In this document: positions 1 through 64,000 of the stretch, piece by piece
Position numbering within the stretch: the first letter of the stretch is position 1
Layout of the letters: each line of letters begins with the position of its first letter
NCBI RefSeq assembly: GCF_056712565.1
Contig: NZ_CM160072.1
Direction: 5' to 3' (one strand)
Length of the DNA stretch: 64,000 bases
Program-made: the position numbers and the translations under genes
The notes under the pieces: model-generated
What the model was told of the DNA's origin: nothing
The model's input: the letters and a program-made list of their open reading frames with translations, nothing else
Databases searched by the model: none

Positions 1-427
1 GATGTACGCACATCACATGAATCGCTTTCCCGGTCATCGGCGGCACAATGCGGCAGTAGAGCACGCCGCGCTTTTCCGCACCATCGACCGAAACATCACG
101 ATTCTCATAATGTTCAATGGGATAACGTGAAAGAACCGCATTACCGTGATGTCCTTCCGGGTATACGGCATTGCGACCGTAGGCGAAATCGCTCCACATG
201 GTGTCGGCGAGAAACTCGTAGTGCGAGGTATCGGGCCAGTTTTCCACATGCAGCGGATGAACTTCGTGCGCGCCCATCACTTCCTGCAGGCAAACAATAT
301 CGGCGCTGACGGTACGCACGGCGTCGCGAAGTTCCGGCAAAATGAAGCGTCGGTTAAACGCGGTAAAGCCTTTGTGAATATTGATGGTGAGCACCTTGAA
401 CGAAAATTGTTGTGTTTGATCGGGCAT
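1..427 (-). CDS. ybhP: YbhP endonuclease/exonuclease/phosphatase family protein, N-terminal part only (3' end lies left of the window)
   Basis: Reverse-strand translation from the ATG at 427-425 reads [21 protein letters not shown]..., recognised as the YbhP N-terminus; frame is open to position 1. Confidence 0.8.
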
Positions 428-559
428 AATTTTCCTGTCTTTGCCTCTTATCTCATTGAAATAGTGTAGTCGGCGTCACAAAAAGGTGCGGTCTTACGGA
501 ATTTTCCGTAAAGTTCGGTACTCTGAATAAGTAGAGATAAATTCTTCAGGAGAGAAGCC

Positions 560-970
560 ATGAAGTGGCAACAACGTGTTCGTGTCGCAACTGGCCTAAG
601 TTGCTGGCAGATTATGTTGCATTTACTGGTAGTGGCGCTGCTGGTGGTGGGCTGGATGAGTAAAACTCTGGTTCACGTCGGCGTAGGATTATGCGCACTG
701 TATTGTGTCACGGTAGTGATGATGCTGGTGTTTCAGCGCCACCCCGAGCAACGCTGGCGTGAGGTGGCAGACGTGCTGGAAGAGCTGACCACGACCTGGT
801 ATTTTGGCGCAGCGCTGATTGTTCTGTGGCTGTTGTCCCGCGTACTGGAAAACAACTTTGTGCTGGCGATTGCAGGGCTGGCAATCCTTGCCGGCCCGGC
901 GGTAGTGTCTTTGCTGGCGAAAGATAAGAAGTTACATCACCTTACGTCTAAACATCGCGTACGCCGCTGA
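560..970 (+). CDS. ybhQ: Inner membrane protein YbhQ (136 aa)
   Basis: [23 protein letters not shown]..., hydrophobic, length and sequence match YbhQ; 3' end overlaps convergent ybhR. Confidence 0.9.
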
Positions 971-2038
971 CCCTGTCGTGGCCGTTATCACCAGTAGCGG
1001 CCACAAACTATTCCACACAATATCCAGACTCGCATCCTTCAAATAAATCTGCTTGGTAATGTCCGTAAAGTGGCGAATAGGGTTAATCCACGTCAGATTT
1101 TGCAGCCACACTGGCATGTTTTCCACCGGCGAAACGTAACCGGAAAGGAGAATGGCGGGCATCATAAAGACAAACACGCCGATAAACGCCTGCTGTTGTG
1201 TTGAACAGAGTGATGAAATCAACAGACCGAATCCCACCAGCGATAAACCGTAAATCACCATCGTGAAGTAGAACAGCGCCAGCGATCCGGCGAAGGGGAT
1301 TTGATACGCCCAGATACCAATCGCCAGCACAATGGTGGCCTGGAAGGTGGCGACAATTAATGCCGGTACGGCTTTGCCGATGAATATCTGCCAGGTGGTG
1401 AGGGGCGAAACCAGCAACTGATCGAGCGTACCTTGTTCACGTTCACGGGCGACGGAAAGTGAAGTGACTATCATTACGCCGATAGTGGTGATCATGGCGA
1501 TCAGCGACGGCACCACAAACCATTTGTAGTCGAGATTCGGGTTATACCAGTTGCGTACCACCAGCTCGCTGTTGTTGGGTTTCGGTTTTCCTTCCAGCAG
1601 CTCCTGCTGATAATTTTTGACGATCTGTTGCAGGTAGTTGGCGGCAATTTGCGCACTGTTGGAGTTACGCCCGTCGAGGATCAACTGCAACGGCGCGGTC
1701 TGGAAGGTATCCAGTTTGCGCGAGAAGTCAGCCGGGAAACGCACCAGTAGTAACGCCTTTTGTGTGTCGATGGTCGGGCGGATCTCCTGCGGGCTTTTCA
1801 GCAGCAGCACATGGGTAAAGGCGCTGGCGCGGGCAAAACGTTGAGTAAGTTCTACCGAGTGCTCGCCGTTATCTTCATCGTAGATGGCGATGGTGGCGTT
1901 GGTCACTTCCAGCGTGGCGGCGAACGGGAACAGGATCACCTGAATTAGCACGGGTAAAATCAGAATTGCGCGGGTTTGCGGTTCGCGCAGCAGCGACTGC
2001 AACTCTTTGCGGATTAACGTCCATAAGCGATGAAACAT
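932..2038 (-). CDS. ybhR: ABC-2 family exporter permease YbhR (368 aa)
   Basis: 368-aa ORF with ABC-2 permease character; position downstream of ybhS as in the cecR-ybhGFSR operon. Confidence 0.92.
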
Positions 2039-2048
2039 GCTCTTCTCC

Positions 2049-3174
2049 CTAATCCAGCCGACGTTTGATTTTCAGCCACGTCAGGCCGATAAACATCACC
2101 GCCGAAGCGATCAAAAACAGCACGTTCACTATCAGCACCACTGGAATATTCCCGGCGAGGAACAGGCTTTGCAGGGTGCTGACGAAATAACGTGCGGGAA
2201 TAATGTACGTCACCGCGCGGATCACCGCGGGCATACTGTCTATCTGAAATATAAAGCCGGAAAGCATAATCGACGGCAGAAAAGCCGCGTTCAGGGCCAC
2301 CTGAGCGGCGTTGAACTGGTTGCGGGTAATCGTGGAAATCAGCAGCCCCATCCCCAGGGTACTGAGTAAAAACAGGCTGGAGATAAAAAACAGAATCAGC
2401 AGCGACCCGCGATACGGCACGCCGAGAATAAACACCGACACCAGCATACACAGCAACATCGCCAGCATCCCGAGAAAGTAATAAGGGATCAGCTTACACA
2501 GCAGCAGCTCCGTGCGGGTAATCTCCGTAGAGAGCAAAGCCTCCATGGTGCCGCGTTCCCATTCTCGCGCTACCACCAGCGAGGTGAGAATCGCGCCGAT
2601 GACCGTCATGATAATGGTCACCGCACCGGGGATAATAAAGTGCTGGCTTATCGCCGCGGGGTTAAACCAGTAGCGGGTTTGTACATCAATAAGCGGTTCA
2701 AAAGTCTGCCCGTTATCCTCCGCGCGCTGCATTTGCCAGATCTGCCAGATCCCTTCGACATACCCCTGCACAAAGTTAGCGGTATTCGGCTCACTGCCGT
2801 CGGTGATCACCTGAATCGGTGCGGTGGCGTTGGCGCGCTCCATCTGTTCGGCGAAATCCACCGGAATAACCACCAGACCGCGAATTTTCCCCGCCTGCAT
2901 TTTGGCGATCAGTTCCTGACGGTTATCGCTGATGGTGGCGTCGATGTAGGGCGAACCGGTCATGGTGTGGGTGAAATCCAGCGCCGCTTCGCTACGCTGT
3001 TCCAGTAAAATCCCGACGCGCAGCTTGCTGGAGTCGAGGTTAATGCCGTATCCAAAAATAAACAGCAGTAGCAGTGGGATCACTACCGCAATCAGCCAGC
3101 TACTCGGATCGCGAACGATCTGCCGTGTCTCTTTGACGCACAGCGCCCGCACGCGACGCCAGGACAGGATCGGA

Positions 3175-3182
<8 letters not shown>
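2049..3182 (-). CDS. ybhS: ABC-2 family exporter permease YbhS (377 aa)
   Basis: 377-aa ORF paralogous to ybhR; overlaps ybhF stop by 8 nt. Confidence 0.92.
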
Positions 3183-6573
<3,391 letters not shown>

Positions 6574-6801
6574 CGCACAGTCCATTCTTAATCAAATGAT
6601 TGATTAAGATTATGACTCCATAGGGGAGTTGTCCAGTATGGCTAAGAATTTTAGCTACGCCAGTCACAGGGATAATTTATGCGCTGCGTCACAAAAACTG
6701 CTACACTCCGCTCCCTCATGACATTGTGGTTTTTGTCATTTTCCTTTTCAGTATCTCCCTGAAAACTACACCGGTAACGGTCGGGGCGGTTCGGAGTAGT
6801 T

Positions 6802-8163
6802 ATGTCTTTCGATTCTTTGGGTTTAAGCCCTGATATCCTGCGCGCCGTTGCCGAGCAGGGTTACCGTGAACCCACCCCTATTCAGCAGCAGGCGATCCCT
6901 GCGGTGCTGGAAGGCCGCGACCTGATGGCCAGCGCCCAGACCGGTACCGGCAAAACAGCGGGCTTTACGCTGCCGCTGTTGCAACACCTGATCACTCGCC
7001 AGCCGCACGCCAAAGGGCGTCGTCCGGTACGCACGCTCATTCTTACCCCGACCCGTGAACTGGCGGCGCAGATTGGCGAAAACGTCCGTGATTACAGCAA
7101 ATATCTGAACATTCGTTCGCTGGTGGTGTTTGGCGGTGTCAGCATTAACCCACAAATGATGAAGTTGCGCGGCGGCGTTGATGTGCTGGTGGCAACGCCG
7201 GGACGTCTGCTGGACCTGGAACATCAAAATGCAGTGAAGCTGGATCAGGTTGAAATCCTCGTCCTTGATGAAGCTGACCGCATGCTCGACATGGGCTTTA
7301 TCCACGATATCCGTCGCGTGTTAACAAAACTGCCAGCGAAGCGCCAGAACCTGTTGTTCTCCGCGACCTTCTCTGACGATATTAAAGCCCTGGCGGAAAA
7401 ACTGTTGCACAACCCGCTGGAAATCGAAGTGGCACGCCGCAATACTGCGTCTGATCAGGTGACCCAGCACGTTCACTTTGTCGATAAGAAACGCAAACGC
7501 GAATTGCTGTCGCATATGATTGGGAAAGGGAACTGGCAGCAGGTGCTGGTGTTTACCCGTACCAAACATGGCGCTAACCATCTGGCTGAACAGCTTAATA
7601 AAGACGGCATCCGTAGTGCGGCGATCCACGGTAATAAATCGCAAGGTGCGCGTACTCGTGCGCTGGCCGATTTTAAATCGGGCGATATTCGTGTACTGGT
7701 GGCAACTGACATCGCTGCGCGCGGTCTGGATATCGAAGAGTTGCCGCACGTCGTCAACTATGAGTTACCAAACGTACCGGAAGATTATGTTCACCGTATC
7801 GGGCGTACTGGCCGTGCGGCGGCAACTGGCGAAGCATTGTCGCTGGTGTGTGTTGATGAACACAAACTGCTGCGTGATATCGAAAAACTGCTGAAAAAAG
7901 AGATCCCGCGCATTGCGATTCCGGGGTATGAGCCGGACCCGTCAATCAAAGCCGAACCGATCCAGAACGGTCGCCAGCAACGTGGCGGCGGTCGTGGACA
8001 GGGCGGTGGTCGCGGTCAACAGCAACCACGCCGTACGGAAAGTGGTGCGAAGTCTGGTAACGCGAAGCCCGCAGAAAAACCGTCTCGTCGTCTCGGCGAT
8101 GCCAAACCGGCAGGCGAACAACAACGTCGCCGCCGTCCGCGTAAACCTGCCGCTGCGCAGTAA
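6802..8163 (+). CDS. rhlE: ATP-dependent RNA helicase RhlE (DEAD-box)
   Basis: Q-motif and Walker A (AQTGTGKT), DEAD box ([14 protein letters not shown]), [11 protein letters not shown] motifs; Arg/Gly-rich C-terminal tail. Confidence 0.95.
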
Positions 8164-8214
8164 TCTTTTATGCCGGGCTATGCCCGGCATGAGACTGATG
8201 ACAAACACAAAACT

Positions 8215-8313
8215 GCCTGATGCGCTACGCTTATCAGGCCTACGTGAACTCTGCAATATATTGAATGTGCATGTTTTTGTAGGCCGGATAAGGCGCTCGC
8301 GCCGCATCCGGCA
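8215..8313. repeat. REP/BIME cluster (two inverted REP units) in the rhlE-ybiA intergenic region
   Basis: gcctgatgcgctacgcttatcaggcctac and gtaggccggataaggcg...cgccgcatccggca are canonical E. coli REP palindromes; preceded by hairpin tgccgggctatgcccggca at 8171-8189. Confidence 0.6.
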
Positions 8314-8395
8314 TTTCACAACAAGCACTTGTCAGCCATTTGCGAGCGCGGCAAAAAGATTTCTCTGTTTTAACGCCCACAAGCCACCCGATGCG

Positions 8396-8590
8396 TTACT
8401 TCTCCGCAGCCAATTGTCCGCGCAACGCCATTAAAAGGTACCCCAGGCGATTCTTGCCCTGACCATTACCGCCATCTCCCCAGTAAGCATCATTTTGCGT
8501 ATGCTCAACCAGTTTTGCGGACGCGGTTGCCCGCAAGAGTGTACGCAGTTCTGCATGTTGTTCGAATTTAGCGCGAAGCGCTTTACGCAT
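8396..8590 (-). pseudogene. ybiA: 5'-truncated remnant of ybiA (NADAR-family N-glycosidase); only the C-terminal ~64 codons are homologous
   Basis: Minus-strand ORF 8396-8701 (101 aa): last 64 aa (MRKALRAKFEQHAEL...DAYWGDGG...GKNRLGYLLM...) match the YbiA C-terminus; first 37 aa are read antisense through the dinG promoter and LexA box up to the dinG ATG. Intact YbiA is about 160 aa. Confidence 0.6.
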
Positions 8591-8666
8591 CATCCTGCTG
8601 GTTATTGCGAGCCGCTTTCCCGAAACAGAAAAACCATTACCCCTGAAAACCGAAAAATGCCACAAT

Positions 8667-8686
8667 ATTGGCTGTTTATACAGTAT
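8667..8686 (+). promoter_or_regulatory. dinG SOS (LexA) operator, non-canonical box
   Basis: tattggctgtttatacagta about 15-35 bp upstream of the dinG ATG; matches the known atypical dinG LexA site (from memory). Confidence 0.5.
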
Positions 8687-8699
8687 TTCAGGTTTTCTC

Positions 8700-10850
8700 A
8701 TGGCATTAACCGCCGCGCTTAAAGCGCAAATTGCCGCCTGGTATAAGGCGCTTCAGGAACAGATCCCCGACTTTATTCCCCGTGCGCCGCAGCGGCAGAT
8801 GATTGCGGACGTCGCCAAAACGCTGGCCGGAGAAGAAGGGCGGCATCTGGCGATTGAAGCCCCTACCGGCGTTGGGAAAACGCTCTCCTATTTGATCCCC
8901 GGCATCGCCATTGCCCGCGAAGAGCAAAAAACGCTGGTGGTAAGTACCGCCAACGTGGCATTGCAGGATCAGATCTACAGCAAAGATTTACCGCTGCTGA
9001 AAAAGATCATTCCCGATCTTAAATTCACTGCCGCTTTTGGGCGTGGGCGCTACGTTTGCCCGCGTAATCTGACAGCGCTCGCCAGCACTGAGCCCACGCA
9101 ACAGGATCTGCTGGCGTTTCTTGACGATGAACTGACGCCGAACAATCAGGAAGAGCAAAAACGTTGTGCGAAGCTGAAGGGCGATCTCGACACTTATAAA
9201 TGGGATGGTCTGCGCGATCATACTGATATCGCTATAGATGATGATCTCTGGCGTCGTTTGAGTACCGACAAGGCCAGCTGCCTCAACCGCAACTGTTATT
9301 ACTATCGCGAATGCCCGTTTTTTGTCGCTCGTCGGGAAATTCAGGAAGCGGAAGTGGTGGTGGCAAACCATGCGCTGGTGATGGCGGCGATGGAAAGCGA
9401 AGCGGTATTGCCTGACCCGAAAAATTTACTGCTGGTGCTGGACGAAGGTCATCACCTGCCGGATGTGGCGCGGGATGCGCTGGAGATGAGCGCCGAAATC
9501 ACCGCGCCGTGGTATCGGCTACAGCTGGACTTGTTCACGAAACTGGTCGCTACCTGCATGGAGCAGTTTCGCCCGAAGACCATCCCGCCGCTGGCGATCC
9601 CTGAACGTTTGAATGCGCATTGTGAAGAGTTGTATGAGCTTATCGCCTCGTTAAACAACATTCTCAATCTCTACATGCCTGCCGGGCAGGAGGCAGAGCA
9701 CCGTTTTGCGATGGGCGAACTGCCAGATGAAGTGCTGGAGATCTGCCAGCGGCTGGCAAAACTCACCGAGATGCTGCGTGGCCTGGCGGAGTTATTTCTT
9801 AACGATTTAAGTGAGAAAACCGGCAGCCATGACATTGTACGTCTGCATCGGTTGATTTTGCAGATGAACCGCGCATTGGGGATGTTCGAGGCGCAAAGCA
9901 AACTCTGGCGGCTGGCGTCTCTGGCGCAATCTTCCGGTGCGCCGGTGACCAAATGGGCGACGCGGGAAGAGCGCGAAGGGCAGCTACACCTTTGGTTTCA
10001 CTGCGTGGGAATACGTGTCAGCGATCAGCTGGAAAGGCTGCTGTGGCGCAGTATTCCGCACATTATTGTTACCTCCGCAACCTTGCGTTCGCTGAACAGT
10101 TTTTCGCGTTTGCAGGAGATGAGTGGGCTGAAAGAGAAAGCGGGCGACCGTTTTGTGGCACTGGATTCCCCTTTTAACCACTGTGAACAGGGCAAAATTG
10201 TTATTCCCCGGATGCGCGTTGAGCCTTCCATCGACAACGAAGAGCAGCACATTGCCGAAATGGCGGCCTTTTTCCGTGAACAGGTGGAGAGCAAAAAACA
10301 TCTCGGTATGTTGGTGCTGTTTGCCAGCGGGCGTGCGATGCAGCGCTTTCTCGACTATGTGACGGATTTACGCCTGATGTTGCTGGTGCAGGGCGATCAG
10401 CCACGTTATCGCTTAGTTGAACTGCACCGCAAACGCGTTGCCAACGGTGAGCGTAGCGTGCTGGTGGGCTTACAGTCCTTTGCCGAAGGTCTTGATCTGA
10501 AAGGCGATCTGCTCAGCCAGGTGCATATCCACAAGATCGCTTTTCCGCCCATCGACAGCCCGGTGGTGATCACCGAAGGTGAATGGCTGAAAAGCCTCAA
10601 CCGCTATCCGTTTGAGGTGCAAAGCCTGCCGAGCGCTTCGTTTAACCTGATTCAGCAGGTTGGGCGACTGATTCGAAGCCACGGTTGCTGGGGGGAAGTG
10701 GTTATCTACGACAAACGCTTGCTGACAAAAAATTATGGCAAGCGACTACTGGATGCATTACCGGTATTTCCGATAGAGCAACCGGAAGTCCCTGAAGGTA
10801 TAGTTAAAAAGAAAGAAAAAACGAAATCCCCACGCCGTCGGCGGCGTTAA
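8700..10850 (+). CDS. dinG: ATP-dependent DNA helicase DinG (716 aa)
   Basis: 716-aa ORF MALTAALKAQIAAWYKALQEQ..., Walker A APTGVGKT, DEGHH box, Fe-S cluster cysteines (CLNRNCYYYRECPFF). Confidence 0.95.
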   Translation: MALTAALKAQIAAWYKALQEQIPDFIPRAPQRQMIADVAKTLAGEEGRHLAIEAPTGVGKTLSYLIPGIAIAREEQKTLVVSTANVALQDQIYSKDLPLLKKIIPDLKFTAAFGRGRYVCPRNLTALASTEPTQQDLLAFLDDELTPNNQEEQKRCAKLKGDLDTYKWDGLRDHTDIAIDDDLWRRLSTDKASCLNRNCYYYRECPFFVARREIQEAEVVVANHALVMAAMESEAVLPDPKNLLLVLDEGHHLPDVARDALEMSAEITAPWYRLQLDLFTKLVATCMEQFRPKTIPPLAIPERLNAHCEELYELIASLNNILNLYMPAGQEAEHRFAMGELPDEVLEICQRLAKLTEMLRGLAELFLNDLSEKTGSHDIVRLHRLILQMNRALGMFEAQSKLWRLASLAQSSGAPVTKWATREEREGQLHLWFHCVGIRVSDQLERLLWRSIPHIIVTSATLRSLNSFSRLQEMSGLKEKAGDRFVALDSPFNHCEQGKIVIPRMRVEPSIDNEEQHIAEMAAFFREQVESKKHLGMLVLFASGRAMQRFLDYVTDLRLMLLVQGDQPRYRLVELHRKRVANGERSVLVGLQSFAEGLDLKGDLLSQVHIHKIAFPPIDSPVVITEGEWLKSLNRYPFEVQSLPSASFNLIQQVGRLIRSHGCWGEVVIYDKRLLTKNYGKRLLDALPVFPIEQPEVPEGIVKKKEKTKSPRRRRR

Positions 10851-10877
10851 TGATGTGAGTCAGGTAAGGAGTCGTAA

Positions 10878-13066
<2,189 letters not shown>

Positions 13067-13213
13067 AAAAAGCCCGTCCAGTGGCGGACGGGCAAACAAG
13101 GGTAACATAGGATCAATGAGGGTTAGAGCATATGCGTCTGTCGGCAAACAGACAGGGAAATACTTGTGCTGAACGTAGCGTAAACGCCTGATCCAGCCAA
13201 CGGTTCGGATTTT

Positions 13214-13290
13214 GTAGGTCTGATAAGACGCGGTAGCGTCGCATCAGGCATCTGTTGCCGGATGCGGCGTAAACGCCTTATCCGTCCTAC
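13214..13290. repeat. REP/BIME cluster in the hcxB-ybiJ intergenic region
   Basis: gtaggtctgataagacgcggtagcgtcgcatcaggca followed by ccggatgcggcgtaaacgccttatccgtcctac. Confidence 0.6.
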
Positions 13291-13293
13291 GAA

Positions 13294-13554
13294 TTACTTA
13301 TAAATTACCGCAGTACCGCTTAATTTATTGTTGTTGGTGGCAGAAGTGATGCTGTATCCACTGGCACCGGCCGCCGCGGCTTTCTCAGCCAGTTTCGCTT
13401 CCAGGGCATCGAGGGTGGATGCGCCATCGGCAGAAACCACGCCGATTTTATTCATGTTCTGTGCCTGGGATGCCGTTACCGGTTCCGCCGCGAACACGCC
13501 AAATGACAGAGTTGAAAGAGCCATAGCAGCAACAACAGTATTGATAGTTTTCAT
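13294..13554 (-). CDS. ybiJ: YbiJ, small secreted DUF1471 (BhsA/McbA-family) protein (86 aa)
   Basis: Signal peptide MKTINTVVAAMALSTLSFGVFAAE and C-terminal GASGYSITSA...GTAVIYK motif shared with McbA. Confidence 0.88.
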   Translation of the reverse strand: MKTINTVVAAMALSTLSFGVFAAEPVTASQAQNMNKIGVVSADGASTLDALEAKLAEKAAAAGASGYSITSATNNNKLSGTAVIYK

Positions 13555-13818
13555 AATTAATCTCTCGCAGGTGATTTTTGTATAAGTGACGTTGTTTCGT
13601 CGATGTGATGAGTATCACGTTTTTTTACGAGAGATAAAATCGAAGAGAATTGACCGCCTTGTTCAAATAAATTGATTGATATCTAACATACTGATAAACC
13701 ATTTATTTGTTGTATTTATGAATCCGTTTTGTACCGCGTGGTGCTCACGGCAGCGTTAAAGGCACGGAATGCCACGCAAAATACAAATTACACTCACTAA
13801 ACATCCCGTCAGTTGCAG

Positions 13819-14085
13819 TTAACGTAACTGGCTGTCTTTCGAACCTCTGCGATTATATCCTGTATAAGCTGGTTTTTGTAAATCTTTCTCCTGTTGGCAA
13901 TGAATGCATAAGCGCACGCCAGGAATGGCTTCCCGACGGGCCTGCGGGATAGGGGCACCGCACTCTTCACATTCATACAGGCTTTCGCCACGCGGAATTT
14001 CACCCCGAGCGCGGGCAATCGCATCTTCAATTGTACTGTTGATCTGTTCGTTGACGGCGTCATCATTAGCCCAACCGGATGCCAT
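13819..14085 (-). CDS. ybiI: YbiI, DksA/TraR-type C4 zinc-finger protein (88 aa)
   Basis: CxxC...CxxC motif (CEECGAPIPQARREAIPGVRLCIHCQ). Confidence 0.88.
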   Translation of the reverse strand: MASGWANDDAVNEQINSTIEDAIARARGEIPRGESLYECEECGAPIPQARREAIPGVRLCIHCQQEKDLQKPAYTGYNRRGSKDSQLR

Positions 14086-14158
14086 ATCGTCCTCCCCATA
14101 TCAATACTTGTACAGTTAAGTGTAGCTAATATAGGGACGAACTCGGGCAGTTCAAGCG

Positions 14159-14836
14159 TCAGATCTCCGACCATTCCCGCAGCAGATTATGATAAAGATT
14201 GAGCAGTGACAGGATCTCTTCACTTTCGCCGTAGCGGCTTTTCAGCGACTGAATATTGTTGTCCAGTTCAAACAGCATGGCGCGCTTTTTATCATCACGG
14301 ATCATCGACTGGATCCACATAAATGATGCCACTCGCACGCCGCGGGTTACGGGTGTCACGCAATGCAGGCTGCTGGAGGGATACAACACCAGATCGCCTG
14401 CCGGGAGTTTTACCCGATGTTGCCCGAAGGTGTCATTAACGACCAGTTCGCCGCCGTCGTAGCTTTCTGGATCGCTTAAAAACAGCGTGGCAGAAAGGTC
14501 AGTGCGCATCCAGCCGTTTTGTGGATGGCTGCGTACTGCGCCATCCACATGAAAACCATAGGTTTCATTGTTCTGATAGCGATTAAACAGCGGCGTGGAA
14601 AGGGTACGCGGCAAGGCCGCGGCAAAGAACAAAGCATGTTGGTTAACCGCGTTCAGCACCTCATTTTGCAGGGCGGCGTACAGGGCGCTGCGGGTGTCTA
14701 CTTGTTGATTGTTCTTAACTTGCGCACCTTGTGCGCCGGTGGTGACGCGCCCATCCACCCATTCGGCTTGTTCCAGTTGTTCGCGAAAACGGGCGACGTC
14801 CTGTGGCGATAACACGCCGGGAATGTGGTACATCAT
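14159..14836 (-). CDS. ybiX: YbiX, PKHD-type Fe(II)/2-oxoglutarate-dependent hydroxylase (225 aa)
   Basis: Start trimmed to [12 protein letters not shown]; lies immediately downstream of fiu on the same strand (fiu-ybiX operon). Confidence 0.88.
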
Positions 14837-14902
14837 ACAAGTTCTCCAAAAAGTGGGGCCTGCGCCCCACACCGATTTTTAACAGCAGGCAATGGTGCTC
14901 AG

Positions 14903-15002
14903 GTGCCGGATGCGGCGTGAACGCCTTATCCGGCCTACCAAATGATGTGAATTCAGTGTATTGCACAACCTTGTAGGCCTGATAAGCGCAGCGCATCAGG
15001 CA
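14903..15002. repeat. REP/BIME cluster in the ybiX-fiu intergenic region
   Basis: gtgccggatgcggcgtgaacgccttatccggcctac and gtaggcctgataagcgcagcgcatcaggca. Confidence 0.6.
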
Positions 15003-17041
15003 GTCCTGCTCTCGCCATCAACATTAGTGAGCCTTGCGCCCCACATCTGAATCAGAAATGCATATTGGCTGTGAGCAAGAAGGTTCTTGGCTCGCCCGGG
15101 TGATAACGGTAGCCGCTCTTATTGATTGAGGCGACGTAATCGGTATCAAACAGGTTGTAGACGTTTAGCTGGAAGTCGAGATTGCGATTAACCCGATACC
15201 CCAGTTTGGCGTCGGCGACCCAATAACCTTCGGTAAATGCTGGCGTCCCCACCGCGCCGTCTGAACCTTTATGCATACTGCCGATATACCGTGCGCCCGC
15301 ACCAACAGAAATATCATCGGTTGCCTGATACTGGCTCCATAAGGTGAAGGCGTGTTCCGGGGTATACGGCAGCGATGAGGAACCATCCTGGGCAACATCT
15401 TTGCCGTTTTTGATAGTTGCTTTTTGCTGGGTATAGCCGCCAATCATCTGCCACGCGGGAGTGATATTCCCGGCCACGGATATCTCGTAGCCTTCGACAC
15501 GTTTCTTACCATATTGCGAATAAGTCCCGTCATCATTTTGCTCAACTTCATTTTCAATATCAGTACGGAACAGCGCGGCGGTAAGTAGCAGGCGTTTATC
15601 CAGAACCTGCCATTTGGTGCCAATCTCGCTGGTGTTGGCTTTTTGCGGTTTAAAATCGGTGCGGTTGGCACTGTTACCGCTGCCAGACTGCGCAAGGGCG
15701 AAGTTGTTGCCGCCCGGCGGCTGCTGGGAAACGGCATAGTTAATATAGATATTGCCGTTTTCCGTCAGGTGATACAGCGCCCCGGCTTTCCAGTTCACCA
15801 GATTGCCCGACTTGGCGGTGTCGACGGTGGTGACCGGAGAACCTTTTGCCACGCCAGCAGGGCAGGTGATGGCACCGCGCCCGCTGCCGCCGCAGGCGGT
15901 GGCACTGTCATATTCAGTATGATAATTATCCAGACGGATCCCACCGTTCAGCTCAAAATCACGGGTGATTTGCAGCGTATCGAAGGCATAAATTGCGAAG
16001 GTATCCGTCTGACCATTGGCGTTTGCGCCGTTGCGCGTCAGGCCACCGGGATGAATGCTGCTGTCAGGATGATAAATATTTACCGCCGGTAACGTCACCG
16101 GATTAACGCCATAGTTAGTCTGTGTTTCGCGGGTAAATTCCACGCCGGTACTGACATCATGACCGATAGCGCCGGTATAGAACGTCGAGGTCAGGTTGGT
16201 CTGGTTGGTGAGAATTTTGTTACTCACATCTTTGGTATTCGCCGTACGTGACCACGTCCAGCTATTCACATCGCTGGTGGGCTGGGTAATATTCGACGCT
16301 CCACCCATAATCGCCGTCATCAGGTAATCCTGCTTTACGCGCGACCAACGCGTAGTGTTGCGAATGGTGGTGTTATCGTTGATGTCGTGCTCAAAACGCA
16401 TGGTAGCGGTGTCGGTGGTCGAATCGTCGTAATCGGAATCCGTGCCGTAAAAGTTATGAGTATCAACTTTTCCGGAATGATTCAGGGCCGCTGTTCCCGC
16501 AGATGGGGCAGAATAACCCGGTAAACCGATGGTCGGAATGCCGCCGTCTGGCGTGTTGTGTTGGGTGACATGCAGATAATTAAGATACAAACGATTCGCT
16601 GTACCAAGGCCAAAAGCGACAGAAGGGGCGACGCCGTAACGCTCATTTTTGACTTTGTCGCGTCCGGCATCGTGCGTTTTTTCGCCCATTACATTCAGGC
16701 GCACCGCAGTGGTATCACCAATGACCTGATTGACGTCCAGCGTGCCGCGGCGGAACCAGGCGCTGCCAATACTGGCGGAGGCGTCAATGCCGGAATCATT
16801 GCGCGGCTGTTTGCTGATCATATTGATCGAGCCTGTCGGCGCGCTGCGCCCGTAGTCGGTGCCGGACGGCCCTTTAATTACTTCGACCTGCTCGGTATTG
16901 AAGGTGTCGCGCGAGACGCTGCCGATATCGCGAATGCCATCGATATAAATACTGTTAGAGGTATCGGCACCGCGCATATAAATGGCGTCGCCAGTGGTGG
17001 AGTTACCGTTCTCACCCGCAAAAAACGCACCCACGCCGGGG

Positions 17042-18467
17042 TAATGCCGATCAGTTAAGGATCAGTTGACCGATCCAGTGGCTGTGTAAGAATCCGGAAA
17101 CGCTCACTTGTTTCCGGATTTTTTTATGCACATTGGACAGGCTCTTGATCTGGTATCCCGTTACGATTCTCTGCGTAACCCACTGACTTCTCTGGGGGAT
17201 TACCTCGACCCCGAACTCATCTCTCGTTGCCTTGCCGAATCAGGTACTGTAACGCTACGCAAGCGCCGTCTTCCCCTCGAAATGATGGTCTGGTGTATTG
17301 TTGGCATGGCGCTTGAGCGTAAAGAACCTCTTCACCAGATTGTGAATCGCCTGGACATCATGCTGCCGGGCAATCGCCCCTTCGTTGCCCCCAGTGCCGT
17401 TATTCAGGCCCGCCAGCGCCTGGGAAGTGAGGCTGTCCGCCGCGTGTTCACGAAAACAGCGCAGCTCTGGCATAACGCCACGCCGCATCCGCACTGGTGC
17501 GGCCTGACCCTGCTGGCCATCGATGGTGTGTTCTGGCGCACACCGGATACACCAGAGAACGATGCAGCCTTCCCCCGCCAGACACATGCCGGGAACCCGG
17601 CGCTCTACCCGCAGGTCAAAATGGTCTGCCAGATGGAACTGACCAGCCATCTGCTGACGGCTGCAGCCTTCGGCACGATGAAGAACAGCGAAAATGAGCT
17701 TGCTGAGCAACTTATAGAACAAACCGGCGATAACACTCTGACGTTAATGGATAAAGGTTATTACTCACTGGGACTGTTAAATGCCTGGAGCCTGGCGGGA
17801 GAACACCGCCACTGGATGATACCTCTCAGAAAGGGAGCGCAATATGAAGAGATCAGAAAACTGGGTAAAGGCGATCATCTGGTGAAGCTGAAAACCAGCC
17901 CGCAGGCACGAAAAAAGTGGCCGGGACTGGGAAATGAAGTGACTGCCCGCCTGCTGACCGTGACGCGCAAAGGAAAAGTCTGCCATCTGCTGACGTCGAT
18001 GACGGACGCCATGCGCTTCCCCGGAGGAGAAATGGGGGATCTGTACAGTCATCGCTGGGAAATCGAACTGGGATACAGGGAGATAAAACAGACGATGCAA
18101 CGGAGCAGGCTGACGCTGAGAAGTAAAAAGCCGGAGCTTGTGGAGCAAGAGCTGTGGGGTGTCTTACTGGCTTATAATCTGGTGAGATATCAGATGATTA
18201 AAATGGCGGAACATCTGAAAGGTTACTGGCCGAATCAACTGAGTTTCTCAGAATCATGCGGAATGGTGATGAGAATGCTGATAACATTGCAGGGCGCTTC
18301 ACCGGGACGTATACCGGAGCTGATGCGCGATCTTGCAAGTATGGGACAACTTGTGAAATTACCGACAAGAAGGGAAAGGGCCTTCCCGAGAGTGGTAAAG
18401 GAGAGGCCCTGGAAATACCCCACAGCCCCGAAAAAGAGCCAGTCAGTTGCTTAACTGACTGGCATTA
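17042..18467 (+). mobile_element. IS4 insertion sequence (1426 bp) with 18-bp imperfect terminal inverted repeats and a 13-bp target-site duplication
   Basis: Left end taatgccgatcagttaag, right end (reverse complement) taatgccagtcagttaag; direct repeat acccacgccgggg at 17029-17041 and 18468-18480; encodes the IS4 transposase. Confidence 0.92.
17126..18454 (+). CDS. insG: IS4 transposase InsG (442 aa)
   Basis: [33 protein letters not shown]... recognised as IS4 transposase; ORF track starts 6 codons upstream. Confidence 0.92.
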
Positions 18468-18877
18468 ACCCACGCCGGGGACGTTTTTGAGCGCGTCGGT
18501 AAGGTTGGTTGCACCCTGATCTTTAATCACTTGTTCAGAAATCACCGTCATCGTGCGGGTAGTATCCGCTACCGGACGCGAGAATTTCGGATCGGCAGAT
18601 TGTTGTGGCGCATAAAGCGAAGGCGTTGATGCTTCGACAACCAGCGTGTCATCCGCGTTAGCTTGCCCTTCGGCAGCGAGTGCCTGCGCCACAGGCGTAA
18701 TACCAATACAAAGACCGGCAAAGAACGTGAGCGAATGAAATTGTCTGGCAGGGAAATTGCGATTGTTTTCCATTTTGCAGGTGACTTTTTCTTATATGGT
18801 GAAATTTTCACTGTCACGAGAAAGCATCTCTGCGGATGCGATGCCACTGTTAATCCCGTGATAGCGTCCGTGCAAGT

Positions 18878-18902
18878 GATAATAATTTTGATAAGTATTA
18901 TC
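18878..18902. promoter_or_regulatory. Putative Fur box upstream of fiu
   Basis: gataataattttgataagtattatc resembles the Fur consensus gataatgataatcattatc; about 105 bp upstream of the fiu start codon. Confidence 0.45.
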
Positions 18903-19037
18903 ACTTGGCGCGATTTTCTATCACCCATTGCGCGAAAAAGAAATACATTTATTTACATTGCGTTCATATTTGATGTTTTTTGCTTACAAATCGGACGAAA
19001 ACTGCATCCAGAGGCGAATGCAGTTACGTTGGTGGGG

Positions 19038-19298
19038 TTATTTGTAGATGATTGCAGTACCGAACATCTGGTCATTTCCGCCTGCGGAATTAATGACATA
19101 ACCTTTCGCGCCTTGTTCGCGCGCTTTTTCTGCCAGTTTATCCTCCAGATCGCTTAGGTTTGATGCGCCAGTTGCCGAAACGGTACCGGCGGGCCGTAGT
19201 TGACCACTGTCCAGGTTACTCATCGGTTGCGCGGCATAAGCCGTGAGAGAGATTCCGCTCAGGACGGTGGCAATCAGTAGTGTGAGGCACTTTTTCAT
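19038..19298 (-). CDS. mcbA: McbA/YbiM, small periplasmic DUF1471 protein (86 aa)
   Basis: Start trimmed to MKKCLTLLIATVLSGISLTAYA (signal peptide); C-terminal GAKGYVINSAGG...GTAIIYK. Confidence 0.88.
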   Translation of the reverse strand: MKKCLTLLIATVLSGISLTAYAAQPMSNLDSGQLRPAGTVSATGASNLSDLEDKLAEKAREQGAKGYVINSAGGNDQMFGTAIIYK

Positions 19299-19573
19299 AA
19301 TGACATCCTCATAAATACAACGGGTAGTGCCAGATAAGTGTAGGTCGCCTGCGCGATGAAAATGACGCAAAAAATTGACAGAGATGTGCTTATTTTTTGA
19401 ACGATATGTTTTTACAAAATAAGACAAATCAATGACATGCATGATGATGATTTTTATGGTGAATTGCCATAAACCATAGCCATGTGAAGGTTTTTAGAAA
19501 TGATAAACGCAGCCAGATATTTACCCTGTCGCGTTATGCGGGTATCTTACGCCGCTGCTTAAAGGAGAATGCT

Positions 19574-20500
19574 ATGTCCGCCCAGAAACCGGGGTTGCAT
19601 CCGCGCAACCGTCATCACAGCCGCTACGATCTCGCCACGCTTTGTCAGGTCAATCCTGAACTCAGGCAATTCCTCACGCTTACACCCGCCGGGGAGCAAA
19701 GCGTAGACTTTGCCAATCCGCTGGCGGTGAAGGCGCTCAATAAGGCGTTGCTGGCCCATTTTTACGCCGTAGCGAACTGGGATATCCCGGACGGTTTTCT
19801 CTGCCCACCAGTACCGGGTCGGGCGGATTATATTCATCACCTTGCCGATTTACTGGCAGAAGCAAGCGGAACAATTCCAGCTAATGCCAGCATTCTGGAT
19901 ATCGGCGTTGGTGCGAACTGTATTTATCCGCTGATTGGCGTACATGAATATGGCTGGCGTTTTACTGGTAGTGAAACCAGCAGCCAGGCGTTAAGCAGTG
20001 CGCAGGCGATCATCAGTGCTAATCCGGGGCTTAACCGCGCCATTCGTCTGCGTCGGCAAAAAGAGAGTGGGGCGATTTTTAACGGCATCATCCATAAAAA
20101 CGAGCAATACGATGCGACCTTGTGTAACCCGCCATTCCACGATTCCGCCGCTGCGGCACGGGCAGGTAGTGAACGTAAACGCCGTAACCTGGGGCTGAAC
20201 AAAGACGATGCACTGAACTTTGGTGGTCAGCAACAGGAGTTGTGGTGTGAAGGCGGTGAGGTCGCTTTTATCAAAAAGATGATTGAAGAGAGCAAAGGCT
20301 TCGCGAAGCAGGTGATGTGGTTTACCTCGCTGGTATCTCGTGGTGAAAACTTACCGCCGTTGTATCGTGCTCTGACGGACGTAGGTGCGGTGAAGGTGGT
20401 AAAAAAAGAGATGGCCCAGGGGCAAAAGCAGAGCCGCTTTATAGCCTGGACCTTTATGAACGACGAGCAGCGCCGCCGTTTTGTCAATCGCCAGCGTTAA
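19574..20500 (+). CDS. rlmF: 23S rRNA m6A1618 methyltransferase RlmF (308 aa)
   Basis: Start trimmed to [23 protein letters not shown]-binding motif [16 protein letters not shown] and NPPF catalytic motif. Confidence 0.92.
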
Positions 20501-22722
20501 AGCGTTGGTTCCCCCGGCGGCAACGGTTCAGCCGGGGTCGCGCCCGGAGCAGGCAGCACCTGATAAGTCTGCACTGGCGCGCGAACGCCCGCCAGGTCGA
20601 AATGTTTTTTCACCTGGCTGTCGAGGGCAAAGCGTACCGTCCACTGTTTGAGTGGCAGCGTGGTGAACGAAACACGCAGTGTAAACGCGGTATTGCTTAA
20701 GCCGACAATCCCGGCAAAATTCGGTTCACCAATAATCAGCCCGCGAATTTCTTCGTTTTCCATTAATTCCGCTACCGCATCTTTCAGTGCCTGATTGGCT
20801 TTATCAGCATCTTCATGGCGATCAACATCGTAGTTTGCCACTACCGAACCAATACCGCGGACGAAGTTAGCAAAGGTGGTTATCGAAGACCACGGAATGA
20901 TGTGATACGCCCCGGTATCCTGGCGCACGCCCACGGAGCGAATCGACATCCGTTCCACAGTGCCGGTCAACGGCCCGATAGTCACCAAATCTCCAGTGTT
21001 CATGCCGTTTTCAAACTGAATAAATACTCCGGTAATAATATCTTTCACCAGCGTTTGCGAACCAAACGAGATAGCCAGACCTAATGCCCCGGCACCTGCC
21101 AGCAATGGCGCGATATTGACGCCGATTTCCGACAACACAATCATGATGGTGATGGTACTGATAATCACCGCCAGCGCGTTACGGAACAGCGTCAGCAGGG
21201 TTCGCGTACGGGCGCTGGGTAGCGGGCGGCCATGAATATCCGAAGCCAGCCGGTTTTCTATCAAACTGGCGAGCACCGTCCAGCCAACCGCCGAGAAGAA
21301 AAGAATGAGTGCGATACGGATCAGGATATCTACGGTTTTCTGCCCCGCGCCGTTTTGCAGCCAGTTCCAGAAATCGAACAATCCCCATGCGCTCAACAGC
21401 AGCATTACCGCCACGCAGACTGTCAGAATACGCGCTGTTTTCAGTGCCGCCGAAAGCCAGCCATTCAGCCGTTTTTGCAGCTCCGGATAATTTCGCTGAG
21501 TATGTGGCGAGAGGGTGATGGTTTTCGCCAACCAGCGGGAAAACATACCGGAAACAAATGCTGCGATACCAATAATCGCCAGGCTGCGCACCGTTGCACC
21601 CATCATAAATTTCAGGCTGTTGCCCGGATCGAACAACGAAAAGAAAAACAGCACGATAAAATAGGCGCTTGCCAGCCAGTGCCACACCAGCGCAAAGGCG
21701 CGGATAAACAGGCTGAAAAAGGCCAGCGAATGCTCCGCAAAATTGAGCAAATGCTGGGTGATCTCTTTTTTATTACGAAAAATCAGGTACAACGCCCAGA
21801 CGGTCATGCACAGCATAATGATGACGTTCGCCAGCGCACCTATCTGTACATTCACCTGATTAGAGATAATCGGCACAGCCACAATCAGACCATAGCCAAT
21901 CAGGCTGCTTAACCAGCTCAGGCGACGACTCCAGTAACGGGCGGTCTCGTCATGAATCGTGAACGGGCGCAGTTCAGCCACGTTTGGGCAAAAAATCAGG
22001 CGTAGTACGGCTTTGAAAAATTCAATCAGGGCAAAGGCGTTGAGAAACAAACTTTGTTGGAAAGCGATGGTGCGACTGCCCGCATTCAGGTTGTCGCTTA
22101 ATACCTGGCCGACAAATAATGTCAGTGCCAGTAACAGCAGGTCGATAATAAACGCCCCGATGATCATCGCCGGAAGCTGCAACCAGTTACTGCGCTCACG
22201 ATTTTTTTGCCGCGCCCACTGGCCCATTTTGCGATACAGCGGCAGTGCGCACAGACGAATCAGCCAGTAAAAACCAAACACTAATACCGCTAACATTGAA
22301 AAGTGGGTCAGCGCATTGCTGAAGGTTTGTGGATTAAACGGCTTATGCGGGGAGCCGGTGATATTGCGATAAAGTTGCCCGAAGCGGGCGGAAAGGGCTT
22401 CACCATAATGGCGGCTGACTTCGGTGACTTTTTGCAGCACGGTTTGCTCTTCAACCAACGTCGGCGGCACGATCTTCGGTACGGGTTCCGCAGGAGGCGT
22501 AGCGGCGACGGTGCGCAACTGGTCGATCAACTCTTTACGCGAGGTGTCATTATCCAGCACATCCGCCAGTGCGCCATAGGCCGCTTTTTTTTGTTCGATA
22601 TCCGGTTCCGGGGCCGGTTCAGTCGTTGAGTCCGTTGTCGTTGTGGTTGTAACGCCGGGTATGGATACCGCGTGGGCAGGTGCGCCCAACAGGCAGAAGA
22701 GGATGAACAGGATCCACCGCAT
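20497..22722 (-). CDS. ybiO: Mechanosensitive channel YbiO (MscS family, 741 aa)
   Basis: Start trimmed to [18 protein letters not shown]; multiple TM segments and MscS-like C-terminal domain; Thr-rich low-complexity stretch after the signal peptide. Confidence 0.9.
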
Positions 22723-22838
22723 GACTCCTCCAGTGAGAAAATAGAGCAAAAAGATAAGTATAGATGCTGGAGGCTGGGCGATTTTAAATGAGAGGAATCT
22801 GGTGTGCCTCCCTTTCGGGGGAAAGGGAGGCTGAGAAG

Positions 22839-23561
22839 TTAAGAGACGTGCTGCAAAAATTCCTGCAAGCGCTGGCTCGGTGGGTTCTTGATCAACACCT
22901 GCGGATCGCCATCTTCCGCAATCCGGCCTTTGTCGATAAAGATCAGGCGCGAAGCTACTTTCTCGGCAAAACCGATTTCGTGTGTCACGATCACCATCGT
23001 CATCCCTTCTTCAGCCAGATCCTGCATAACCTTCAGCACTTCATGGCGCAGTTCCGGGTCAAGAGCGGAAGTCGGTTCATCAAACAGCATCATTTTCGGC
23101 TTCACCGCCAGCGCGCGGGCAATCGCCACACGCTGCTGTTGACCACCAGAAAGTTCGGAAGGGTAGTGATGTGCACGTTCTGCCAGACCGACTTTCGCCA
23201 GGAGCTCACGCGCCAGTTTTTCCGCCTCTTCTTTATTCGCGCCACGCACGCGTAGCGGGCCAAACATGACGTTTTCCAGCGCCGTCAGATGCGGGAAGAG
23301 GTAAAACTGCTGGAACACCATACCCGCTTCCTGGCGAATCAGGCGCTCATCAACTTTCGGATCGTTAACCTTCAGGCCATCGACAATCAGATCGCCGGAG
23401 GTGATTTCTTCCAGTTTGTTGATGCAGCGCAGCAGGGTCGATTTACCGGAACCGGACGGCCCGATAATCACCACGACTTCGCCCTGAGCAATGTTCAAAT
23501 CGATATTGTGCAGCACCTGGGTTGGACCAAAATGCTTGGAGACGTTTTTAAATTCAATCAC
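22839..23561 (-). CDS. glnQ: Glutamine ABC transporter ATP-binding protein GlnQ (240 aa)
   Basis: Walker [10 protein letters not shown], signature LSGGQQQRV, Walker [11 protein letters not shown]. Confidence 0.95.
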
Positions 23562-24217
23562 AGGATTTTCATCCTTCTTTCCAGACGACGCAGAATAAAG
23601 CTCAGCACCAGGGTAATAATCAGATAGAACACCGCCACGGCGCTCCAGATCTCAAGGGCGCGGAAGTTACCGGCAATAATTTCTTGCCCCTGACGGGTCA
23701 GTTCCGCCACGCCGATAACAATAAACAGCGAAGTGTCTTTAATGCTGATGATCCACTGGTTACCCAGCGGCGGCAGCATACGACGCAGTGCCAGCGGTAA
23801 AATGACGTAGCGAATGGTTTCCCAACGTGAAAGACCGAGCGCCAGTCCTGCTTCACGAAAACCTTTGTGAATAGATAGCACCGCACCACGCGTGATTTCC
23901 GCAATGTACGCGCCGGAGTTGATCATGATGGTGACCACCGCCGCAGTAAACGGGTCGATGCGTAAATCGTTAAACGCCATCGGCAGGGCGAAATAGATAA
24001 ACATCACCTGGACGACGATAGGTGTGCCGCGGATCACTTCAATAAAGACCAGCGCGACGTGGTTGGCTATCCAACCACCGAAGGTGCGTGCAAAACCTGC
24101 CAACAATCCGATCACCAGACCGCCAGCCAGACCGAGGACCGAAATCCACAGGGTCATTTTGGCACCTTCAATCAGAAGCGGAATGGCAGGCCAGATGGCA
24201 CTCCAGTCAAACTGCAT
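23558..24217 (-). CDS. glnP: Glutamine ABC transporter permease GlnP (219 aa)
   Basis: 219-aa polytopic ORF; 4-nt overlap with glnQ. Confidence 0.95.
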
Positions 24218-24301
24218 ATGTTGTTCCTGTTACCGTGGTGTAAATAATCAAATTCAGGGTAATTAATGGCCCCGGAGCGGGTTTGCGCCCTTCACCCTAA
24301 T

Positions 24302-24322
24302 CCTCTCCCCGGCGGGGAGAGG
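24302..24322. other. Intercistronic stem-loop between glnH and glnP
   Basis: Inverted repeat cctctcccc-ggc-ggggagagg; typical of the stabilising hairpin downstream of the periplasmic binding protein gene in ABC operons. Confidence 0.35.
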
Positions 24323-24355
24323 GAACTGCCAGTGCGCTTTACAGGCGCCGCGTTA

Positions 24356-25117
<762 letters not shown>

Positions 25118-25150
25118 CTATCCACGGGACGATCCCCTGCGTGACATTCA

Positions 25151-25175
25151 CATATATGAAAAAATCGTGCCAGTT
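25151..25175 (-). promoter_or_regulatory. Putative sigma-54 promoter glnHp2
   Basis: Minus-strand reading aactggcacgattttttcatatatg contains TGGCAC-N5-TTTCA, close to the -24/-12 consensus TGGCAC-N5-TTGCA. Confidence 0.45.
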
Positions 25176-25245
25176 TTGCAACTCATTGATTTTTCGAGAT
25201 GCGGCAAGAACGTGATGCACGATTTATAGGGCAATATCCTGAAGA

Positions 25246-25277
25246 TGCACCATTCTGGGGCACCAAACTGGTGCGCT
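25246..25277. promoter_or_regulatory. Putative NtrC binding sites upstream of glnHp2
   Basis: tgcaccattctggggcaccaaactggtgcgc contains overlapping TGCACCA / TGGTGC half-sites. Confidence 0.4.
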
Positions 25278-25436
25278 AAAATTGTGCACTCAACACAGTG
25301 ATTATTTAGCGTAAAACCTGATGAAAAAACAATCTTTATGTAACGATTGTGTGATGATGTGGATACAAAAAATTTACTTAACCAGCTGGGGATAGCAGAT
25401 GGATGCACTAAATAAGTGCGTTGAGGCGGGCTACAA

Positions 25437-25475
25437 AACAAAACGGCCTCCTGTCAGGAAGCCGCTTTTATCGTG
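25437..25475 (-). terminator. Putative rho-independent terminator downstream of dps
   Basis: Imperfect hairpin ggcctcctg/caggaagcc flanked by A-run and T-run. Confidence 0.35.
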
Positions 25476-25505
25476 TACTAAAGTTCTGCACCATCAGCGA
25501 TGGAT

Positions 25506-26153
<648 letters not shown>

Positions 26154-26271
26154 TTAGATATATTGATAAGAACAATTCTTATTTATTTGCTCGCTAGGAA
26201 TTTTCGGAATAAATATGCTTTTGCATAATTCGATATATAAAGACGGTGTAGAGGAAAAGTAGCGAGAAAAT

Positions 26272-26297
26272 CTGCATGGTTATGCATAACCATGCAG
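26272..26297. terminator. 26-bp perfect palindrome immediately downstream of rhtA (probable rhtA terminator, within the dps upstream region)
   Basis: ctgcatggttatgcataaccatgcag; followed on the minus strand by a T-rich run. Confidence 0.4.
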
Positions 26298-26307
26298 AAA
26301 TGTAAAT

Positions 26308-27195
26308 TTAATTTATGTCTAATTCTTTTATTTTGCTCTCTTTGCGTACTGTCAGCGTAGAACCCATTGAAGCGGCGATGATAGCGCCGAGCGCCAGCAG
26401 CTGTATGGGTGTCAGTGTTTCTCCGAGGAAAATCATCCCGGAAACGGCAGCCAGCGCCGGTTCCATGCTCATTAGCGTACCAAATGTGCGTGTTGGCAAA
26501 CGGGTGAGGGCAATCATTTCCAGCGAATAAGGCAGAGCGGTCGAGAGAATAGCGACAGCCAGACCCAATGGAATAACCGACCAGTGCCAGAGTGCTTCAC
26601 CAGCCTGAAGCGCTCCAATTGGCACGAAAATTAACGCTGCAATCAACGAACCAATTGCCACCGTCGCAGGACCATGTTCCGCTCCAGCGCGTTGCCCACT
26701 TAAAATGTAAATAGCCCAACAAGCCCCGGCCCCCAGTGCCAGTGCACAGCCGGTTAAATCGACATGGGAAACGTCTTGCCCCAGCGGTAGCAGGAACCAT
26801 AGACCAAGAACCGCCAGCACAACCCAGACGAAATCTACCGGGCGACGAGAAGAGAACAGTGCCACCGCCAGTGGTCCGGTGAACTCCAGCGCCACCGCTA
26901 TACCCAGCGGTACCGTCTGAATAGAAAGATAAAAAAGATAATTCATTCCACCCAGCGAAACGCCGTAAAACAACAGCGGTAATCGTTGCTCTTTGGCAAA
27001 GCGCAGTCGCCATGGCTTAAAGAACGCGATGAGGATCAGCGTGCCTAATGCCAGACGCAGCGCAGTGACCCCCGGTGCGCCCACCAGAGGAAAAAGTGAC
27101 TTAGCTAACGAGGCTCCACCCTGAATAGACGCCATGGCAACGAGCAATATGACTATTGGTAACCAGACCGGCATTTTACGTAATGAACCAGGCAT
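26308..27195 (-). CDS. rhtA: Threonine/homoserine exporter RhtA (DMT family, 295 aa)
   Basis: Start trimmed to MPGSLRKMPVWLPIVILLVA; polytopic membrane protein. Confidence 0.92.
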   Translation of the reverse strand: MPGSLRKMPVWLPIVILLVAMASIQGGASLAKSLFPLVGAPGVTALRLALGTLILIAFFKPWRLRFAKEQRLPLLFYGVSLGGMNYLFYLSIQTVPLGIAVALEFTGPLAVALFSSRRPVDFVWVVLAVLGLWFLLPLGQDVSHVDLTGCALALGAGACWAIYILSGQRAGAEHGPATVAIGSLIAALIFVPIGALQAGEALWHWSVIPLGLAVAILSTALPYSLEMIALTRLPTRTFGTLMSMEPALAAVSGMIFLGETLTPIQLLALGAIIAASMGSTLTVRKESKIKELDIN

Positions 27196-27547
27196 CCTTT
27201 CTCCCACAAATATCTAAACCTAAGTAAAGCGTGGAGTGTACTGGATATACCCAATGCTGGTTGAGCATTTGTTGAAAAAATTTTCCCCCGTTTTGACTAA
27301 AATGCGCCAGGATTGATGGAATCATTAGTCTGGTGATTAGGAATAATCTGGATGAATGACAGGGAAAACATGCGTAATACTTACGCAGTTCTCTGAAAAA
27401 GTGATTTAAATTTAGATGGATAGCGGTGTATGGAAACGTTCTGTTACATGAAATGGTCCGTTAGACATCATAAATCGCGAAGAGTTTCCCATTAATTTTT
27501 GATATATTTAAAACTTAGGACTTATTTGAATCACATTTGAGGTGGTT

Positions 27548-28063
27548 ATGAAAAAAATTGCATGTCTTTCAGCACTGGCCGCAGTTCTGGCTTTCACCGC
27601 AGGTACTTCCGTAGCTGCGACTTCTACTGTAACTGGCGGTTACGCACAGAGCGACGCTCAGGGCCAAATGAACAAAATGGGCGGTTTCAACCTGAAATAC
27701 CGCTATGAAGAAGACAACAGCCCGCTGGGTGTGATCGGTTCTTTCACTTACACCGAGAAAAGCCGTACTGCAAGCTCTGGTGACTACAACAAAAACCAGT
27801 ACTACGGCATCACTGCTGGTCCGGCTTACCGCATTAACGACTGGGCAAGCATCTACGGTGTAGTGGGTGTGGGTTATGGTAAATTCCAGACCACTGAATA
27901 CCCGACCTACAAACACGACACCAGCGACTACGGTTTCTCCTACGGTGCTGGTCTGCAGTTCAACCCGATGGAAAACGTTGCTCTGGACTTCTCTTACGAG
28001 CAGAGCCGTATTCGTAGCGTTGACGTAGGCACCTGGATTGCCGGTGTTGGTTACCGCTTCTAA
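27548..28063 (+). CDS. ompX: Outer membrane protein X (171 aa)
   Basis: Signal peptide MKKIACLSALAAVLAFTAGTSVA and beta-barrel ending in aromatic residue (GVGYRF). Confidence 0.95.
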   Translation: MKKIACLSALAAVLAFTAGTSVAATSTVTGGYAQSDAQGQMNKMGGFNLKYRYEEDNSPLGVIGSFTYTEKSRTASSGDYNKNQYYGITAGPAYRINDWASIYGVVGVGYGKFQTTEYPTYKHDTSDYGFSYGAGLQFNPMENVALDFSYEQSRIRSVDVGTWIAGVGYRF

Positions 28064-28083
28064 TCACTTCGGTGATATAAAAA

Positions 28084-28109
28084 ATCCGCCTCTCGGGGCG
28101 GATTTTTTT
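28084..28109. terminator. Bidirectional rho-independent terminator between convergent ompX and opgE
   Basis: Stem atccgcc/ggcggat with loop tctcgg, A-run upstream and T-run downstream. Confidence 0.6.
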
Positions 28110-28112
28110 GTT

Positions 28113-40019: not shown

Positions 40020-40769
40020 TTACTGCCCGCACACCTCACACCCCGGATTACGCATCAGTTTCATTTCGCGAAACTGACAGGTCATCGCATCGTACATCAC
40101 GATTTTTCCGCTGGCAGGTTTGCCATAACCGGCCAGCAGTTTAATCGCTTCCATTGCCTGCAATGAACCAATTACGCCGATTAACGGTGCCATCACGCCT
40201 GCTTCTACGCAGGTTAACGCGTTCTCGCCAAACAAACGGCTAAGGCAGTGATAGCACGGTTCGCCGTCCTGATAAGTGAAGACCGTGATTTGCCCTTCCA
40301 TACGAATTGCCGCGCCGGAAACCAGCGGCACCTTCGCGGCAAAACAGCCTGCGTTCAGTTGATTACGTACCGCAACGTTATCCGTACAGTCGAGCACCAG
40401 ATCGTGTTTTGCAATCATCGCAGCAAGTTCAGCGTCATCAAGCAGCGCATTGACTGGCGTAATCGCGATATGTGGGTTGATCCGCGTCAGGGCGTCACGG
40501 GCGGATTCCACCTTTGGTTGCCCGACCGTGGCATCACTGTGCAGCGTCTGGCGTTGCAGATTGGAGAGCGAAACCGTGTCGAAGTCGAGCAGCGTCAGGT
40601 TGCCGACACCGGCGCTTGCCAGATATTGCGATGCCGCACAGCCGAGGCCACCAAGCCCCACCACCAACACGCGAGAATCCTTCAGCGCTTCCTGACCGTC
40701 AAAATCAAAACCACGCAGGATGATTTGCCGGTTGTAGCGCAGCATCTCCTGATCGCTGAGTTCTGCCAT
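40020..40769 (-). CDS. moeB: Molybdopterin-synthase adenylyltransferase MoeB (249 aa)
   Basis: ThiF/MoeB nucleotide-binding motif VLVVGLGGLGCAASQYLASAGVG and CxxC pairs. Confidence 0.95.
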   Translation of the reverse strand: MAELSDQEMLRYNRQIILRGFDFDGQEALKDSRVLVVGLGGLGCAASQYLASAGVGNLTLLDFDTVSLSNLQRQTLHSDATVGQPKVESARDALTRINPHIAITPVNALLDDAELAAMIAKHDLVLDCTDNVAVRNQLNAGCFAAKVPLVSGAAIRMEGQITVFTYQDGEPCYHCLSRLFGENALTCVEAGVMAPLIGVIGSLQAMEAIKLLAGYGKPASGKIVMYDAMTCQFREMKLMRNPGCEVCGQ

Positions 40770-42004
40770 TACAGGCCTCCGAACAACGCGTTAAACGGTT
40801 CGACTTCCACCCATTCGCCCACGTCAACATTGCCGCGCTCGCGTTCCAGCACGATAAAGCAGTTGCCGAGGCTAAAGGAGCTAAATATATGTGAACCCTG
40901 ATGTCCGGTGGTCGTCACTTCCAGTTCGCCATCGGCGTTGCGTTGCAGCACGCCGCGCTGGAAATCAAGGCGTCCTGGCGTTTTTTTCAGGCGGGACGCT
41001 GTGCGTACACGCTGGCGCGCGGGCAGGCCACTGGCGGTATTGCCGCTTAGTTTTGCCAGCAAAGGCTGTACCAGTTGATAGAAGGTCAGCGTCGCTGAAA
41101 CCGGGTTGCCCGGCAGGCCGCAGAACCAACTATTAGAAAGTTTACCGAACGCGAACGGTTTACCCGGTTTAATCGCCAGTTTCCAGAAGGCGATCTCCCC
41201 CAGCTCTTCAAGAATCGTTTTGGTGTAATCCGCTTCACCCACTGAAACACCGCCGGAACTGATCACTACATCCGCCTGGCTGTCGGCTTCAATAAATGCG
41301 GCGCGCAGGGCATGGGGATCGTCGCGGATAATCCCTAAGTTGATTACCTCGCATCCCAACTGTTCTAACATCAGGTGTACGGCGAGACGGTTGGTATCGT
41401 AGATTTGGCCGTCGCCCAACGGCTGACCGGGCAACTGGAGTTCATCACCGGTAGAAAAAAGCGCTACACGCACTTTACGAATCACCGGAACTTCGGCAAT
41501 CCCTAGCGAAGCAATCACTGGCAGTTCAGCGGTAGTCAGGCGAGTCCCCGCCGGGAAAACAACCGCACCTGCAGAGATATCTTCACCGCGACGGCGAATA
41601 TTTTGCCCGCTACGCGCTTCAGCAGTAAAACGCACGCCATTGTCCGTTTGTTCAGTCTGCTCCTGCATCACCACCGCTTCGCAGCCTTCCGGCACCGGCG
41701 CACCGGTCATAATACGAATGCAGGTACCCGCAGGCCATTCACCATGGTACGGCTGACCGGCAAAGGATTTACCGGCAACGGGCAGCGGTTGCCCGGAGGC
41801 AATATCGGCTAAACGCACCGCGTAGCCGTCCATAGCGGAGTTATCAAACCCCGGGACATCCAGTGGCGAAACGACATCACTCGCCAGAATACGACCAAAA
41901 CACTGAACCAGTGGCAGCGTTTCCTGGGCGGTCAGTGGGGTAACGCGAGAAAGCATCTCATTAAGCGCGGTGTCGAGCGACATCAATCCGGTGGTAAATT
42001 CCAT
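40769..42004 (-). CDS. moeA: Molybdopterin molybdenumtransferase MoeA (411 aa)
   Basis: 411-aa [23 protein letters not shown]...; 1-nt overlap with moeB. Confidence 0.95.
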
Positions 42005-42207
42005 GAAAACACTCCTGCGGAGGCAAAATCGAATTTGCCTATTATGTCAGAAAAACGCCACAGACTGTATGCCACCTCGGGTGTAGCGCTGGCTCCTGCC
42101 TTTACATGCCATATCCATCTTTCTATATTCAAAAATTGAATGAGTCATTCATAAAAATTCTGATATTTATAGCAAAAGTGGCGAGTCACCCTTAATGGAC
42201 GAATACT

Positions 42208-43173
42208 ATGGGCAAAGCAGTCATTGCAATTCATGGTGGCGCAGGTGCAATTAGCCGCGCGCAGATGAGTCTGCAACAGGAATTACGCTACATCGAGGCG
42301 TTGTCTGCCATTGTTGAAACCGGGCAGAAAATGCTGGTAGCGGGCGAAAGTGCGCTGGATGTGGTGACGGAAGCGGTGCGTCTGCTGGAAGAGTGTCCAC
42401 TGTTTAACGCCGGAATTGGCGCTGTCTTTACGCGTGATGAAACCCATGAACTGGACGCCTGTGTGATGGATGGTAACACCCTGAAAGCCGGTGCGGTGGC
42501 GGGCGTTAGTCATCTGCGTAATCCGGTTCTTGCCGCCCGACTGGTGATGGAGCAAAGCCCGCATGTGATGATGATTGGCGAAGGGGCAGAAAATTTTGCG
42601 TTTGCTCATGGCATGGAGTGCGTCTCGCCGGAGATTTTCTCCACGCCTTTGCGTTATGAACAACTACTGGCAGCGCGCGAGGAAGGGGCAACAGTCCTCG
42701 ACCATAGCGGTGCGCCACTGGATGAAAAACAAAAAATGGGCACCGTAGGGGCCGTGGCGTTGGATTTAGACGGCAATCTGGCGGCAGCCACGTCCACGGG
42801 CGGAATGACCAATAAATTACCCGGACGAGTTGGCGATAGTCCCTTAGTGGGGGCCGGATGCTATGCCAATAACGCCAGTGTGGCGGTTTCCTGTACCGGT
42901 ACGGGCGAAGTCTTCATCCGCGCGCTGGCGGCATATGATATCGCCGCGTTAATGGATTACGGCGGATTAAGTCTCGCGGAAGCCTGCGAGCGGGTAGTAA
43001 TGGAAAAACTCCCTGCGCTTGGCGGTAGCGGTGGCTTAATCGCTATCGACCATGAAGGGAATGTCGCGCTACCGTTTAACACCGAAGGAATGTATCGCGC
43101 CTGGGGCTACGCAGGCGATACGCCAACCACCGGTATCTACCGTGAAAAAGGGGACACCGTTGCCACACAGTGA
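42208..43173 (+). CDS. iaaA: Isoaspartyl peptidase/L-asparaginase IaaA (Ntn hydrolase, 321 aa)
   Basis: 321-aa ORF with autoproteolytic GTVGAVALD motif. Confidence 0.93.
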
Positions 43174-45031
43174 TGAACTTGATGCCGGTGATGTGCTGGC
43201 GGTTGAAAATCTGAATATTGCCTTTATGCAGGAGCAGCACAAAATAGCTGCGGTCCGCAATCTCTCTTTTAGCCTGCAACGTGGTGAGACGCTGGCAATT
43301 GTTGGCGAATCCGGCTCCGGTAAGTCAGTGACTGCGCTGGCATTGATGCGCCTGTTGGAACAGGCGGGCGGTTTAGTGCAGTGCGATAAAATGCTGTTGC
43401 AGCGGCGCAGTCGCGAAGTAATTGAACTTAGCGAGCAGAGTGCTGCACAAATGCGCCATGTGCGCGGGGCGGATATGGCGATGATATTTCAGGAGCCGAT
43501 GACATCGCTGAACCCGGTATTTACTGTGGGTGAACAGATTGCTGAATCTATTCGTCTGCATCAGAACGCCAGTCGTGAAGAAGCGATGGTCGAGGCGAAG
43601 CGGATGCTGGATCAGGTACGCATTCCGGAGGCACAAACCATTCTTTCACGTTATCCGCATCAACTCTCTGGCGGGATGCGCCAGCGAGTGATGATTGCGA
43701 TGGCGCTGTCATGCCGCCCGGCGGTGCTGATTGCCGATGAGCCAACCACCGCGTTGGATGTCACTATTCAGGCGCAGATCCTGCAATTAATCAAAGTATT
43801 GCAAAAAGAGATGTCGATGGGCGTTATCTTTATCACTCACGATATGGGCGTGGTGGCAGAGATTGCCGATCGGGTACTGGTGATGTATCAGGGCGAGGCG
43901 GTGGAAACGGGTAGCGTCGAACAGATTTTTCATGCACCGCAACATCCTTATACCCGTGCGCTGTTAGCTGCTGTTCCGCAACTTGGTGCGATGAAAGGGT
44001 TAGATTATCCCCGACGTTTCCCATTGATATCGCTTGAACATCCAGCGAAACAGGAGCCACCCATCGAGCAGAAAACGGTGGTGGATGGCGAACCTGTTTT
44101 ACGGGTGCGTAATCTGGTCTCCCGTTTCCCTTTGCGCAGCGGTTTGTTGAATCGCGTAACGCGGGAAGTGCATGCCGTTGAGAAAGTCAGTTTTGATCTC
44201 TGGCCTGGTGAAACGCTATCGCTGGTGGGCGAGTCTGGCAGCGGTAAATCCACCACCGGGCGGGCGTTGCTGCGCCTGGTCGAATCGCAGGGCGGCGAAA
44301 TTATCTTTAACGGTCAGCGAATCGATACCTTGTCACCCGGTAAACTTCAGGCATTGCGCCGCGATATTCAGTTTATTTTTCAGGACCCTTACGCTTCGCT
44401 GGACCCACGTCAGACCATCGGTGATTCGATTCTCGAACCGCTGCGCGTACACGGTTTATTGCCAGGTAAAGAAGCGGCTGCACGCGTTGCGTGGTTGCTG
44501 GAGCGCGTGGGCCTGTTACCGGAACATGCCTGGCGTTACCCACATGAGTTTTCCGGCGGTCAGCGCCAGCGCATCTGCATTGCTCGCGCGTTGGCATTGA
44601 ATCCAAAAGTGATCATTGCCGACGAAGCCGTTTCGGCGCTGGATGTTTCTATTCGCGGGCAGATTATCAACTTGTTGCTCGATCTCCAGCGTGATTTCGG
44701 CATTGCGTATCTGTTTATCTCCCACGATATGGCCGTGGTTGAGCGGATTAGTCATCGTGTGGCGGTGATGTATCTCGGGCAAATTGTTGAAATTGGTCCA
44801 CGGCGCGCGGTCTTTGAAAATCCGCAGCATCCTTATACGCGTAAATTACTGGCGGCAGTTCCGGTCGCTGAACCGTCCCGACAACGACCGCAGCGTGTAC
44901 TGCTGTCGGACGATCTTCCCAGCAATATTCATCTGCGTGGCGAAGAGGTTGCAGCCGTCTCGTTGCAATGCGTCGGGCCGGGGCATTACGTTGCACAACC
45001 ACAATCAGAATACGCATTCATGCGTAGATAA
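43160..45031 (+). CDS. gsiA: Glutathione ABC importer ATPase GsiA (double ABC cassette, 623 aa)
   Basis: Two Walker A motifs (GESGSGKS twice); known N-terminus [10 protein letters not shown] corresponds to a TTG codon at 43160 overlapping the iaaA stop by 14 nt. Confidence 0.9.
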
Positions 45032-45050
45032 CATTCAGGCGGAGAATAAA

Positions 45051-46589
45051 ATGGCAAGAGCTGTACACCGGAGTGGGTTAGTGGCGCTGGGCATTGCGAC
45101 AGCGTTGATGGCATCTTGTGCATTCGCTGCCAAAGAGGTGGTGGTGGCGGTAGGATCGAACTTCACCACGCTCGATCCGTATGACGCAAATGACACGTTA
45201 TCTCAGGCCGTAGCGAAATCGTTTTACCAGGGGCTGTTCGGTCTGGATAAAGAGATGAAACTGAAAAACGTGCTGGCGGAGAGTTACACCGTTTCCGATG
45301 ACGGCCTTACTTACACCGTGAAATTGCGGGAAGGCATTAAATTCCAGGATGGCACCGATTTCAACGCAGCGGCGGTGAAAGCGAATCTGGACCGGGCCAG
45401 CGATCCGGCGAATCATCTTAAACGCTATAACCTGTATAAGAATATTGCCAAAACGGAAGCGATCGATCCGACAACGGTAAAGATTACCCTCAAACAGCCA
45501 TTCTCAGCGTTTATTAATATTCTTGCCCATCCGGCGACCGCGATGATTTCACCGGCAGCGCTGGAAAAATATGGCAAGGAGATTGGTTTTCATCCGGTGG
45601 GAACCGGGCCGTATGAACTGGATACCTGGAATCAGACCGATTTTGTGAAGGTGAAAAAATTCGCGGGTTACTGGCAGCCAGGATTGCCCAAACTGGACAG
45701 CATAACCTGGCGTCCGGTGGCGGATAACAACACCCGCGCGGCAATGCTGCAAACCGGTGAAGCGCAGTTTGCTTTCCCCATTCCCTACGAGCAGGCCGCA
45801 CTGCTGGAGAAAAACAAAAATATCGAGTTGATGGCCAGTCCGTCAATTATGCAGCGTTATATCAGTATGAACGTGACGCAAAAGCCGTTCGATAACCCGA
45901 AGGTCCGTGAGGCGCTGAATTACGCCATTAACCGCCCGGCGCTGGTGAAAGTGGCCTTCGCGGGCTATGCAACGCCAGCTACTGGTGTGGTACCGCCGAG
46001 TATCGCCTACGCGCAAAGTTATAAACCGTGGCCTTACGATCCAGTGAAAGCGCGCGAATTACTTAAAGAGGCGGGATATCCCAACGGTTTCAGTACCACG
46101 CTGTGGTCGTCACATAACCACAGCACCGCGCAGAAAGTGCTGCAATTTACCCAGCAGCAGTTAGCGCAGGTTGGGATTAAAGCCCAGGTGACTGCGATGG
46201 ATGCCGGGCAACGGGCGGCAGAAGTTGAAGGTAAAGGGCAAAAAGAGAGCGGCGTGCGGATGTTCTACACTGGCTGGTCGGCTTCAACCGGCGAAGCCGA
46301 CTGGGCTCTATCGCCGCTGTTTGCCTCGCAGAACTGGCCACCAACGCTGTTTAATACCGCGTTTTACAGCAATAAACAGGTGGATGACTTCCTGGCTCAG
46401 GCACTGAAAACTAATGATCCGGCGGAAAAGACCCGCTTGTATAAGGCGGCGCAGGATATCATCTGGCAAGAGTCGCCGTGGATCCCGCTGGTGGTAGAAA
46501 AACTGGTGTCGGCACACAGTAAAAACCTGACCGGTTTTTGGATCATGCCAGACACCGGCTTCAGCTTTGAAGATGCGGATTTGCAATAA
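45051..46589 (+). CDS. gsiB: Glutathione-binding periplasmic protein GsiB (512 aa)
   Basis: Start trimmed to [26 protein letters not shown] (signal peptide). Confidence 0.93.
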
Positions 46590-46606
46590 GCAACGCAGGG
46601 AGTGGA

Positions 46607-47527
46607 ATGCTTAATTACGTTATCAAACGCTTACTGGGGTTGATTCCGACGCTGTTTATCGTCTCGGTGCTGGTGTTTTTATTTGTCCACATGCTGCCCG
46701 GCGATCCGGCGCGATTGATTGCCGGGCCCGAAGCTGATGCGCAGGTTATAGAACTGGTGCGTCAGCAGCTGGGGTTGGATCAGCCGCTGTATCACCAGTT
46801 CTGGCACTATATCAGCAATGCTGTGCAGGGGGATTTTGGCCTGTCGATGGTGTCGCGTCGTCCGGTTGCCGATGAGATTGCCAGCCGCTTTATGCCAACG
46901 CTGTGGCTGACCATAACCAGTATGGTCTGGGCGGTGATATTTGGTATGGCGGCGGGAATTATCGCCGCCGTCTGGCGTAACCGTTGGCCGGATCGATTGA
47001 GTATGACTATTGCGGTGTCGGGGATTTCGTTTCCGGCATTTGCTCTGGGGATGCTTTTAATTCAGGTATTCTCTGTTGAACTGGGCTGGCTGCCTACCGT
47101 GGGAGCAGACAGTTGGCAGCACTACATTTTACCCTCCCTGACGCTCGGCGCGGCAGTGGCCGCCGTGATGGCGCGCTTTACCCGCGCGTCGTTTGTCGAC
47201 GTTTTAAGCGAAGATTATATGCGTACCGCGAGGGCGAAAGGGGTGAGCGAAACCTGGGTTGTCCTCAAACACGGGCTACGTAACGCGATGATCCCGGTAG
47301 TGACCATGATGGGTTTACAGTTTGGCTTTTTGCTCGGTGGTTCCATCGTGGTGGAGAAAGTTTTCAACTGGCCCGGACTTGGACGCTTACTCGTTGACTC
47401 CGTAGAAATGCGCGATTACCCGGTGATTCAGGCGGAAATTCTGCTTTTCTCGCTGGAATTTATTCTTATCAACTTAGTGGTGGATGTGCTTTACGCCGCC
47501 ATTAACCCGGCTATCAGGTACAAGTAA
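46607..47527 (+). CDS. gsiC: Glutathione ABC importer permease GsiC (306 aa)
   Basis: 306-aa polytopic ORF. Confidence 0.93.
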
Positions 47528-47529
47528 GG

Positions 47530-48441
47530 ATGCGACTATTTAACTGGCGACGTCAGGCGGTGTTAAACGCCATGCCACTGGTCAAACCTGACCAGGTACG
47601 TACACCGTGGCATGAATTCTGGCGACGATTTCGCCGTCAGCATATGGCGATGACCGCCGCATTGTTCGTTATTTTATTGATTGTGGTGGCTATTTTTGCA
47701 CGCTGGATCGCTCCCTATGACGCCGAAAATTATTTTGATTATGACAATCTGAATAACGGACCTTCTTTGCAGCACTGGTTTGGCGTCGATTCACTGGGGC
47801 GTGACATTTTCAGCCGTGTCCTGGTTGGTGCGCAAATCTCGCTGGCGGCGGGCGTGTTTGCCGTGTTTATCGGTGCGGCGATCGGGACGTTGCTGGGCTT
47901 GTTGGCTGGATATTATGAAGGCTGGTGGGATCGGCTGAGCATGCGCATTTGCGATGTGCTGTTTGCCTTCCCGGGTATTTTACTGGCGATCGCTGTTGTT
48001 GCGGTGTTGGGAAGCGGCATTGCTAACGTGATTATCGCAGTCGTCATTTTTTCCATCCCCGCGTTTGCCCGCCTGGTGCGCGGCAACACGCTGGTGTTGA
48101 AACAGCAAACCTTTATTGAGTCAGCACGCAGTATTGGTGCCAGCGATATGACCATTTTATTGCGTCATATCCTGCCTGGGACCGTCTCTTCTATCGTGGT
48201 GTTTTTCACCATGCGCATTGGCACCTCGATTATCTCTGCCGCCAGCCTGTCATTTCTCGGCCTCGGTGCGCAGCCGCCGACACCAGAGTGGGGGGCAATG
48301 CTCAATGAGGCACGAGCGGATATGGTTATCGCGCCGCATGTCGCTGTTTTTCCGGCCCTGGCTATTTTTCTGACCGTACTGGCGTTCAATTTGTTGGGCG
48401 ATGGTTTACGCGATGCGCTGGATCCGAAAATTAAAGGATAG
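47530..48441 (+). CDS. gsiD: Glutathione ABC importer permease GsiD (303 aa)
   Basis: 303-aa polytopic ORF. Confidence 0.93.
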
Positions 48442-48617
48442 TTACGTTTGAATATTGCTTGAAAGGGTAATCACCTCACAGGAAATTATTGCCCTAAGCA
48501 AGTGTTGTAACTTTCTGCTGATTTTGTAGAATCGGGTAATTTGGTTAAAAAGCCGCAGCAAGGGACTATTTTGCAGCGGCACAGCGTTCAGACAGTTATT
48601 TTGTTAAATGTATTAAC

Positions 48618-50966
48618 ATGCTGAGTTTATACGAAAAGATAAAGATAAGGCTGATAATTTTATTTTTATTGGCAGCACTGTCATTTATTGGTCTTTTTTT
48701 CATCATTAACTATCAACTGGTATCGGAACGCGCGGTAAAACGTGCCGATAGCCGCTTTGAACTTATTCAGAAAAACGTTGGCTATTTCTTTAAAGATATT
48801 GAACGTTCGGCCCTGACATTAAAGGACTCACTGTATTTATTAAAAAATACAGAGGAGATTCAACGTGCCGTGATTCTGAAAATGGAAATGATGCCATTTT
48901 TAGACTCGGTGGGACTGGTACTTGATGATAATAAATATTATCTCTTTTCGCGGAGGGCGAATGATAAAATCGTTGTTTATCATCAGGAACAAGTAAATGG
49001 ACCGCTTGTCGACGAGTCAGGGCGGGTTATTTTTGCCGATTTTAACCCATCGAAACGACCGTGGTCGATGGCTTCAGATGACTCTAACAACAGCTGGAAT
49101 CCGGCATACAATTGCTTTGATCGTCCGGGTAAAAAATGTATCTCTTTTACGCTACACATCAACGGCAAAGATCATGATTTGTTAGCGGTAGATAAAATTC
49201 ATGTCGATTTAAACTGGCGATATCTGAACGAGTATCTTGATCACATCAGCGCTAATGATGAAGTTCTATTTTTAAAGCAAGGTCATGAGATCATTGCTAA
49301 GAATCAACTCGCTCGTGAAAAATTGATTATTTATAATAGCGAAGGTAATTATAATATTATTGATTCTGTCGATACGGAATATATTGAAAAAACATCAGCG
49401 GTGCCAAACAACGCATTATTCGAAATCTATTTTTATTATCCTGGTGGTAATTTATTGAACGCATCAGATAAACTTTTTTATCTGCCGTTTGCTTTCATTA
49501 TTATCGTATTGCTGGTGGTTTATTTAATGACCACTCGAGTGTTCCGTCGGCAATTTTCTGAAATGACAGATTTGGTCAATACGCTGGCGTTTTTGCCCGA
49601 CTCTACGGATCAAATCGAGGCTCTGAAGATTCGTGAAGGCGATGCGAAAGAGATTATCAGCATCAAAAATTCGATCGCGGAAATGAAAGATGCTGAAATT
49701 GAACGGGCAAATAAATTGCTCTCGCTGATCTCTTACGATCAGGAAAGCGGTTTTATTAAAAATATGGCGATTATTGAGTCCAACAATAATCAGTATCTGG
49801 CTGTGGGGATCATCAAACTGTGTGGTCTGGAAGCTGTGGAAGCGGTGTTTGGTGTTGATGAACGCAATAAAATCGTCAGGAAATTGTGTCAGCGAATTGC
49901 CGAGAAATATGCGCAATGCTGCGATATCGTGACATTTAATGCCGATCTCTATTTACTCCTGTGCCGGGAAAATGTACAGACGTTTACCCGTAAGATAGCG
50001 ACGGTAAACGATTTTGACAGCAGTTTTGGCTACCGCAATCTGCGCATCCATAAGTCTGCTATTTGTGAACCTTTGCAGGGGGAAAACGCCTGGAGTTACG
50101 CAGAAAAGCTGAAACTGGCGATTTCCAGTATCCGCAACCATATGTTCTCAGAGTTTATTTTCTGTGATGATGCGAAACTCAACGAAATAGAAGAGAATAT
50201 CTGGATTGCGCGTAATATTCGCCATGCAATGGAAATTGGCGAACTATTCCTGGTCTATCAACCGATTGTTGATATTAACACCCGCACCATTTTGGGCGCG
50301 GAGGCGTTGTGCCGTTGGGTGTCTGCGGAGCGGGGGATTATTTCACCGCTGAAGTTCATTACCATTGCTGAAGATATCGGGTTTATCAATGAGCTGGGCT
50401 ATCAAATTATTAAAACCGCGATGGGTGAATTCAGACATTTTAGTCAGCGTGCGTCGCTGAAGGATGATTTCTTACTGCATATTAATGTTTCGCCCTGGCA
50501 GTTAAACGAACCACACTTTCATGAGCGTTTTACTACCATCATGAAAGAAAATGGCCTGAAGGCGAACAGCCTTTGTGTTGAGATCACCGAAACCGTGATC
50601 GAGCGAATTAATGAACATTTCTATCTCAATATTGAACAACTGCGTAAACAAGGGGTACGGGTATCGATTGATGACTTTGGCACCGGTTTGTCAAACCTGA
50701 AACGTTTTTATGAAATTAATCCAGACAGTATAAAGGTGGATTCGCAATTTACCGGCGATATTTTCGGTACTGCAGGAAAAATTGTGCGCATTATTTTCGA
50801 TCTGGCACGCTATAACCGGATCCCGGTGATTGCGGAAGGCGTAGAGAGCGAAGACGTTGCGCGTGAATTAATCAAATTAGGATGTGTTCAGGCTCAGGGG
50901 TATCTGTACCAGAAACCCATGCCATTCTCCGCCTGGGATAAAAGTGGAAAATTAGTAAAAGAGTAG
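48618..50966 (+). CDS. pdeI: c-di-GMP phosphodiesterase PdeI/YliE (membrane-anchored sensor + EAL domain, 782 aa)
   Basis: N-terminal TM, large periplasmic region, second TM, C-terminal EAL domain (EALCRW motif). Confidence 0.9.
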
Positions 50967-50973
50967 TTTACGT

Positions 50974-52302
50974 ATGTCCAGAATCAATAAATTCGTACTT
51001 ACAGTCAGTCTGCTGATTTTTATCATGATTTCAGCAGTTGCCTGCGGGATCTACACTCAAATGGTAAAGGAACGGGTGTATGGCCTGAAACAGTCCGTTA
51101 TTGATACTGCTTTTGCGGTGGCAAATATTGCTGAATATCGGCGTAGTGTGGCAATTGATCTCATCAACACGCTAAATCCTACGGAGGAACAGCTGTTGGT
51201 TGGCTTACGCACAGCTTACGCCGACTCGGTTTCACCCTCTTATTTGTACGATGTCGGTCCTTATCTGATTTCCAGTGACGAATGTATTCAGGTAAAGGAG
51301 TTCGAGAAAAATTATTGTGCAGATATTATGCAGGTTGTTAAGTATCGACATGTCAAAAATACAGGGTTTATCTCTTTTGATGGTAAAACCTTCGTCTATT
51401 ACCTCTATCCGGTAACTCACAATCGTAGTCTGATATTTTTGCTTGGTCTGGAACGTTTTTCTTTACTGTCAAAATCGCTGGCGATGGATAGCGAGAACCT
51501 GATGTTCTCCCTGTTCAAGAACGGTAAATCGGTGACCGGTGATGAATATAACGCTAAAAACGCCATCTTCACCGTTTCGGAAGCAATGGAGCACTTCTCC
51601 TATTTGCCGACCGGGTTGTACGTATTTGCTTATAAAAAAGACGTTTATTTTCAGGTATGTACATTGATTATTTTCTTTGCCGCATTGGTGGCAGTGATAT
51701 CGGGTGCCAGTTGCCTCTATCTGGTACGCAGAGTGATTAATCGTGGTATTGTGGAGAAAGAAGCCATTATTAATAACCATTTTGAACGCGTACTGGATGG
51801 CGGGCTTTTCTTTTCGGCTGCCGATGTCAAAAAACTCTACAGTATGTATAACTCGGCATTCCTGGACGATCTGACCAAAGCGATGGGCAGAAAATCCTTT
51901 GACGAAGATTTAAAAGCGCTGCCGGAAAAAGGCGGTTATTTGTGCCTGTTTGACGTCGATAAATTCAAAAACATTAACGACACCTTCGGTCATTTGCTGG
52001 GCGATGAAGTGTTGATGAAAGTGGTGAAAATCCTTAAATCACAGATCCCGGTAGATAAAGGTAAAGTTTACCGCTTCGGAGGTGACGAATTTGCGGTGAT
52101 TTATACTGGCGGCACGCTGGAAGAGTTGCTATCGATTCTAAAAGAAATCGTTCATTTCCAGGTGGGAAGCATTAATTTAAGCACCAGTATCGGTGTAGCG
52201 CATTCAAATGAATGTACTACCGTTGAACGTTTGAAAATGCTGGCGGATGAGCGGCTGTATAAGAGTAAGAAAAACGGCAGGGCGCAGATTAGCTGGCAGT
52301 AA
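50974..52302 (+). CDS. dgcI: Diguanylate cyclase DgcI/YliF (membrane-anchored sensor + GGDEF-type domain, 442 aa)
   Basis: Two TM segments flanking a periplasmic region; C-terminal GGDEF-family domain with RFGGDEF. Confidence 0.9.
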
Positions 52303-52312
52303 TCATTATTCG

Positions 52313-52342
52313 CAGGCCGGACAAATGATTTTGCCCGGCCTG
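52313..52342. terminator. Putative bidirectional terminator between convergent dgcI and rimO
   Basis: Inverted repeat caggccgg...ccggcctg. Confidence 0.4.
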
Positions 52343-52348
52343 AATTAA

Positions 52349-53674
52349 TTAAACCCGGCTACCCCACAAATCGTACTCATCGGCGTGCTCGACTTTCACT
52401 CGCAGGATATCACCCGGCTTAACGTTGGTTTCACCATTGAGATAAACCGCGCCGTCGATTTCCGGTGCATCTGCCATGCTGCGACCAATCGCGCCTTCTT
52501 CGTCCACTTCGTCGATAATCACCAGAATTTCACGGCCCACTTTCTCTTGCAGGCGCTCGGCGGAAATTTGCTGCTGCAACTGCATGAAACGGTTCCAGCG
52601 TTCTTCTTTCACTTCTTCCGGAACCTGGTCAGGCAGGGCATTGGCGTCTGCACCTTCAACCGGGCTGTATTTAAAGCAGCCAACGCGATCCAGACGTGCT
52701 TCTTTCAGGAAGTCGAGTAGCATCTGGAAATCTTCTTCCGTCTCGCCAGGGAAGCCAACAATAAAGGTTGAGCGTAGGGTCAGTTCCGGGCAGATTTTGC
52801 GCCACTGTTTGATGCGCGCCAGTTGGCGATCTACAGAACCCGGACGTTTCATCAGTTTGAGAATGCGCGGGCTGGCGTGCTGCAACGGAATGTCCAGATA
52901 CGGCAGGATTTTGCCCTCTGCCATCAGTGGGATGACGTCGTCCACATGCGGATAAGGGTAAACGTAGTGCAGACGTGTCCAGATCCCCAGTTTCGATAAC
53001 TGTTCGCACAGGCTGACCATGCTGGTTTTTACCGGCTCGCCGTTGTGGAAGCCAGTACGATGTTTAACATCGACGCCATACGCGGAAGTATCCTGCGAGA
53101 TCACCAGAATTTCTTTAACGCCCGCATCAACCAGACGTTTCGCTTCACTTAACACTTCGCCAATCGGACGGCTCACCAGATCGCCGCGCATAGACGGAAT
53201 AATGCAGAAGGTGCAGCGGTGATTACAGCCTTCAGAAATTTTCAGATAGGCATAATGACGCGGCGTCAGTTTCACACCTTGTTCTGGCACCAGGCTCAGG
53301 AATGGGTTGTGTTTCGGTTTTGGCACGTAGTGATGAACGTGCTCCAGAACCTGCTCATAGCTATGAGGCCCGGTGATTTCCAGCACTTTCGGGTGGACTT
53401 CGCGGATCTGATCTTCTTTTGCCCCCAGACAACCGGTCACAATTACCTTGCCGTTTTCATTCAACGCTTCACCAATGGCTTCCAGTGATTCTTGTACCGC
53501 GCTGTCAATAAAGCCGCAGGTGTTGACGATCACCATGTCCGCATCATCATAGCTCGGTACCACGTCATAACCTTCAGTGCGTAGTTCGGTGAGAATACGC
53601 TCTGAATCGACAAGGTTTTTCGGACAGCCAAGGGAAACAAAGCCGATTTTCGGCTGGGGAGTTACTTTGCTCAT
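52349..53674 (-). CDS. rimO: Ribosomal protein S12 methylthiotransferase RimO (441 aa)
   Basis: Radical SAM motif CNHRCTFC and MTTase N-terminal cysteines. Confidence 0.95.
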
Positions 53675-53886
53675 AGCTTAAAAAATATTCAGTTACAGGA
53701 AAGGTCAGGGCAGGGATTCTACAGAGTTCTGGATAAAATTTGTATCGCAATCTCATTCGCTGGCGGAGTTGAAGGAAATGTAAATTTTGTTAATTCGGCG
53801 TGAAGAATTGATCCTGGACAGCATTTTGCTCAAAAAACAGCCATACTATTTAATTGCAACAAGGCTGGAAAGAGGAGGATCGAAGT

Positions 53887-54270
53887 ATGTTCGTTGACAG
53901 ACAGCGAATCGATCTGCTGAACCGGTTGATCGACGCACGCGTTGACCTCGCCGCATACGTGCAACTGAGGAAGGCAAAAGGATACATGTCCGTCAGCGAA
54001 AGCAATCATCTACGAGATAACTTTTTTAAACTGAATCGCGAACTGCACGATAAATCGCTGCGGTTGAATCTTCATCTGGATCAGGAAGAATGGAGTGCTC
54101 TTCATCATGCTGAAGAAGCATTAGCGACAGCCGCAGTATGTTTGATGAGTGGGCACCATGATTGCCCGACTGTTATTACCGTCAACGCCGATAAGCTTGA
54201 AAATTGTCTGATGAGCTTAACGCTGAGTATCCAGAGCCTGCAGAAGCACGCCATGCTTGAGAAGGCCTGA
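53887..54270 (+). CDS. bssR: Biofilm regulator BssR/YliH (127 aa)
   Basis: Start trimmed to MFVDRQRIDLLNRLIDARVD; followed by hairpin aagggggagaaagcgtctccccctt (54276-54300). Confidence 0.88.
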   Translation: MFVDRQRIDLLNRLIDARVDLAAYVQLRKAKGYMSVSESNHLRDNFFKLNRELHDKSLRLNLHLDQEEWSALHHAEEALATAAVCLMSGHHDCPTVITVNADKLENCLMSLTLSIQSLQKHAMLEKA

Positions 54271-54380
54271 AAACTAAGGGGGAGAAAGCGTCTCCCCCTT
54301 CATGTTTAAGTTTTTGTAAAAATGAATTTGTTATCTCCTCCACTGACTACGCTTTAAGCCAGAGTCAATCCGGAGGCGTT

Positions 54381-55496
54381 ATGCATCGACAATCCTTTTT
54401 CCTTGTGCCCCTTATTTGTCTTTCTTCCGCTCTCTGGGCAGCTCCTGCAACGGTAAATGTCGAAGTACTGCAAGACAAACTCGACCATCCCTGGGCGCTG
54501 GCCTTTTTACCCGATAATCACGGTATGTTAATCACTCTGCGCGGCGGCGAGTTGCGTCACTGGCAAGCAGGAAAAGGATTATCTGCGCCGCTTTCCGGAG
54601 TGCCGGACGTTTGGGCGCACGGGCAGGGCGGCCTGCTGGACGTGGTTTTAGCGCCCGATTTTGCTCAGTCGCGCCGCATCTGGTTAAGTTATTCCGAAGT
54701 TGGCGATGATGGCAAAGCCGGAACTGCTGTGGGTTATGGCCGCTTAAGTGATGATCTCTCAAAAGTGACCGACTTCCGCACCGTCTTTCGTCAGATGCCA
54801 AAACTGTCTACCGGCAACCATTTTGGCGGGCGGATGGTATTTGACGGTAAAGGTTATCTTTTTATTGCTCTGGGCGAAAACAATCAGCGCCCGACGGCGC
54901 AGGATCTGGATAAATTACAGGGCAAACTGGTGCGACTGACCGACCTGGGAGAAATCCCGGATGATAATCCTTTTATAAAGGAATCTGGTGTGCGCGCCGA
55001 GATCTGGTCTTATGGCATTCGTAATCCGCAAGGAATGGCGATGAATCCGTGGAGTAATGCACTATGGCTGAATGAACATGGCCCGCGCGGTGGCGATGAA
55101 ATTAATATCCCGCAAAAAGGCAAAAACTACGGCTGGCCGCTGGCAACCTGGGGAATCAACTATTCAGGCTTTAAGATACCGGAGGCGAAAGGGGAGATCG
55201 TCGCCGGGACCGAGCAACCTGTTTTTTACTGGAAAGATTCGCCCGCCGTGAGCGGCATGGCCTTCTATAACAGCGATAAATTCCCCCAGTGGCAGCAAAA
55301 ATTATTTATTGGCGCGCTGAAAGATAAAGATGTCATCGTGATGAGCGTCAACGGCGACAAAGTGACAGAAGATGGCCGTATTTTAACGGACAAAGGGCAG
55401 CGAATTCGTGATGTTCGCACTGGACCCGACGGTTATTTATACGTTCTCACCGACGAGTCCAGTGGGGAATTACTTAAAGTTAGCCCACGCAATTAG
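54381..55496 (+). CDS. yliI: Soluble aldose sugar dehydrogenase YliI (PQQ-dependent, 371 aa)
   Basis: Signal peptide [20 protein letters not shown]; beta-propeller. Confidence 0.92.
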
Positions 55497-56119
55497 CTAA
55501 CGGGAATCATCACCACTTTGCGCACTGCGGGGCGTTCAGTGAGTTGCTGATACCAGCGTTGCAGATTTGGACGCGGTGTCCAGGTCAGGCCAACGTTAAA
55601 CAAATTGTAGATGAACGGTGCGATAGCGATATCGCCCACACCAAACTCGTCGCCTGAGAACCATTTTACTTTTGCCAGTTCCGCATCTAGCAGGGCAAAC
55701 AGGGCGTCGCACTCTTTGCAACTGGCATCAATGGCGGCCTGATCGCGCTCTTCCGGTGGTGTTCTGACTAATCCCATCAGGATCCCGCGATGAGCATTAC
55801 TGAGCGTCTGGTTTGCCCAGTCCATCCATTTTTCTGCTTCCGCACGACGTGCCGGTGAGTCGATCCACAGGCGTTTTTGCCCGTACTGTGCCGCCAGATA
55901 GCGGACAATGGCGTTTGATTCCCAAAGAATGAGATCACTTTCGTCGTCACGCAACAACGGCACCAGCCCGTTAGGGTTCATCGCCAGAAAATCAGCATCG
56001 TGATTTATCCCAAACTCACGGCCCGCGAGAATTTGCTCATAAGGTAGTTCCAGTTCTTCGAGCGTCAGCAATACTTTTTTTACGTTGGTTGAATTATTCC
56101 GACCCCACAGCGTAATCAT
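55493..56119 (-). CDS. gstB: Glutathione S-transferase GstB/YliJ (208 aa)
   Basis: Start trimmed to [16 protein letters not shown]; thioredoxin-like GST N-domain. Confidence 0.92.
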
Positions 56120-56365
56120 ACTCACCCCTTTTCCGACAGGCAGCCACAGGCTGAACAGGACTCCGATGGTGAAGTAAAGTTAACTTTTAAGCAACAGCTG
56201 GCAAAAAAATGACACCAGAAGCAGCGAAGCGGCAGGATATTGCATAAACTTTAAAAACTTTACCAACTTACGGTTTCTTTAAGTTTGTGTGTGCGTTATT
56301 AATCACCGAACTTATCATACGGCGATATAACGTATTTTTTTTGAATGGATACTCGGGTGGCATTT

Positions 56366-57568
56366 ATGACGCAATACTCCTCTCTCCTTCGTGGTCTTGC
56401 AGCGGGTTCTGCATTTTTATTCCTTTTTGCCCCAACGGCATTCGCGGCGGAACAAACCGTTGAAGCGCCGAGCGTGGATGCGCGTGCATGGATTTTAATG
56501 GATTACGCCAGCGGTAAAGTGCTGGCAGAAGGCAATGCGGATGAGAAACTGGATCCCGCGAGCCTGACTAAAATCATGACCAGCTATGTGGTTGGGCAGG
56601 CGCTTAAGGCCGATAAGATTAAACTCACCGATATGGTGACGGTCGGTAAAGATGCCTGGGCGACGGGAAATCCGGCACTGCGTGGTTCATCGGTAATGTT
56701 CCTCAAACCGGGCGATCAGGTTTCGGTGGCAGACTTGAACAAAGGTGTGATTATCCAGTCCGGTAATGACGCCTGTATTGCGCTGGCTGATTACGTTGCC
56801 GGGAGCCAGGAGTCATTTATTGGTTTGATGAATGGTTATGCCAAAAAACTGGGTCTGACCAACACTACCTTCCAGACGGTGCACGGCCTGGATGCGCCGG
56901 GGCAGTTCAGTACCGCGCGCGATATGGCATTGCTGGGTAAAGCATTGATCCACGATGTGCCGGAAGAGTACGCCATTCATAAAGAGAAAGAGTTCACCTT
57001 CAACAAAATTCGTCAGCCTAACCGTAATCGTCTGCTGTGGAGCAGCAATCTGAATGTTGATGGCATGAAGACAGGAACCACGGCAGGCGCGGGATATAAT
57101 CTGGTTGCTTCGGCTACCCAGGGCGATATGCGTTTAATCTCCGTAGTGCTGGGGGCGAAAACTGACCGTATCCGTTTTAATGAGTCTGAGAAATTATTGA
57201 CCTGGGGTTTCCGCTTCTTTGAAACCGTGACGCCAATTAAACCTGATGCCACATTTGTGACTCAGCGCGTCTGGTTTGGTGATAAGAGCGAAGTGAATCT
57301 CGGGGCAGGCGAAGCGGGCTCAGTGACCATACCGCGTGGGCAGCTGAAAAACCTGAAGGCGAGTTATACGTTAATGGAACCGCAGCTTACCGCACCGCTG
57401 AAAAAAGGTCAGGTTGTCGGCACCATTGATTTCCAGCTTAACGGTAAATCCATTGAGCAGCGTCCGCTGATCGTGATGGAAAATGTGGAAGAGGGCGGAT
57501 TCTTTGGTCGGATGTGGGATTTCGTGATGATGAAATTCCATCAGTGGTTCGGCAGCTGGTTCTCTTAA
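56366..57568 (+). CDS. dacC: D-alanyl-D-alanine carboxypeptidase DacC (PBP6, 400 aa)
   Basis: Start trimmed to [27 protein letters not shown]; active-site SLTK, SGN and KTG motifs. Confidence 0.95.
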
Positions 57569-57575
57569 TCTTCTG

Positions 57576-57609
57576 ATAACCGGATGGCGCGAAACGTCAT
57601 CCGGTTATA
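57576..57609. terminator. Putative bidirectional terminator between convergent dacC and deoR
   Basis: Inverted repeat ataaccggatg...catccggttat. Confidence 0.4.
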
Positions 57610-57614
57610 CGTCA

Positions 57615-58373
57615 TTAATACATCAACTTAATACGCTGCGTCTGCGCGTACTTCACATACTCATCTTCCGGGCAACAATCGCTCACAACAATATCAAAGC
57701 GTTTCAGGTCACCCATGCGCGCCGGACGCACCTTGCCAAATTTACTGTGGTCGACAACCAGCACATGCTTTTGCGCCATCGACATGGCCCAGTGTTTTAC
57801 CGGCAACTCTTCAAGATTAAAGCAGGTAGCGCCTTTACTGACATGCACGCCCGCAGCGGAATAAAAAGCGATATCCGGGCAAAAATTATTCAGCGTTTGC
57901 TGAAAATCGATGGGTTTGAAAATGGCGTTGCTGGCGTGAAATTCACCACCGCAAAGAAACGCGCGGCAATGGGGTTTCTCTTTCAGCGCCAGAAAGGTAT
58001 TTAGCGAATAACAAACGGCGGTAAAAGGGATTTCATTATCAATTGCTTCAATAATCCACGGCGTGGTGGTGCCACAGTCAAAAAAGAGGGTCTGATCGGG
58101 TTCTACCAGCGTCGCAGCCAGTTTTGCCGCCCGGCGTTTTTCTTCCACCAGGCGGGATTTTTGATCGCTTAACAGGTAATGGCTGGCGCTGCGTGGTTCC
58201 AGAACAATATAGCCGCCGAGCAAAACGACGGGCGCACTGTGGTTGTTCAGATCGCGACGAATCGTCATCTCCGAAACCCCAAGCAGGGCGGCGGCGTCTT
58301 TAAGATGTAACTTATCACTGCGTTTTAATTCTTGCAGCAGCTGCCCGATACGCTCTTCGCGACGTGTTTCCAT
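57615..58373 (-). CDS. deoR: Deoxyribose operon repressor DeoR (252 aa)
   Basis: 252-aa ORF METRREERIGQLLQELKRSD... with N-terminal HTH. Confidence 0.95.
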   Translation of the reverse strand: METRREERIGQLLQELKRSDKLHLKDAAALLGVSEMTIRRDLNNHSAPVVLLGGYIVLEPRSASHYLLSDQKSRLVEEKRRAAKLAATLVEPDQTLFFDCGTTTPWIIEAIDNEIPFTAVCYSLNTFLALKEKPHCRAFLCGGEFHASNAIFKPIDFQQTLNNFCPDIAFYSAAGVHVSKGATCFNLEELPVKHWAMSMAQKHVLVVDHSKFGKVRPARMGDLKRFDIVVSDCCPEDEYVKYAQTQRIKLMY

Positions 58374-58430
58374 AATCCCTCTGAATAGTTATTGAAGCGA
58401 GCCGCTCAATACTACACTTTTTAGCAGAGA

Positions 58431-59027
58431 TCAGTCACGCACCCAGCCTTTGCGGATCGGTAATGCAAAACAGAAGCGATACCACGATTGCAGACGTTGA
58501 TAGAGTTTATGCCCCATCGCTTGCCAGATAATCTGGGCGCTAAGGCAGCCAATCATACCTGCCAGCAATCCACCGAGCATATCCAGCGGCCAGTGGACGC
58601 CAAGATAAACGCGCGACCAGGCAATGACGACGGCCAGCACCATTAAAAGTGAGCCGGACCACAGGCGATGCCAGCATAAAAATGCCAGTGCAAAGGTGAA
58701 AATCACCGTACCGTGATCGCTCGGGAATGAGTCATCCGCCGCATGATGCAGGAAGTTATAGCCGATATTTTCGACAAAGGGTCGGTCGTGCGGAAAAAGA
58801 TGTCCCATCGTCCAGGACACAAACAGGCTGACCGCCAGCGCGATAGCGATTTTTATCACCAGTTGCCGTTGTGCTGTAAGCCCCCACAACCAAAGTACTG
58901 CGGCCAGCAACGGCACCACGGTAATCAAATCTTTAGCAATAAAAATCGCCAACGAGATCATCCACGGCGCAGAGTCTGGCGTTGCGTTAATAAGAGAGAA
59001 TAGAGAGAGATTCAAATTTTCCAGCAT
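58431..59027 (-). CDS. ybjG: Undecaprenyl-diphosphate phosphatase YbjG (PAP2 family, 198 aa)
   Basis: Start trimmed to MLENLNLSLFSLINATPDSA; PAP2 motifs (PSDHG, SRVYLGVHWPLD). Confidence 0.9.
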   Translation of the reverse strand: MLENLNLSLFSLINATPDSAPWMISLAIFIAKDLITVVPLLAAVLWLWGLTAQRQLVIKIAIALAVSLFVSWTMGHLFPHDRPFVENIGYNFLHHAADDSFPSDHGTVIFTFALAFLCWHRLWSGSLLMVLAVVIAWSRVYLGVHWPLDMLGGLLAGMIGCLSAQIIWQAMGHKLYQRLQSWYRFCFALPIRKGWVRD

Positions 59028-59311
59028 AACTTCCCGACGCAAAGTGATTAAAAGGGAGCCAATACAGGCAAGTCGTTGAGAATAAAGTGCAGGTTAAACT
59101 GGGTAAAGCGGCATCGTCTTATTTCCCTCAAGCGGCCTGTTTACGGTAGGTGATTGTAACGGGCAAAGGTTAAATAAAACTTAAAGAAAGCGTAGCTATA
59201 CTCGCAATAATGTAAGAATGTGCTTAACCGTGGTTTCAGCTACAAAATTCGCTTTCTCGTTAGCTGCGCTTTTATTAAACTTTGCGCGATTATTATTGGC
59301 GAAGAAATTGC

Positions 59312-60544
59312 ATGCAAAATAAATTAGCTTCCGGTGCCAGGCTTGGACGTCAGGCGTTACTTTTCCCTCTCTGTCTGGTGCTTTACGAATTTTCAACCTA
59401 TATCGGCAACGATATGATTCAACCCGGTATGTTGGCCGTGGTGGAACAATATCAGGCGGGCATTGATTGGGTTCCTACTTCGATGACTGCGTATCTGGCG
59501 GGCGGGATGTTTTTACAATGGCTCCTGGGGCCGTTGTCGGATCGTATTGGCCGCCGTCCGGTGATGTTGGCGGGAGTGGTGTGGTTTATCGTCACCTGTC
59601 TGGCAATATTACTGGCGCAAAACATTGAACAATTCACCCTGTTGCGCTTCTTGCAGGGCATAAGCCTCTGTTTCATTGGCGCTGTGGGATACGCCGCAAT
59701 TCAGGAATCCTTCGAAGAGGCCGTTTGTATCAAGATCACCGCGCTAATGGCGAACGTGGCGCTGATTGCTCCACTACTTGGTCCGCTGGTGGGCGCGGCG
59801 TGGATCCATGTGCTGCCCTGGGAAGGGATGTTTGTCTTGTTTGCCGCATTGGCAGCGATCTCCTTTTTCGGTCTGCAACGAGCTATGCCTGAAACCGCCA
59901 CGCGTATAGGCGAGAAACTGTCGCTGAAAGAACTCGGTCGTGACTATAAGTTGGTGCTGAAGAACGGCCGCTTTGTGGCGGGGGCGCTGGCGCTGGGATT
60001 CGTTAGCCTGCCGTTGTTGGCGTGGATCGCCCAGTCGCCGATTATCATTATTACCGGTGAGCAGTTGAGCAGCTATGAATATGGCTTGCTGCAAGTGCCT
60101 ATTTTCGGGGCGTTAATTGCGGGTAACTTGCTGTTAGCGCGTCTGACCTCGCGCCGCACCGTACGTTCGCTGATTATTATGGGCGGCTGGCCGATTATGA
60201 TTGGTCTGTTGGTCGCTGCTGCGGCAACGGTTATCTCATCGCACGCGTATTTATGGATGACCGCCGGGTTAAGTATTTATGCTTTCGGTATTGGTCTGGC
60301 GAATGCGGGACTGGTGCGATTAACCCTGTTTGCCAGCGATATGAGTAAAGGTACGGTTTCTGCGGCGATGGGGATGCTGCAAATGCTGATCTTTACCGTC
60401 GGTATTGAAATCAGCAAACATGCCTGGCTGAACGGGGGCAACGGACTGTTTAATCTCTTCAACCTTGTCAACGGCATTTTGTGGCTGTCGCTGATGGTTA
60501 TCTTTTTAAAAGATAAACAGATGGGAAATTCGCACGAAGGGTAA
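59312..60544 (+). CDS. mdfA: Multidrug efflux MFS transporter MdfA/Cmr (410 aa)
   Basis: Start trimmed to [20 protein letters not shown]; 12-TM MFS. Confidence 0.95.
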
Positions 60545-60548
60545 AAAA

Positions 60549-60577
60549 ATGCCTGATTGCTTTGTGCGATCAGGCAT
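60549..60577. terminator. Putative bidirectional terminator between convergent mdfA and ybjH
   Basis: Inverted repeat atgcctgat...atcaggcat preceded by an A-run. Confidence 0.4.
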
Positions 60578-60584
60578 TCTCGAA

Positions 60585-60851
60585 TTAATGGTGATGGTCG
60601 TCAATCTGGTGTTCGATAACCATCCCTTCACCTACGCTGGCAAGATGGCGAACATAAGGATGCGGGCGGTAAGCCGGAGCTGGCGCAGGAGCCACATAGA
60701 CGGTTTGCGGCACAGTCGCGACGCTGACTGAATCAGGAACCACAACCACTTTGTATCCACTCGGCACATCGACGGTGACACTTTGCGCCATCGCCACACC
60801 AGTAAAGCCCATTAAAAGCGCGCCCAACAGTAGACAATTTTTCATAATCAT
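60585..60851 (-). CDS. ybjH: YbjH, small secreted protein of unknown function
   Basis: Signal peptide MIMKNCLLLGALLMGFTGVAMA; start choice uncertain (ORF track extends 15 codons upstream); C-terminal His-rich tail. Confidence 0.6.
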   Translation of the reverse strand: MIMKNCLLLGALLMGFTGVAMAQSVTVDVPSGYKVVVVPDSVSVATVPQTVYVAPAPAPAYRPHPYVRHLASVGEGMVIEHQIDDHHH

Positions 60852-60935
60852 TTCGCCTGAAATAATGCAGCGGGTTAATTTCCGCGAATTATGCAATCTT
60901 CATTCAGGCATTGTGTTGCCGGGCGTGCTGCCGTT

Positions 60936-61751
60936 TTATTGGTTAAATGGCGCTTCGTGTTTAAGCACTTTATCGATCACATCCAGTACGCCTTCACGGT
61001 TATTGGAGCCTGCCCGGTATTTTGCCGCTGCGACGACCGCGCTGCCGGCATTTTCCATTGCAAAACTAAAGCCTGCCTGACGCAGCATCTCAATATCGTT
61101 ACCGCCATCGCCAAAGACCACCACTTCGCTGTCGTCTATTCCCCATAATTTCTGCAGTTGGCGAAGGCCATTGGCTTTATGTACACCGGGGATAATCAGA
61201 TCGATGCTGCCGTTGCCGGTATGGACCGGTACCATGATATCGCCGATGGCCTCATGTAATGCTTTTTGCACTTGTGGGATCAGTTCGTCAGAGAGATTAA
61301 GGCCAAATTTAAAGAAGATATCTTCTAAGTTGTCAAAGTTATCGACGTATTCCAGACGGTGATAATACATTTCCGCCACCGTTTTCATGGCATCGTCATA
61401 TTTTTTGAGGGTATAGGCGCTATTTTTTCCGCAGGCAATAATTTCCACTTCCGGGCGCGTCAGCAAATGTTCTACGACAGTAGTAAACGCATCCTTCGAC
61501 AGCTCGCCATTAAAAACATCTTTGCCTTCGCTCACTACCCAGCCGCCGTTTTCAGCCACAAAGGCAATTTCATTAGCAATTTCAGGAAAGAAAGAGATCA
61601 ACTGATAATATTGATTCCCGCTGGCGACCACAAAGCGAATGCCTTGTGCTTTCATTTGCTGATACTGAGCCATAAACCGCTCACGGTTATAGGTTTTTTG
61701 ATCGCTTAAGAAAGTACCATCCATGTCTACCGCAATTAATTTAATGCTCAT
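60936..61751 (-). CDS. ybjI: HAD-superfamily phosphatase YbjI (Cof type, 271 aa)
   Basis: Start at second Met ([15 protein letters not shown]); strong paralogy to ybiV. Confidence 0.92.
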   Translation of the reverse strand: MSIKLIAVDMDGTFLSDQKTYNRERFMAQYQQMKAQGIRFVVASGNQYYQLISFFPEIANEIAFVAENGGWVVSEGKDVFNGELSKDAFTTVVEHLLTRPEVEIIACGKNSAYTLKKYDDAMKTVAEMYYHRLEYVDNFDNLEDIFFKFGLNLSDELIPQVQKALHEAIGDIMVPVHTGNGSIDLIIPGVHKANGLRQLQKLWGIDDSEVVVFGDGGNDIEMLRQAGFSFAMENAGSAVVAAAKYRAGSNNREGVLDVIDKVLKHEAPFNQ

Positions 61752-62959
61752 CAACTATTCTCCATCGCCGTCTGCGTTTTGGTATCGGGTTTGGCGACGG
61801 CTTTCGCGACAATAGCCGCGAGAATAACCAGCGCCAGTACAACCAGCATTGCACTACGTAATCCATAATGTTCGCCGAGATAGCCCAGCAGCGGCGGCCC
61901 GACGAGGAAAGCCAGATAACCGGTCGTAGCTACCACGCTGACGCGGGTTGGTGCATCGGGGCCGGTATCGCTGGCGGCAGAAATAGTCAGCGGGAAGCCC
62001 AACGAGGCACCCAGTCCCCAAAGTACAACAGACACCCCAGCGACCCAGGCGCTATCGACAAAAATAATCAGCCCAATACCCAACGCCCCCATTAGTGCAC
62101 TGGCCCGAACCACGGCAACGCGACTGTAACGGTCAATGAACCAACCGCCGGTAAAGCGTCCAACGGTCATCCCCAGGGTAAAACCGGCATAAATCAGCGA
62201 GCCGGAAGTAGGGCTAAAACCGTGACCATCAACCATTAATAAGGGTAACCAGTCGTTGGCAGAACCTTCGGCAAAGGCCATCGCCAGCACCACAACACCA
62301 ATCAACAGCAACTGGATATCCCGATAAAAAGGTACGCCTTTTTCACCATGCTGGGTGCCATCGGCAGCATTTTTGCCCGTACCGTCAGGGATTGCCTGAA
62401 TGGCGATATAAATAGGTGCGATGCCTACCAGCGCCGCCAATAAAATATGCACCGTTGCCGGAACGCCAAAGGCCGTCAGTGCCATCCCGACACCTGCGCC
62501 TGCCAGCGTGCCCAGGCTATAAAAACCGTGCATCATCGGTAAAACCGTCTTATTCATTTCTCTCTCAACGGCGGCACCTTCAACGTTTATCGCCACTTCC
62601 GCAGAACCAAAACTAGCCCCAAAGACGCCGAGACCAACGGCAAAGAGCAAGGGCGATGTCAGCCAGAGTGCCAGACTTAATATCATCATCCCAATCAATG
62701 CGCAGGACATCGTCACAAGGATGACATTACGCGTCCCAAAGCGTTTCACTAACCACGCCGAGCAGAGAATACCGCTCATCGAACCGATCGACAGACCAAA
62801 GAGAACACCGCCCATTTCAGCGATCGAGACAGAGAGAATATCGCGGATAGCAGGCGTACGGGTTGCCCAGGACGCCATTAACAGGCCTGGCAAAAAGAAG
62901 AACATAAACAGCGCCCAGGTTCGGCGTTTCAATGCATTACGTGAAGAATTTACGGTCAT
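61751..62959 (-). CDS. ybjJ: MFS transporter YbjJ (402 aa)
   Basis: Start trimmed to [20 protein letters not shown]; 12-TM MFS. Confidence 0.9.
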
Positions 62960-63042
62960 AGACCACGTCAAAATAAGAAGAGGGAAGACAACATTAGCAA
63001 GACTGTGTACATTTGTACACAATTGCAGAGAGAGGAAATGAC

Positions 63043-63579
63043 ATGCGTCGCGCTAACGATCCGCAACGGCGAGAAAAAATTATCCAGGCCACGCTGGAGG
63101 CGGTGAAACTTTACGGAATACATGCTGTTACACACCGCAAAATTGCTACCCTTGCCGGGGTGCCGTTGGGATCGATGACCTACTATTTTTCAGGAATTGA
63201 TGAGTTGTTGCTGGAGGCGTTCAGCCGTTTTACTGAGATCATGTCCCGGCAATATCAGGCATTTTTTAGCGATGTTAGTGATGCTCCAGGCGCATGCCAG
63301 GCTATCACCGATATGATCTACAGCTCACAGGTCGCAACGCCGGATAATATGGAGCTGATGTACCAGCTCTACGCGCTGGCTAGCCGAAAACCGCTCTTAA
63401 AAACGGTAATGCAAAACTGGATGCAGCGCAGTCAACAAACGCTCGAACAATGGTTTGAACCCGGAACCGCCCGCGCGCTTGATGCGTTTATTGAGGGAAT
63501 GACGCTGCATTTTGTCACCGACCGTAAGCCGCTATCACGCGAGGAGATTTTGAGGATGGTTGAGAGGATTGCTGGGTAG
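63043..63579 (+). CDS. rcdA: TetR-family transcriptional regulator RcdA/YbjK (178 aa)
   Basis: Start trimmed to [20 protein letters not shown]; TetR HTH. Confidence 0.9.
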
Positions 63580-63627
63580 TAGATAAATTTCAGGCAACAA
63601 AAAAACCATTTATGTAAACGGGTTAAT

Positions 63628-63665
63628 GAAAACAATAAGTTAGATTAAAAACAATAAGTTAGGTT
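63628..63665. repeat. Tandem direct repeat (2 x ~18 bp) between rcdA and the integrase stop
   Basis: aaaacaataagttagatt followed directly by aaaaacaataagttaggtt; AT-rich. Confidence 0.45.
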
Positions 63666-63683
63666 GGTGGTCAGTGGTGGTTA

Positions 63684-64000
63684 TTACGGGGTAATGCCAA
63701 CCGCTGCCGCCACTTTGTCGCCACTTGGCAGCGTTGCCAGAGGATTGAAACGGAGCGCCGTTTCCAGATGATCCGGTGCCAGATGTGCGTAACGCATAGT
63801 CATTTTTATATCGTGGTGTCCGAGAATTTTTTGTAAGGCCAGAATGTTTCCACCCGACATCATGAAGTGCGCCGCAAACGTATGGCGCAGAACGTGTGTG
63901 AGTTGACCGCGAGGGAGCACGATAGACGTTTTTTCCATCACGGATAAAAATTGAAAATAGCAGTCTGTGAAGAAATTGAACCCATCAAGCGCCATGATCT
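63684..64000 (-). CDS. Phage-type tyrosine recombinase (integrase), C-terminal catalytic part only; gene continues beyond the window end
   Basis: Minus-strand translation ...LTHVLRHTFAAHFMMSGGNILALQKILGHHDIKMTMRYAHLAPDHLETALRFNPL... carries the conserved HxxR box and the RY(A)H tyrosine nucleophile motif of the integrase family; it resembles P2-family integrases (from memory, unverified). Confidence 0.8.
   Translation of the reverse strand, partial: IMALDGFNFFTDCYFQFLSVMEKTSIVLPRGQLTHVLRHTFAAHFMMSGGNILALQKILGHHDIKMTMRYAHLAPDHLETALRFNPLATLPSGDKVAAAVGITP

Follow-up and report, generated by a model that had tools for sequence, protein, structure and literature searches.

A ybiA Remnant between rhlE and dinG in Escherichia coli and Escherichia albertii, Probably Left by a Single 298-bp Deletion between Short Repeats

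Introduction

YbiA is a NADAR enzyme that acts on riboflavin intermediates and on ADP-ribosylated guanine. In Escherichia coli K-12 its gene (b0798; N-glycosidase YbiA; PDB 2B3W) lies on the minus strand between rhlE and dinG. NADAR proteins draw their active-site residues from both halves of the fold, as in the P. nicotianae protein, where E43, K50, R79, W89, and R93 act together with E125, D130, and W133 (PMC11543638). A second point of reference is provided by the deletions between short direct repeats (microhomology) that make pseudogenes in bacteria; in these, one copy of the repeat is kept and the length of DNA lost equals the distance between the repeats.

Here we describe the ybiA locus in a stretch of 64,000 nucleotides from contig NZ_CM160072.1 of NCBI RefSeq assembly GCF_056712565.1 (the window; positions are counted from its first letter). 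An earlier note on this DNA, prepared from the letters alone, held that ybiA is reduced here to a C-terminal remnant running into the dinG promoter region. The comparisons reported below give us high confidence that the window carries a non-functional ybiA pseudogene, which would have arisen by one 298-bp deletion bounded by repeats, and that this is an old allele, which most likely reached Escherichia albertii in a short recombination patch.

Results

Layout of the locus

The remnant occupies the same place and strand as ybiA of K-12, and ybiB is the next gene after dinG (Table 1). The spacer that separates it from rhlE contains a terminator-like hairpin at about 8170-8190 and REP/BIME palindromes at about 8215-8330, both recognized as inverted repeats. 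An Rfam scan of 8100-8800 returned no match above the gathering score; the sub-threshold matches in the spacer, ES036/CssrF and naRNA4/CssrE, belong to families that we take to be REP-derived.

Table 1. Features of the rhlE-dinG interval and its neighbors in the window
Feature	Position	Strand	Evidence
rhlE, ATP-dependent RNA helicase, left neighbor gene	6802..8163	+	ORF list; RefSeq annotation of the identical UTI89 region
rhlE-ybiA spacer, 232 bp	8164..8395		inverted repeats; sub-threshold Rfam matches
ybiA remnant (pseudogene), codons 96-160 and stop	8396..8593 (198 nt)	-	Pfam NADAR, TIGR02464, RefSeq
101-aa ORF, a by-product: 35 non-homologous codons and the remnant	8396..8701	-	ORF list; deposited records
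deletion junction, single surviving ACGCAT[C/T]A copy	8586..8597		alignment, overlapping BLAST segments, repeat positions
retained dinG upstream region (promoter and operator), also the 5′ extension of the 101-aa ORF	8598..8699	+	K-12 comparison
dinG LexA (SOS) box TATTGGCTGTTTATACAGTA, intact	8666..8685	+	direct sequence reading
dinG, intact, 716 aa	8700..10850	+	ORF list; K-12 comparison

A single gap bounded by direct repeats

When positions 8140-8760 are aligned with the rhlE-ybiA-dinG region of K-12, the two sequences are collinear except for a single gap of 298 bp, corresponding to approximately 832,666-832,963 in K-12; nothing else interrupts the comparison that the earlier note had proposed as a means of defining the breakpoint. 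K-12 ybiA stands at the orthologous position with 160 codons, the length given in that note, and the missing segment comprises codons 1-95, including the start codon, and the 13 nt upstream of it, in keeping with the suggestion that the 5′ half of ybiA had been lost together with part of the ybiA-dinG spacer. What remains is thus homologous to one portion of a gene that relatives carry whole at the orthologous position, and the native ATG with its 13 preceding nucleotides falls within the lost segment.

The deleted segment is bounded by two imperfect 8-bp direct repeats, ACGCAT[C/T]A: the first in codons 96-98 of ybiA, the second 6-13 nt ahead of the start codon. Their pentamer core, CGCAT, is found twice, exactly 298 bp apart, in all three of the full-length alleles K-12, KE40, and L015, its second copy lying 6-10 nt upstream of the ybiA ATG; in L015, the more distant of these alleles, the repeat extends to ACGCATCA / ACGCATTA. 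The window keeps a single copy, at 8586, and its junction reads as the left repeat joined to the right flank, ACGCATCA followed by TCCTGCTGG, an arrangement with which the overlapping BLAST segments agree. Codons 97-160 are homologous to those of K-12, in agreement with the 64 or so that had been estimated from the sequence. Codon 96, which is GTG in K-12, is rebuilt at the junction as a second ATG, its first base now supplied by the upstream flank, and for this reason the remnant begins with two methionines. The locus resembles described short-repeat deletions in the retention of one copy and in the agreement between deleted length and repeat distance; it differs in that the two repeat copies are not identical (7 of 8 positions agree in the closest full-length allele). 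The mechanism is given below as a proposal.

The remnant retains half of the domain

The last 64-65 codons of K-12 ybiA are represented in the window at about 90% nucleotide identity (55 of 65 residues). Residues 33-97 of the 101-aa ORF match positions 88-162 of the 163 in the Pfam NADAR profile (E = 3.5e-17) and, in the solved structure of E. coli YbiA (chain 2b3w_A), residues 92-160. Taken by itself, the remnant spans positions 92-162 of 163 in Pfam NADAR (PF08719) and scores above the gathering cut-off over that part alone; K-12 YbiA spans positions 2-162. Against TIGR02464, the NCBIfam model for the riboflavin-intermediate N-glycosidase, the remnant reaches 61.9 bits over positions 84-152 of 153, below the cut-off of 73.7 bits, compared with 169.5 bits over positions 1-152 for the K-12 protein. 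Because the two halves of the fold each contribute residues to the active site, half of it is gone: of a complete NADAR active site, which includes the subfamily-defining Glu in the last beta strand, the remnant has the C-terminal part only. A protein search begun from the 65-aa remnant gave mainly short fragments and no full-length ancestor of use; full-length YbiA is the more useful query.

Relative to K-12, the remnant has dN = 0.08 and dS = 0.25. The corresponding dN values for its neighbors are 0.0006 for dinG (dS = 0.114), 0.0056 for rhlE, and 0.0027 for ybiB, and two full-length ybiA alleles are only 0.011 apart. Among 12 carriers of the deletion, changes within the remnant number 9 nonsynonymous to 3 synonymous, where site counts predict about 3.3 to 1 under neutrality; they include G to E and G to S in the conserved GDGG stretch, and L to P. 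At least five amino-acid changes shared by the carriers fall at positions invariant in the E. coli, E. marmotae, and cryptic-clade proteins compared. In its dN and in the 9:3 ratio, the remnant lacks the purifying selection expected of a NADAR/YbiA N-glycosidase. These comparisons bear the signature of a pseudogene, and we consider the remnant to be evolving neutrally.

RefSeq treats the remnant in the same way. In UTI89, SK1144, E2348/69, and others, only the 198-nt segment is annotated, as a pseudogene ([quoted passage not shown]), and the PGAP feature of UTI89 (UTI89_RS03855, "NADAR domain-containing protein / NADAR family protein") is identical to ours in kind and coordinates. Older GenBank and UniProt records present the 101-aa or a 65-aa ORF as "swarming motility protein YbiA" or "N-glycosidase YbiA." Judged by what the sequence encodes, these names are over-annotation; the ORF cannot be that enzyme.

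The upstream side of dinG

Positions 8601-8699 are identical to K-12 except for a SNP at 8621, seen in the window only among six B2-type carriers compared; position 8598 also differs from K-12. The SOS box and dinG start were described as intact in the earlier note, and both are. We take the 20-nt box to be the operator of dinG, an asymmetric LexA site (Lewis and Mount 1992; Lewis et al. 1994); it and the start codon at 8700 match K-12 in sequence and spacing, as predicted for a LexA-regulated dinG promoter. The start of the 101-aa ORF, as had been noticed, runs antisense over these elements and is not a native gene start. Its ATG is the complement of 8699-8701, overlapping the dinG ATG at 8700-8702, and the frame continues through TATTGGCTGTTTATACAGTA and across the junction. 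It is open only because the retained dinG upstream DNA chances to contain no stop in the ybiA frame.

The note's further statement that promoter context on the far side of dinG has changed is literally true, the change beginning at the junction about 103 bp upstream of the dinG ATG, but its weight was overstated. Three other natural states of the locus alter the same far side at about -95 to -99 of dinG, and for that reason an effect of the deletion on dinG is not indicated. The four natural upstream contexts keep the same ~95 bp, which would bound the cis requirement of dinG. A promoter and terminator scan of 8150-8760 gave no consensus sites and placed neither the dinG nor the ybiA promoter, and our literature search found no mapped dinG promoter.

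Distribution of the deletion and of its alternatives

That other sequenced strains might share the deletion was raised in the earlier note, and many do. We counted the junction in 5426 complete E. coli genomes with a 48-mer centered on it, each arm being too short to seed a match alone; these counts replace megablast counts with 371-nt and 801-nt queries, in which pieces were joined across the gap and carriers could not be separated from intact alleles. The 48-mer occurs, once per genome, in 1117 genomes, making the deletion the second commonest of four states that together describe 5413 of the 5426. The K-12-type ybiA 5′ half is present in 3429; 542 carry espX2, a type III effector gene (O157:H7 and others); and 325 carry a PaaA2-family antitoxin with a RelE/ParE toxin (e.g., ST38). 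On the right, all four end at about the same point, some 95-105 bp before dinG. Where espX2 or the toxin-antitoxin pair is present, foreign genes replace both ybiA and the REP spacer, which are wholly absent, and sequence homologous to K-12 begins again directly beyond rhlE on one side and, on the other, at -95 to -99 relative to dinG; the state in the window is instead an internal deletion of ybiA, with conserved DNA resuming at about -103.

Named carriers include UTI89, APEC O1, IHE3034, ATCC 11775, E2348/69, and the Nissle-derived SYNB1934, and protein records add 536, SE15, and ST131. We take these to belong to phylogroup B2, an assignment made from recognized strain names that covers the named strains and not all 1117 carriers. 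On those names, every recognized named carrier is B2, and the allele is an old one that appears to mark that lineage.

ybiA has decayed in other ways elsewhere. Escherichia sp. MOD1-EC7003 carries an independent truncation in which a REP copy stands in place of the central part of the gene, and the resulting 68-aa protein opens with REP-derived residues. Strain AHB21 has an internal stop in ybiA; separately, its dinG LexA box is split by an ISKox3 insertion, which made an 8-bp target duplication.

The same junction in E. albertii

The 90% protein cluster of the 101-aa ORF includes E. albertii records, and the same junction is present in all six E. albertii assemblies examined, the type strain NBRC 107761 among them. 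Carriers of the two species share 15 substitutions (remnant, 8; spacer, 7), none of which occurs in K-12, KE40, or L015. The B2 and E. albertii consensus sequences differ at 2 remnant and 8 spacer positions, 10 of 430 nt or about 2.3%; flanking dS values between the species are 0.34 for rhlE, 0.28 for dinG, and 0.35-0.38 for ybiB. In sliding comparisons, identity rises from about 85-93% in rhlE to 96-98% over roughly 8080-8800, then drops again in L013; judged by this identity, the putative patch would extend from about 8182 to 8800. Between the carriers and other E. coli alleles the spacer differs by 7-10%, compared with the roughly 25-30% expected for native E. albertii sequence.

Discussion

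We propose that one deletion event between the two ACGCAT[C/T]A repeats produced the ybiA remnant, with replication slippage or microhomology-mediated illegitimate recombination as the likely mechanism. Such an event would have cost ybiA half of its NADAR active site, its start codon, and the preceding 13 nt, while sparing dinG (promoter, LexA box, and coding sequence alike); neutral drift of what remained would have followed. A pairwise gap is by itself directionless, and this is all that can be said for the opposite reading, that the ancestor had the short form and an insertion added 298 bp in K-12. We consider that reading to have almost no chance of being correct. The 298 bp supply the N-terminal half of a domain that is conserved across phyla, full-length homologues number in the thousands, and other Escherichia strains, L015 and E. 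marmotae P0084, have a full-length ybiA at the same place; coverage of the whole profile by K-12 YbiA is enough to refute an insertion. It could also be argued that the 65- or 101-aa ORF is a functional mini-protein, for instance the C-terminal piece of a NADAR protein put to a new use, perhaps under SOS control because its frame is read through the LexA box. The ORF is open and in frame over the junction, it is conserved in many B2 and E. albertii genomes and deposited as a protein, and an AGG stands just ahead of the junction ATG ATG. That AGG, however, is 0-3 nt from the ATG, a poor spacing for initiation, and the 101-aa start would sit within the start codon of dinG. Substitutions among carriers fit neutrality and reach into the conserved GDGG region, five amino-acid changes fall at positions invariant among the full-length alleles compared, and the N-terminal half of the active site is absent. 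We therefore regard a functional product as very improbable and retain the view that the remnant is a pseudogene, one that may still be transcribed from the promoter region kept on its ybiA side.

The occurrence of this allele in a second species calls for its own explanation, and we judge it most likely that the allele entered E. albertii in a patch of about 0.5-0.7 kb, by homologous recombination with a B2-related E. coli donor. If the direct repeats are a deletion hotspot, B2 E. coli and E. albertii might have lost the same 298 bp independently; the repeats are indeed present in all full-length alleles examined, and ybiA has been inactivated separately in MOD1-EC7003 (REP replacement), in AHB21 (stop), and in frameshifted variants. 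The 15 substitutions common to carriers of both species and absent from K-12, KE40, and L015 exclude independent deletions on our reading, and we give this possibility very little credence. Alternatively, a deletion at the same locus in both species could be older than their split and have been inherited vertically as an ancestral polymorphism. A neutral remnant and spacer should then differ by about as much as the flanking synonymous sites (~0.28-0.38). They are ten times less diverged, which rules out vertical inheritance since the split, and the spacer is nearer to other E. coli alleles than native E. albertii sequence should be; descent of this kind accordingly seems to us quite as implausible as repeated loss. 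The same distance of the spacer from other E. coli alleles favors a B2-related E. coli donor for the transfer. We hold the direction, from E. coli to E. albertii, with moderate confidence, since the counts are small, the spacer is REP-rich, and concerted evolution could distort the distances.

ybiA may itself be an acquired occupant of the rhlE-dinG slot. In the large protein set searched, its nearest relatives outside Escherichia are about 70-77% identical, and the few of these with organism names are mostly from Planctomycetota. A scan of species representatives that made use of the LexA box matched only four Escherichia loci; E. fergusonii, E. marmotae, and others were not placed by it. A broader and rather doubtful idea is that rhlE-dinG is a recombination slot, its four occupants exchanged within E. 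coli and across Escherichia, with the dead allele moving between B2 and E. albertii and with loss of YbiA possibly adaptive and convergent. If loss of YbiA was in truth favored in B2 and E. albertii alike, the remnant would be a sign of adaptive loss that was convergent and spread by recombination, and not of mere decay.

The pseudogene itself is already flagged in RefSeq; it is an ordinary feature of local interest, and the current understanding of no system is altered by it. Our literature search on ybiA as a pseudogene, or in connection with phylogroup B2, found no description of this allele. What is added here is the exact breakpoint with its direct repeats, the count of genomes, the four-state locus, and the crossing between E. 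coli and E. albertii, on which we found no paper. The junction can serve as a clean single-event marker, both of the lineage to which UTI89, APEC O1, 536, E2348/69, and ST131 belong and of E. albertii. About 37% of complete E. coli genomes are without an intact ybiA at this locus (the remnant, espX2, and toxin-antitoxin states taken together), and this absence matters to studies of riboflavin damage control, swarming, or the reversal of guanine ADP-ribosylation that assume YbiA in every E. coli.

Discussion

The 298-bp ybiA deletion allele of B2 E. coli is also present in E. albertii, whose type strain NBRC 107761 is among the carriers. The B2 E. coli and E. albertii versions of this allele differ at 10 of 430 nucleotides, whereas the genes flanking it have a dS of 0.28-0.38 between the two species, and this disparity in divergence points to a short patch of interspecies recombination. 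Immediately 3′ of rhlE, the loop of a hairpin reads TAT in all E. coli alleles compared and ATA in all E. albertii alleles; either the loop has inverted, or the recombination patch has its left boundary here. The REP/BIME palindromes in the adjoining spacer match the Rfam families ES036/CssrF and naRNA4/CssrE, both below threshold.

Features of the rhlE-dinG interval in the window and their counterparts in comparison loci
Feature	Window position	Remarks
Hairpin GCCGGGC-TAT-GCCCGGC	8179-8181 (loop)	immediately 3′ of rhlE
REP/BIME palindromes	8215-8330	between rhlE and ybiA remnant; inverted repeats I1, I2
Shared ybiA deletion allele, E. albertii loci L009-L014	counterpart of about 8182-8800
Other rhlE-dinG contents, loci L005/L008 (NZ_CP032805.1) and L006 (NZ_CP044403.1)	in place of 8164-8600

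Of the 5426 complete E. coli genomes, 542 carry espX2 in this interval and 325 carry a RelE/ParE toxin paired with an antitoxin of the PaaA2 family. Either occupant stands in place of both ybiA and the REP spacer, and its right end lies 95-99 bp before the dinG ATG. Two SNPs are found in the window only, among the sequences compared: one at 8532, which changes L to R in the ybiA remnant, and an A-to-C change at 8621, 79 bp before the dinG ATG.

ybiA has been damaged independently in other strains. In Escherichia sp. MOD1-EC7003 (locus L019, about 2744-2878 of the extracted segment), a copy of the neighboring REP sequence replaces the central part of the gene, a separate truncation that leaves a 68-aa ORF (protein P0049) with a REP-derived N-terminus. 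Isolate AHB21 (NZ_OZ547226.1; positions 1595-2910 of locus L007) has an internal stop in ybiA and, in the same strain, an ISL3-like element, ISKox3, inserted within the dinG LexA box with an 8-bp target duplication and loss of the left half of the box; dinG may be derepressed or misregulated in this isolate.

In GenBank and UniProt, the 101-aa and 65-aa remnant ORFs (P0001-P0030) are named "swarming motility protein YbiA" or "N-glycosidase YbiA." A few partial, near-identical records among them carry Staphylococcus aureus or Enterobacter labels, which probably reflect contamination or mislabeling.

Within Escherichia, a homologue of K-12 YbiA occurs in E. marmotae at 91% identity; among the matches listed, the closest relatives outside the genus are approximately 70-77% identical, and the named ones are few and mostly from Planctomycetota. 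Since the matches listed in this search include no enterobacterial orthologues of intermediate identity, there is a hint that ybiA itself may have been acquired horizontally.

Follow-up and report, generated by a model that had tools for sequence, protein, structure and literature searches.

The DUF1471 (YhcN/BhsA-McbA) family described by Eletsky et al. 2014 (PMC4092069) is confined to Enterobacterales, comprises ten paralogues in E. coli, with YbiJ and McbA among the named members, and has been proposed to have grown by duplication, with adjacent DUF1471 pairs on record. The family consists of small Sec-exported cell-envelope proteins implicated in stress and biofilm responses. YbiJ and McbA have themselves been described as Sec-exported or periplasmic (bioRxiv 10.1101/2025.02.11.637708; PMC4092069), and the former source states that YbiJ is a paralog of McbA. 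Here we analyze a window of 64,000 nucleotides that contains both genes together with a second paralogous pair, ybiV and ybjI, encoding HAD phosphatases. The paralogy of either pair is not new: as an earlier, sequence-only reading of this DNA had remarked, both are present in K-12, where they are covered by the existing annotation and the literature. The window comes from E. coli but not from K-12: it is approximately 97% identical to MG1655 in the window/K-12 alignment, and its flanks match the type strain DSM 30083 at 100.0% identity.

The two DUF1471 genes, ybiJ (13294-13554) and mcbA, also denoted ybiM (19038-19298), are encoded on the minus strand and specify proteins of 86 aa each, exactly as previously placed from the open reading frame list; these assignments are supported by RefSeq, Pfam and NCBIfam. 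The longest mcbA open reading frame extends to 19442, and RefSeq annotates the 86-aa form. Each protein starts with a signal peptide of the Sec type, which was read from the sequence by eye and consists of MK, a hydrophobic run about 15 residues long and, at positions 20-22, a site of the A-x-A type. In length (the family range being about 86-91 aa), in the N-terminal signal peptide and in the C-terminal ...GTA.IYK core, both proteins match the family description (PMC4092069), without any structural difference. The GxxGYxIxSA...GTA(V/I)IYK motif that had been singled out as linking the two proteins is indeed present in both, but the alignment shows it to be family-wide rather than specific to the pair. 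Against PF07338 (gathering score 27), YbiJ and McbA scored 64.8 and 70.6 bits, respectively, and the dedicated NCBIfam models (cut-off 110) gave 173.1 for YbiJ on NF007611 and 171.7 for McbA on NF040473, with cross-scores below the cut-off when each protein was run on the other's model (80.6 and 76). Short secreted proteins with compositionally similar signal peptides might resemble each other by chance, but here this can be dismissed with near certainty: the BLASTP alignment covers the full length without gaps (40/86 identities, 46.5%; E=3e-23), both proteins score more than 35 bits above the Pfam gathering score in the mature domain, and the family profile retrieves the solved DUF1471 structures 2noc (E=1e-25) and 2ma4 (E=2e-21), as well as 2jna and 2ma8.

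Homology of YbiJ and McbA does not make them each other's closest relatives. Within E. coli, YbiJ is as similar to BhsA (46.5%, 73.6 bits) as it is to McbA (46.5%, 73.2 bits), with YhcN close behind at 44.8%, so that the identity between the supposed local duplicates falls within the range of other family members; the bhsA gene is unlinked, about 330 kb distant in K-12. The best match of McbA is YbiJ, by just 2 bits, and the two are not mutual closest paralogs, BhsA being as near to YbiJ. The BhsA family model scores YbiJ at 116 and McbA at 101 bits, compared to 81 and 76 bits on each other's models, and the mean identities across orthologues are higher for YbiJ-BhsA (47-49%) than for YbiJ-McbA (43-44%). 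A homologue search with the YbiJ query recovered YbiJ orthologues only and no paralogs. The phylogeny was assessed with neighbor-joining bootstrap (our own code) and four-point quartet methods, which yielded 25-36% bootstrap for YbiJ+McbA, 18-34% for YbiJ+BhsA and about 10% for McbA+BhsA, and a star-like quartet mapping (0.37 for YbiJ+McbA and 0.31/0.32 for the others). Thus, on present sequences, YbiJ, McbA and BhsA appear to represent a three-way split without a resolved sister pair, and, at 43-47% identity compared to the 20-40% quoted between subfamilies (PMC4092069), they form a tighter subgroup within DUF1471. Because an unlinked gene is equally near, a local duplication of ybiJ and mcbA cannot be argued from percent identity. 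The paralogy claimed for both pairs in the window stands, whereas sequence support for a local origin of ybiJ and mcbA does not, and the case for it is one of position.

The duplication itself is ancient, given that the third codon positions of ybiJ and mcbA are 27.6% identical, with synonymous sites saturated, that only 13 of the 40 conserved residues use the same codon, that the longest in-register exact run in the coding sequences (49% DNA identity) is 9 nt, and that no non-coding similarity was found. Specifically, a comparison of the two loci revealed no gene conversion or shared non-coding sequence, the best 30-nt window having 22 matches, and no significant similarity of the flanks or any likeness beyond the coding sequences.

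The interval between the two genes was mapped in detail. The ybiJ unit ends in a region (13065-13161, minus strand) equivalent to the K-12 sRNA ZbiJ, as mapped from the K-12 annotation via the alignment, within which the terminator scan detected a strong intrinsic terminator (minus strand; stem at 13072-13093, followed by a T-run); directly 3' of the ybiJ stop codon lies a REP-type element (13217-13287, minus strand; Rfam naRNA4, RF02564, 72.7 bits, gathering score 59.5). Upstream of ybiJ, and likewise on the minus strand, are ybiI (13819-14085), encoding a DksA/TraR-type C4 zinc-finger protein (PF01258, 47 bits), and ybiX (14159-14836), encoding a PKHD-type Fe(II)/2-oxoglutarate hydroxylase (PF13640 and PF18331; RefSeq). 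These are followed by about 160 bp (14872-15030) that are missing from K-12 in the alignment and include GCCGGATGCGGCGTGAACGCCTTATCCGGCCTAC; we take this insert to be a REP/BIME-type sequence. Next comes fiu, also on the minus strand, in two fragments separated by an insertion sequence: a 3' pseudogene fragment extending from about codon 99 to the stop (15052-17041) and a 5' fragment of codons 1-102, encoding the signal peptide and the start of the plug domain (18468-18773), both delineated from the open reading frames and RefSeq, the former also from the K-12 alignment. The fiu promoter region (18774-19037, minus strand) contains a promoter-like site at 18924-18897, which by eye is overlapped by A/T-rich repeats of the GATAAT type; the region is conserved in Klebsiella michiganensis and Pseudocitrobacter (75-78%). 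A search for the 19-mer Fur box consensus, allowing up to 3 mismatches, found no match anywhere in the window, so that Fur regulation of fiu leans on the literature and on these repeats.

The sequence-only reading took the bracketing of an iron-regulated block by two DUF1471 genes as a sign of how the region was built. The two genes do lie on either side of fiu-ybiX-ybiI, but the block is not intact, and the emphasis on the bracket is misleading. In relatives, the commonest order is mcbA-ybiI-ybiJ with no other gene between, and ybiI is the constant neighbor of ybiJ in almost all of them. K. michiganensis and Pseudocitrobacter carry fiu-ybiX-ybiI-ybiJ without mcbA, Enterobacter and Lelliottia carry mcbA but no fiu-ybiX, and Salmonella lacks both mcbA and fiu-ybiX. 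In E. albertii, 17 bp from the 3' end of ybiX and 36 bp from the 5' end of fiu are left, which indicates deletion, with ybiI and both DUF1471 genes intact; in Pseudescherichia vulneris, the slot between mcbA and ybiI is filled by a 7.6-kb cluster of LysR, ABC-transporter and hydrolase genes. The bracket in E. coli is thus secondary, the presence of fiu-ybiX being independent of that of mcbA from genus to genus, and the rlmF-ybiJ interval of Enterobacteriaceae is a variable slot, in which mcbA-ybiI-ybiJ forms a stable core and fiu-ybiX is optional. The gene mcbA is missing from Salmonella, K. michiganensis, Superficieibacter and Pseudocitrobacter, and no mcbA remnants were detected in these four at E<=0.1, so that loss and primary absence are indistinguishable there. 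The shared orientation of ybiJ and mcbA on either side of fiu-ybiX-ybiI, together with the differing content of the interval among genera, could also be read as the direct-repeat ends of an iron-uptake cassette that moves or recombines, with the bracket as a functional unit. We consider this highly improbable: 49% DNA identity with a longest run of 9 nt is far too little for homologous recombination, no chimeric ybiJ/mcbA genes occur among the 21 mcbA and 24 ybiJ orthologues, E. albertii lost fiu-ybiX while keeping ybiI and both DUF1471 genes, and Klebsiella possesses fiu-ybiX without mcbA.

Position provides the remaining evidence on the origin of the pair. Among 24 syntenic loci from about ten genera, mcbA is found near ybiJ in 21, at distances from ybiI/ybiJ that range from 0.2-0.5 kb to 8 kb; in Pluralibacter, mcbA and ybiJ are directly adjacent, 445 bp apart, and no ybiI remnant was found in the spacer. 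Clustering of the family in K-12 is non-random (P about 0.001, range 0.0005-0.003): for seven of the ten DUF1471 genes, the nearest family member is no more than 30 kb away (P=0.0008), and four pairs lie within 10 kb compared to 0.19 expected, the genome-wide expectation for pairs within 5 kb being 0.10. Given the conserved neighborhood in Enterobacteriaceae and this clustering, an old local duplication is the most likely origin of ybiJ and mcbA. After it, the two genes would have diverged into separate transcription units. They have been neighbors since before the split of Escherichia, Citrobacter, Enterobacter and Pluralibacter, usually in the order rlmF, mcbA-ybiI-ybiJ, ybiB, and the two-gene fiu-ybiX catecholate-iron cassette is an occupant of the variable slot between mcbA and ybiI. 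A search for the pre-duplication state in Yersinia found as the sole match a YbiJ/BhsA-like gene in an unrelated locus, between pyrF-yciH and lapB-lapA.

It is possible although, in our judgment, on the unlikely side that mcbA derives from a bhsA-like gene which, through dispersed duplication or through horizontal transfer within Enterobacteriaceae, landed beside rlmF; the nearness to ybiJ would then be coincidental or a product of the variable interval. McbA scores higher on the BhsA model than on the YbiJ model (101 vs 76 bits), the second-best E. coli match of most McbA-like cluster representatives is BhsA rather than YbiJ, more clusters are BhsA-like than of any other kind (56 of 142), and in Salmonella YbiM finds its best match in YcfR/BhsA, at 47% (PMC4092069). 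The patchy distribution of mcbA, with no remnants where it is missing, would also fit later acquisition, and unrelated genes have demonstrably entered the interval, among them one for a flavin reductase and the ABC-transporter cluster. However, BhsA evolves slowly (85-92% identity across genera) and McbA fast (58-73%), so that raw scores would favor BhsA whatever the history. Moreover, the McbA+BhsA clade is the lowest of the three in bootstrap support (about 10%) and takes 0.32 of the quartets, and landing within about 4 kb of a family member has a low chance, given the expected number of pairs within 5 kb. We estimate the probability of the complete preferred explanation, namely, ancient linked paralogs that arose by an old local duplication, a variable fiu-ybiX slot, an IS4-broken fiu and a separate HAD pair, at roughly 60%.

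The interruption of fiu had been overlooked. The gene is split by a 1426-bp IS4 (17042-18467, plus strand; identified from its open reading frame, RefSeq and the K-12 alignment), with the transposase encoded at 17108-18454 on the plus strand; in RefSeq, the identical element is labeled an IS4 family transposase. Its terminal inverted repeats are 18 bp long and imperfect, and a 13-bp target duplication, ACCCACGCCGGGG, lies on either side of it, at 17029-17041 and 18468-18480. In its length, its inverted repeats and a duplication of 12 or 13 bp (11-13 bp being known), it is a typical IS4. The target sits between an A-run and a T-run, with the duplicated ACCCACGCCGGGG preceded by AAAAAACGC and followed by ACGTTTTT, and removal of the element in silico restores a 760-aa Fiu open reading frame. 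As the insertion lies within codons 98-102, in the plug-domain region, Fiu is non-functional in this strain, and ybiX has probably lost the Fur-driven read-through. IS4 has a strong target preference. At least 61 of 5426 complete E. coli genomes carry IS4 at the same fiu site, in either orientation, so that the site is well supported as an IS4 insertion hot spot, and the break in the plug-domain region falls at a preferred IS4 target. We found no report of this site as a recurrent IS4 target in the searchable literature, and a search for IS4 in fiu and for IS4 target preference returned nothing relevant. Because catechol-type siderophore antibiotics and some colicins enter through Fiu, its loss might be advantageous; that the site is a natural hot spot at which Fiu is knocked out time and again in unrelated E. 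coli lineages, and that these knock-outs persist through such a putative advantage and not just through the preference of IS4 for the sequence, is a tentative and rather doubtful proposal. Recurrent insertion in fiu could matter when siderophore-receptor status, for instance with respect to catechol-cephalosporin uptake, is read from gene presence alone.

The second pair, ybiV (34853-35668) and ybjI (60936-61751), both on the minus strand with starts 26.1 kb apart, consists, as had been noted, of HAD paralogs; their N-terminal 50 residues, previously estimated by eye as about 60% identical, are 74% identical (37/50). Both proteins are Cof-type HAD-IIB phosphatases, YbiV being a sugar phosphatase, and score well above the TIGR00099 cut-off of 137 (219.8 and 193.4 bits, respectively), with the DxDGT nucleophile motif close to the N-terminus (DMDGT at residues 9-13 in 271-aa, ATG-based numbering). 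YbjI can also be read as a 272-aa open reading frame, which shifts DMDGT one residue later. YbiV and YbjI share 52% identity over 270 aa (289 bits, E=2e-103), compared to at most 69 bits and 26% with YidA, YbhA, YigL and Cof and to only 22-33 bits on the YedP family model, a model score rather than a comparison with the YedP protein. These scores clearly point to YbiV and YbjI as reciprocal closest paralogs, a distinct sister pair that, unlike ybiJ and mcbA, holds up as more than members of a common family, far from the other five Cof-type proteins (at most 26%). Two given genes fall within 26 kb of each other by chance with a probability of about 1.1%. The all-against-all comparison of the window open reading frames detected no other flanking paralog pairs indicative of a segmental duplication around ybiV and ybjI. 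The pair probably stems from an old regional duplication, separate from the case of ybiJ and mcbA and much clearer.

Comparable clusters of DUF1471 genes have been described (PMC4092069). In E. coli, yjfN and bsmA are adjacent, with yjfY 8 kb away, and in Salmonella yhcN is clustered with a ycfR-like gene, in a manner similar to ybiJ and mcbA; in these cases, nearness has been taken as a sign of growth by local duplication. The ybiJ/mcbA pair is absent from the adjacent examples in PMC4092069 and differs from them in that at least one unrelated gene, ybiI, stands between its members in nearly every species, the number in E. coli being four.

In the hcxB-rlmF region of this E. coli genome (13294-19298), the genes ybiJ, ybiI, ybiX, fiu and mcbA follow one another in this order, all on the minus strand. 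The products of ybiJ (13294-13554, minus strand) and mcbA (19038-19298, minus strand) match the PF07338 family (YdgH_BhsA-like, formerly DUF1471; gathering score 27) with 64.8 and 70.6 bits, and the NCBIfam models for YbiJ and McbA, respectively. The two proteins align without gaps, with 40 of the 86 residues identical (E=3e-23), and both start with a signal-like segment and carry, near the C-terminus, the motif GxxGYxIxSA...GTA(V/I)IYK, which is family-wide in an alignment including BhsA, YhcN and YahO. The open reading frames, PF07338 matches and alignment bear out the sequence-only reading of two 86-residue proteins with a signal peptide and a common C-terminal motif, encoded on the same strand around the fiu block. 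The DUF1471 family comprises small envelope proteins that are exported and have an alpha/beta fold similar to that of RcsF. Effects on stress resistance and on the formation of biofilms are described for BhsA, McbA, BsmA and YhcN; mcbA is repressed by McbR/YncC and causes colanic-acid mucoidy when over-expressed (PMC4092069). YbiJ is Sec-exported and enriched in the envelope, with acid among the stresses that induce it (bioRxiv 10.1101/2025.02.11.637708).

A strong terminator of its own (13072-13093) follows ybiJ, in a region matching the K-12 sRNA ZbiJ. Its 3' region contains a REP element (13217-13287, minus strand; Rfam naRNA4 match) followed by the counterpart of ZbiJ with the terminator (13065-13161, minus strand); in the K-12 annotation, bhsA also has a 3'-end sRNA, BhsB. 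One E. coli genome encodes a 114-aa YbiJ variant (protein P0001) with an internal 28-residue tandem duplication of a ASTLDALEAKLAEKAAAAGASGYSITS-type segment.

The two genes were compared with the other eight K-12 DUF1471 genes, a set that agrees with the ten E. coli paralogues of Eletsky et al. 2014 (PMC4092069). YbiJ is 46.5% identical to McbA, 46.5% to BhsA and 44.8% to YhcN, and McbA is 43% identical to BhsA; on the circular chromosome, bhsA and yhcN lie ~330 kb and ~2.1 Mb away, respectively. Since YbiJ and McbA are no more alike than YbiJ and BhsA, and their identity falls in the range seen for unlinked members of the family, the local duplication initially proposed is not demonstrated by these sequences alone. 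The BhsA family model scores above the partner's model for both YbiJ and McbA. In neighbor-joining trees of 21 McbA and 24 YbiJ orthologues from related genomes, 12 BhsA orthologues and outgroups, each subfamily was monophyletic (81-98% bootstrap), with no order among them clearly favoured (YbiJ+McbA, 25-36%; YbiJ+BhsA, 18-34%; McbA+BhsA, ~10%), and four-point quartets, which tolerate unequal rates, gave 0.37/0.31/0.32 for the YbiJ/McbA/BhsA order, in effect a star. Third codon positions of ybiJ and mcbA are 27.6% identical, that is, random; the same codon is used in only 13 of 40 conserved residues, and neither similarity beyond the coding regions nor gene conversion was found between the two genes.

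A scan covering one genome per species gave 24 loci with ybiJ in the dinG-ybiB context, and two species were added by exact-protein look-up. The ybiI-ybiJ pairing is almost constant across the 24 syntenic loci, and mcbA adjoins rlmF in 21 of them (Escherichia, Citrobacter, Enterobacter, Lelliottia, Pluralibacter and Pseudescherichia), with a plain mcbA-ybiI-ybiJ order in most mcbA-bearing loci; in Pluralibacter gergoviae, which lacks ybiI here, mcbA and ybiJ are direct neighbours 445 bp apart. In K-12, seven of the ten DUF1471 genes lie within 30 kb of a second family gene (simulation P=0.0008), and four pairs lie within 10 kb of each other against 0.19 expected; the clusters comprise adjacent yjfN and bsmA with yjfY 8 kb off, rclB-yahO (28 kb) and ybiJ-mcbA (4.1 kb). 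The conserved neighbourhood together with this clustering favours an old local duplication as the source of ybiJ and mcbA, with a probability of roughly 60%. Derivation from a bhsA-like gene is the less likely alternative. Yersinia alsatica encodes a protein (locus L030, 10001-10258) between YbiJ and BhsA in sequence, ~51-53% identical to each; its gene is flanked by pyrF-yciH and lapB-lapA, and the same E. coli locus has no DUF1471 gene.

Whatever the origin of the pair, fiu-ybiX varies independently of mcbA. Between mcbA and ybiI, it is found only in E. coli and in four of six Citrobacter loci, with nothing else in the interval. Enterobacter, Lelliottia, C. werkmanii and C. youngae ATCC 29220 have mcbA and no insert; P. 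gergoviae has mcbA and, next to rlmF, a flavin reductase (L031 8522-9136), without fiu-ybiX; and Pseudescherichia vulneris has mcbA and, in place of fiu-ybiX, a 7.6-kb cluster (L020 1806-9449) encoding a LysR regulator, a branched-chain/Liv-type ABC transporter, an ATC hydrolase and an M20 peptidase. Conversely, fiu-ybiX without mcbA occurs in Klebsiella michiganensis, with a flavin reductase next to rlmF (L043 3457-4071), and in Pseudocitrobacter, with unrelated genes upstream of fiu. Both are missing in Superficieibacter, where a flavin reductase lies next to rlmF (L022 8475-9110), and in Salmonella, where the slot holds nothing else. E. albertii (L008 5221-7000) has mcbA together with two remnants, the final 17 bp of ybiX and 36 bp from the 5' coding region of fiu, which mark the absence of fiu-ybiX there as a secondary deletion; ybiO is also missing from this locus. 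The bracket reflects a variable slot within an older mcbA-ybiI-ybiJ core and not how the paralogs arose, contrary to the suggestion that these duplications show how the region was built. With 49% DNA identity and no common run longer than 9 nt, ybiJ and mcbA are too dissimilar to serve as recombination boundaries.

The second pair, ybiV (34853-35668) and ybjI (60936-61751), both encoding Cof-type HAD-IIB hydrolases, gives a clearer picture. YbiV and YbjI are 52% identical over 270 residues (289 bits), compared with at most 69 bits and 26% identity to YidA, YbhA, YigL and Cof, and only 22-33 bits with the YedP model; judged by these scores, they are unambiguous sister paralogs. Their paralogy and 26-kb spacing between starts had been recognized correctly, but the first 50 residues are 74% rather than roughly 60% identical. 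Chance would place two given genes no more than 26 kb apart in ~1.1% of cases, which makes regional duplication a reasonable inference; third-position identity of 40% indicates that it is old. A search for other paralog pairs flanking ybiV and ybjI found none. The sequence-only reading is correct as an observation and partly supported as an interpretation, clearly so for ybiV/ybjI and through position, not sequence, for ybiJ/mcbA.

The window is ~97% identical to MG1655 and is not K-12. Relative to K-12, where ybiX and fiu are separated by 41 bp, ~160 bp of REP/BIME-type repeats are added between these genes (14872-15030). At ~8586-8597, ~287 bp covering the 5' part of ybiA and its upstream region (L037, the K-12 locus, 10670-10956) are missing, and ybiA appears to be truncated in this strain. 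The ~1.5-kb DUF1479 gene ybiU, located between ybiT and ybiV in K-12, is replaced by ~46 bp (34813-34860), and ~150 bp of the ybiO-glnQ spacer are missing (22830-22839). A 143-bp stretch (8195-8336), 85% identical to the K-12 ybiT-ybiU spacer (L037 35597-35737), is probably a dispersed REP/BIME-type repeat.

The sequence-only reading overlooked that the fiu-ybiX-ybiI block is interrupted by a 1426-bp insertion relative to MG1655 (17042-18467), which ends in imperfect 18-bp inverted repeats and is flanked by a 13-bp duplication of the target, ACCCACGCCGGGG. The closest RefSeq genome annotates it as an IS4 family transposase, with fiu as two pseudogene fragments. The insertion (17029-18480 including the duplication) inactivates fiu within codons 98-102, in the plug domain; without the element and one duplication copy, a 760-residue Fiu is again encoded. 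In the type strain DSM 30083, which matches the flanks at 100.0% identity, fiu is intact. Among 5426 complete E. coli genomes, 31 contain the left junction (100% over 80 bp), with flanks 97.4-99.5% identical to the window. Strain HS13-1, whose flanks match the window at 99.9% identity, also has IS4 at this site, but inserted the other way round and with a duplication of 12 bp; this junction is found in at least 30 further genomes. In Origami2-DE3, 4040 bp of flank match K-12 at 100.000% identity, and the junction with an IS4 end falls on the identical nucleotide. The left end of IS4 is reduced there to 56 bp, after which the sequence runs into the nik region, nikR-nikE (L045, NZ_CP084529.1, 4041-4303); this suggests an IS4-associated rearrangement or deletion in this K-12 derivative. 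Altogether, at least 61 genomes (~1.1%) have IS4 at this site, through at least three independent events; its presence on different haplotypes identifies a recurrent insertion hot spot. The native target consists of AAAAAACGC, ACCCACGCCGGGG and ACGTTTTT, in this order, and flanks of other E. coli IS4 sites are 86-92% similar to it, in keeping with the strong target preference of IS4 known from the older literature.

No published report of IS4 at the fiu site was found in a literature search, and this hot spot is the sole, only mildly new item. The paralogy of both pairs is already known; duplication-driven growth of the DUF1471 family has been proposed previously, with other adjacent pairs cited (Eletsky et al., PMC4092069).

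Follow-up and report, generated by a model that had tools for sequence, protein, structure and literature searches.

An IS4 insertion splits fiu and is predicted to uncouple ybiX from its iron-responsive promoter

The 64,000-nucleotide stretch of Escherichia coli DNA analysed here (the window, from contig NZ_CM160072.1 of assembly GCF_056712565.1) carries an IS4 element within fiu, the gene for the catecholate receptor Fiu, and this insertion destroys the gene. We put at about 75% the probability that IS4 has recently entered a preferred target in fiu, with loss of Fiu and a predicted polar block in the fiu-ybiX(-ybiI) unit. The loss of iron-responsive ybiX expression that is predicted for this strain is well supported, and it is this component that would disappear, while a low basal level of ybiX expression may remain.

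The split fiu gene and its surroundings

The element is bounded by imperfect inverted ends (TAATGCCGATCAGTTAAG and CTTAACTGACTGGCATTA) and by a 13-bp direct repeat, it differs from the resident K-12 IS4 at one nucleotide in 1426, and 100% identical copies are present in other genomes (Table 1). It belongs to the IS4 subgroup of the IS4 family. Its transposase is a single ORF (Pfam Nterm_IS4, E 3e-33, and DDE_Tnp_1, E 3e-31), and because this ORF is on the + strand and fiu on the - strand, IS4 is oriented opposite to fiu, just as a first-pass annotation of the DNA had described for this 1.4-kb insertion.

Table 1. Features of the fiu-ybiX region in window coordinates
Feature	Position	Strand	Description
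ybiX	14159..14836	-	ORF, 225 codons, intact; 2-oxoglutarate/Fe(II) oxygenase (PKHD-type hydroxylase)
fiu intrinsic terminator	14848..14870	-	stem GTGGGGC/GCCCCAC (14870 to 14853), U-tract (14852 to 14848)
REP/BIME block	14872..15045		174 bp, between fiu stop codon and terminator
fiu 3' fragment	15052..17041	-	ORF; remaining plug and beta-barrel
Target-site duplication, left copy	17029..17041		direct-repeat search, ACCCACGCCGGGG
IS4	17042..18467	+	1426 bp; 18-bp terminal inverted repeats at 17042-17059 and 18450-18467
Hairpin and T7 run, inside IS4 left end	17088..17125	+	inverted-repeat search
IS4 transposase gene	17126..18454	+	442 aa from ATG; RefSeq: 448 aa from TTG at 17108
Terminator-like hairpin, inside IS4 right end	18430..18463	-	11-bp stem, then UCUUUUUC
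fiu 5' stub	18465..18773	-	ORF; 102 native codons (18773 to 18468) and TAA
Target-site duplication, right copy	18468..18480		direct-repeat search, ACCCACGCCGGGG
fiu promoter and two overlapping Fur boxes	18877..18924	-	-35 GTGATA, -10 GATAAT; intact

The split falls after codon 102, so that fiu is not intact and the operon is no longer uninterrupted, and the TAA that ends the 5' stub is contributed by the three outermost bases of IS4. The stub encodes the signal peptide, the TonB box (DTLVVEA) and the start of the plug (Pfam Plug profile positions 2-35), and the 3' fragment, which lacks both a promoter and start signals, matches the remainder of that profile (positions 38-106) and TonB_dep_Rec_b-barrel. 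An identical pair of fiu pseudogene pieces is annotated by RefSeq in strain FDAARGOS_1252. What is left at the 5' end amounts to a Fur-controlled mini-gene (promoter, 102 codons with signal peptide and TonB box, stop and predicted terminator), the product of which might compete for TonB.

Upstream of the stub, the fiu promoter region is conserved with K-12, CFT073 and O157 in sequence comparison. The Fur-box-like sequence that the first-pass annotation had placed at 18878-18902 is found there to within a few bases (18877-18903), and it resolves into a box at 18889-18903 that matches TGATAATnATTATCA at 13 of 14 positions (the top match across the whole 64-kb window) and a second, overlapping one at 18877-18891 (12/14), both of which overlap the -10 element of a sigma-70 promoter-like site running from 18924 to 18897. 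A K-12 Fur ChIP-exo peak located 115-139 bp upstream of the fiu ATG coincides with these boxes, and a fiu promoter-lacZ fusion assayed with and without Fur was repressed by Fur. Between 13500 and 18800, no other Fur-box-like site was detected at a cut-off of at least 13/19 to the Fur consensus.

Downstream, fiu, ybiX and ybiI are neighbours on one strand, ybiX being intact and having no separate Fur site. The gene is named ybiX at matching RefSeq loci and its product contains Pfam 2OG-FeII_Oxy_3 and PKHD_C. The gap that precedes it holds more than the REP cluster to which it had been reduced in the earlier description: the REP block is indeed there, but so is a hairpin terminator (14870 to 14848) with a predicted fold of -15.6 kcal/mol and a sequence identical to that of K-12. 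The ybiX ribosome-binding site (GGAGA) directly follows the terminator U-tract, with the ATG at 14836. In K-12, where the gap is 41 bp long and filled by the terminator, the primary 3' end of fiu RNA was mapped by Term-seq to the final U of this terminator, at 839219; with the gap thus taken up, there is therefore no room in it for a promoter. The 174-bp REP block is missing in K-12, an alignment with which reveals an 11-bp direct repeat (TGTGGGGCGCA) on its flanks, and it resembles REP copies elsewhere in the window (8190-8314, 13251-13293 and 34689-34818). It thereby fits a REP/BIME element, an inverted pair of imperfect palindromic units of ~35 bp in intergenic DNA that recurs around the genome. 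An Rfam scan of the region gave nothing beyond a REP-derived hit to naRNA4 (REP325-derived) that, at 48 bits, is below the threshold of 59.5. This block is a polymorphism limited to some lineages: it occurs in 555 of 5426 genomes (~10%), including the type strain and CFT073, which has a 215-bp fiu-ybiX gap.

Coupling of ybiX to the fiu promoter

Published K-12 data tie ybiX to fiu. ChIP-exo gives just one Fur peak, located upstream of fiu, and the transcription unit is given as fiu-ybiX in MG1655 and as fiu, ybiX, ybiI in W3110 and W. One source names fiu-ybiX as an operon repressed by Fur, another groups the three genes in one operon, and they have the Fur-1 iModulon in common. Upon deletion of fur in MG1655, expression goes from ~38 to 1763 for fiu, from ~10 to 381 for ybiX, from ~22 to 185 for ybiI and from ~31 to 75 for ybiJ, with mcbA unchanged. 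The corresponding increases, computed from the published values, are 46-, 38-, 8- and 2.4-fold, that is, derepression follows the order fiu > ybiX > ybiI > ybiJ. The ybiX/fiu RNA ratio computed from the same MG1655 values is 0.26 with Fur and 0.22 without it and, since this ratio is equal in both situations, ybiX RNA tracks the fiu promoter. Most fiu RNA in K-12 ends 12 nt before the ybiX start, and ybiX is therefore made by read-through, at roughly 20%. All of the direct evidence for a fiu-ybiX operon comes from strains without the 174-bp REP block. A literature text search for ybiX transcription-start data returned nothing relevant, and the Fiu structural paper does not mention ybiX.

Transcription into and beyond IS4

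The first structure met by fiu-promoter transcripts that enter IS4 is the right-end hairpin, which has a predicted fold of -18.7 kcal/mol (z-score -6.1) and is at least as terminator-like as the fiu terminator, which is experimentally active. Further on, C exceeds G on the - strand for ~0.5 kb (18410-17890), and the ~3.4 kb of RNA that comes after the hairpin has no complete reading frame. No promoter-like site (at least 8/12) was found on the - strand inside IS4, at its left end or across the junction, and reading the left junction by eye revealed no hybrid promoter. As for the left-end hairpin with its T7 run, it would, judging from its sequence, stop + strand transcription entering from outside; read on the - strand, it is not terminator-like.

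These elements outline how polarity could arise. When iron is limiting, fiu-promoter transcripts would be translated for 102 codons until ribosomes are halted at the TAA supplied by the IS4 end, and four bases further on they would run into the IS4 hairpin and its U-tract. Those that escape would have to cross ~1.4 kb of antisense IS4 RNA and the 2-kb fiu 3' fragment, an untranslated and partly C-rich stretch offering conditions for Rho-dependent termination, and the remainder would still need to pass the REP block and the native fiu terminator. Expression of ybiX, and the iron-responsive share of ybiI expression, would drop to a low, iron-blind basal level. It is because of the combination of stop codon, hairpin, ~3.4 kb of frameless RNA and absence of an outward promoter that loss of iron-responsive ybiX expression is predicted. 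The first-pass annotation had considered ybiX to be either polar-silenced or transcribed from within the IS. The first idea is strongly, if indirectly, supported as far as uncoupling is concerned, through the K-12 ratios, the terminator-filled gap and the IS4 hairpin, although "silenced" is too strong a word; the second finds no ybiX-facing promoter-like site in IS4, and the promoter prediction that the annotation had suggested for the left end yielded none.

How tight would such a block be? IS4 might be only partly polar, ybiX remaining iron-responsive at a reduced level through the fiu promoter, which we see as unlikely. The fiu terminator itself, whose hairpin is about as strong, passes ~20% of transcripts; the IS4 hairpin has an interrupted U-tract (UCUUUUUC); and the fiu promoter is very strong once derepressed (~1760 units). 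With leaky terminators behind such a promoter, some iron-responsive read-through could survive. Against this, losses multiply along ~3.4 kb of untranslated RNA, ~0.5 kb of which has more C than G, and then at the REP block and at the native terminator. The classical galT insertions of IS4 were strongly polar, and IS4 is described as polar in both orientations. A literature search for classical IS4 polarity and target-consensus data gave nothing usable.

That the insertion changes nothing for ybiX, since in lineages with the REP block (B2-type, such as CFT073, the type strain and the window strain) ybiX would already be uncoupled, strikes us as quite unlikely. A BIME can attenuate transcription and make the RNA upstream of it more stable, and the gap RNA does fold strongly (-83.6 kcal/mol over 231 nt). 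However, the terminator, ribosome-binding site and ybiX start codon are unchanged relative to K-12, and the added DNA has no promoter. CFT073, with its 215-bp gap, is also the only one of nine strains for which a Fur regulon table lists fiu alone (ybiX N/A), but this entry is uninformative as a sign of uncoupling by REP because blanks in that table reflect transcription-unit definitions, the ybiI cell being blank for MG1655 despite a log2 fold change of 3.04.

Least probable, and in our opinion very doubtful, is an own ybiX promoter in distal fiu or in the fiu-ybiX gap that would leave ybiX expression essentially normal in spite of IS4. Hints in this direction are a weak RpoE-holoenzyme peak inside fiu, ~0.5 kb upstream of the stop (in-vitro genomic SELEX), weak - strand promoter-like sites at 16098-16069 (9/12) and 15563-15535 (8/12), the basal ybiX level of ~10 units in Fur-repressed K-12, and a mouse-gut evolution paper that names a ybiX "promoter region" in the ybiX/fiu gap. 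Yet a constitutive promoter would raise the ybiX/fiu ratio under repression, which stays unchanged, and in W3110 both genes drop to ~2-3 units; induction of ybiX depends on Fur, whose sole site precedes fiu; in K-12 the terminator takes up the 41-bp gap; no promoter-like site is found at 14837-15051, where the first-pass annotation had allowed for an independent ybiX promoter; and an RpoE promoter would give no iron response. A sigma-E motif was sought in distal fiu as the source of the SELEX peak, and none was found.

A recurrent allele and what it means

The fiu site is a hot spot for IS4. Of 5426 complete genomes, 31 carry the element at this very position, with both orientations represented and in backgrounds up to 3% apart, and nine other genomes examined at this site have duplications of 12 or 13 bp, again with IS4 in both orientations. 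The target rule described for IS4, AAA-N20-TTT, is obeyed by the fiu site and the resident K-12 site but not by a second IS4 site, in strain M15, and IS4 duplications of 11-13 bp, about one helical turn, are known from the older literature. Striking specificity in the target arms is part of how the IS4 family has been described. Only 7 SNPs and IS4 separate the window from the type strain DSM 30083, in which fiu is intact, over 62.2 kb, and the insertion is therefore recent. The resident K-12 IS4 (insG, between yjgZ and nanX) shares the inverted ends of the fiu copy and is flanked by a 12-bp duplication, but its intergenic locus looks ancestral, unlike that of the fiu copy; the median number of IS4 copies per carrying genome is one. 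The fiu copy is a secondary, recent transposition. We think it improbable that repeated occupation of this 30-bp site has been selected, the site serving as a contingency locus for escape from catechol-type antibiotics such as cefiderocol and from catecholate microcins; competition of the stub product for TonB would be a further step beyond this reading.

A literature search for fiu and IS4 together gave no relevant earlier description, and fiu::IS4 appears to us as the product of an ordinary mechanism, a recurrent allele previously undescribed. As in the classical polar insertions (IS1, IS2 and IS4 in gal/lac, including IS4 in galT), the IS sits in a promoter-proximal gene and brings a stop and termination signals that are expected to abolish downstream expression; as with classical IS4, the target position is reused, in both orientations and with variable duplication length (12 and 13 bp at the fiu site). 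What differs is that the fiu-ybiX(-ybiI) unit is Fur-controlled and has an internal terminator, so that ~20% of transcripts reach ybiX, and that polarity is here a prediction.

A precedent comes from E. coli that became cefiderocol-resistant during laboratory evolution: ISKpn8 had inserted between fiu and ybiX, which the authors read as distancing ybiX from the promoter and from which they infer lower ybiX expression (bioRxiv 10.1101/2025.02.14.638246). In both cases an IS lies between ybiX and the fiu promoter, but ISKpn8 belongs to another IS family, is intergenic, leaves fiu intact and came out of a selection experiment, whereas fiu::IS4 removes Fiu and is natural and recurrent. In the same study, a cirA/ybiX double deletion increased the cefiderocol MIC, to 0.5 mg/L when plasmid-free and to >32 mg/L with either mutated KPC plasmid (bioRxiv 10.1101/2025.02.14.638246). 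More broadly, fiu-ybiX is the E. coli version of a conserved, Fur-regulated and syntenic pairing of a TonB-dependent receptor with a 2OG/Fe(II) oxygenase, which is also found as piuA-piuC in Pseudomonas and Acinetobacter and as cciT-cciO in Caulobacter, and in which susceptibility to catechol conjugates changes when just the oxygenase is lost. The papers on these pairs deal with intact pairs or clean deletions and describe no receptor gene that an IS recurrently enters at a hot spot.

What is new here is (i) an IS4 hot spot in fiu, where unrelated E. coli repeatedly acquire fiu::IS4 at one and the same base pair, and (ii) the REP block as a 174-bp insert in ~10% of genomes. Fiu is an entry route for catecholate microcins. 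Together with CirA, it also admits cefiderocol and other catechol conjugates; the MIC shift is small when one of the two is lost and large when both are. Since the allele removes Fiu and probably YbiX induction in one step, a strain that carries it is one cirA mutation away from reduced uptake, and the junction sequence makes fiu::IS4 easy to screen for. The window strain and DSM 30083, finally, offer a clean natural experiment on ybiX dependence in lineages with the REP block.

Structure and age of the fiu::IS4 allele

The interrupted locus is that of E. coli ybiI-ybiX-fiu-mcbA, in which every gene is on the - strand, and the catecholate/iron receptor gene fiu is broken after codon 102, within the plug domain. 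The first-pass annotation had called an IS4 lying opposite to fiu, which is borne out by an element with 18-bp inverted ends, one base apart from K-12 IS4, whose transposase has the Pfam domains Nterm_IS4 and DDE_Tnp_1, and which is flanked by a 13-bp target duplication, ACCCACGCCGGGG.

Features of the fiu locus and of two distant sites (window positions)
Feature	Position	Strand	Length	Remark
ybiX	14159-14836	-		Intact
fiu terminator	14870->14848			Unchanged from K-12
REP/BIME block	14872-15045		174 bp	Extra relative to K-12; between fiu stop codon and terminator
Weak promoter candidate	15563-15535
Weak promoter candidate	16098-16069
fiu 3' fragment	17041->15052	-		No expression or start signals of its own
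Duplication, copy	17029-17041		13 bp
IS4	17042-18467	+	1426 bp	Strand of transposase, opposite to fiu
IS4 left-end hairpin	17088-17125	+		Followed by T7 run
IS4 right-end hairpin	18430-18463	-
Duplication, copy	18468-18480		13 bp
fiu 5' stub	18773->18468	-		TAA stop built from first three bases of the IS4 end
Compact Fur-controlled unit	18465-18924
Fur-box match	18877-18891			12/14
Fur-box match	18889-18903			13/14
Promoter-like site	18924->18897
19-bp Fur consensus match	48924-48942			15/19
Tyrosine-recombinase gene, 3' end	63606-64000	-		Phage-integrase-like

Compared with the type strain DSM 30083, in which fiu is intact, the window is collinear and shows 7 SNPs in 62.2 kb, and up to 63605 the sole structural difference is IS4 with its duplication. 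The insertion is thus very recent, so the intactness of ybiX is uninformative on selection. Beyond that point, the window diverges into a recombinase gene missing from the type strain, apparently the boundary of an element integrated between rcdA and ybjL.

What the insertion leaves upstream is a compact Fur-controlled unit made of the promoter, 102 codons, a stop codon provided by the IS4 end and an IS4 hairpin. These codons encode the signal peptide, the TonB box (DTLVVEA) and the start of the plug, and under iron limitation the stub could give an abundant periplasmic fragment with a TonB box. Separately, K-12 Term-seq places an RNA 3' end within fiu at K-12 841454 (window 18696), 77 nt past the start codon, so wild type makes a short 5' fiu RNA; the IS4 insertion lies downstream of this end and should leave it unchanged.

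Dependence of ybiX on the fiu promoter

In the literature, fiu-ybiX or fiu-ybiX-ybiI is treated as a single Fur-repressed operon, and the Fur-1 iModulon is common to the three genes. The Fur box that had been proposed upstream of fiu holds up well, since it is the top match to TGATAATnATTATCA in the whole 64-kb window and coincides with the peak that Fur ChIP-exo places in K-12 at 115-139 bp before the fiu start codon. A second match overlaps the first, each shares bases with the -10 of a promoter-like site, and the region is kept in K-12, CFT073 and O157, the free spacer base alone differing within the box. No other Fur-like site was found over 13500-18800. For the 19-bp Fur consensus, the window's highest-scoring match maps, by way of the type strain, within the coding sequence of pdeI (yliE) and is probably a chance hit in AT-rich DNA.

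The Gao et al. 2023 supplement has a single Fur peak, lying upstream of fiu, and gives expression values for MG1655, wild type versus fur deletion: about 38 and 1763 for fiu, 10 and 381 for ybiX (a 2-oxoglutarate/Fe(II) oxygenase gene), 22 and 185 for ybiI, 31 and 75 for ybiJ, mcbA being unchanged. In these values, derepression forms a gradient from fiu to ybiJ, weaker the farther a gene lies from the single promoter. Computed from them, the RNA ratio of ybiX to fiu is 0.26 under repression and 0.22 after derepression, so ybiX RNA tracks the fiu promoter, with a loss of roughly 80% at the fiu terminator.

That terminator fills the K-12 fiu-ybiX gap, which is only 41 bp: a GC-rich hairpin (GTGGGGC-GCAG-GCCCCAC, -15.6 kcal/mol) and five T are directly followed by the GGAGA ribosome-binding site and ATG, and by K-12 Term-seq the primary fiu RNA has its 3' end at the tract's last U, 12 nt ahead of the ybiX ATG. 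The additional REP block lies between copies of an 11-bp direct repeat, TGTGGGGCGCA, a sequence belonging to the terminator stem, and is found in 555/5426 complete E. coli genomes, the type strain and CFT073 among them. "Only a REP cluster", as the gap had been described, is thus incomplete, for besides a REP block that is restricted to certain lineages it holds a functional terminator.

Predicted fate of fiu transcripts at IS4

The polarity reading, a prediction that IS4 would cut ybiX off from the fiu promoter in this strain, is well supported and has three rivals. The first is that ybiX has an independent promoter. None facing it on the - strand was found within IS4 or spanning the junction at its left end, which leaves the first-pass suggestion that ybiX is "transcribed from within the IS" unsupported, and the fiu-ybiX gap yielded no promoter-like site. 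Downstream of IS4 there are weak candidates, namely two promoter-like sites and a peak in distal fiu from in-vitro SELEX with RpoE, none of which would give an iron response.

The second rival is leaky read-through across IS4. On the polarity reading, transcripts from the fiu promoter would enter the element at its right end and, four bases after the stop codon, form an 11-bp hairpin followed by UCUUUUUC, where termination would be expected; this hairpin (-18.7 kcal/mol, z-score -6.1) looks no less like a terminator than the fiu one with its mapped RNA end. RNA extending past it would comprise 1.4 kb of antisense IS4 RNA, in which C exceeds G over 18410-17890, then the 2-kb fiu 3' fragment without start signals, two properties that would favour Rho. 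The last obstacles before ybiX would be the REP block and the native fiu terminator. The third rival, that the REP block may have uncoupled ybiX beforehand, draws on the Gao et al. 2023 table, where CFT073 has an entry for fiu only; blanks there follow transcription-unit definitions, and in MG1655 ybiI is left blank although it changes 8-fold.

The polarity expected of IS4 would not depend on its orientation. The hairpin with a T7 run inside the left end faces + strand transcription, directly before the transposase start, and with a hairpin inside each end the element looks polar either way round. Both hairpins are terminator-like and face transcription from outside, the right one consisting of the terminal inverted repeat paired with an internal copy of itself.

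A recurrent target and its place among known cases

IS4 interrupts fiu in 31 of the 5426 complete genomes, at an identical position in all nine carriers examined (9/9), and one metagenome contig has the same junction; our literature search found no paper describing fiu::IS4. FDAARGOS_1252 and SX4 have a duplication of 13 bp, the length seen in the window, and six others have one of 12 bp. Both copies of the SX4 duplication have a G-to-T SNP, which thus predates the insertion, and M15 carries IS4 at the identical site in reversed orientation, with a 12-bp duplication. Carrier flanks are up to 3% apart and the inserted copies 0-12 SNPs apart, and close relatives with intact fiu exist (0.01% for the window versus DSM 30083 and for CMZE120 versus R3; 0.02-0.03% for VR50 and M15 versus K-12). 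Taken together, these data point to recent insertion on several independent occasions. Seven intact loci of different lineages have the same empty 30-bp site, AAAAAACGCACCCACGCCGGGGACGTTTTT, and its A-run/T-run arms resemble those of the resident K-12 IS4 site; a review of the IS4 family describes marked specificity in target arms. IS4 itself is present in about half of genomes, with a median of one copy.

Two carriers have further rearrangements (in coordinates of their own loci). M15 has two IS4 copies in this region (4003-5428 and 9221-10646). One is the reversed fiu copy; the other separates hcxB from ybiE, and its target shows a 12-bp duplication, GTCCAGTGGCGG, and a right arm without a T-run. 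In strain 2017C-4173W12 (6769-8905), the IS4 in fiu has itself been invaded: a 711-bp IS200C copy sits in its left part, between the left IS4 end and the start of the transposase, a case of one IS nested in another inside a gene.

The earlier observation is confirmed, and as a probably polar IS insertion in an operon fiu::IS4 belongs to a textbook type of event. A close published parallel is the ISKpn8 insertion between fiu and ybiX, in a study in which a cirA/ybiX double deletion led to a higher cefiderocol MIC (bioRxiv 10.1101/2025.02.14.638246). The new details are modest: (i) the specific allele, (ii) the hot-spot nature of its target and (iii) a refined picture of ybiX expression, in which transcripts pass a mapped terminator and, in some lineages, a REP block.

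Follow-up and report, generated by a model that had tools for sequence, protein, structure and literature searches.

The window, by which we mean the whole 64-kb stretch of DNA that was analysed, contains an insertion sequence of the IS4 type inside fiu. The positions and strands of the element, of its internal signals, of the two parts of the interrupted gene and of the flanking target are presented in Table 1. The gene order ybiX-fiu-mcbA-rlmF is conserved, based on the annotation of collinear loci. The stop codon of the 5' fragment of fiu is a TAA supplied by the IS4 terminus. RefSeq labels the equivalent 5' piece as a pseudogene 'missing C-terminus' and the 3' piece as a pseudogene 'missing N-terminus'. 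Regulation of fiu by Fur is well established; the best match to a Fur box upstream of the gene lies at 18884-18902 (5 mismatches in 19 positions), and a promoter-like site overlaps it. No further IS4 copies are found in the 64-kb window, and Rfam and tRNA scans of the window return nothing related to the element.

Table 1. Features of the interrupted fiu locus (positions are those of the window)
Feature	Position	Strand	Description
ybiX, downstream of fiu on the same strand	14159..14836	-	Annotation in isogenic loci
fiu 3' fragment	15052..17041	-	Rest of the plug and whole barrel; without signal peptide or own promoter
Left arm of IS4 target	17018..17041		A-run, CGC and palindromic core
Target-site duplication, left copy	17029..17041		ACCCACGCCGGGG; directly abuts the element
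Complete IS4 element	17042..18467	+	1,426 bp
Left terminal inverted repeat (IRL)	17042..17059	+	TAATGCCGATCAGTTAAG
Promoter-like site	17066-17093	+	TTGACC-16-AAGAAT; consensus match
Hairpin followed by T-run	17091-17125	+	AATCCGGAAAC/GTTTCCGGATT; directly before the transposase ATG; read from the sequence
IS4 transposase gene	17126..18454	+	442 aa from ATG, uninterrupted
Terminator-like hairpin inside the IS4 right end	about 18428..18463	-	11 pairs, T-rich tail; consensus match only
Right terminal inverted repeat (IRR)	18450..18467	+	16/18 positions match IRL
Target-site duplication, right copy	18468..18480		ACCCACGCCGGGG; directly abuts the element
fiu 5' fragment	18468..18773	-	102 codons: signal peptide, TonB-box region and start of the plug
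Right arm of IS4 target	18481..18491		ACG and T-run

The element and the gene that it divides

The element belongs to the IS4 subgroup of the IS4 family and is IS4 itself; it agrees with all the family criteria that we tested. Members of the subgroup are 1,400-1,650 bp long and carry the end signature -AATR--------WTW (PMC2266710 Table 1), and their target duplications are of 10-13 bp (PMC2266710). The size of the element falls within this range, its IRL has AATG at positions 2-5 and TTA at positions 14-16, and the duplication is of exactly 13 bp. The terminal repeats are imperfect: over 18 bp, TAATGCCGATCAGTTAAG and the right end read in reverse complement, TAATGCCAGTCAGTTAAG, match at 16 positions. 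At the nucleotide level 1,425 of the 1,426 positions are identical to the insG IS4 of a K-12-type O16:H48 strain, and some copies in other E. coli are 100% identical to that of the window. The IS4 of E. coli K-12 (insG) is the founding member of both the family and the subgroup. It shares with the window element the length, the inverted repeats, the single ORF, both Pfam domains and the YREK motif, and the duplications of both copies fall between 10 and 13 bp (12 bp for the K-12 copy, 13 bp here). The K-12 copy differs in its chromosomal location and in its target, which is not palindromic, scores low and was duplicated over 12 bp.

Concerning the transposase, RefSeq places the start at an upstream TTG (17108), which gives a protein of 448 aa. 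The translation contains the Pfam domains Nterm_IS4 (residues 18-109) and DDE_Tnp_1 (residues 126-352), and scores 299.6 bits against the NCBIfam IS4-family equivalog transpos_IS4_1 (cut-off 115). The YREK motif (Y(2)R(3)E(6)K) is intact, and the protein is a single-ORF DDE transposase. The sole difference from the K-12-type transposase is M386I, which results from one non-synonymous base change. The initial annotation had called the element potentially active, and this is plausible given the intact ORF and motif, the single substitution, and the presence of the identical IS variant, reversed, in the sister strain HS13-1. The occurrence of that variant at the same site but in opposite orientation suggests that IS4 has been active in this lineage. 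The promoter-like site and the hairpin that precede the gene (17066..17125) may limit or insulate transposase expression. The hairpin of the right end faces transcription arriving from the fiu promoter and could have a polarity effect.

The 64-kb window contains just two copies of ACCCACGCCGGGG, both adjoining IS4. When IS4 and one copy of the repeat are deleted in silico, the result is a minus-strand ORF of 2,283 nt, free of internal stops, that encodes 760 aa. This restored protein scores 1,505.9 bits (cut-off 686) against the Fiu equivalog NF007349, with residues 1-760 of 760 covered, and the DNA after excision has the same sequence as fiu of strain Z0117EC0054, annotated there as WP_000430008.1. 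The initial annotation, which was made from the letters alone, had described a complete 1426-bp IS4 (17042-18467) with 18-bp imperfect repeats and an intact 442-aa transposase, which splits fiu and is flanked by a 13-bp direct repeat whose removal in one copy restores a 760-aa frame. The analysis confirms this description throughout: the uninterrupted transposase ORF has the expected domains and equivalog match, the flanking 13-mers are identical, and the two fragments, in frame after excision, give a protein that matches Fiu. Repeats such as IS elements are at times joined wrongly in assemblies, so a copy of IS4 could have been misplaced into fiu at this step. The probability of such an artefact is negligible, since clean junctions and a perfect 13-bp duplication that restores the frame are the signature of real transposition, and the same architecture is present in 76 independently finished genomes.

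Empty sites and the age of the insertion

Matches to the first 25 kb were sought in 5,426 complete E. coli genomes, a collection to which the window's own genome does not belong. The genome of Z0117EC0054 is 100.000% identical to positions 1-17041 and 18468-25000 of the window, so that a total of 23.5 kb is identical to an empty site; the 13-bp repeat, and nothing more, is contained in both alignments. This overlap at a natural empty site shows that the duplication was made by the insertion and is not due to chance. Several genomes with an empty site (Z0117EC0054, ZJ3920, SF-468 and MS15052) have flanks of 100.0% identity and are exactly 1,439 bp shorter. In the closest relatives by flank the site is either empty or holds a reversed IS4, and the combination of the window haplotype, this orientation and the 13-bp duplication is found in no genome of the 5,426-genome collection. 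B2/ST95-like strains have the same flanks as the window, and the source strain probably belongs to this lineage.

Based on these comparisons of sequence, the insertion is real, recent and private to the source strain, and it is predicted to make a null fiu allele. Its recency follows from the 23.5-kb flanks shared with an empty site, together with the absence from the collection of the above combination of haplotype, orientation and duplication. The initial annotation had also considered the insertion recent, in part because of the perfect duplication. The conclusion stands through the flanks of the empty sites, whereas a perfect 13-mer is weak evidence of recency, because perfect duplications also surround decayed copies of IS4 elsewhere (frameshifted in strain 2-1, with a 17-bp deletion in AR_0077).

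The relatives with the opposite orientation offer another derivation, namely that the window allele arose from one of these alleles (HS13-1, APEC 16-1068, OZ546991) through excision and re-insertion of the same copy. The flanks of HS13-1 and of the window are 100.0% identical over 25 kb and the IS shows 0 differences, with the lineage-marking A at IS position 1242 common to both copies; the orientation and the length of the duplication (12 bp in HS13-1, 13 bp in the window) differ. The prophage that adjoins rcdA is present in APEC 16-1068 and OZ546991 as well. This derivation is nevertheless very improbable: it needs precise excision to a single target copy and then re-capture of the element at the same site. 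Since empty sites with identical flanks exist (SF-468, ZJ3920, MS15052 and Z0117EC0054), it is simpler to suppose that the site was hit twice, independently, by another copy of this IS variant.

Recurrent insertion of IS4 at one position of fiu

IS4 is found at the same position of fiu in 76 of the 5,426 complete E. coli genomes (about 1.4%). In 30 of these the orientation is that of the window, based on a match to the left junction, and in 46 it is the opposite one, which was counted by means of a synthetic junction with IS4 reversed. The carriers come from fox, goose, sheep, pig, seawater and humans. We fetched 17 carrier loci, picked for diversity, which together with the window make 18 alleles. 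The left boundary (…CCGGGG immediately before the IS) is common to all the fetched loci. Five junction classes are found among the 18 alleles, based on orientation and duplication length: +13, +12, -12, -13, and -13 with one mismatch. The flank haplotypes of the alleles are separated by as many as 120 differences in about 4 kb (up to 3%), and these start 33-70 bp from the IS on both sides. Zero flank differences are seen between sites in different states: the window (+13), HS13-1 (-12) and the empty site form one such set, and S1-ZIM-01-A (+12) and WP7-S17 (-12) form another. VR50 and BR1220 share their flanks, and their IS4 copies are 1 and 12 SNPs from the IS4 of the window.

Looking at the genomes with the window's orientation separately, the 30 could all descend from one ancestral event, with the window allele as an inherited copy, as they have the left junction and the orientation in common and some copies are clearly old (frameshifted or deleted IS4, extra frameshifts in fiu). 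Carriers of this orientation differ, however, in the duplication (12 or 13 bp), in the IS variant (0-12 SNPs) and in the flanks (up to 120 differences in about 4 kb), the window haplotype occurs with an empty site at 100.000% over 23.5 kb, and no genome of the collection combines the window haplotype and orientation. Inheritance of an old insertion is already contradicted by these data and is extremely unlikely. For the whole set of carriers, a single ancient shared insertion is rejected by orientation, duplication length, IS variants and flank haplotypes. Spread of an IS-bearing allele by recombination is rejected as well, since the haplotypes differ already at 33-70 bp from both junctions.

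At least 16 independent events are present among the 18 alleles; this count merges genomes that share orientation, duplication length and flanks, and, as a minimum for this sample, should not be read as a rate. The position in fiu is thus a recurrent hotspot of IS4, a fact that the initial annotation overlooked. Split fiu is already annotated by RefSeq in dozens of genomes (76 complete E. coli carriers). These fiu::IS4 carriers, e.g. FDAARGOS_1252, VR50, UMNF18, HS13-1 and ECONIH1, have the same insertion point and the split-pseudogene annotation, and FDAARGOS_1252 and strain 2-1 have the orientation and the 13-bp duplication of the window too. None of the other fiu::IS4 alleles, though, combines the flank haplotype, orientation and duplication length of the window, so the window allele is a separate event. 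Our literature searches found no report of fiu as an IS4 hotspot. The population pattern at fiu may be unreported, yet it is what one would expect from a property of IS4 that is already known. The element, the target gene and the split annotation are not new either, and the present knowledge of IS4 and Fiu is left unchanged.

This property is the target preference of the element. IS4 classically uses few sites, in either orientation, and inserts in the pheST attenuator; its narrow target choice and its variable duplications of 11-13 bp are likewise classical. To model the target, one genome per species was scanned for the exact 28-nt IS4 right end, which gave 69 contigs from many Enterobacterales. 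The weight matrix was built from 67 non-redundant outward flanks of Enterobacterales other than E. coli, on the assumption that IS4 of E. coli has the same preference. The half-site seen in the 67 flanks has C at +1 and +4, G at 9-12, C or G at 13-14 and a T-run at 17-23. In the duplicated segment, all four outer pairs are complementary in 27 of the 67, compared with 0.9% of random 13-mers. IS4 therefore prefers a GC-rich palindrome of roughly 12-13 bp that is bordered, at a distance of 2-3 bp, by an A-run to one side and a T-run to the other. Bidirectional Rho-independent terminators have this shape. The derived target agrees with the classical IS4 consensus AAA-N20-TTT. With this model of the target (a palindrome enclosed by an A-run and a T-run) the landing sites of IS4 can be predicted, which helps to interpret IS4 polymorphisms.

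The empty fiu site, GCAAAAAACGC-ACCCACGCCGGGG-ACGTTTTTGAG, encodes L-K-N-V-P-G-V-G-A-F-F-A of the Fiu plug. The target site is present in all 18 of the alleles examined, and the constraint of the protein sequence on the plug codons is the likely reason why it persists. Among the 187,488 combinations of position and length scored in the restored window, the fiu site comes 27th, or 8th when only distinct sites are counted, with a score about 4 SD higher than the mean. The best-scoring site of the window is the ompX/opgE terminator (28087-28098), where IS4 is found in 5 genomes (2 + 3 by orientation); the prediction of the model for this site is therefore borne out. At the fumA/fumC terminator IS4 is found in 29 genomes (16 + 13 by orientation). 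As a quantitative predictor of occupancy the consensus score fails across these three sites: the scores are 15.2 for fiu, 31.7 for fumA/fumC and 32.3 for ompX/opgE, with 76, 29 and 5 occupied genomes, respectively. Due to this mismatch, target preference alone does not explain why fiu is the site most often hit or retained. A strong DNA hairpin is also not supported as an explanation of the fiu site (-8.4 kcal/mol; z of -1.55, compared with -6.8 for the ompX terminator). The site resembles those of other insertion sequences with a selective preference for terminator-like or REP-like palindromes, with regard to the A/T-flanked palindrome, the use of both orientations and the fact that true terminators are also hit. 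Unlike a terminator, however, it lies inside coding sequence and forms a weak hairpin, yet of the three sites measured it has the highest occupancy. Its excess occupancy could mean that insertions are better tolerated here than in terminators, that they are sometimes advantageous, or that the matrix misses a determinant.

If advantage is the main driver, positive selection for the loss of Fiu (by microcins, catechol-conjugated beta-lactams or phage) would account for the recurrence, and IS4 would be only a convenient mutagen. The occupancy of fiu is 2.6 times that of fumA/fumC and 15 times that of ompX/opgE, though both score about twice as high. fiu is also among the functions lost convergently in Shigella, which the authors suggest may have been positively selected (PMC2617782), and IS4 is expanded in Shigella (PMC7373316). 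Natural nonsense alleles of fiu are found in MccE492-resistant E. coli (PMC10926693), and Fiu is an entry route for cefiderocol (PMC5740388). However, all 76 insertions are at one nucleotide position of a 2,283-bp gene; selection for the loss of function would accept any position, so the focus on a single one must come from the transposase. Moreover, occupancy is of the same order (29 genomes) at intergenic terminators, whose interruption destroys no gene, the loss of fiu alone shifts the cefiderocol MIC only 2-3-fold or less, and hosts such as fox, goose, sheep, pig, seawater and humans do not suggest a drug-driven pattern. A mutation-accumulation study (PMC5009759) describes 8 new IS4 insertions in lines under minimal selection, 4 of them in coding sequence. 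We consider selection as the main driver possible but unlikely. A stronger form of this idea, which is rather improbable, is that the plug codons, through their likeness to a terminator, make fiu a mutational 'contingency' locus, where IS4 would at an unusually high rate, and perhaps reversibly by precise excision, turn off a receptor open to exploitation by microcins, catechol antibiotics and possibly phages, and where the excess occupancy relative to intergenic sites of better match would reflect recurrent positive selection across E. coli and Shigella.

The explanation that we prefer, and hold to be highly probable, is a recent transposition of canonical IS4 into a recurrent, target-like site of fiu. 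Canonical IS4 would have transposed recently into codons 99-103 of the gene, where the transposase would have made cuts staggered by 13 bp, and repair would have duplicated ACCCACGCCGGGG. The product would be an N-terminal stub of 102 aa and 658 codons (103-760) without promoter or signal peptide. The position is not random, as the plug codons K-N-V-P-G-V-G-A-F-F spell a target of this form. The site is hit repeatedly, in either orientation and with duplications of 12 or 13 bp, and it probably persists across E. coli because the protein sequence constrains these codons. Carriers would survive because the function of Fiu overlaps with those of CirA and FepA, and the loss of Fiu may sometimes be helpful against catecholate microcins or catechol-conjugated beta-lactams.

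Predicted consequences for the source strain

The source strain is predicted to be null for Fiu, because what is left of the gene is a stub of 102 codons and a 3' fragment that has no promoter or signal peptide. Expression of ybiX from the fiu promoter is probably reduced too, since transcripts from this promoter would enter the right end of IS4 and meet the terminator-like hairpin. Of its three routes of catecholate uptake the strain would thereby keep two, and cefiderocol-type drugs would be left with one of their two entry routes; one of the receptors for microcins of the MccE492 type would also be gone.

We expect the phenotype to be mild. The initial annotation had pointed out that Fiu is an entry route for siderophore-conjugated antibiotics; this is correct, but the effect has to be tempered, as the loss of fiu alone has a small effect. 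The cefiderocol MIC changes 2-3-fold or less when fiu alone is lost, and 16-fold when both cirA and fiu are lost (PMC5740388; bioRxiv 10.1101/2025.11.06.687119). The fiu null allele would therefore matter together with a defect of cirA. With the known loss alleles of cirA and fiu, which reduce susceptibility to cefiderocol or microcins, the window allele shares the disruption of a TonB-dependent catecholate receptor that serves as a Trojan-horse route (PMC5740388, PMC10926693, PMC6926462). Among these alleles the main clinical effect is that of cirA, which lies outside the window, whereas that of fiu alone is small; also, unlike the known resistance-linked alleles, nothing links the source strain of the window to drug exposure. 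When cefiderocol or microcin susceptibility is predicted from genotype, fiu::IS4 should be checked, because short-read pipelines often miss IS insertions. The practical use of this for resistance genotyping is modest.

Colicin-like toxins had also been named in the initial annotation as users of Fiu. The documented users are catecholate microcins such as MccE492 (PMC10926693) and not classical colicins; in one genome paper, fiu is termed the receptor for an 'iron-regulated colicin' (PMC2617782).

Target sites and terminator-like structures of IS4

The fumA/fumC terminator is a further IS4 hotspot: in this intergenic region (L090 and L091; L-numbers label loci of other genomes), IS4 lies within the terminator CCGCCCTTCGGGG and is flanked by a 13-bp duplication, and the occupied genomes are split by orientation into 16 and 13. 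The gene upstream in this region is labelled ‘fumB’ by PGAP. Of all sites in the window, the ompX/opgE intergenic terminator best fits the consensus of IS4 targets, scoring 32.3; this site carries no IS4 in the window and is occupied, in both orientations, in 5 complete E. coli genomes. The element itself contains a hairpin with a T-rich tail just inside each end, so that an element which targets terminator-like sites itself bears terminator-like structures. Judged from the sequence, both hairpins would face against transcription arriving from outside the element; the left one follows a promoter-like site and precedes the ATG of the transposase gene. The coordinates of these and the other features are presented in the table.

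Features of the window
Feature	Position	Strand	Basis
naRNA4 (REP-derived nucleoid-associated RNA)	13217-13287	-	Rfam match, 72.7 bits
ybiX-fiu spacer	14837-15051
Hairpin and T-rich tail, IS4 left end	17091-17125	+	read from sequence
Hairpin and T-rich tail, IS4 right end	18438-18463	-	consensus match
ompX/opgE intergenic terminator	28087-28098		IS4 target consensus
Segment diverging from HS13-1, with tyrosine recombinase C-terminus, …HDIKMTMRYAHLAPDHLETA…	63606-64000	-	sequence comparison with HS13-1

Distribution of IS4 ends and older-looking fiu::IS4 alleles

The exact 28-nt IS4 end is present across many Enterobacterales (L021-L089), and apparent copy-number expansions are seen at contig ends in Kosakonia oryziphila REICA_142, Budvicia diplopodorum D9, Buttiauxella sp. 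A111 and Silvania hatchlandensis. Unexpected matches were also found in one Oscillospiraceae MAG and one Chryseobacterium assembly, which may result from contamination.

Four fiu::IS4 alleles look older: those of 14EC007 (L004; one A>C mismatch in the duplication), AR_0077 (L016; a 17-bp deletion in IS4), strain 2-1 (L003; a 1-bp frameshift in IS4) and FDAARGOS_944 (L012; an additional frameshift in the fiu fragment). The duplications around the decayed IS4 copies of AR_0077 and 2-1 are still perfect. Two other genomes with fiu::IS4, 2017C-4173W12 and LR-58-2 (H10 and H11), also contain IS200C in the 200 nt of fiu adjoining the IS4 junction.

REP-related sequence and the rcdA-ybjL interval

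The ybiX-fiu spacer of the window is approximately 215 nt long and contains the REP/BIME-like sequence GCCGGATGCGGCGTGAACGCCTTATCCGGCCTAC. Among the sampled strains, the long spacer is confined to those whose haplotypes most resemble that of the window, namely HS13-1, FDAARGOS_1252 and GN02350; in the remaining ones it measures 41 nt. The sole match in the Rfam scan of the 64-kb window is naRNA4.

At the other end of the window, the sequence diverges from that of the close relative HS13-1 directly past the rcdA terminator, where the C-terminal part of the recombinase is located. RefSeq gives the recombinase adjoining rcdA the name ‘phage integrase’ in 1,059 genomes, APEC O1:K1:H7 strains among them, and this annotation indicates that the rcdA-ybjL interval holds an integrated prophage or island.

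Follow-up and report, generated by a model that had tools for sequence, protein, structure and literature searches.

The perfect palindrome that lies in the spacer between rhtA and dps of Escherichia coli is likely to reflect, at the level of the DNA, an RNA stem-loop with which the rhtA mRNA ends. The initial annotation of this DNA had considered that the palindrome might be simply the rhtA terminator. The part of that proposal that places a hairpin at the 3' end of the message is supported by the anatomy of the element, by the covariation of its arms, and by a strand bias in the mismatches that the arms tolerate. The proposal needs refinement with respect to the U-tract, as it is the stem-loop and not the U-tract that is conserved.

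A long perfect palindrome directly downstream of rhtA

The DNA studied here, called the window throughout, is the whole stretch of 64 kb that was analyzed, and an identity match assigned it to E. coli ATCC 11775. The sequence ctgcatggttatgcataaccatgcag at positions 26272-26297 had been described as a perfect 13/13 inverted repeat, and the letters read exactly so. The symmetry extends by a further pair at either end, so that the perfect palindrome measures 28 bp (26271-26298, TCTGCATGGTTATGCATAACCATGCAGA). The distance of 10 bp claimed to separate the shorter repeat from the rhtA stop codon was confirmed, the gap spanning positions 26298-26307, and so was its location in the rhtA-dps spacer, dps lying downstream of rhtA (Table 1). 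The genes of the region, glnH, dps, and rhtA, are all encoded on the minus strand, ompX being the only one on the plus strand. Upstream of ompX, at positions 27430-27495 (plus strand), there is a 21-codon coding sequence, METFCYMKWSVRHHKSRRVSH, which the ATCC 11775 annotation lists as hypothetical and that of MG1655 as YliM (b4736).

Table 1. Features of the rhtA-dps region and their positions in the window
Feature	Position	Strand	Basis or remarks
Canonical dps intrinsic terminator	25440-25468	minus	terminator scan; GC-rich 13-bp stem followed by UUUUGUUUUG
dps CDS	25506-26009	minus	transcription start at about window position 26048, by coordinate transfer from K-12 848,950
Dyad CTATTAGTGTGATAGG	26096-26111	minus	in the sole sequence-conserved block of the spacer across genera
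C-rich, G-poor 60 nt, candidate rut-like Rho-loading region	26211-26270	minus	14 C versus 5 G
Tail after the stem	26261-26270	minus	UUUUCUCGCU in ATCC 11775; AUUUCUCGCU in K-12 and most E. coli
Perfect 28-bp palindrome/hairpin	26271-26298	minus	sequence and fold
rhtA CDS (threonine/homoserine exporter)	26308-27195	minus	stop codon at 26308-26310

The element at 26271-26298 is the longest perfect palindrome of the window. By chance, 64 kb should contain about 1e-3 palindromes of 13/13, and in 100 first-order Markov (Markov-1) simulations the longest arm was 12, so that a length of 13 was never reached. ctgcatggttatgcataaccatgcag has no second occurrence in the window, up to a tolerance of 3 mismatches. 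It had also been proposed to look for the same palindrome elsewhere in the genome. To this aim, complete E. coli genomes were searched by BLAST with a 30-nt query spanning the palindrome, the two strands of the palindrome being counted as the same locus. An exact match of at least 28 nt was found in 5407 of the 5426 genomes, always at one locus per genome. Overall, 5407 to 5420 of the 5426 genomes carry the palindrome at one locus each, and no second copy was detected among near-identical sequences of about 24 nt or more, the range to which the search is sensitive. The RefSeq annotations of ATCC 11775 and MG1655 list no feature in the rhtA-dps spacer. Likewise, a scan against Rfam 15 returned no family covering the hairpin above noise; the lone overlapping match was to RUF4, on the opposite strand, with 22 bits versus a gathering score of 55 (E = 0.21).

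The rhtA-sense RNA forms a stable stem-loop

In the sense of rhtA, the RNA reads UAA-auuuacauu-UCUGCAUGGUUA-UGCA-UAACCAUGCAGA-UUUUCUCGCU. It forms a 12-bp stem in which the 5' arm (26298-26287) and the 3' arm (26282-26271) enclose the loop UGCA (26286-26283). The stem starts 9 nt past the rhtA stop codon and is AU-rich, with 5 G-C pairs among the 12. Because the UGCA loop is self-complementary, the dyad is perfect over its full length; this perfect symmetry is specific to Escherichia and probably incidental. When the 91 nt around it are folded, the hairpin is the dominant structure (minimum free energy [MFE] of -18.1 kcal/mol, z = -3.85), and none of 200 shuffled sequences folded as well. Folded as single-stranded DNA, the hairpin has an energy of -12.3 kcal/mol (z = -6.4). 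A consensus terminator scan listed it as terminator-like on the rhtA strand, beside the dps terminator. The sense RNA therefore has what an intrinsic terminator has in its first part, a stable stem-loop close to the stop codon.

We then compared the alleles found within E. coli. ATCC 11775 carries a T on the rhtA strand at window position 26270 (AUUUUCUC), which leaves the palindrome at 28 bp, while K-12 and most E. coli carry an A at this position (AAUUUCUC), extending the palindrome to 30 bp. In one strain, at locus L006, the sequence is AAAUUCUU and the palindrome reaches 34 bp. The corresponding tails are AUUUUCU in ATCC 11775, AAUUUCU in K-12 and most strains, and AAAUUCU in the single strain. 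Within the species, a longer stem or palindrome is thus traded for a shorter U-run. Such a gain of stem at the cost of the U-run is unlike the outcome that would be expected from purifying selection on a U-tract.

The stem covaries across Enterobacteriaceae

A scan for RhtA provided 80 loci (L006 to L085) from Escherichia, Citrobacter, Salmonella, Enterobacter, Kosakonia, Buttiauxella, Leclercia, Lelliottia, Atlantibacter, Franconibacter, Pantoea, and other genera. The order rhtA then dps is found in 79 of these 80 loci, with a spacer that is typically about 300 nt long (range, 197 to 405 nt). A strong hairpin starting 1 to 15 nt past the rhtA stop codon is present in about 70 of the 80. The interior of the stem is wholly different between genera and yet complementary, as illustrated by the arm pairs CUGCAUGG/CCAUGCAG, UACCGUGG/CCACGGUA, UCGCCCGC/GCGGGCGA, and CAGCAUGAG/CUCAUGCUG. 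In an alignment of 50 sequences, RNAalifold derived a consensus stem of 10 pairs with compensatory double changes at every pair. When a 15-pair helix was considered, 85.3% of the cells were paired, compared to 69.2% in shuffled alignments, and 0 of 500 shuffles scored as high. Furthermore, the helix contained 136 double-change cells (46.6 in shuffles), and its covariation score was 0.515, compared to 0.19 in shuffles and 0.06 to 0.14 in controls with slid partners; related sequences are not independent, so that these shuffle statistics overstate significance.

Loop lengths, measured by a strand-blind palindrome finder, run from 3 to 9 nt, odd values being as frequent as even ones. Within the first ~60 nt past the rhtA stop codon (window 26250-26310 and loci L006 to L085), many genera retain the outer arms UAUU...AAUA, together with the adjoining AAUAUUC, to a greater extent than pairing requires, even where the interior of the stem is entirely different. 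We speculate that this stretch might be an AU-rich, RNase E-type site.

Two Mangrovibacter loci (L071 and L074) differ from this picture. The stop-proximal, U-less hairpin is absent from both, and 28 to 60 nt past the rhtA stop codon they harbor a GC-rich hairpin of the conventional kind, with a U-run behind it (GCCCGUUCAAACGGGCUUUUCUU and AACCCGUUCACCCGGGUUAUUUUUU). From these sequences, it looks as if the Mangrovibacter lineage had swapped the element for a canonical terminator.

Arm mismatches point to an RNA stem

Covariation alone cannot separate an RNA stem from a DNA palindrome, and we examined the mismatches between the arms instead. A G·T combination can form a wobble pair in the rhtA-sense RNA only; it is mismatched both in the opposite strand and in a DNA duplex. 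With the strand-blind palindrome finder, we counted 32 G·T versus 4 A·C mismatches. After reduction to what we judged to be independent events, about 17 G·T remained versus 4 A·C (binomial p = 0.004). Similarly, a MAFFT alignment gave 39 G·U versus 17 A·C over all 15 pairs, and a hand tally of the ten core pairs, from which a misaligned Pantoea row was excluded, gave 24 G·U versus 7 A·C; the strand-asymmetry test comprises roughly 20 to 30 events. In addition, fixed 60-nt segments folded better in the sense orientation in 49 loci versus 29. The bias in mismatches and the bias in sense folding together imply selection on an RNA hairpin of the rhtA transcript. The comparative sequence data thus point to the RNA stem of this transcript, and not to a protein-recognition sequence, as the target of selection, its structure and not its sequence being what is kept.

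The U-tract is short in E. coli and absent in most relatives

The tail that follows the stem varies. The ATCC 11775 tail, UUUUCUCG, contains 5 U in 8 nt and has a tail score of 3.58, while that of K-12, AUUUCUCG, which follows a longer stem, scores 2.99. By comparison, the score of the dps terminator is 4.45, and the median of the rhtA hairpins across genera is 1.71. We defined a U-tract as a U run directly after the stem, since requiring at least 5 T in 8 is too strict even for dps terminators (UUUUGCAC). A UUUU run directly after the stem was found in only 5 of 71 rhtA hairpins versus 48 of 71 dps terminators at the same loci. The usual post-stem sequence across genera is AAUAUyC, and most loci have no U-tract. 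The flank upstream of the stem is U-rich, and there is no A-tract upstream. The dps terminator of the related genera consists of a different GC-rich stem followed by UUUUGCAC.

Base composition downstream of the hairpin was also analyzed. In the 60 nt past the hairpin, 72 loci contained on average 13.6 C versus 6.8 G, and C exceeded G in 66 of the 72. This skew is larger than that of the rest of the spacer (Wilcoxon p = 1.6e-7, for sequences that are not independent). Most of the about 70 loci carry the sequence features of a protective stem-loop, namely, a stable 3' stem-loop with reduced U and no upstream A-tract, and the enrichment of C over G just downstream is present as well.

A model for the 3' end of the rhtA message

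We propose that, upon transcription of rhtA, the hairpin would fold in the nascent RNA and fix its 3' end within the rhtA-dps spacer. A 3' end set in this way would make rhtA monocistronic and would insulate dps from read-through. This could be achieved by two routes. In Escherichia, and particularly in ATCC 11775, where UUUUCU follows the stem, the hairpin could itself work as a Rho-independent terminator of modest strength. Among most relatives, and perhaps in E. coli too, a hairpin lacking a U-tract and followed by about 60 C-rich, G-poor nucleotides could be combined with Rho-dependent termination slightly downstream; 3'-to-5' exonucleases would then trim the transcript back to the hairpin, which would protect the message. 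We infer both that the transcript ends at the hairpin and which route is used, base composition being what suggests Rho dependence. Intrinsic termination may be inefficient, given the short U-tract of ATCC 11775 and the even shorter one of K-12.

Published transcript data from K-12 were consulted. In a SMRT-Cappable-seq study, rhtA (b0813) is a single-gene operon transcribed from 850,130, and a separate start at 848,950 serves dps (PMC6131387 supplement). A hairpin at the 3' end of rhtA is in agreement with a monocistronic rhtA and a separately started dps. The Term-seq tables of Adams et al. (2021) place the 3' end of the K-12 dps terminator at 848,340; they list no entry for rhtA and none at K-12 849,14x-849,19x, an observation that counts against the model but may reflect low expression of rhtA. 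A literature search combining rhtA and dps with terminator or intergenic topics returned nothing relevant to this spacer, the study of Shimada (2014) concerning the rhtA-ompX spacer and not the rhtA-dps one.

Relation of the hairpin to dps

An alignment of the whole spacer showed that only the final ~110 nt ahead of the dps ATG are conserved in sequence. This block comprises the ATAG/CTAT dyad (Table 1), the -10 region GCTATACTTA, the 5' untranslated region, and the ribosome-binding site; the ATAG/CTAT motif resembles the known OxyR site of dps. About 150 nt of unalignable spacer separate the hairpin from the conserved dps promoter block. In this alignment, the hairpin is anchored to the rhtA stop codon and lies outside the conserved dps control block.

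The initial annotation had also regarded the palindrome as compatible with a dimeric regulator site influencing dps, and this proposal did not hold up. An operator of a dimeric, sequence-specific transcription factor, with the 13-bp arm as half-site and acting at a distance on dps or rhtA, is a very unlikely explanation. It would account for the perfect dyad of 28 to 30 bp in Escherichia, which is far beyond chance, and for its position, as the 30-bp palindrome of K-12 (849,172-849,201; window 26270-26299) lies 222 to 251 bp upstream of the dps start, inside a fragment described as the dps regulatory region (PMC5553809). However, the half-sites differ at orthologous loci (CTGCATGG, TACCGTGG, and TCGCCCGC, among others) despite the conservation of dps and of its promoter block, and both arms change together. 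The spacing of the arms varies too, as the loop may be odd or even and measures 3 to 9 nt, and the bias toward G·T mismatches would be meaningless for a site in duplex DNA. Moreover, no second copy was detected in E. coli genomes (near-identical sequences of at least about 24 nt by BLAST), about 150 nt of unalignable DNA lie between the palindrome and the conserved dps control region, and the only reported binder is Dps itself, a non-sequence-specific protein, in an in vitro footprint (PMC5553809).

Antipov et al. (2017) proposed a reading of the palindrome as a structural element of the DNA, a cruciform-prone repeat that would be a preferred contact for Dps or other nucleoid proteins and tune the topology of the dps promoter, possibly in addition to a role as RNA. 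In favor of it, inverted repeats and REP elements are overrepresented among Dps ChIP-seq sites, and dps promoter activity is decreased about 1.5-fold in a dps-null strain (PMC5553809, PMC4433220); the stability of the hairpin as single-stranded DNA also fits. We nevertheless consider this unlikely. Dps was found to bind more weakly to the distal fragment bearing the repeat than to the proximal fragment of the promoter (PMC4433220), and the same authors explain the effect on expression chiefly by a relief of competition at the proximal Fis and IHF sites (PMC5553809). Any terminator hairpin would show equal affinity for Dps, and a Dps-contact role leaves the comparative pattern unexplained: the excess of G·T over A·C reflects selection on one RNA strand and not on a symmetric cruciform, and in every genus the position of the element is tied to the rhtA stop codon. 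We give slightly less credence to a dual use, in which the element would end rhtA transcripts and would also couple rhtA transcription or local supercoiling to the dps promoter by means of a cruciform, a nucleoid protein contact, or a conditionally bypassed hairpin, thereby serving as the distal Dps autoregulatory contact suggested by Antipov et al. If this were true, the conserved outer arms UAUU...AAUA and AAUAUUC would represent a recognition feature. Finally, the start of a small-protein gene can practically be dismissed. An ATG-initiated open reading frame of 36 codons (26183-26293, minus strand), encoding 36 amino acids, is indeed present, with its ATG inside the palindrome. However, E. 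albertii and other Escherichia clades carry it in a truncated or altered form, Citrobacter lacks an intact counterpart, and it is unannotated in both ATCC 11775 and MG1655; the stem would also occlude its start codon. We rejected this frame as a gene, as it is not conserved; it is probably no gene.

Significance of the rhtA stem-loop and comparison with known systems

With the palindrome taken as the 3' stem-loop of the rhtA message, the region upstream of dps loses a candidate regulator site, and rhtA gains a defined 3' end element. Beyond annotation, this result is of little import. The K-12 copy has already been published and is an ordinary feature of a well-studied locus. What the comparison adds is a clean, conserved 3' stem-loop without a U-tract and with covariation in about 70 species of Enterobacteriaceae. 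The rhtA hairpin could serve as a test case for intrinsic termination versus Rho-dependent termination followed by trimming, and the natural alleles AUUUUCU, AAUUUCU, and AAAUUCU are suited to this.

The repeat is the same sequence as the one studied by Antipov et al. and Melekhov et al. Antipov et al. (2017) described a "30 bp inverted repeat" as central to a Dps DNase I footprint 216 to 281 bp upstream of Pdps and speculated that it affects promoter topology (PMC5553809), and Melekhov et al. (2015) reported Dps footprints in the dps regulatory region (PMC4433220). The K-12 palindrome at 849,172-849,201 lies inside the footprint at 216 to 281 bp. Unlike the view taken there of a DNA structural element for Dps, our comparative data favor a hairpin of the rhtA-sense RNA. 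Since Dps favors inverted repeats and REP elements generally, contact with Dps is expected for any palindrome that resembles a terminator, and the footprint at this position probably reflects this general liking and not a dedicated site.

The rhtA palindrome is similar to REP/BIME elements in that it is extragenic, lies at the 3' end of a gene, and could stabilize the upstream mRNA. Unlike those elements, it is found at a single locus per genome and has no REP consensus. With intrinsic terminators, represented here by that of dps, the rhtA stem-loop shares a similar energy and size, the sense orientation, the location directly after the coding sequence, and, in ATCC 11775, the UUUUCU that follows. 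It differs from them by an AU-rich stem and by a U-run that is short (3.58, versus 4.45 for dps) and is absent in most relatives.

A third type of 3' end was described by Dar and Sorek (2018), who found that Rho-dependent 3' ends of E. coli are stable stem-loops with reduced U, no upstream A-tract, and a mild excess of C over G downstream (PMC6061677). In their model, the stem-loop guards the RNA against PNPase and RNase II, the rut sites being located just downstream (PMC6061677). The ATCC 11775 tail, with its four U, is unlike these ends and leans toward intrinsic termination. Nevertheless, a stem-loop just past the stop codon, a mostly U-less tail, the lack of an upstream A-tract, and an excess of C over G downstream are all features that the rhtA element has in common with Rho-dependent protective stem-loops.

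Follow-up and report, generated by a model that had tools for sequence, protein, structure and literature searches.

In E. coli, the classic co-transcribed pair of a cyclase and a phosphodiesterase is dosC-dosP (dgcO-pdeO), the products of which form one complex. A second point of reference is provided by the CSS-domain phosphodiesterases PdeB, PdeC, PdeD, PdeG, and PdeN, which carry a redox-sensitive periplasmic disulfide. On the output side, the DgcC/PdeK-Bcs concept from the Hengge laboratory envisages a dedicated cyclase and/or phosphodiesterase that serves a c-di-GMP-activated exopolysaccharide synthase. The genes pdeI and dgcI, two of the 29 GGDEF/EAL genes of E. coli, are among the least understood of this set, and reports on the action of PdeI conflict. 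Here, we analyzed this pair in a 64,000-nucleotide stretch of DNA (the window). The locus is the already known E. coli pdeI-dgcI (yliE-yliF): E. coli ATCC 11775 is 100% identical to the window and has these genes annotated as pdeI and dgcI, at least 80% of the region is present in 5380 of 5426 complete E. coli genomes, and the synteny is shared with E. albertii and E. whittamii.

A preliminary description of the window, made from its letters, had proposed a tandem of an EAL gene and a GGDEF gene with two transmembrane (TM) helices per protein. Both open reading frames, their common strand, and the 7-nucleotide (nt) spacer between them (TTTACGT) were confirmed, as were the EAL domain in the first product (Pfam, amino acids [aa] 532-767, E 2.6e-69) and the GGDEF domain in the second (aa 295-437, E 2.9e-25). 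Hydropathy analysis places TM segments at aa ~11-33 and 289-309 of PdeI, with ~255 aa between them, and at aa ~7-27 and 228-250 of DgcI, with ~200 aa between them, which leaves a large periplasmic region in each protein; the distribution of positive charges, which lie on the cytoplasmic sides, agrees with an N-in/C-in topology of both. The preliminary description had missed a conserved degenerate GGDEF domain in PdeI. The features of the locus are as follows.

48442..48617, + strand: gsiD-pdeI intergenic region (176 nt), with a promoter-like TTGTAA-16-TAGAAT at 48505-48532
48618..50966, + strand: pdeI (yliE), ATG start, 782 aa; TM1, periplasmic sensor (predicted dCache), TM2, linker, degenerate GGDEF, EAL
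48717..49481, + strand: PdeI periplasmic sensor, aa 34-288; one predicted dCache (tandem PAS-like) domain
49041..49208, + strand: AA_motif-like signature of PdeI, F142-x4-R147-x-W149-x14-Y164 ... D197
49113..49139, + strand: PdeI cysteine pair C166-x7-C174, flanking a predicted beta-hairpin loop
49758..50177, + strand: PdeI degenerate GGDEF-like domain, aa ~381-520; FNADL in place of GGDEF
50211..50918, + strand: PdeI EAL domain, aa 532-767; EALxR, N, ExxE, DDFGTG, K, EGVE, and QG complete
50967..50973, + strand: spacer between pdeI stop and dgcI start, 7 nt; a weak AAGAG Shine-Dalgarno sequence overlaps the pdeI end
50974..52302, + strand: dgcI (yliF), ATG start, 442 aa; TM1, periplasmic GAPES2 sensor, TM2, GGDEF
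51055..51654, + strand: DgcI periplasmic sensor, aa 28-227; Pfam GAPES2, predicted compact dCache-type fold
51283-51318, + strand: conserved DgcI cysteine pair C104-x10-C115
51856..52284, + strand: DgcI GGDEF domain, aa 295-437; active site intact, without an RxxD inhibitory site
52313..52342, no strand assigned: GC-rich hairpin between the convergent genes dgcI and rimO, dG -20.3 kcal/mol

The two periplasmic regions had been described as uncharacterized and without an obvious known ligand-binding fold, a view that does not hold. Pfam families already match both regions, namely CHASE9 in PdeI (only aa 35-150, E 5.9e-63) and GAPES2 in DgcI (aa 26-229, E 6.8e-140). Structure prediction, which the preliminary description had asked for as a check, yielded a dCache fold for both sensors in models that were built on alignments of 8 sequences only; a long N-terminal stalk helix is predicted to be followed by a membrane-distal and a membrane-proximal alpha/beta module between the TM segments. 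No match to Pfam dCache_1 (PF02743; gathering threshold, 45 bits) was obtained for the PdeI and DgcI sensors of E. coli, a plasmid-borne paralogue of PdeI (L001) reached a subthreshold 31.1 bits (E 2.1e-7), and comparison of profiles of both sensors with the sequences of solved structures gave noise only (E ≥ 0.15). A sequence relationship between the PdeI and DgcI sensors was not detected either (BLASTP E 0.53; hhalign probability, 0.1%). Most probably, CHASE9 and GAPES2 represent dCache domains that have diverged very far, which would affect the classification of sensor domains; ligand surveys by motif that take the dCache_1 hidden Markov model (HMM) as their starting point would consequently miss PdeI.

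The PdeI sensor contains a near-complete amino-acid-binding motif. In the defining paper, the AA_motif consists of Y121, R126, W128, Y144, and D173 (PctA numbering) with spacings of 13-17 and ~27-34 residues, and "certain variability" is tolerated (PMC8915833). Judged by sequence alone, R147, W149, Y164, and D197 of PdeI reproduce the R/W/Y/D set with these spacings; D197 occupies a conserved D/E column 32 residues after Y164, and D192 also falls within range. At the first motif position (Y121), the window and its close relatives have Phe142, and the paralogues L001, L002, and L007 have Tyr. The motif lies at one alignment position in five of seven lineages (exact in three), one lineage has lost its R, W, and Y together, and the chance occurrence is 0.18% of shuffles. 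The ligand of PdeI would thus most likely be an amino acid, or else an amine/carboxylate compound related to one, which narrows a vague periplasmic cue to a concrete ligand class (amino acids, related amines and acids) for PdeI(34-288). Of the nearby cysteines, C166 is invariant, and C174 is kept in all full-length lineages. A search of the DgcI sensor for a known ligand motif found none that was recognizable.

On the cytoplasmic side, the EAL signature of PdeI (AQGY included) is intact in the window and in all five lineages, and the domain aligns strongly to active EAL structures, so its residues are those expected of a catalytically complete phosphodiesterase domain; EAL and GGDEF residues of both proteins have been tabulated before (PMC3484386). 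In DgcI, RFGGDEF is conserved in all 8 sequences, together with the metal- and GTP-binding residues. The stretch upstream of it reads DKGKVYRF and lacks RxxD, the allosteric inhibitory site (I-site), which cyclases of this family typically have but which does not define them; the published table gives the I-site residues as "GE," and the phenotype of a delta-yliF mutant of strain CFT073 was complemented by the cyclase WspR (PMC3484386). The S. flexneri DgcI has been reported to make c-di-GMP. The middle domain of PdeI lacks both the GG[DE]EF signature and the metal-binding aspartates: its paralogues carry NKNKY, SPYKY, or SDKRF at the signature, and the first metal-binding Asp position is lost too. 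Pfam GGDEF gave no match to this domain even at E ≤ 1, and its sequence could not be aligned to any solved GGDEF domain; the NCBIfam GGDEF-EAL models align to PdeI from aa 378/388. The dead domain is nevertheless kept in all lineages with a dN/dS of 0.03-0.06 and contains G412, the site of the published G412S allele.

The suggestion that pdeI and dgcI form a unit, rather than being neighbors by chance, is supported by their inheritance. A CHASE9-EAL gene followed by a GAPES2-GGDEF gene was found in six lineages, the identity of which is just 31-41% (the chromosome, L001, L002, L005/6, L007, and L013), all with a tight junction, the two genes overlapping by up to 11 nt or standing at most 9 nt apart (in the paralogues, an overlap of 11 nt or 4 nt, or a 9-nt gap with GGAGG). 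Across lineages, PdeI and DgcI diverge in parallel (r = 0.94-0.998), the catalytic residues of the PdeI EAL and the DgcI GGDEF are intact throughout, and every PdeI-like gene examined in context has a GAPES2-GGDEF gene downstream. Otherwise, hardly any members of either sensor family occur among 1.84 billion representatives, and the distribution of both is remarkably narrow (Escherichia and a few plasmid lineages); a scan with the single-protein GAPES2 query recovered close relatives only and says nothing on absence from other Escherichia species. Degenerate periplasmic domains, which the preliminary description had named as a finding that would speak against its proposal, are not what we observed: purifying selection acts on both sensors (dN/dS, 0.03-0.10). 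Since S. flexneri has an intact dgcI without an intact pdeI, at least one lineage can do without the pairing.

The pair is an insert of distinct base composition, with the drop in GC content beginning in the gsiD-pdeI intergenic region. A link of the sensors to the upstream glutathione importer gsiABCD, with a periplasmic thiol/redox cue, was considered and dropped because of this difference in composition and because gsi genes accompany none of the mobile copies. The mobile copies L001, L005/6, and L014 adjoin extra bcsA-bcsB-bcsC clusters, an adjacency that has been reported independently (bioRxiv 10.1101/2025.05.09.653004); in three of the six mobile contexts (L002, L007, and L013), no bcs genes are nearby. 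Because three mobile contexts adjoin such clusters, the ancestral target of the module was probably a c-di-GMP-activated cellulose (Bcs) synthase. For the chromosomal locus, which has no adjacent bcs genes, a cellulose output is a guess.

With regard to transcription, the TTGTAA-16-TAGAAT sequence upstream of pdeI matches the consensus at chance level only; in K-12, PdeI-BFP was expressed from a 250-bp native upstream fragment (PMC11651652). A consensus scan of the + strand from 49112 to 50974 (the last 1.8 kb of pdeI) detected no promoter- or terminator-like site, although the promoter and terminator scans returned counts no higher than shuffles and carry little weight in either direction. 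The hairpin at 52313..52342 (z, -3.95; equally good folding in 0 of 200 shuffles) is probably a shared (bidirectional) dgcI/rimO terminator, and it was found after dgcI only, not between pdeI and dgcI. Since no promoter- or terminator-like site was seen between the two genes, cotranscription is plausible from the sequence; however, DgcI protein escaped detection in K-12 under standard conditions, and a genomic SELEX (gSELEX) peak of the RpoN holoenzyme lies inside yliE, upstream of yliF, both of which count against an operon. A sigma-54 promoter for dgcI, as suggested by this peak, was not retained: near the junction, no GG-N10-GC motif reached 8 of 11 matches, and the sole match is weak and lies at 49705. 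In uropathogenic E. coli (UPEC), the pdeI and dgcI mRNAs were both increased at 37 C. Known RNA elements (riboswitch, small RNA) were not found between 48000 and 52600 at E ≤ 1.

Taken as a whole, the reading that we favor, at a probability of roughly 55%, is that pdeI-dgcI constitutes a two-gene module, AT-rich and horizontally mobile, that is located between gsiD and rimO in Escherichia and has been inherited as a unit. A single transcript starting upstream of pdeI would deliver the inner-membrane proteins PdeI and DgcI by coupled translation. Each enzyme would be gated by its own periplasmic sensor, such that periplasmic cues set the balance between synthesis and breakdown of c-di-GMP at the membrane. 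An amino-acid-like cue may be held in the membrane-distal pocket of PdeI, with R147 and W149 contacting its carboxylate and Y164 and D197 its amine, and the dead GGDEF domain of PdeI would relay the signal to the EAL domain or gate it.

The published data on PdeI activity bear on two alternatives to this module reading. Overexpression of pdeI blocks c-di-GMP-dependent infection by phage N4 in the same way as five other phosphodiesterases. In another study, c-di-GMP rose 11-fold upon overexpression of PdeI but not of PdeI(G412S) (eLife 2024, PMC11651652), a result that contradicts a simple phosphodiesterase role. The rise and its loss with G412S were read in that study as synthesis by PdeI itself through a divergent GGDEF domain, which we regard as highly improbable given the substituted signatures, the lost metal-binding Asp, the failure to match Pfam GGDEF or to align to solved GGDEF domains, the complete EAL residues, and the phosphodiesterase-like N4 result. 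It is conceivable, if rather doubtful, that the main role of PdeI is to partner or regulate a cyclase, DgcI being the simplest candidate, with the dead GGDEF domain of PdeI docking onto the DgcI GGDEF domain, or the dCache sensors pairing in the periplasm, and with synthesis or destruction of c-di-GMP by the complex depending on the signal state. The overexpression data would fit such a partnership, as would the G412S allele, which, according to papers that cite it, arose as a suppressor of motility and decreases c-di-GMP in a delta-pdeH background, the conservation of the dead domain, the strict co-inheritance with tight junctions, and DgcI itself, which needs another brake because it lacks an I-site. 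Against it stand the N4 assay, the function of DgcI in S. flexneri without an intact pdeI, a two-hybrid study in which DgcI was toxic and the text of which gives no PdeI-DgcI result, and the scarce expression of DgcI in K-12, by which it was possibly absent from the eLife experiment.

Other alternatives concern the cue and the pairing. It is unlikely, in our estimate, that the sensors dispense with a small-molecule ligand and instead respond to redox through their cysteines, like the CSS-domain enzymes, or dock a binding protein, as LuxQ does with LuxP. Each sensor has exactly two periplasmic cysteines (C166/C174 and C104/C115), conserved across lineages that are 20-35% identical, LuxQ (tandem PAS, acting via LuxP) is among the structural matches of both sensors, and DgcI has no recognizable ligand motif; yet periplasmic cysteine pairs are usually structural disulfides only, neither protein matches the CSS-motif family, the ligand-contact motif of PdeI is unlikely to have arisen by chance, and no gene for a binding protein travels with the module on mobile elements. 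That pdeI and dgcI are independent neighbors with unrelated roles and separate transcription is already disfavored and very unlikely: the undetectable DgcI protein, the RpoN peak upstream of yliF, and the retention of dgcI but not pdeI in S. flexneri are outweighed by six divergent lineages with the same order and junctions that overlap or span at most 9 nt, by the parallel divergence of the proteins, by the near absence of both sensor families elsewhere, by the GAPES2-GGDEF gene downstream of every PdeI-like gene examined in context, and by the joint increase of both mRNAs at 37 C.

A bolder version of the two-gene module, which we offer as speculation and consider improbable, is that PdeI-DgcI forms one heteromeric, co-inherited sensory switch rather than two independent antagonists. 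The dCache sensor of PdeI would bind a periplasmic amino acid or a related metabolite of host or gut, the dead GGDEF domain would pass this state on to the EAL domain of PdeI and to the cyclase domain of DgcI alike, and the net flow of c-di-GMP would flip accordingly and feed a cellulose-type synthase locally. If true, this would reconcile the reports of PdeI lowering (N4, G412S) and raising (eLife 2024) c-di-GMP, and the pair would be the first dCache amino-acid-gated c-di-GMP module of E. coli.

When compared with described proteins, the PdeI sensor is closest in concept to the dCache_1AA sensors PctA, Mlp37, and Tlp3/CcmL (Gumerov et al. 2022, PMC8915833), with which it shares only 7-14% identity. 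It differs from them in being filed under CHASE9 without a Pfam dCache_1 match, in having Phe for the first motif Tyr, in carrying a disulfide-type cysteine pair directly after the motif Tyr, and in its output, a degenerate GGDEF plus EAL instead of a chemoreceptor. For the GAPES2 domain of DgcI, the closest structural matches are the compact tandem-PAS/dCache sensors KinD (4jgo), CqsR (9nia), and LuxQ (3c38), at TM-scores of only 0.45-0.6; DgcI has neither sequence similarity to them nor a known ligand motif, and its C104/C115 pair and the stalk-helix residues N51, E54, and R56 are specific to the GAPES2 family. The CSS-domain phosphodiesterases share with PdeI the TM-periplasmic-TM-EAL layout and two conserved periplasmic cysteines; the pair in PdeI, however, sits in a dCache context as predicted, the CSS-motif Pfam model has no match in PdeI at E ≤ 1, and PdeI has an additional degenerate GGDEF domain. 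The PdeI/DgcI paralogues encoded directly upstream of bcsA-bcsB-bcsC on plasmids resemble local c-di-GMP modules such as DgcJ-NfrB (PMC8669469), in which a dedicated enzyme serves one c-di-GMP-activated glycosyltransferase; the chromosomal pdeI-dgcI has no adjacent bcs gene. Plasmid bcs clusters are also accompanied by DosC homologues (bioRxiv 10.1101/2025.05.09.653004). With dosC-dosP, the locus shares adjacent same-strand genes for a cyclase and a phosphodiesterase and, in the latter, a degenerate GGDEF domain before the EAL domain; PdeI also aligns to the DosP model. DosC and DosP, however, are cytoplasmic O2-sensing heme proteins encoded with the cyclase gene first, whereas PdeI and DgcI are membrane proteins with predicted periplasmic dCache sensors, and here the phosphodiesterase gene comes first.

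The preliminary description had placed a tandem EAL/GGDEF gene pair here, with 7 bp between the genes, and both open reading frames (ORFs) lie exactly at those positions. The observation is real and correctly located; the locus is the already known pair of named genes yliE/yliF (pdeI/dgcI).

48618..50966, + strand, pdeI ORF (782 aa)
50974..52302, + strand, dgcI ORF (442 aa)
between the two ORFs, a 7-nt spacer, TTTACGT

E. coli ATCC 11775 is 100% identical over the pdeI-dgcI stretch, where the genes are annotated as pdeI and dgcI and flanked by gsiD and rimO, and 5,380 of 5,426 complete E. coli genomes contain at least 80% of the stretch. Hydropathy confirmed the two transmembrane (TM) segments proposed for each protein; they enclose ∼255 aa in PdeI (residues 34 to 288) and ∼200 aa in DgcI (28 to 227), and an N-in/C-in topology fits the basic residues on the cytoplasmic sides of both.

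The enclosed periplasmic regions had been described as having no obvious known ligand-binding fold, which holds for ordinary sequence searches. PdeI matches CHASE9 (aa 35 to 150, E = 5.9e-63) and DgcI matches GAPES2 (aa 26 to 229, E = 6.8e-140) in Pfam, the two sensors showed no sequence kinship with each other (BLASTP E = 0.53; hhalign probability, 0.1%), and no sequence relationship of either to solved structures was found. For structure prediction of both domains, 8-sequence alignments were used, drawn from the small set of existing divergent relatives. In both models (PdeI 30 to 295, mean pLDDT of 84.4 and pTM of 0.81; DgcI 24 to 232, 81.8 and 0.73), two alpha/beta modules come after a long stalk helix, and Foldseek searches with the DgcI model retrieved KinD (E = 9e-5), followed by CqsR, LuxQ, and McpU, with TM-scores of 0.45 to 0.6. 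A plasmid-encoded PdeI paralogue matched Pfam dCache_1 (E = 2.1e-7; 31.1 bits, below the 45-bit cutoff) and another relative matched a PDC sensor model (E = 1.1e-3); E. coli PdeI itself gave no match to the dCache_1 HMM. Both sensors are predicted to be dCache domains, with CHASE9 and the 140 residues after it forming one such domain in the PdeI model. Given the predicted folds and the subthreshold sequence bridge, the claim of no known fold does not stand at the fold level. The PdeI-type architecture has been labeled “CHASE9-xCache” in a 2025 preprint (bioRxiv 10.1101/2025.05.09.653004).

Each sensor contains exactly two periplasmic cysteines (PdeI C166-x7-C174, window positions 49113 to 49139; DgcI C104-x10-C115, 51283 to 51318); these pairs are kept in relatives only 20 to 35% identical and probably form disulfides, either structural or redox sensing. 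Degeneration of the periplasmic domains, which would have counted against the proposed signaling module, was not seen: dN/dS against three Escherichia orthologue sets was low in both sensors (0.04 to 0.10 for PdeI and 0.03 to 0.08 for DgcI, compared to 0.01 to 0.02 for gsiD and ∼0.004 for rimO), indicating that they are not decaying.

The amino-acid-binding motif described for dCache_1 domains consists of Y121-x4-R126-x-W128, Y144 after 13 to 17 residues, and D173 after a further ∼27 to 34, with R and W contacting the ligand carboxylate and Y and D the amino group (PMC8915833). The PdeI counterpart is F142-x4-R147-x-W149, Y164 after 14 residues, and D197 (+32), which falls in a D/E column that is conserved, with D192 also in range; the first motif tyrosine is thus a phenylalanine in this genome. 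Three paralogue lineages (L001, L002, and L007) have the exact form, YxxxxRxWY...Y...D; the relaxed form occurs in E. coli, an 88%-identical relative, and fragment P0074, and the N-terminal half in fragment P0069. In the L005/L013 lineage, R, W, and Y are all missing together, as expected if these residues act as a set. The relaxed motif occurred anywhere in 361 of 200,000 composition-matched shuffles (0.18%). On the PdeI model, a short helical turn holds R147 and W149, the strand after it Y164, and a strand two elements further on D197, an order that presumably matches the distal module in dCache topology. The DgcI sensor contains no such motif. The near-complete motif in PdeI is a sequence-based lead for an amino-acid-like ligand.

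On the cytoplasmic side, no catalytic residue of the PdeI EAL domain (aa 532 to 767, E = 2.6e-69) is missing in any lineage. Between TM2 and EAL lies a GGDEF-like domain without an active site, in which FNADL replaces GGDEF (NKNKY, SPYKY, or SDKRF in paralogues); it gave no Pfam GGDEF match and aligned to no solved GGDEF domain. Its dN/dS of 0.03 to 0.06 indicates strong purifying selection; judged by its sequence, the domain is dead yet conserved. In all eight aligned sequences the DgcI GGDEF domain (aa 295 to 437, E = 2.9e-25) is intact; it has no RxxD inhibitory site.

The dead domain bears on a published synthetase claim, and the literature on the net effect of PdeI conflicts. Multicopy pdeI, on a fragment or an ASKA plasmid, confers resistance to phage N4 (EOP of <8e-8), as do five other phosphodiesterases (PDEs), and N4 infection requires c-di-GMP (PMC7553319), which is PDE-like. 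Induction of pBAD::pdeI instead gave 11-fold more c-di-GMP, and PdeI was termed a synthetase (eLife 2024, PMC11651652). Synthesis by its own GGDEF-like domain can be ruled out on the missing active site; if that measurement is right, PdeI must therefore act through another cyclase. The obvious candidate is its co-inherited neighbor DgcI, and action of PdeI through DgcI is the main rival, and the novel, reading. Two things speak against it: DgcI expression is very low in K-12, and Shigella flexneri has an intact, active dgcI but no pdeI among its intact PDE genes. In CFT073, a ΔyliF adherence phenotype was complemented by a heterologous cyclase. A pdeI G412S suppressor is reported to restore motility and lower c-di-GMP in a ΔpdeH strain; some publications read the allele as PDE activating, another as cyclase inactivating. 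By alignment, G412 is the glycine of “xxFG,” the counterpart of the NDxxGH element.

When the two periplasmic regions were concatenated and searched exhaustively with HMMER against 1.84 billion cluster representatives, only 49 proteins were returned at E ≤ 0.001, mostly fragments of the E. coli proteins, with about a dozen relatives at 23 to 50% identity; a word-indexed search of 5.8 billion proteins left this picture unchanged. For every PdeI-like relative that could be placed in context, a GAPES2-GGDEF gene lies immediately downstream on the same strand.

Junctions and surroundings of mobile PdeI/DgcI-like pairs
L001, E. coli plasmid p40EC-3: 11-nt overlap; then bcsA-bcsB-bcsC
L002, Salmonella Saintpaul plasmid: 9-nt gap with GGAGG; no bcs
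L005/L006, two draft contigs: gap of ≤32 nt or an overlap, according to how the genes are called; bcsA-bcsB 3.4 kb downstream, past an IS
L007, integrative-element-like contig: 9-nt gap; TraI, integrase
L013, plasmid pSF10EC-2: 4-nt overlap; IS flanked

In a seventh context (L014), an IS1-truncated GGDEF gene adjoins bcsABC. Pairwise identities among PdeI-like and among DgcI-like proteins are correlated (r = 0.998; 0.94 without one close pair), and the sensors are more diverged (20 to 34% identity) than the catalytic domains (42 to 59%). About 100 PLSDB plasmids encode such paralogues, all but one from E. coli, and on the chromosome gsiC-gsiD-pdeI-dgcI-rimO synteny is kept in E. albertii and E. 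whittamii. GC content is 41.7% in pdeI-dgcI, with local minima of 36 to 37% (window 48250 to 52350), versus 50 to 53.5% in the flanks (53.5% over 10 kb upstream and 50.3% downstream), and 33 to 35% in all mobile pairs versus 46 to 51% around them, which suggests horizontal derivation from a low-GC donor. Together, pdeI and dgcI form an AT-rich mobile module that is inherited as one and has an extremely narrow distribution, with an association with extra cellulose-synthase clusters; both this bcs link and the adjacency had been reported earlier (bioRxiv 10.1101/2025.05.09.653004).

The extra plasmid-borne bcsA-bcsB-bcsC clusters directly downstream of such pairs are at L001 10901 to 21823, L005 6711 to 10979, and L014 12031 to 20404, and IS1 or IS200-family elements often separate them from the pair. 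In E. coli O157:H7 strain M1300706001A, a RelE/ParE toxin and HTH antitoxin pair is inserted in the dgcI-rimO spacer (L012 5504 to 6505). In the E. albertii type strain, NBRC 107761, the first ∼30 codons of pdeI (L009 7576 to 7665) are out of frame, with a stop, relative to E. coli, and the remainder shows 88% identity and evolves under purifying selection. The gene could be a pseudogene or use another start codon, or the sequence could contain an error. A 249-bp low-coverage contig of Nocardioides malaquae Y6 (L011), encoding a protein 98% identical to the E. coli dgcI start, almost certainly stems from E. coli DNA contaminating that actinobacterial assembly. In public assemblies, clusters of “partial” PdeI fragments are very large (P0004, 233 aa, 2,214 member sequences; P0013, 523 aa, 1,708 members), indicating that, in many draft assemblies of E. 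coli and Shigella, the sequence breaks within pdeI, possibly where an IS is inserted.

Cotranscription, as originally proposed, appears likely from the arrangement. No promoter-like or terminator-like site was found on the + strand from 49112 to the dgcI start, and the sole strong hairpin (52313 to 52342; ΔG, −20.3 kcal/mol; z, −3.95) follows dgcI, between the convergent dgcI and rimO. Junctions are tight or overlapping in all lineages, some with a strong Shine-Dalgarno sequence placed for coupled translation, and both mRNAs rise in uropathogenic E. coli upon a 23 to 37°C shift. Silencing of the H-NS type, which is possible, would fit this induction. No Rfam elements are present at the locus. 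Two reports count against a simple operon: in K-12, DgcI protein could not be detected under standard conditions and its overproduction is toxic, and an RpoN-holoenzyme gSELEX peak lies inside yliE, upstream of yliF (K-12 coordinate 874,568; window about 50000 to 50970) (PMC8743547). A σ54 GG-N10-GC motif of reasonable quality was not found near the junction in this strain.

What is added here is the dCache prediction for both sensors, the near-complete PdeI motif, the conserved cysteine pairs, and the narrowly distributed mobile module with its cellulose-synthase association. In all of this, pdeI-dgcI stays within the known kinds of c-di-GMP signaling proteins.

Follow-up and report, generated by a model that had tools for sequence, protein, structure and literature searches.

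The window (the whole stretch of 64,000 nucleotides from contig NZ_CM160072.1 analysed here) passes near its right-hand end from a host gene into an integrase gene. The last host gene before the junction is rcdA (ybjK), located on the plus strand at 63043-63579 with a TAG stop codon at 63577-63579 and recognized from the list of open reading frames as well as from the rcdA annotation of matching genomes and K-12. Past an intergenic gap of 104 bp (63580-63683) we encounter the end of a minus-strand reading frame, with its stop codon at 63684-63686, that stays open up to the edge of the window, just as a preliminary description made from the sequence had it. That description had also given a K-12 layout in which rcdA is followed by rybB and ybjL without an integrase; this is indeed the order in MG1655, where rcdA is separated by 20 nt from rybB (minus strand), with ybjL next in line. 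Finally, it had compared an int gene aimed at the host junction to the left ends of P2-like and other prophages, and the same arrangement is found in P2, 186 and Fels-2.

The visible part of the int gene (63684-64000, minus strand) encodes the C-terminal 104 residues (247-350) of a 350-residue tyrosine integrase, the remainder of which lies beyond the window. The fragment is 100% identical in protein sequence to residues 247-350 of WP_000290937.1, a 'phage integrase', and suffices on its own to match the Pfam family Phage_integrase (PF00589, E 1.3e-11). The full-length protein of a relative shows an Int_N domain (PF24624, E 1e-31) along with PF00589 in two pieces, and matches the integrase family phrog_1 (E 6e-75). 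The closest solved structure is the catalytic domain of HP1 integrase (PDB 1AIH, E 6.5e-58), to which the catalytic-box residues all align; PDB entries 5C6K and 5DOR, deposited as 'Integrase' and which we take to be P2 integrase, match at 2e-47 and 7e-37, respectively. Both motifs to which the preliminary description had drawn attention are present in the translation, HxxR as THVLRHT and GHxxIxMTxRYAH as LGHHDIKMTMRYAHL. The catalytic residues have been kept: box II (His-x-x-Arg, HVLR) is encoded at 63885-63896, with His281 at 63894-63896 and Arg284 at 63885-63887, the second conserved histidine (His307, LGHH) at 63816-63818 and the catalytic Tyr316 (RYAH) at 63789-63791, all on the minus strand and all aligned with the same residues of 1AIH. 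Arg207 (TGARW) and the beta-hairpin lysines (TKGKKNR) fall beyond the window and were seen in the gene of relatives, which is identical over the shared part. Comparison with the integrase families that had been proposed as relatives yields 56% identity to 186 Int, 54% to Fels-2 Int and 39% to P2 Int. The reading frame is, by these homologies, a tyrosine integrase of the HP1/186/P2 subfamily with putative activity on the att sites described below.

Between rcdA and the integrase gene, little is left of rybB. An Rfam scan of 60000-64000 with E values up to 10 did not return RybB. The matches returned across this interval (CRISPR-DR, snoRNA and miRNA models, E 1-6) are at chance level, and the same goes for CRISPR direct-repeat matches at 63728-63751 within the int coding sequence (E about 1-5, far under gathering scores). 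What the window does contain is a vestige of the 3' end of rybB at 63599-63609 (minus strand), made up of the last bases of the terminator stem and the U-tract and corresponding to 11 nt of the annotated K-12 gene, or 14 nt by the Rfam model. As an sRNA this vestige is non-functional. At the attR of a relative RybB is intact (Rfam RF00110, 105 bits), the gene being rebuilt there because attP has the same bases. Taken together, the aligned sequences identify rybB as the attachment target, apparently kept intact at attR and not lost. The overlap between core and gene, the whole rybB at the attR of relatives and the vestige in the window are those of an element that sits in the 3' end of a small-RNA gene and regenerates it.

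What lies to the right of position 64000 can be gauged from closely related genomes. We compared 62900-64000 by megablast with 5,426 complete E. coli genomes, none of which is 100% identical to the window over this interval. The last 25 kb of the window are essentially identical to chromosomes of the ST95 ExPEC/APEC type, and the three closest complete genomes examined, all ST95 ExPEC/APEC, match the last 1.1 kb save for one base. In the best match, NZ_OZ546991.1, position 63605 is the only difference over 62861-64000. In all three (NZ_OZ546991.1, NZ_CP087287.1 and NZ_CP053079.1; the two examined besides NZ_OZ546991.1 are APEC 16-1068 and K56-43-un) a complete P2-family prophage, about 34.6 kb long, begins on its left with the integrase gene. 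Its left part comprises int, a small ORF, cI, a Cox/Apl-like gene (excisionase family phrog_575, E 6e-31), cII, fil, dam, the replication endonuclease gene A, a DinI/Tum-like gene and a cargo slot. This slot is followed by portal, terminase, scaffold and capsid genes (Q P O N M L), lysis genes and a second cargo slot; the right part holds baseplate genes, tail fibres with an invertase, sheath, tube, tape measure, D and ogr. Past ogr the core is repeated, followed by an intact rybB and by ybjL. P2-type gene set and order are complete in each of the three genomes, and the window itself shows only the 3' third of int. The bulk of a prophage thus probably lies to the right of 64000, as had been surmised; an isolated integrase remnant followed by ybjL was seen in none of the three, with degraded versions found elsewhere (BL21-AI, see below).

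The suggestion that this would be a P2-like prophage holds at the level of family, and for an integrase of the P2/186/HP1 subfamily, but not for the prophage body, which resembles Fels-2 and, in nucleotide sequence, is not closely related to P2 or 186: alignment to Fels-2 extends over 71% of the relative's prophage (82% nucleotide identity), alignment to 186 over only 22%. The genus threshold of the ICTV stands at about 70% nucleotide identity over the full length. For Felsduovirus, 71% coverage at a mean of 82% amounts to roughly 58% overall, a borderline figure and one measured on the relative's prophage, not on the window. DNA spanning attL and int is found in 15 records of phage collections at 96.6-98.8% identity; all are P2-family phages or prophages, 14 of the 15 from Klebsiella. 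As an aside, two otherwise identical ST95 prophages differ by inversion of a tail-fibre/assembly segment beside a 'recombinase family' invertase (24475-27949 in L004, the locus of NZ_OZ546991.1, versus 24467-27941 in locus L008), which is consistent with an active invertible host-range segment of the Gin/Cin type.

The occupied site is common. The junction between rcdA and the integrase gene is present in 1,061 of the 5,426 complete genomes and the junction at the other end (ogr-attR-rybB-ybjL) in 1,104, whereas the site is uninterrupted in 4,227. With about 1,060-1,100 occupied sites, about one complete E. coli genome in five has a P2-family prophage here. When we joined the left flank of the window up to the core with the right flank of a relative's attR, the resulting synthetic empty site of 484 nt was found at 100% identity in the sister ST95 strains UTI89, APEC O1, S88 and IHE3034, in NU14 and in others; insertion was therefore precise. 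The att repeat is accounted for on all sides, with attL in the window, attR in relatives and an empty-site allele that consists of left flank, core and right flank. Precise occupied and empty alleles coexist within ST95.

Comparison of attL and attR (L004, L008, L001/L002 and L010) delimits the attachment core, AACAAAAAACCCAT, which in B2 strains extends to 25 bp and takes in the final 11-14 nt of rybB, that is, the end of the terminator stem and the U-tract. In the window, the B2-type core occupies 63585-63609 and reads AAATTTCAGGCAACAAAAAA[A]CCAT; the copy beside rybB at the attR of relatives is the same with C at the bracketed base. In context, attL of the window runs ...gggTAGtagat AAATTTCAGGCAACAAAAAAACCAT ttatgtaaacggg..., and attR of the relatives runs ...aaacatctt AAATTTCAGGCAACAAAAAACCCAT caaccttgaacc..., where the right-hand part is rybB; attR was read in L004 (NZ_OZ546991.1), L008, L002, L009 (BL21-AI) and L010. 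Comparison with BL21-AI and TUM14697 narrows the minimal common core to AACAAAAAA(C/A)CCAT at 63596-63609, the sole identity between attP and an attB of the K-12 type. The sequence to the left of it (63585-63595) differs between hosts: B2 strains, including those with empty sites, have AAATTTCAGGC, K-12 (L005 1966-1976) and BL21 have AAGTTTTAGAT. The B2 version equals the P-arm sequence of the phage, so that in B2 hosts attP and attB are identical over 25 bp instead of 14.

BL21-AI is informative about the position of strand exchange. It has a K-12-type attB (gataagttttagatAACAAAAAACCCAT), the left flank of its attL is likewise of that type, and its attR carries the phage-type aaatttcaggc. The latter sequence, which attL and attR have in common in B2 strains, is P-arm-borne judging from BL21-AI, and B2 empty sites have the same bases. 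Given a K-12-type flank at attL and a phage-type flank at attR, exchange would have to fall inside the minimal core, within AACAAAAAACCCAT (63596-63609). Position 63605, where the window has A and its closest relatives have C in an ungapped comparison, suggests a yet narrower placement. The same A is found at the equivalent attL position of at least five other, unrelated complete genomes, so a sequencing error confined to the window can be dismissed. In one of these genomes, TUM14697, the corresponding base is A in attL and C in attR, as expected if the base derives from the P' side of the phage; the variant looks like a recurrent or phage-borne attP polymorphism. Combining this pattern with the BL21-AI flanks, we infer that exchange takes place within AACAAAAAA (63596-63604).

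The P' arm between core and int stop contains further candidate sites. Two 18-nt direct repeats, AAAACAATAAGTTAG(A/G)TT, lie 19 bp apart at 63629-63665 (plus strand); they are kept in Klebsiella phage 4LV2017 and, within the 39-kb locus of the relative, occur only at attL. We regard them as candidate sites for an accessory protein, either IHF (an 8/9 match to WATCAANNNNTTR, by eye) or an excisionase of the Cox/Apl type. Within the 3' coding region of int, at 63705-63726 (plus strand), there is a tandem pair, TGCCGCCACTT TGTCGCCACTT, that may represent the arm-type Int sites P'1 and P'2. A counterpart on the P arm, TGCCGCCATTT TGTCGCCATCG, lies beside ogr at the attR of NZ_OZ546991.1 (L004 35242-35263) as the same tandem pair in the same orientation. 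The pattern that describes these pairs, TGYCGCCAYTT, resembles the annotated consensus for arm-type sites of 186 Int, YAYCGCCAYTY, keeping in mind that it was derived after the sites had been seen and that its enrichment figure is biased accordingly. On the minus strand, sequence from core and P' arm (63603-63624) might form a hairpin followed by a U-tract, a possible terminator for the int transcript. The case for such a terminator is weak: a simple consensus scan for intrinsic terminators came up empty at attL, and the fold, at -9.2 kcal/mol (z-score -1.8) for the canonical sequence, is weakened by the 63605 variant to -5.0 kcal/mol (z-score -0.3) in the window, no better than shuffled sequence.

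How, then, is the junction best explained? We consider it very likely that 63585-64000 comprises attL (B-O-P') together with the 3'-terminal third of int from a temperate prophage of the P2 family (Peduoviridae, Fels-2-like) inserted at the 3' end of rybB. Such a prophage would have arrived by conservative site-specific recombination, a heterobivalent tyrosine integrase recombining attP with the 3' end of rybB, a sigma-E sRNA gene. Int would be positioned by the candidate tandem arm-type sites (TGYCGCCAYTT, twice on each arm). The products would be the attL seen in the window, beside rcdA, and an attR beside ybjL about 34.6 kb away. For excision, Int would presumably be joined by a bending protein of the host and by the Cox/Apl-like protein whose gene lies just past cI, and by homology a CI/CII/Apl switch together with a DinI/Tum-like gene suggest SOS induction in the style of 186. 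Exchange positions as well as arm-type and accessory sites are comparative inferences in this scheme; completeness and cargo of the prophage are gauged from relatives. The version in this strain is most likely that of ST95: on the left one would expect int, cI, apl, cII, fil, dam, A, the tum/DinI-like gene, a cargo slot and Q P O N M L; on the right, lysis genes, the second cargo slot, baseplate, tail fibres with invertase, tail genes, D and ogr.

Relatives vary in what they carry in the two slots. In NZ_OZ546991.1, the slot between tum and portal (L004 9902-10992) encodes a candidate defence pair, PDC-M35 A/B (an S1 peptidase and its partner, E 4.5e-94 and 4.3e-58), and the slot between S and V (L004 19896-21854) a 652-aa OLD/AriA-like ATPase. 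The slots of K56-43-un hold a KAP NTPase and a RES-domain protein, those of TUM14697 a TIR protein and a DUF4145 protein. TUM14697 also has frameshifts in its D and tape-measure genes. In BL21-AI (NZ_CP047231.1, L009 1000-21800) the rybB prophage at the same site is cut to about 21 kb: cII, A and D are truncated, capsid and tail genes are missing, and there are pseudogenes. Its cargo slot still holds a reverse transcriptase of the retron St85 family and an effector.

These degraded versions raise the question of whether the strain studied here might likewise carry a cryptic remnant, int and part of a prophage, no longer able to produce phage. The deletion in BL21-AI and the frameshifts in TUM14697 are examples of damage at this site, only 284 genomes contain 80% or more of the 25 kb at the left of the ST95 version (much of which is explained by variation in cargo and mosaicism), and the core variant at attL of the window is absent from its nearest relatives. 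On the other hand, in all three closest genomes examined the gene set is whole and no gene of an essential module is flagged as a pseudogene, and across the junction they differ from the window at a single base; moreover, the part of int that can be seen is intact and identical in protein sequence. We therefore judge a remnant to be unlikely. We would rate as a long shot two further departures from a standard prophage, namely that one of the P2-type cargo slots (tum-to-portal or S-to-V) holds an undescribed gene set, or that A at 63605 impairs excision and thereby locks the prophage in place. With C expected at attR, a lock is improbable: other lysogens show the same A/C arrangement, suggesting that 63605 lies outside the exchanged segment.

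Could the integrase instead come from another class of integrative element, such as a phage satellite or a genomic island of non-phage origin, with the same attachment site in rybB? Related integrases can indeed be common to several element types and the window shows nothing of the element except int. Yet every inspected locus with this int has P2-type structural genes, the phage-collection records with the attL-int DNA are P2-family without exception (15 of 15), and a previous survey found the hotspot to be held by Felsduovirus prophages only (PMC10121019), so that an element of this kind is extremely improbable. Virtually no credence attaches to the notion of a chance open reading frame or a host recombinase gene of the Xer type. 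NCBIfam does return XerC, XerD and XerA, along with integron integrases, but every match is below threshold (48-86 bits for the Xer models versus curated cut-offs of 220-335); they reflect a common catalytic box and are uninformative about subfamily. The gene is, in addition, missing from the 4,227 genomes with an uninterrupted site, in which rcdA directly abuts rybB, and structurally its nearest matches are phage integrases (HP1, and 5C6K as presumed P2 integrase). Empty sites, K-12 layout and structural matches refute this notion, and a P2-family prophage at rybB remains the explanation that we favour.

For annotation, the junction marks the point where the core chromosome ends and a prophage of roughly 35 kb begins, and it explains why rybB is missing beside rcdA: the gene has been displaced, not lost. 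The finding is real but ordinary, insertions at this site being common and already described in both E. coli and Klebsiella. Hochhauser, Millman and Sorek (2023) reported a hotspot, #29, held only by Felsduovirus prophages within rybB and occupied in 109 of more than 1,300 genomes, with variable defence cargo in each (PMC10121019). Bobay et al. (2013), whom they cite for rybB, do not mention the gene in their main text. In Klebsiella, Hudson (2014) described a prophage, Kpn38RybB, 'precisely within' rybB (PMC4048246). Variable anti-phage defence genes are a known feature of prophages at rybB, so in this strain it is the sequence past the window that deserves reading. What the comparisons add to the described system is small: an exchange region mapped to about 9 bp, and the candidate arm sites.

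The prophages of hotspot #29 agree with the window in locus (rcdA, rybB-ybjL), type of element and int-first orientation, and the defence-type cargo that relatives of the window carry in two slots fits the same picture; nothing substantive differs, the window having A at 63605 where its nearest relatives have C. Also close is Klebsiella phage 4LV2017 (Elveevirus, KY271398), whose attL-int DNA is 96.6% identical over 410 nt, whose annotated attL, GCAGGCAACAAAAAACCCAT, matches the core of the window, and whose P' arm has the same repeats. 4LV2017 and the island Kpn38RybB of K. pneumoniae target rybB as here, but differ in host genus, prophage body, cargo and the flank to the left of the core (gctaaacg... 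versus ...gataaattt in the window). 4LV2017, which has this int, is classed as Elveevirus; the label used by Hochhauser et al. is Felsduovirus, with which the borderline Fels-2 coverage of the relative's prophage is in line.

Among the classical phages, coliphage 186 (Eganvirus) offers a parallel: its int gene is likewise oriented towards attP downstream of cI, its Int is 56% identical, it too targets the 3' end of a gene for a small structured RNA (the ileY tRNA), which integration restores, and it has in common with the relatives' prophage an excisionase of the Cox/Apl type, a CI/CII/Fil switch and a DinI-like Tum. It differs in its attB (ileY versus rybB) and in orf69, which is found between att and int only in 186. 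Fels-2 and P2 share gene order and most structural and replication genes with the relative's prophage. The Int of Fels-2 is only 54% identical, and the attachment site of Fels-2 is ssrA. In P2, int adjoins att as it does here and Int is 39% identical; P2 uses locI and other sites outside RNA genes. HP1, like the prophage that we propose here, integrates into the 3' end of an RNA gene, in its case a tRNA, and differs from the system in the window in host, in target gene and in the N-terminal domain of its integrase.

Follow-up and report, generated by a model that had tools for sequence, protein, structure and literature searches.

Junction between rcdA and the integrase gene

The window, which is the whole 64-kb stretch of DNA that was analysed, ends in a short region where a host gene meets a phage gene. 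The host gene to the left of the junction is rcdA (ybjK). It occupies positions 63043-63579 on the plus strand in the list of open reading frames and carries the name rcdA in the annotation of every RefSeq genome that matched; its coordinates were carried over from positions 19644-20180 of the E. coli MS8345 locus through an alignment of 99.9% identity. To the right lies the 3' part of a prophage int gene (63684 to beyond 64000, minus strand), an open reading frame for the C-terminal ~105 residues and the stop codon that continues past the window end. The int gene reads toward the junction. The two genes are separated by a gap of 104 bp (63580-63683), and RybB is not present in this gap.

The translation of the int fragment is identical to the C-terminus of the 350-residue integrase of MS8345, WP_000290937.1. 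The full-length MS8345-type integrase matches the integrase family phrog_1 at 6e-75 and has partial matches to tyrosine-recombinase models (Xer/integron-integrase). It is 39% identical to P2 Int, 99% identical to the integrases of a set of Klebsiella P2-like phages and 100% identical to that of Escherichia phage vB_EcoM-813R9. A silent C at 63765 inside int, where MS8345 has T, is the sole difference between the two sequences over 62000-64000 besides the base at 63605 discussed below.

The point at which the host sequence stops is sharply defined. When the window is compared with the empty B2-type site of MCJCHV-1 (L006), the two are identical from rcdA to 63609 except at 63605, where the window has A for C, and a base-by-base walk showed that the divergence is complete from 63610 on. 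Of 5,422 genomes that aligned, approximately 4,300 non-lysogens align up to 63609 (query position 566) only. After 63609 the window contains an attP arm followed by the 3' end of the P2-type tyrosine integrase gene. Because the breakpoint at 63609/63610 is discrete and a tyrosine integrase gene lies beside it, the region is read as an attL junction. We regard it as close to certain that 63580-63683 is the attL of a P2/186-like prophage that was integrated into the 3' end of rybB by site-specific recombination of the tyrosine-recombinase type. The window ends at 64000 within int and holds approximately 390 bp of the element. This portion carries no P2-like gene content beyond int; such genes are seen in MS8345 and REL606 through their RefSeq annotation. 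The far junction of the window's own genome and its intact rybB gene would be expected from near-identical genomes and from the population counts given below.

Absence of RybB and the 14-nucleotide remnant

The gene rybB encodes a sigma-E-dependent, Hfq-dependent sRNA. In MC1061, a K-12 derivative with an empty site, the rcdA stop is at position 2036 and RybB is found at 2053-2131 on the minus strand with a score of 105.3 bits against the Rfam family RF00110. RybB thus lies 16 nt past the rcdA stop, which bears out the expectation, stated in an earlier note on this DNA, that rybB lies on the minus strand just past the rcdA stop in K-12. The 5' sequence of RybB that the same note gave also agrees with MC1061, where the 5' end is GCCACTGCTTTT. 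RybB has been reported to be a core sRNA of E. coli (PMC3318445).

The observation that rybB is not recognisable after rcdA in the window was confirmed by three kinds of search. RF00110 has a gathering threshold of 40 bits, and the positive controls MC1061 and MS8345 scored 105.3 bits each. No RybB match at the gathering score was found across the whole 64-kb window, and none was found in 60000-64000 even at E<=10. A pattern made of the 46-nt RybB 5' body (GCCACUGCUUUUCUUUGAUGUCCCC...) had 0 matches in the window with up to 3 mismatches allowed. The 81-nt rybB sequence, compared with the whole window by blastn-short, returned chance 10-12-mers elsewhere and none at the junction; the remnant described below was missed by blastn-short because the mismatch at 63605 splits it. 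Full-length RybB was also looked for in 63580-63683 itself, where its presence would have spoken against the proposed integration, and it was not found. Degenerate RybB copies near the junction were considered as well, and at low stringency Rfam gave chance matches to CRISPR-DR, snoRNA and miRNA families only, all far below their thresholds.

What does remain of rybB is its extreme 3' end. The sequence AACAAAAAAACCAT at 63596-63609 corresponds to the last 14 nt of rybB with 13 of 14 bases identical, and no second match of this kind exists in the 64 kb, where chance would give 0.02. The Rfam alignment in MC1061 defines where RybB ends, and the remnant 14-mer coincides exactly with the last 14 nt of that alignment. 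On the minus strand it represents the U-tail and 5 nt from the 3' side of the terminator stem, and it makes up the minimal core, which does not vary between attB and attP. A complete RybB Rho-independent terminator, with hairpin and U-tail, is not present in 63580-63683; the last 14 nt alone remain. The earlier note had seen a likeness to the terminator tail over about 11 bp. The tail remnant is real, and its length is 14 nt, slightly more than was stated.

Two observations on RNA annotation may be added. The RefSeq/PGAP feature tables of the E. coli records examined (MC1061 and MS8345) contain no rybB feature, even with an Rfam score of 105 bits. The window also has a match to naRNA4 (RF02564), a nucleoid-associated RNA family derived from REP elements, at 13217-13287 on the minus strand, with 72.7 bits against a gathering score of 59.5; it is unrelated to the junction.

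Far junction in related lysogens

Over 62000-64000, the window and MS8345 have all but 2 of 2001 bases in common (99.9% identity). The MS8345 prophage is a complete-looking P2/186-like element of 33 kb, in which int is followed by cI, cII, fil, and genes for a replication endonuclease, portal, terminase, scaffold, a P2-family capsid protein, lysis and tail proteins, and then D and ogr. At its far junction, between ogr and ybjL, there is a full-length RybB that scores 105.3 bits, and the sequence from rybB to ybjL, promoter region included, is identical to that of K-12. E. coli B REL606 has the same layout from int to ogr and an intact RybB at attR, followed by ybjL. The REL606 element is defective, with pseudogenes and internal deletions, and carries a retron. 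A third case is an IMG/VR contig (L007) from another host genus that is approximately 80% identical to E. coli. It contains a remnant of about 7 kb (929-8132), made up of int and a few open reading frames, which is bounded by the same core; its RybB is intact at attR with 105.6 bits. From this core and this RybB it follows that the rybB site serves as a target, with elements decaying there, in more than one genus.

The earlier note had proposed that the element was integrated into the 3' end of rybB and that the intact sRNA gene was rebuilt at the far junction. Both proposals gain support. The breakpoint between host and phage lies inside the terminator tail with an integrase gene beside it, and MS8345, REL606 and L007 all have the rebuilt gene; for the window's genome the rebuilt gene is expected from its relatives and from the population counts.

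The cargo of the prophages at this site varies. MS8345 has a DUF4041 gene between int and cI (locus positions 21420-23096). In REL606 the retron, with its effector and reverse transcriptase, lies near the replication module (locus positions 9993-12041); we take it to be the retron called Ec86 in the literature. This variation fits the reported role of the rybB site as a defence-island hotspot.

Frequency of the junction in E. coli

The junction of rcdA, core and int is found in 1,062 of 5,426 complete E. coli genomes (approximately 20%), and the phage arm alone in 1,121 of the same genomes, nearly always as a single copy. Occupancy was taken from these two queries. A 90-nt query matched 1,771 genomes, and this number was rejected as an occupancy count since empty B2-type sites may pass on the 35-40 nt of host sequence in the query. 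The segment that contains rybB and the ybjL-side flank is full length in 5,418 of the 5,426 genomes. The junction is common while rybB is kept, and therefore integration does not cost the host its sRNA gene. In E. coli CE10 (NC_017646.1, approximately 1,788,821-1,788,971) the phage arm and the int 3' end adjoin a LysR-family gene, not rcdA; this copy could represent a secondary site or a rearrangement.

Attachment core and strand exchange

A 297-nt version of the phage attachment site was built from the attR flank next to ogr and the attL flank next to int. This reconstructed attP aligns with Klebsiella phage KP12 as a single stretch (297/297 nt, 97%) between ogr and int. Since attP is contiguous in KP12, the phage itself possesses a copy of the rybB 3' end. 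In the annotation of Klebsiella phage 4LV2017 the same core is labelled attL.

In B2-type lysogens the allele table gives an extended att core of 27 bp, ATAAATTTCAGGCAACAAAAAAACCAT (63583-63609), that is common to attL and attR. Within it, positions 14-27 on the plus strand, AACAAAAAACCCAT, are invariant in attB, attP, attL and attR except at position 23, where the attL of the window and that of L007 have A. Left of this 14-bp core the similarity depends on the host, and it extends the core to 27 bp in B2-type hosts. The core is directly repeated at both ends of the element in MS8345, REL606 and L007; the far end of the window's element lies beyond 64000. A core of 10-30 bp shared by the two ends, as the earlier note had anticipated, is thus found in related lysogens, where 14 bp are invariant and 27 bp are shared in B2-type hosts.

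The alleles in these lysogens bracket the site of exchange. REL606 has a K-12-type host flank whose bases at core positions 5, 9, 12 and 13 are not those of the phage. At all four positions the REL606 attL has the host alleles and the attR has the phage alleles, and for this reason the exchange is placed to the right of position 13. In L007 position 23 is A in attL and C in attR, which suggests that the exchange occurs to the left of position 23, if the A of L007 is the phage allele and not a later mutation. From the bracket given by the three lysogens, strand exchange would take place inside the 14-bp core and probably within AACAAAAAA, a segment of 9 bp (63596-63604) that encodes the RybB U-tail.

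The base at 63605 is a single-base difference in the core, A in the window (A7CC) and C (A6CCC) in empty sites, in the phage attP and in the E. coli lysogens examined. A full-length match with the 63605 A allele was found in none of the 5,426 complete E. coli genomes. No complete genome is identical to the window at the junction, the best ones differing at 63605, so that the far junction of the exact lineage of the window was not recovered. The exact 30-mer with A at 63605 is present in 4 IMG/VR contigs: one is L007 from another genus, one (L010) has diverged arms and two (L008 and L009) are uninformative. Because it occurs in these 4 contigs, the A at 63605 is a real, recurrent allele and no obvious sequencing error. 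Most likely it is a polymorphism on the phage side, immediately to the right of the crossover, with a small chance that it impairs excision. If the A is simply phage-side, the crossover is narrowed to the 9-bp AACAAAAAA. With A at 63605 the attL core of the window does not have the sequence that attR should have, judging by the other lysogens, and L007 has this same difference within one genome. It has been considered that 63605 lies in or near the Int overlap, so that attL and attR would be heterologous and the prophage partly locked in place, an early stage of domestication at the rybB hotspot. This appears improbable.

Alternative explanations

Could the strain be a natural rybB mutant that has truly lost the gene by deletion or degradation? 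The window itself does not contain RybB and ends short of the far junction, 8 of the 5,426 complete genomes are without the full rybB-ybjL segment, and prophage remnants such as the element of about 7 kb in L007 do occur at the site. However, the breakpoint coincides exactly with the boundary of the att core rather than with some random deletion endpoint. Full-length RybB is kept at attR in each of the three lysogens examined, the degraded L007 included, and rybB is kept in 5,418 of 5,426 genomes while at least 1,062 carry the junction. The report that RybB is a core sRNA of E. coli (PMC3318445) points the same way, and true loss is considered very improbable. It is harder to dismiss the idea that rybB is intact at the far end and the element is itself a decayed remnant or an integrase-only islet. 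Approximately 390 bp alone lie in the window, the elements of REL606 (defective) and L007 (about 7 kb) provide precedents, and the core mismatch at 63605 could impair excision. Against this, the window is 99.9% identical to a junction in MS8345 that leads into a complete-looking P2-like genome of 33 kb, and its int fragment is intact and encodes the same protein sequence as in MS8345. A decayed element is therefore judged unlikely, while still deserving some weight.

The remnant might also be a chance A-rich match, in which case the phage would target the rcdA-ybjL intergenic region and not the sRNA gene. At 14 bp the invariant core is short, it is rich in A, and tyrosine integrases read DNA sequence and not gene function. 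This explanation is nevertheless extremely improbable: the 14-mer is unique in the window where 0.02 matches would be expected, it is the exact end of the Rfam RybB alignment, and the phage attP bears the same 14-mer. Moreover, the same target is used in Klebsiella and in another genus, where the flanks differ and rybB is conserved.

The preferred reading remains site-specific integration into the 3' end of rybB, and the following sequence of events is proposed. The attP of the phage carries the last 14 nt of rybB (AACAAAAAACCCAT) together with similar flanking bases. Strand exchange would occur within the core, most likely in AACAAAAAA, which matches the RybB U-tail. The rcdA side is then left with 14 nt of rybB joined to the P' arm of the phage and to int, as seen in the window, and the rybB body, its sigma-E promoter and a complete terminator would come to lie at attR beside ybjL, approximately 33 kb away. 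The sRNA gene would thus be displaced and not destroyed.

Relation to known rybB elements

The rybB attachment site has already been published and the present case is ordinary. Archer et al. (2011, PMC3032704, Table 2) listed P2-type prophages at the 'rybB ncRNA' in E. coli W, B and Crooks, namely Rybb*W, Rybb*B (with retron Ec86) and Rybb*Cr. The insertion site and the phage type of these prophages are as in the window, and the core, the P' arm and the layout from int to ogr are shared with REL606. REL606 differs in having a K-12-type host flank, an extra small open reading frame between the core and int, and the retron cargo, whereas the window has a B2-type host flank, int directly after the arm and, at 63605, an A of its own. 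Hochhauser, Millman and Sorek (2023, PMC10121019) described E. coli defence-island hotspot #29, in which Felsduovirus-type prophages within rybB are the sole kind of element, with 109 occupied genomes. Hotspot #29 is the site seen in the window. Their study was concerned with defence cargo and not with the anatomy of the att sites, and the count here is 1,062 of 5,426 complete genomes.

In Klebsiella pneumoniae an island at this gene has been named Kpn38RybB (Hudson et al. 2014, PMC4048246, Table 3). The Klebsiella phages 4LV2017, KP12 and the Kp48xx series share the core and the P' arm with the window and have integrases that are 99% identical, a comparison of the element with the phages that covers int and attP only, and their host belongs to a different genus. 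KP12 provides the unintegrated attP, while the window provides the integrated attL. The name Felsduovirus is that of Hochhauser et al. 2023 and the name Elveevirus is that applied to 4LV2017.

Integration at the 3' ends of RNA genes is a general theme. P4-type elements at tRNA genes and elements at ssrA are attributed to Williams (2002 and 2003) in the part of that literature that is cited in PMC10121019. Phage integration at the sRNA genes ryeB and ryeE was described by Bobay et al. (2013, PMC3603311), and P2-type prophages at cyaR by Archer et al. (2011, PMC3032704). Bobay et al. are cited by Hochhauser et al. for integration at rybB; the main text of that paper (PMC3603311) describes sRNA-adjacent hotspots generally and does not name rybB. 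The logic is the same for tRNA, tmRNA and sRNA genes. The attP contains a duplicate of the terminal stretch of a gene for a small structured RNA, with some of its terminator or acceptor stem, and, as proposed for the present case, the gene is rebuilt at one junction while a short remnant is left at the other. The rybB target differs from a tRNA in being the gene of an Hfq-dependent sigma-E sRNA, with an invariant core of 14 bp that consists of the U-tail and 5 nt of the stem.

The apparent absence of a core sRNA in the window is thus a routine effect of annotation and synteny. In approximately 1 in 5 E. coli genomes rybB is found about 33 kb from rcdA, with a P2-like prophage occupying its 3' end. 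This displacement is easily misread as loss because RefSeq/PGAP records do not carry a rybB feature, and caution is needed at rybB when sRNAs are annotated by synteny. The site is an established hotspot of prophages that bring defence genes with them, among which is retron Ec86 in E. coli B. The current understanding of the site is unchanged, and the small additions made here are the sequence-level bracket of the crossover and the description of the att-arm repeats.

Arms of the attachment site and a candidate terminator

A repeat search of the P' arm found two tandem 18-nt repeats, AAAACAATAAGTTAGrTT, on the plus strand at 63629-63646 and 63648-63665, with a spacing of 19 bp. Each holds a 12/13 match to the IHF consensus WATCAANNNNTTR, at 63630-63642 and 63649-63661 respectively. 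The repeats, with their near-consensus IHF motif AAACAATAAGTTA, recur in the attP of Klebsiella phage KP12. Their sequence makes them candidates for the binding of an accessory factor.

A second type of repeat is the 20-nt direct repeat CTGCCGCCAnTTTGTCGCCA, which consists of two CGCCAy half-sites 11 bp apart. Its P' copy, on the plus strand at 63704-63724, falls within the 3' end of the int coding sequence and has no second occurrence in the window, where 0.01 copies would be expected by chance. In KP12 the repeat is present on both arms of attP, 183 bp apart (positions 1539-1558 and 1722-1741 of locus L004). In MS8345 and REL606 the copy on the P arm lies past the stop codon of ogr. The P' copy is kept in the ~80%-identical L007, where the P-arm counterpart is degenerate. 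These repeats may serve as arm-type binding sites for Int and are put forward as candidates.

Folding also predicted a hairpin on the phage side of the junction (63603-63624, minus strand), with a 9-bp stem AACCCGUUU/AAAUGGGUU that is followed by the U-run of the core. A simple consensus terminator scan did not call this hairpin in the window. Its z-scores are weak, from -1.6 to -0.3, with -1.6 and -1.3 in MS8345 and KP12. The folding energy is -9.2 kcal/mol in MS8345, -9.1 kcal/mol in KP12 and -5.0 kcal/mol in the window, where the change at 63605 weakens the hairpin. It is plausible that this hairpin is a terminator for int that re-uses the tail of RybB.

Follow-up and report, generated by a model that had tools for sequence, protein, structure and literature searches.

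An attachment site of a 186-type prophage between rcdA and ybjL

The window, by which we mean the whole 64,000-nucleotide stretch of DNA analysed here, is a segment of the E. coli chromosome carrying deoR, ybjG, mdfA, ybjH, ybjI, ybjJ and rcdA. Near its right end, the rcdA stop codon (63577-63579) is followed by a 26-bp core sequence, an AT-rich tandem repeat and, on the minus strand, the 3' part of a tyrosine integrase gene (int) whose stop codon lies at 63684-63686 (Table 1). A first-pass annotation of this DNA had placed the repeat between the integrase stop and rcdA, and the coordinates of both stop codons agree with that placement. When positions 63400-64000 were used as a query, 5,422 complete genomes matched, 1,062 of them along the full length. 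In the other 4,360 genomes, which have an empty site, homology to the window ends at ~63609, and in the empty-site locus (L002) rcdA is followed directly by ybjL. The first-pass annotation had named identical repeats at this locus in strains lacking the integrase as a finding that would count against its reading; in these genomes the repeats are absent.

Strain K56-43-un differs from the window at a single base in 601 and carries, between rcdA and ybjL, a complete prophage of ~34-35 kb with int, cI, a Cox-like gene, cII, fil, P2-type structural genes and, last, ogr. The sequence TAAATTTCAGGCAACAAAAAACCCAT is found at both ends of this prophage and once in the empty site, and is therefore the common core. 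The attR lies outside the window and was viewed only in the near-identical K56-43-un prophage. With the core duplicated at the prophage ends and single in the empty site, int adjacent to it, and arm repeats on both arms, the locus is the attL of a 186-type prophage of the P2 family that has integrated between rcdA and ybjL. The DNA to the right of the core, including the repeat, is the P' arm of the phage. In Klebsiella phage KP12 and Escherichia phage ESSI2_ev129, the latter only ~75% identical, the P arm, core and P' arm are contiguous, constituting attP. The 94-bp P' spacer is present in 1,135 of 5,426 complete E. coli genomes.

A P2-like prophage of E. coli HS directly adjoins rcdA (Phollow methods). 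This prophage is PhiECO1, and the integration site given for PhiECO2, PhiECO3 (CFT073) and PhiSEN1 is the same; all four have a 186-type integrase and a cI/cII switch (PMC3448106). Because the E. coli HS prophage adjoins rcdA and the PhiECO phages and PhiSEN1 have this integration site in common, we infer that the prophage of the window falls in the PhiECO1/E. coli HS group.

Table 1 Features of the attL region, in window coordinates
Feature	Position	Strand	Sequence	Remarks
attL common core	63584-63609	.	TAAATTTCAGGCAACAAAAAA(A/C)CCAT	From comparison of attL (L001), attR (L003) and empty attB (L002)
Inverted repeat	63603-63624	-	AACC(C)ATTTA-tg-TAAACGGGTT	Spans the core/P' junction; the T-run of the core is next on the minus strand
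Repeat unit 1, IHF-like core (putative H'1)	63629-63646; core 63630-63642	+	AAACAATAAGTTA (core)	78 bp before the arm motif
Repeat unit 2, IHF-like core (putative H'2)	63648-63665; core 63649-63661	+	AAACAATAAGTTA (core)	59 bp before the arm motif
G-rich direct repeats	63666-63692	+	GGTGGT (63666), GGTGGT (63676), GGGGT (63688)	Spacing 10-12 bp; read from the sequence
Tyrosine integrase gene, 3' part	63684-64000	-		Runs past the window end
Arm-type sites P'1 and P'2	63705-63726	+	TGCCGCCACTT, TGTCGCCACTT	Period 11; inside the last int codons; match the 186-type consensus

The window carries A in place of C at 63605, inside the core (AAAAAAACCAT, not AAAAAACCCAT). This change accounts for the one difference from K56-43-un and, across the 41 core copies fetched, is found nowhere else. 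Transferred to the window, the crossover of phage 186 falls at 63602-63608, in the rightmost part of the core, and by analogy position 63605 would sit within the predicted crossover region. The mismatch could impair excision if the C has been kept at attR.

Insertion of the phage takes place in the ybjL terminator hairpin (L002 1700-1745) and splits it; the hairpin is intact at attR. A further inverted repeat spans the junction of the core and the P' arm. The fold energy of this junction hairpin is -9.2 kcal/mol in L001, -9.4 in L004 and -10.1 in L006, and it falls to -5.0 kcal/mol in the window, the loss relative to L001 being due to the 63605 variant. When the window was scanned for terminators, the junction hairpin was not picked up. 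It is possible that this phage inverted repeat (AACCCGTTTAcaTAAATGGG, minus strand) terminates the int (lysogenic) transcript before rcdA, with the window carrying a weak version.

The cargo of these prophages is variable. K56-43-un has a KAP-family P-loop NTPase, a small ORF and a RES-family NAD+ phosphorylase (L001 28777-32572), a set of defence-like appearance. Between int and cI, vB_EcoM-813R9 and KP12 carry a 'chromosome segregation ATPase' (L005 4240-5916). Several phages with Klebsiella names (4LV2017, KP12 and the Kp48xx series) share 97-99% identity with this E. coli prophage over attP and int and have an identical core (L007 1-130; L008). Either these phages integrate at the same attB in Klebsiella, or they have been assigned to the wrong host.

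Two AT-rich units repeat with a period of 19 bp

A repeat search returned a tandem direct repeat composed of AAAACAATAAGTTAGATT (63629-63646) and AAAACAATAAGTTAGGTT (63648-63665); the letters at 63628-63667 are gAAAACAATAAGTTAGATTaAAAACAATAAGTTAGGTTgg. The two units are identical at 17 of 18 positions (94%) and are separated by 19 bp from start to start. The tandem 18-bp repeat reported in the first-pass annotation at 63628-63665 is thus real, except that its start was placed one base early and its period is 19 bp, not 18. The exact stretch common to both units is the 15-mer AAAACAATAAGTTAG, which is the sole exact 15-mer to recur within 12-40 bp anywhere in the 64-kb window. No such recurrence of a 15-mer was observed in 100 first-order Markov simulations, and 12-mers in the same simulations gave a mean of 0.2 pairs. 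The 12-mer ACAATAAGTTAG has exact matches in the window at these two unit positions only. Tandem Repeats Finder, run on 63000-64000, did not report the repeat, because it consists of only two short copies, and an Rfam search of the same interval gave only a sub-threshold CRISPR-DR9 match, which we regard as noise. The repeat region has a G+C content of 32% and lies 20-56 bp away from the core.

The arm-type integrase sites lie beyond the repeat

The full-length homologue of the integrase in L001 has 350 amino acids, contains the Pfam domains Int_N and Phage_integrase, and is 56% identical to phage 186 Int. For 186, the arm-type consensus is YAYCGCCAYTY, with three sites to the left of the core and two to the right (GenBank U32222), and the 186-type arm consensus has been given as tgccGCCActt (Nilsson et al., PMC3448106). 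A direct repeat matching this consensus is located ~40 bases beyond the AT-rich repeat (Table 1). There is one copy of the arm motif CGCCAYTTTGTCGCCA in the window, and every attP examined has one copy per arm, both with the same orientation. The distance from the P to the P' motif is 183 bp in both intact attPs (for example, L008 1440-1461 and 1623-1644).

Three observations indicate that the arm motif is a DNA signal and not a by-product of int coding. The P-arm copy of the arm repeat lies directly after the ogr stop and is non-coding (L003 ~4788-4810, minus strand). In phage 186 the motif is outside int, with orf69 between them. In E. coli 89-3156 (L004), the motif is retained beside attL despite an ORF of 161 amino acids that separates it from int. 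This hypothetical ORF, a moron, lies between the P' arm-type sites and int at L004 6326-6811, and the 3' end of int differs in this locus. The int reading frame through the arm motif is identical in the window and ESSI2_ev129 (GDKVAAAV versus GDKMAAAV).

IHF-like elements occupy two conserved positions in the P' arm

Both units of the AT-rich repeat contain AAACAAtaagTTA. Of the 9 positions that the IHF consensus WATCAANNNNTTR specifies, this sequence matches 8, and the mismatch in both units is the T of WATCAA. Taken on its own this agreement is weak evidence, one-mismatch matches not being rare in AT-rich DNA. We refer to the positions of units 1 and 2 as site 1 and site 2. In the sister lineages L004, L118 and L068, site 2 is AATCAATAAGTTA, a perfect consensus, and site 1 differs outside the consensus positions. 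The 20 bp upstream of unit 2 (63629-63648), which are unit 1, have A or T at 16 of 20 positions; the sequence upstream of unit 1 (gggttaatga) is less A/T-rich.

Relatives were collected by scanning IMG/VR with the arm motif alone, so that a related integrase is common to all of them, and the ~120 loci obtained were clustered into 38 lineages. In the P' arms of these 38 lineages, matches to the IHF consensus with at most one mismatch fall at -79 to -77 relative to the arm motif in 9 lineages and at -59 to -58 in 6, against an overall count of 25 forward matches in 10,032 positions. In the P arms, matches on the opposite strand cluster at +36 after the arm motif (9 lineages). We then tabulated 17 P'-arm lineages, 186 included, several of which have unrelated cores. 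An element with at most one mismatch is present at -79 to -77 in 11 of the 17, and with up to two mismatches allowed, elements are present at both positions in every lineage except phiO18P, which has site 1 only. The spacing of the elements is 19-20 bp in all lineages but one (phiO18P, 18 bp).

The sequence logo over the 17 lineages reads aAAaCAAT.A.TTA, with 1.1-2.0 bits at the CAA and TT positions. Among the N positions of the consensus, the information is 0.3-0.5 bits at the second and fourth, but 1.1 bits at the first (T) and 1.4 bits at the third (A). These two positions are semi-conserved, and their conservation goes beyond the IHF consensus. It is formally possible that a second integrase-related or other conserved factor acts on the elements. 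In three lineages with only 75-91% identity, the core and the arm motif are separated by exactly 93 bp, a constancy that is expected if helical phasing matters.

The likeness of the two units varies across these loci: they match at 17 of 18 positions in the window and at 18 of 18 in L005, and are far less alike in L004, L118 and L006. This pattern would fit a recent neutral duplication or conversion in an AT-rich spacer, and the low G+C content of the region would suit either such an event or non-specific binding of Fis, H-NS or HU. We consider an explanation of this kind unlikely. Homogenisation left the 93-bp spacer length unchanged, the enrichment at fixed positions across lineages is far above background, and diverged lineages already carry consensus-like elements at both positions, indicating that the sites predate the near-identity of the units. 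Since site 1 and site 2 of the sister lineages have diverged from each other and are still consensus-like, the near-identity in the window appears to result from recent homogenisation within its sub-lineage, not from the origin of the sites.

The repeat corresponds in position to the IHF footprint of phage 186

In the GenBank record of phage 186 (U32222), annotated IHF DNase I footprints flank the core on either side; five Apl operators and the arm sites are annotated as well. The P' footprint (U32222 21057-21086) extends from -72 to -43 relative to the arm motif and, when transferred to the window (offset 63178), covers 63636-63665, which is essentially the whole repeat. Site 2 of 186 is TATCATTGACATA at -59, and the core of unit 2 in the window occupies -59 to -47. 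The extent of the 186 P' footprint is that expected for IHF centred on site 2, and by analogy IHF would bind the window at the equivalent position. The first-pass annotation had suggested IHF/Fis-type attL architecture for the repeat; for IHF, the consensus match, the conserved position and the agreement with the 186 footprint speak in its favour. Taken together, the sequence comparisons make it probable that the two units, arranged in tandem in the P' arm of a 186-type, P2-family phage attachment site, are elements recognised by IHF (H'1 and H'2).

The two phages share the order of elements, namely the core, IHF, excisionase operators, two arm-type sites (CGCCAYTTTRTCGCCA in 186) and then int. 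They differ in the core, which is a tRNA-Ile 3' end in 186 and the rcdA-ybjL intergenic terminator region in the window, in the recombination directionality factor (RDF), which is Apl in 186 and a Cox-like protein here, and in the presence of orf69 between the arm sites and int of 186. Furthermore, the IHF-like elements of 186 are poorer matches to the consensus and dissimilar to each other, and a single P' footprint is annotated.

Haemophilus phage HP1 resembles the window in carrying the arm motif GCCACTTTGTCGCCA on its P arm (attP, L130 551-650). It has a single TAAACAATAACTTA element ~74 bp before the P' arm repeat, and differs in having only this one element, in its tRNA-Leu core and in its P' spacing; its attP is annotated as a block only. 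Haemophilus phages thus also have an IHF-like element at the position of site 1. In the attP of lambda, the IHF site H' lies between the core and the tandem P' arm-type sites and is needed to fold the arm onto the core. Unlike the window, lambda has one H' site and not a pair, its Xis and Fis sites are on the P arm, and its arm-type consensus and integrase N-domain are different. A point against the IHF reading is that the published IHF site of P2 itself is on the other arm.

The excisionase operators are better sought downstream of the repeat

RDF operators in the P2 family are direct repeats ~10-11 bp apart, and they are found between the early promoters as well (PMC7498355). A Cox-like excisionase/repressor of the phage (L001 22428-22649) is assigned to phrog_575 (PHROGs, E = 6e-31); a Pfam search with this protein returned no family, and 186 Apl is weakly similar to it. 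These properties raise the question of whether the AT-rich units are operators at which a Cox/Apl-like excisionase bends the int-proximal arm and drives excision. Direct repeats are the usual form of RDF sites, and in 186 such sites lie between the core and the arm-type sites of the same arm, as the units do here. However, the units are spaced by 19 bp and not by 10-11 bp, and they have no counterpart in the cI-cox switch: between cI and cox, the sequence closest to the unit differs from it at 5 of 12 positions in L001 and at 4 of 12 in L004, and a comparison of the P' arm with the switch for a shared periodic motif gave nothing convincing. The element is also conserved in 186, despite the weakly similar RDF of that phage, and in lineages with unrelated cores. 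Conservation across different RDFs and cores fits a host factor.

The segment adjoining the repeat behaves differently. In the window, it contains G-rich direct repeats (Table 1), and the equivalent segment (-46 to -5) of other loci contains other motifs with a ~10-bp period, TTGCC in 186 and L114 and CTGTT in L107 and L128. The neighbouring segment, and not the units, thus carries lineage-specific ~10-bp repeats. In 186, the five Apl operators occupy the segment equivalent to 63666-63692; mapped onto the window they extend over 63654-63700, beginning downstream of the element position. A search for the GGTGGT-type motif in the switch region gave no match. We therefore regard an excisionase-operator function of the units themselves as quite improbable. 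The segment downstream of them is a better candidate for binding of the Cox-like protein, and 63666-63692 is a candidate, if speculative, operator region.

It is very improbable that the units are arm-type sites for the N-terminal domain of the integrase, as the first-pass annotation had offered: like the 186-type arm repeats (tgccGCCActt) they are direct repeats near int on the P' arm, the place where such sites are expected, but they contain no CGCCA core and do not resemble the 186-type arm consensus, they are not found on both arms (in the 290 bp left of the core, on the P arm, the best match has 4 mismatches in 12 positions and is an inverted IHF-like element; the first-pass annotation had advised looking for further copies at the other end of the element), they vary at two of the four N positions of the IHF consensus, in loci whose arm motif hardly varies at all, and the pair TGCCGCCACTT/TGTCGCCACTT, also present on the P arm of every attP, is a perfect candidate for this role at 63705-63726.

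A possible role of the paired elements in folding the P' arm

If the units are IHF elements, the order of sites in attL would be the core (63584-63609), the IHF-like pair (63630-63661), a variable segment (~63666-63700) that probably holds the excisionase operators, the arm-type Int sites (63705-63726) and int. By analogy with lambda and 186, IHF may bind the units and would then bend the P' arm sharply. The bent arm would allow the integrase, with its N-terminal domains placed on the arm-type sites, to reach the core with its catalytic domains. The resulting intasome would carry out integration when assembled on attP and, together with the Cox-like excisionase, excision when assembled on attL. 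The inverted IHF site in the P arm would act likewise on the other side.

A single IHF footprint centred on the int-proximal unit would cover almost exactly the whole repeat. IHF footprints are ~30-35 bp long and would overlap at a spacing of 19 bp, and for this reason simultaneous occupation of both units is doubtful. One possibility is that unit 1 mainly supplies the A/T-rich 5' half of the footprint at site 2; the other is that the units are alternative positions. The appearance of an 18-bp repeat would then reflect two neighbouring sites for the same protein that are nearly identical in this sub-lineage.

We give little credence to an elaboration of the second possibility, in which the pair provides alternative IHF positions for two folds of the P' arm, site 2 being used for integration and site 1 once the excisionase fills its operators. 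The 186 excisionase operators overlap the site-2 footprint by 12 bp. If this proposal were true, the position of IHF would be part of the directionality switch in 186-type phages.

Significance

Read as tandem IHF elements, the repeat is most likely ordinary attachment-site architecture of the standard heterobivalent tyrosine-integrase type, with a close parallel in phage 186, and knowledge of how such attachment sites work is unchanged by it. A search of the accessible literature for tandem IHF sites in attPs of the 186 or HP1 type found none. We likewise found no earlier description of the IHF elements of the PhiECO1-type group: Nilsson et al. (2011), who catalogued cores and arm repeats, make no mention of IHF (PMC3448106). 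The family-wide pairing of putative elements at -78 and -59 is a small new observation. These results provide a testable map of attL, and hence of attP, in a prophage that is among the commonest of E. coli, comprising the core, a putative IHF pair, probable excisionase operators and the arm sites. Such a map should be useful for annotating prophage ends, for engineering integration modules of the E. coli HS/KP12 type, and for comparing the geometry of 186-type intasomes.
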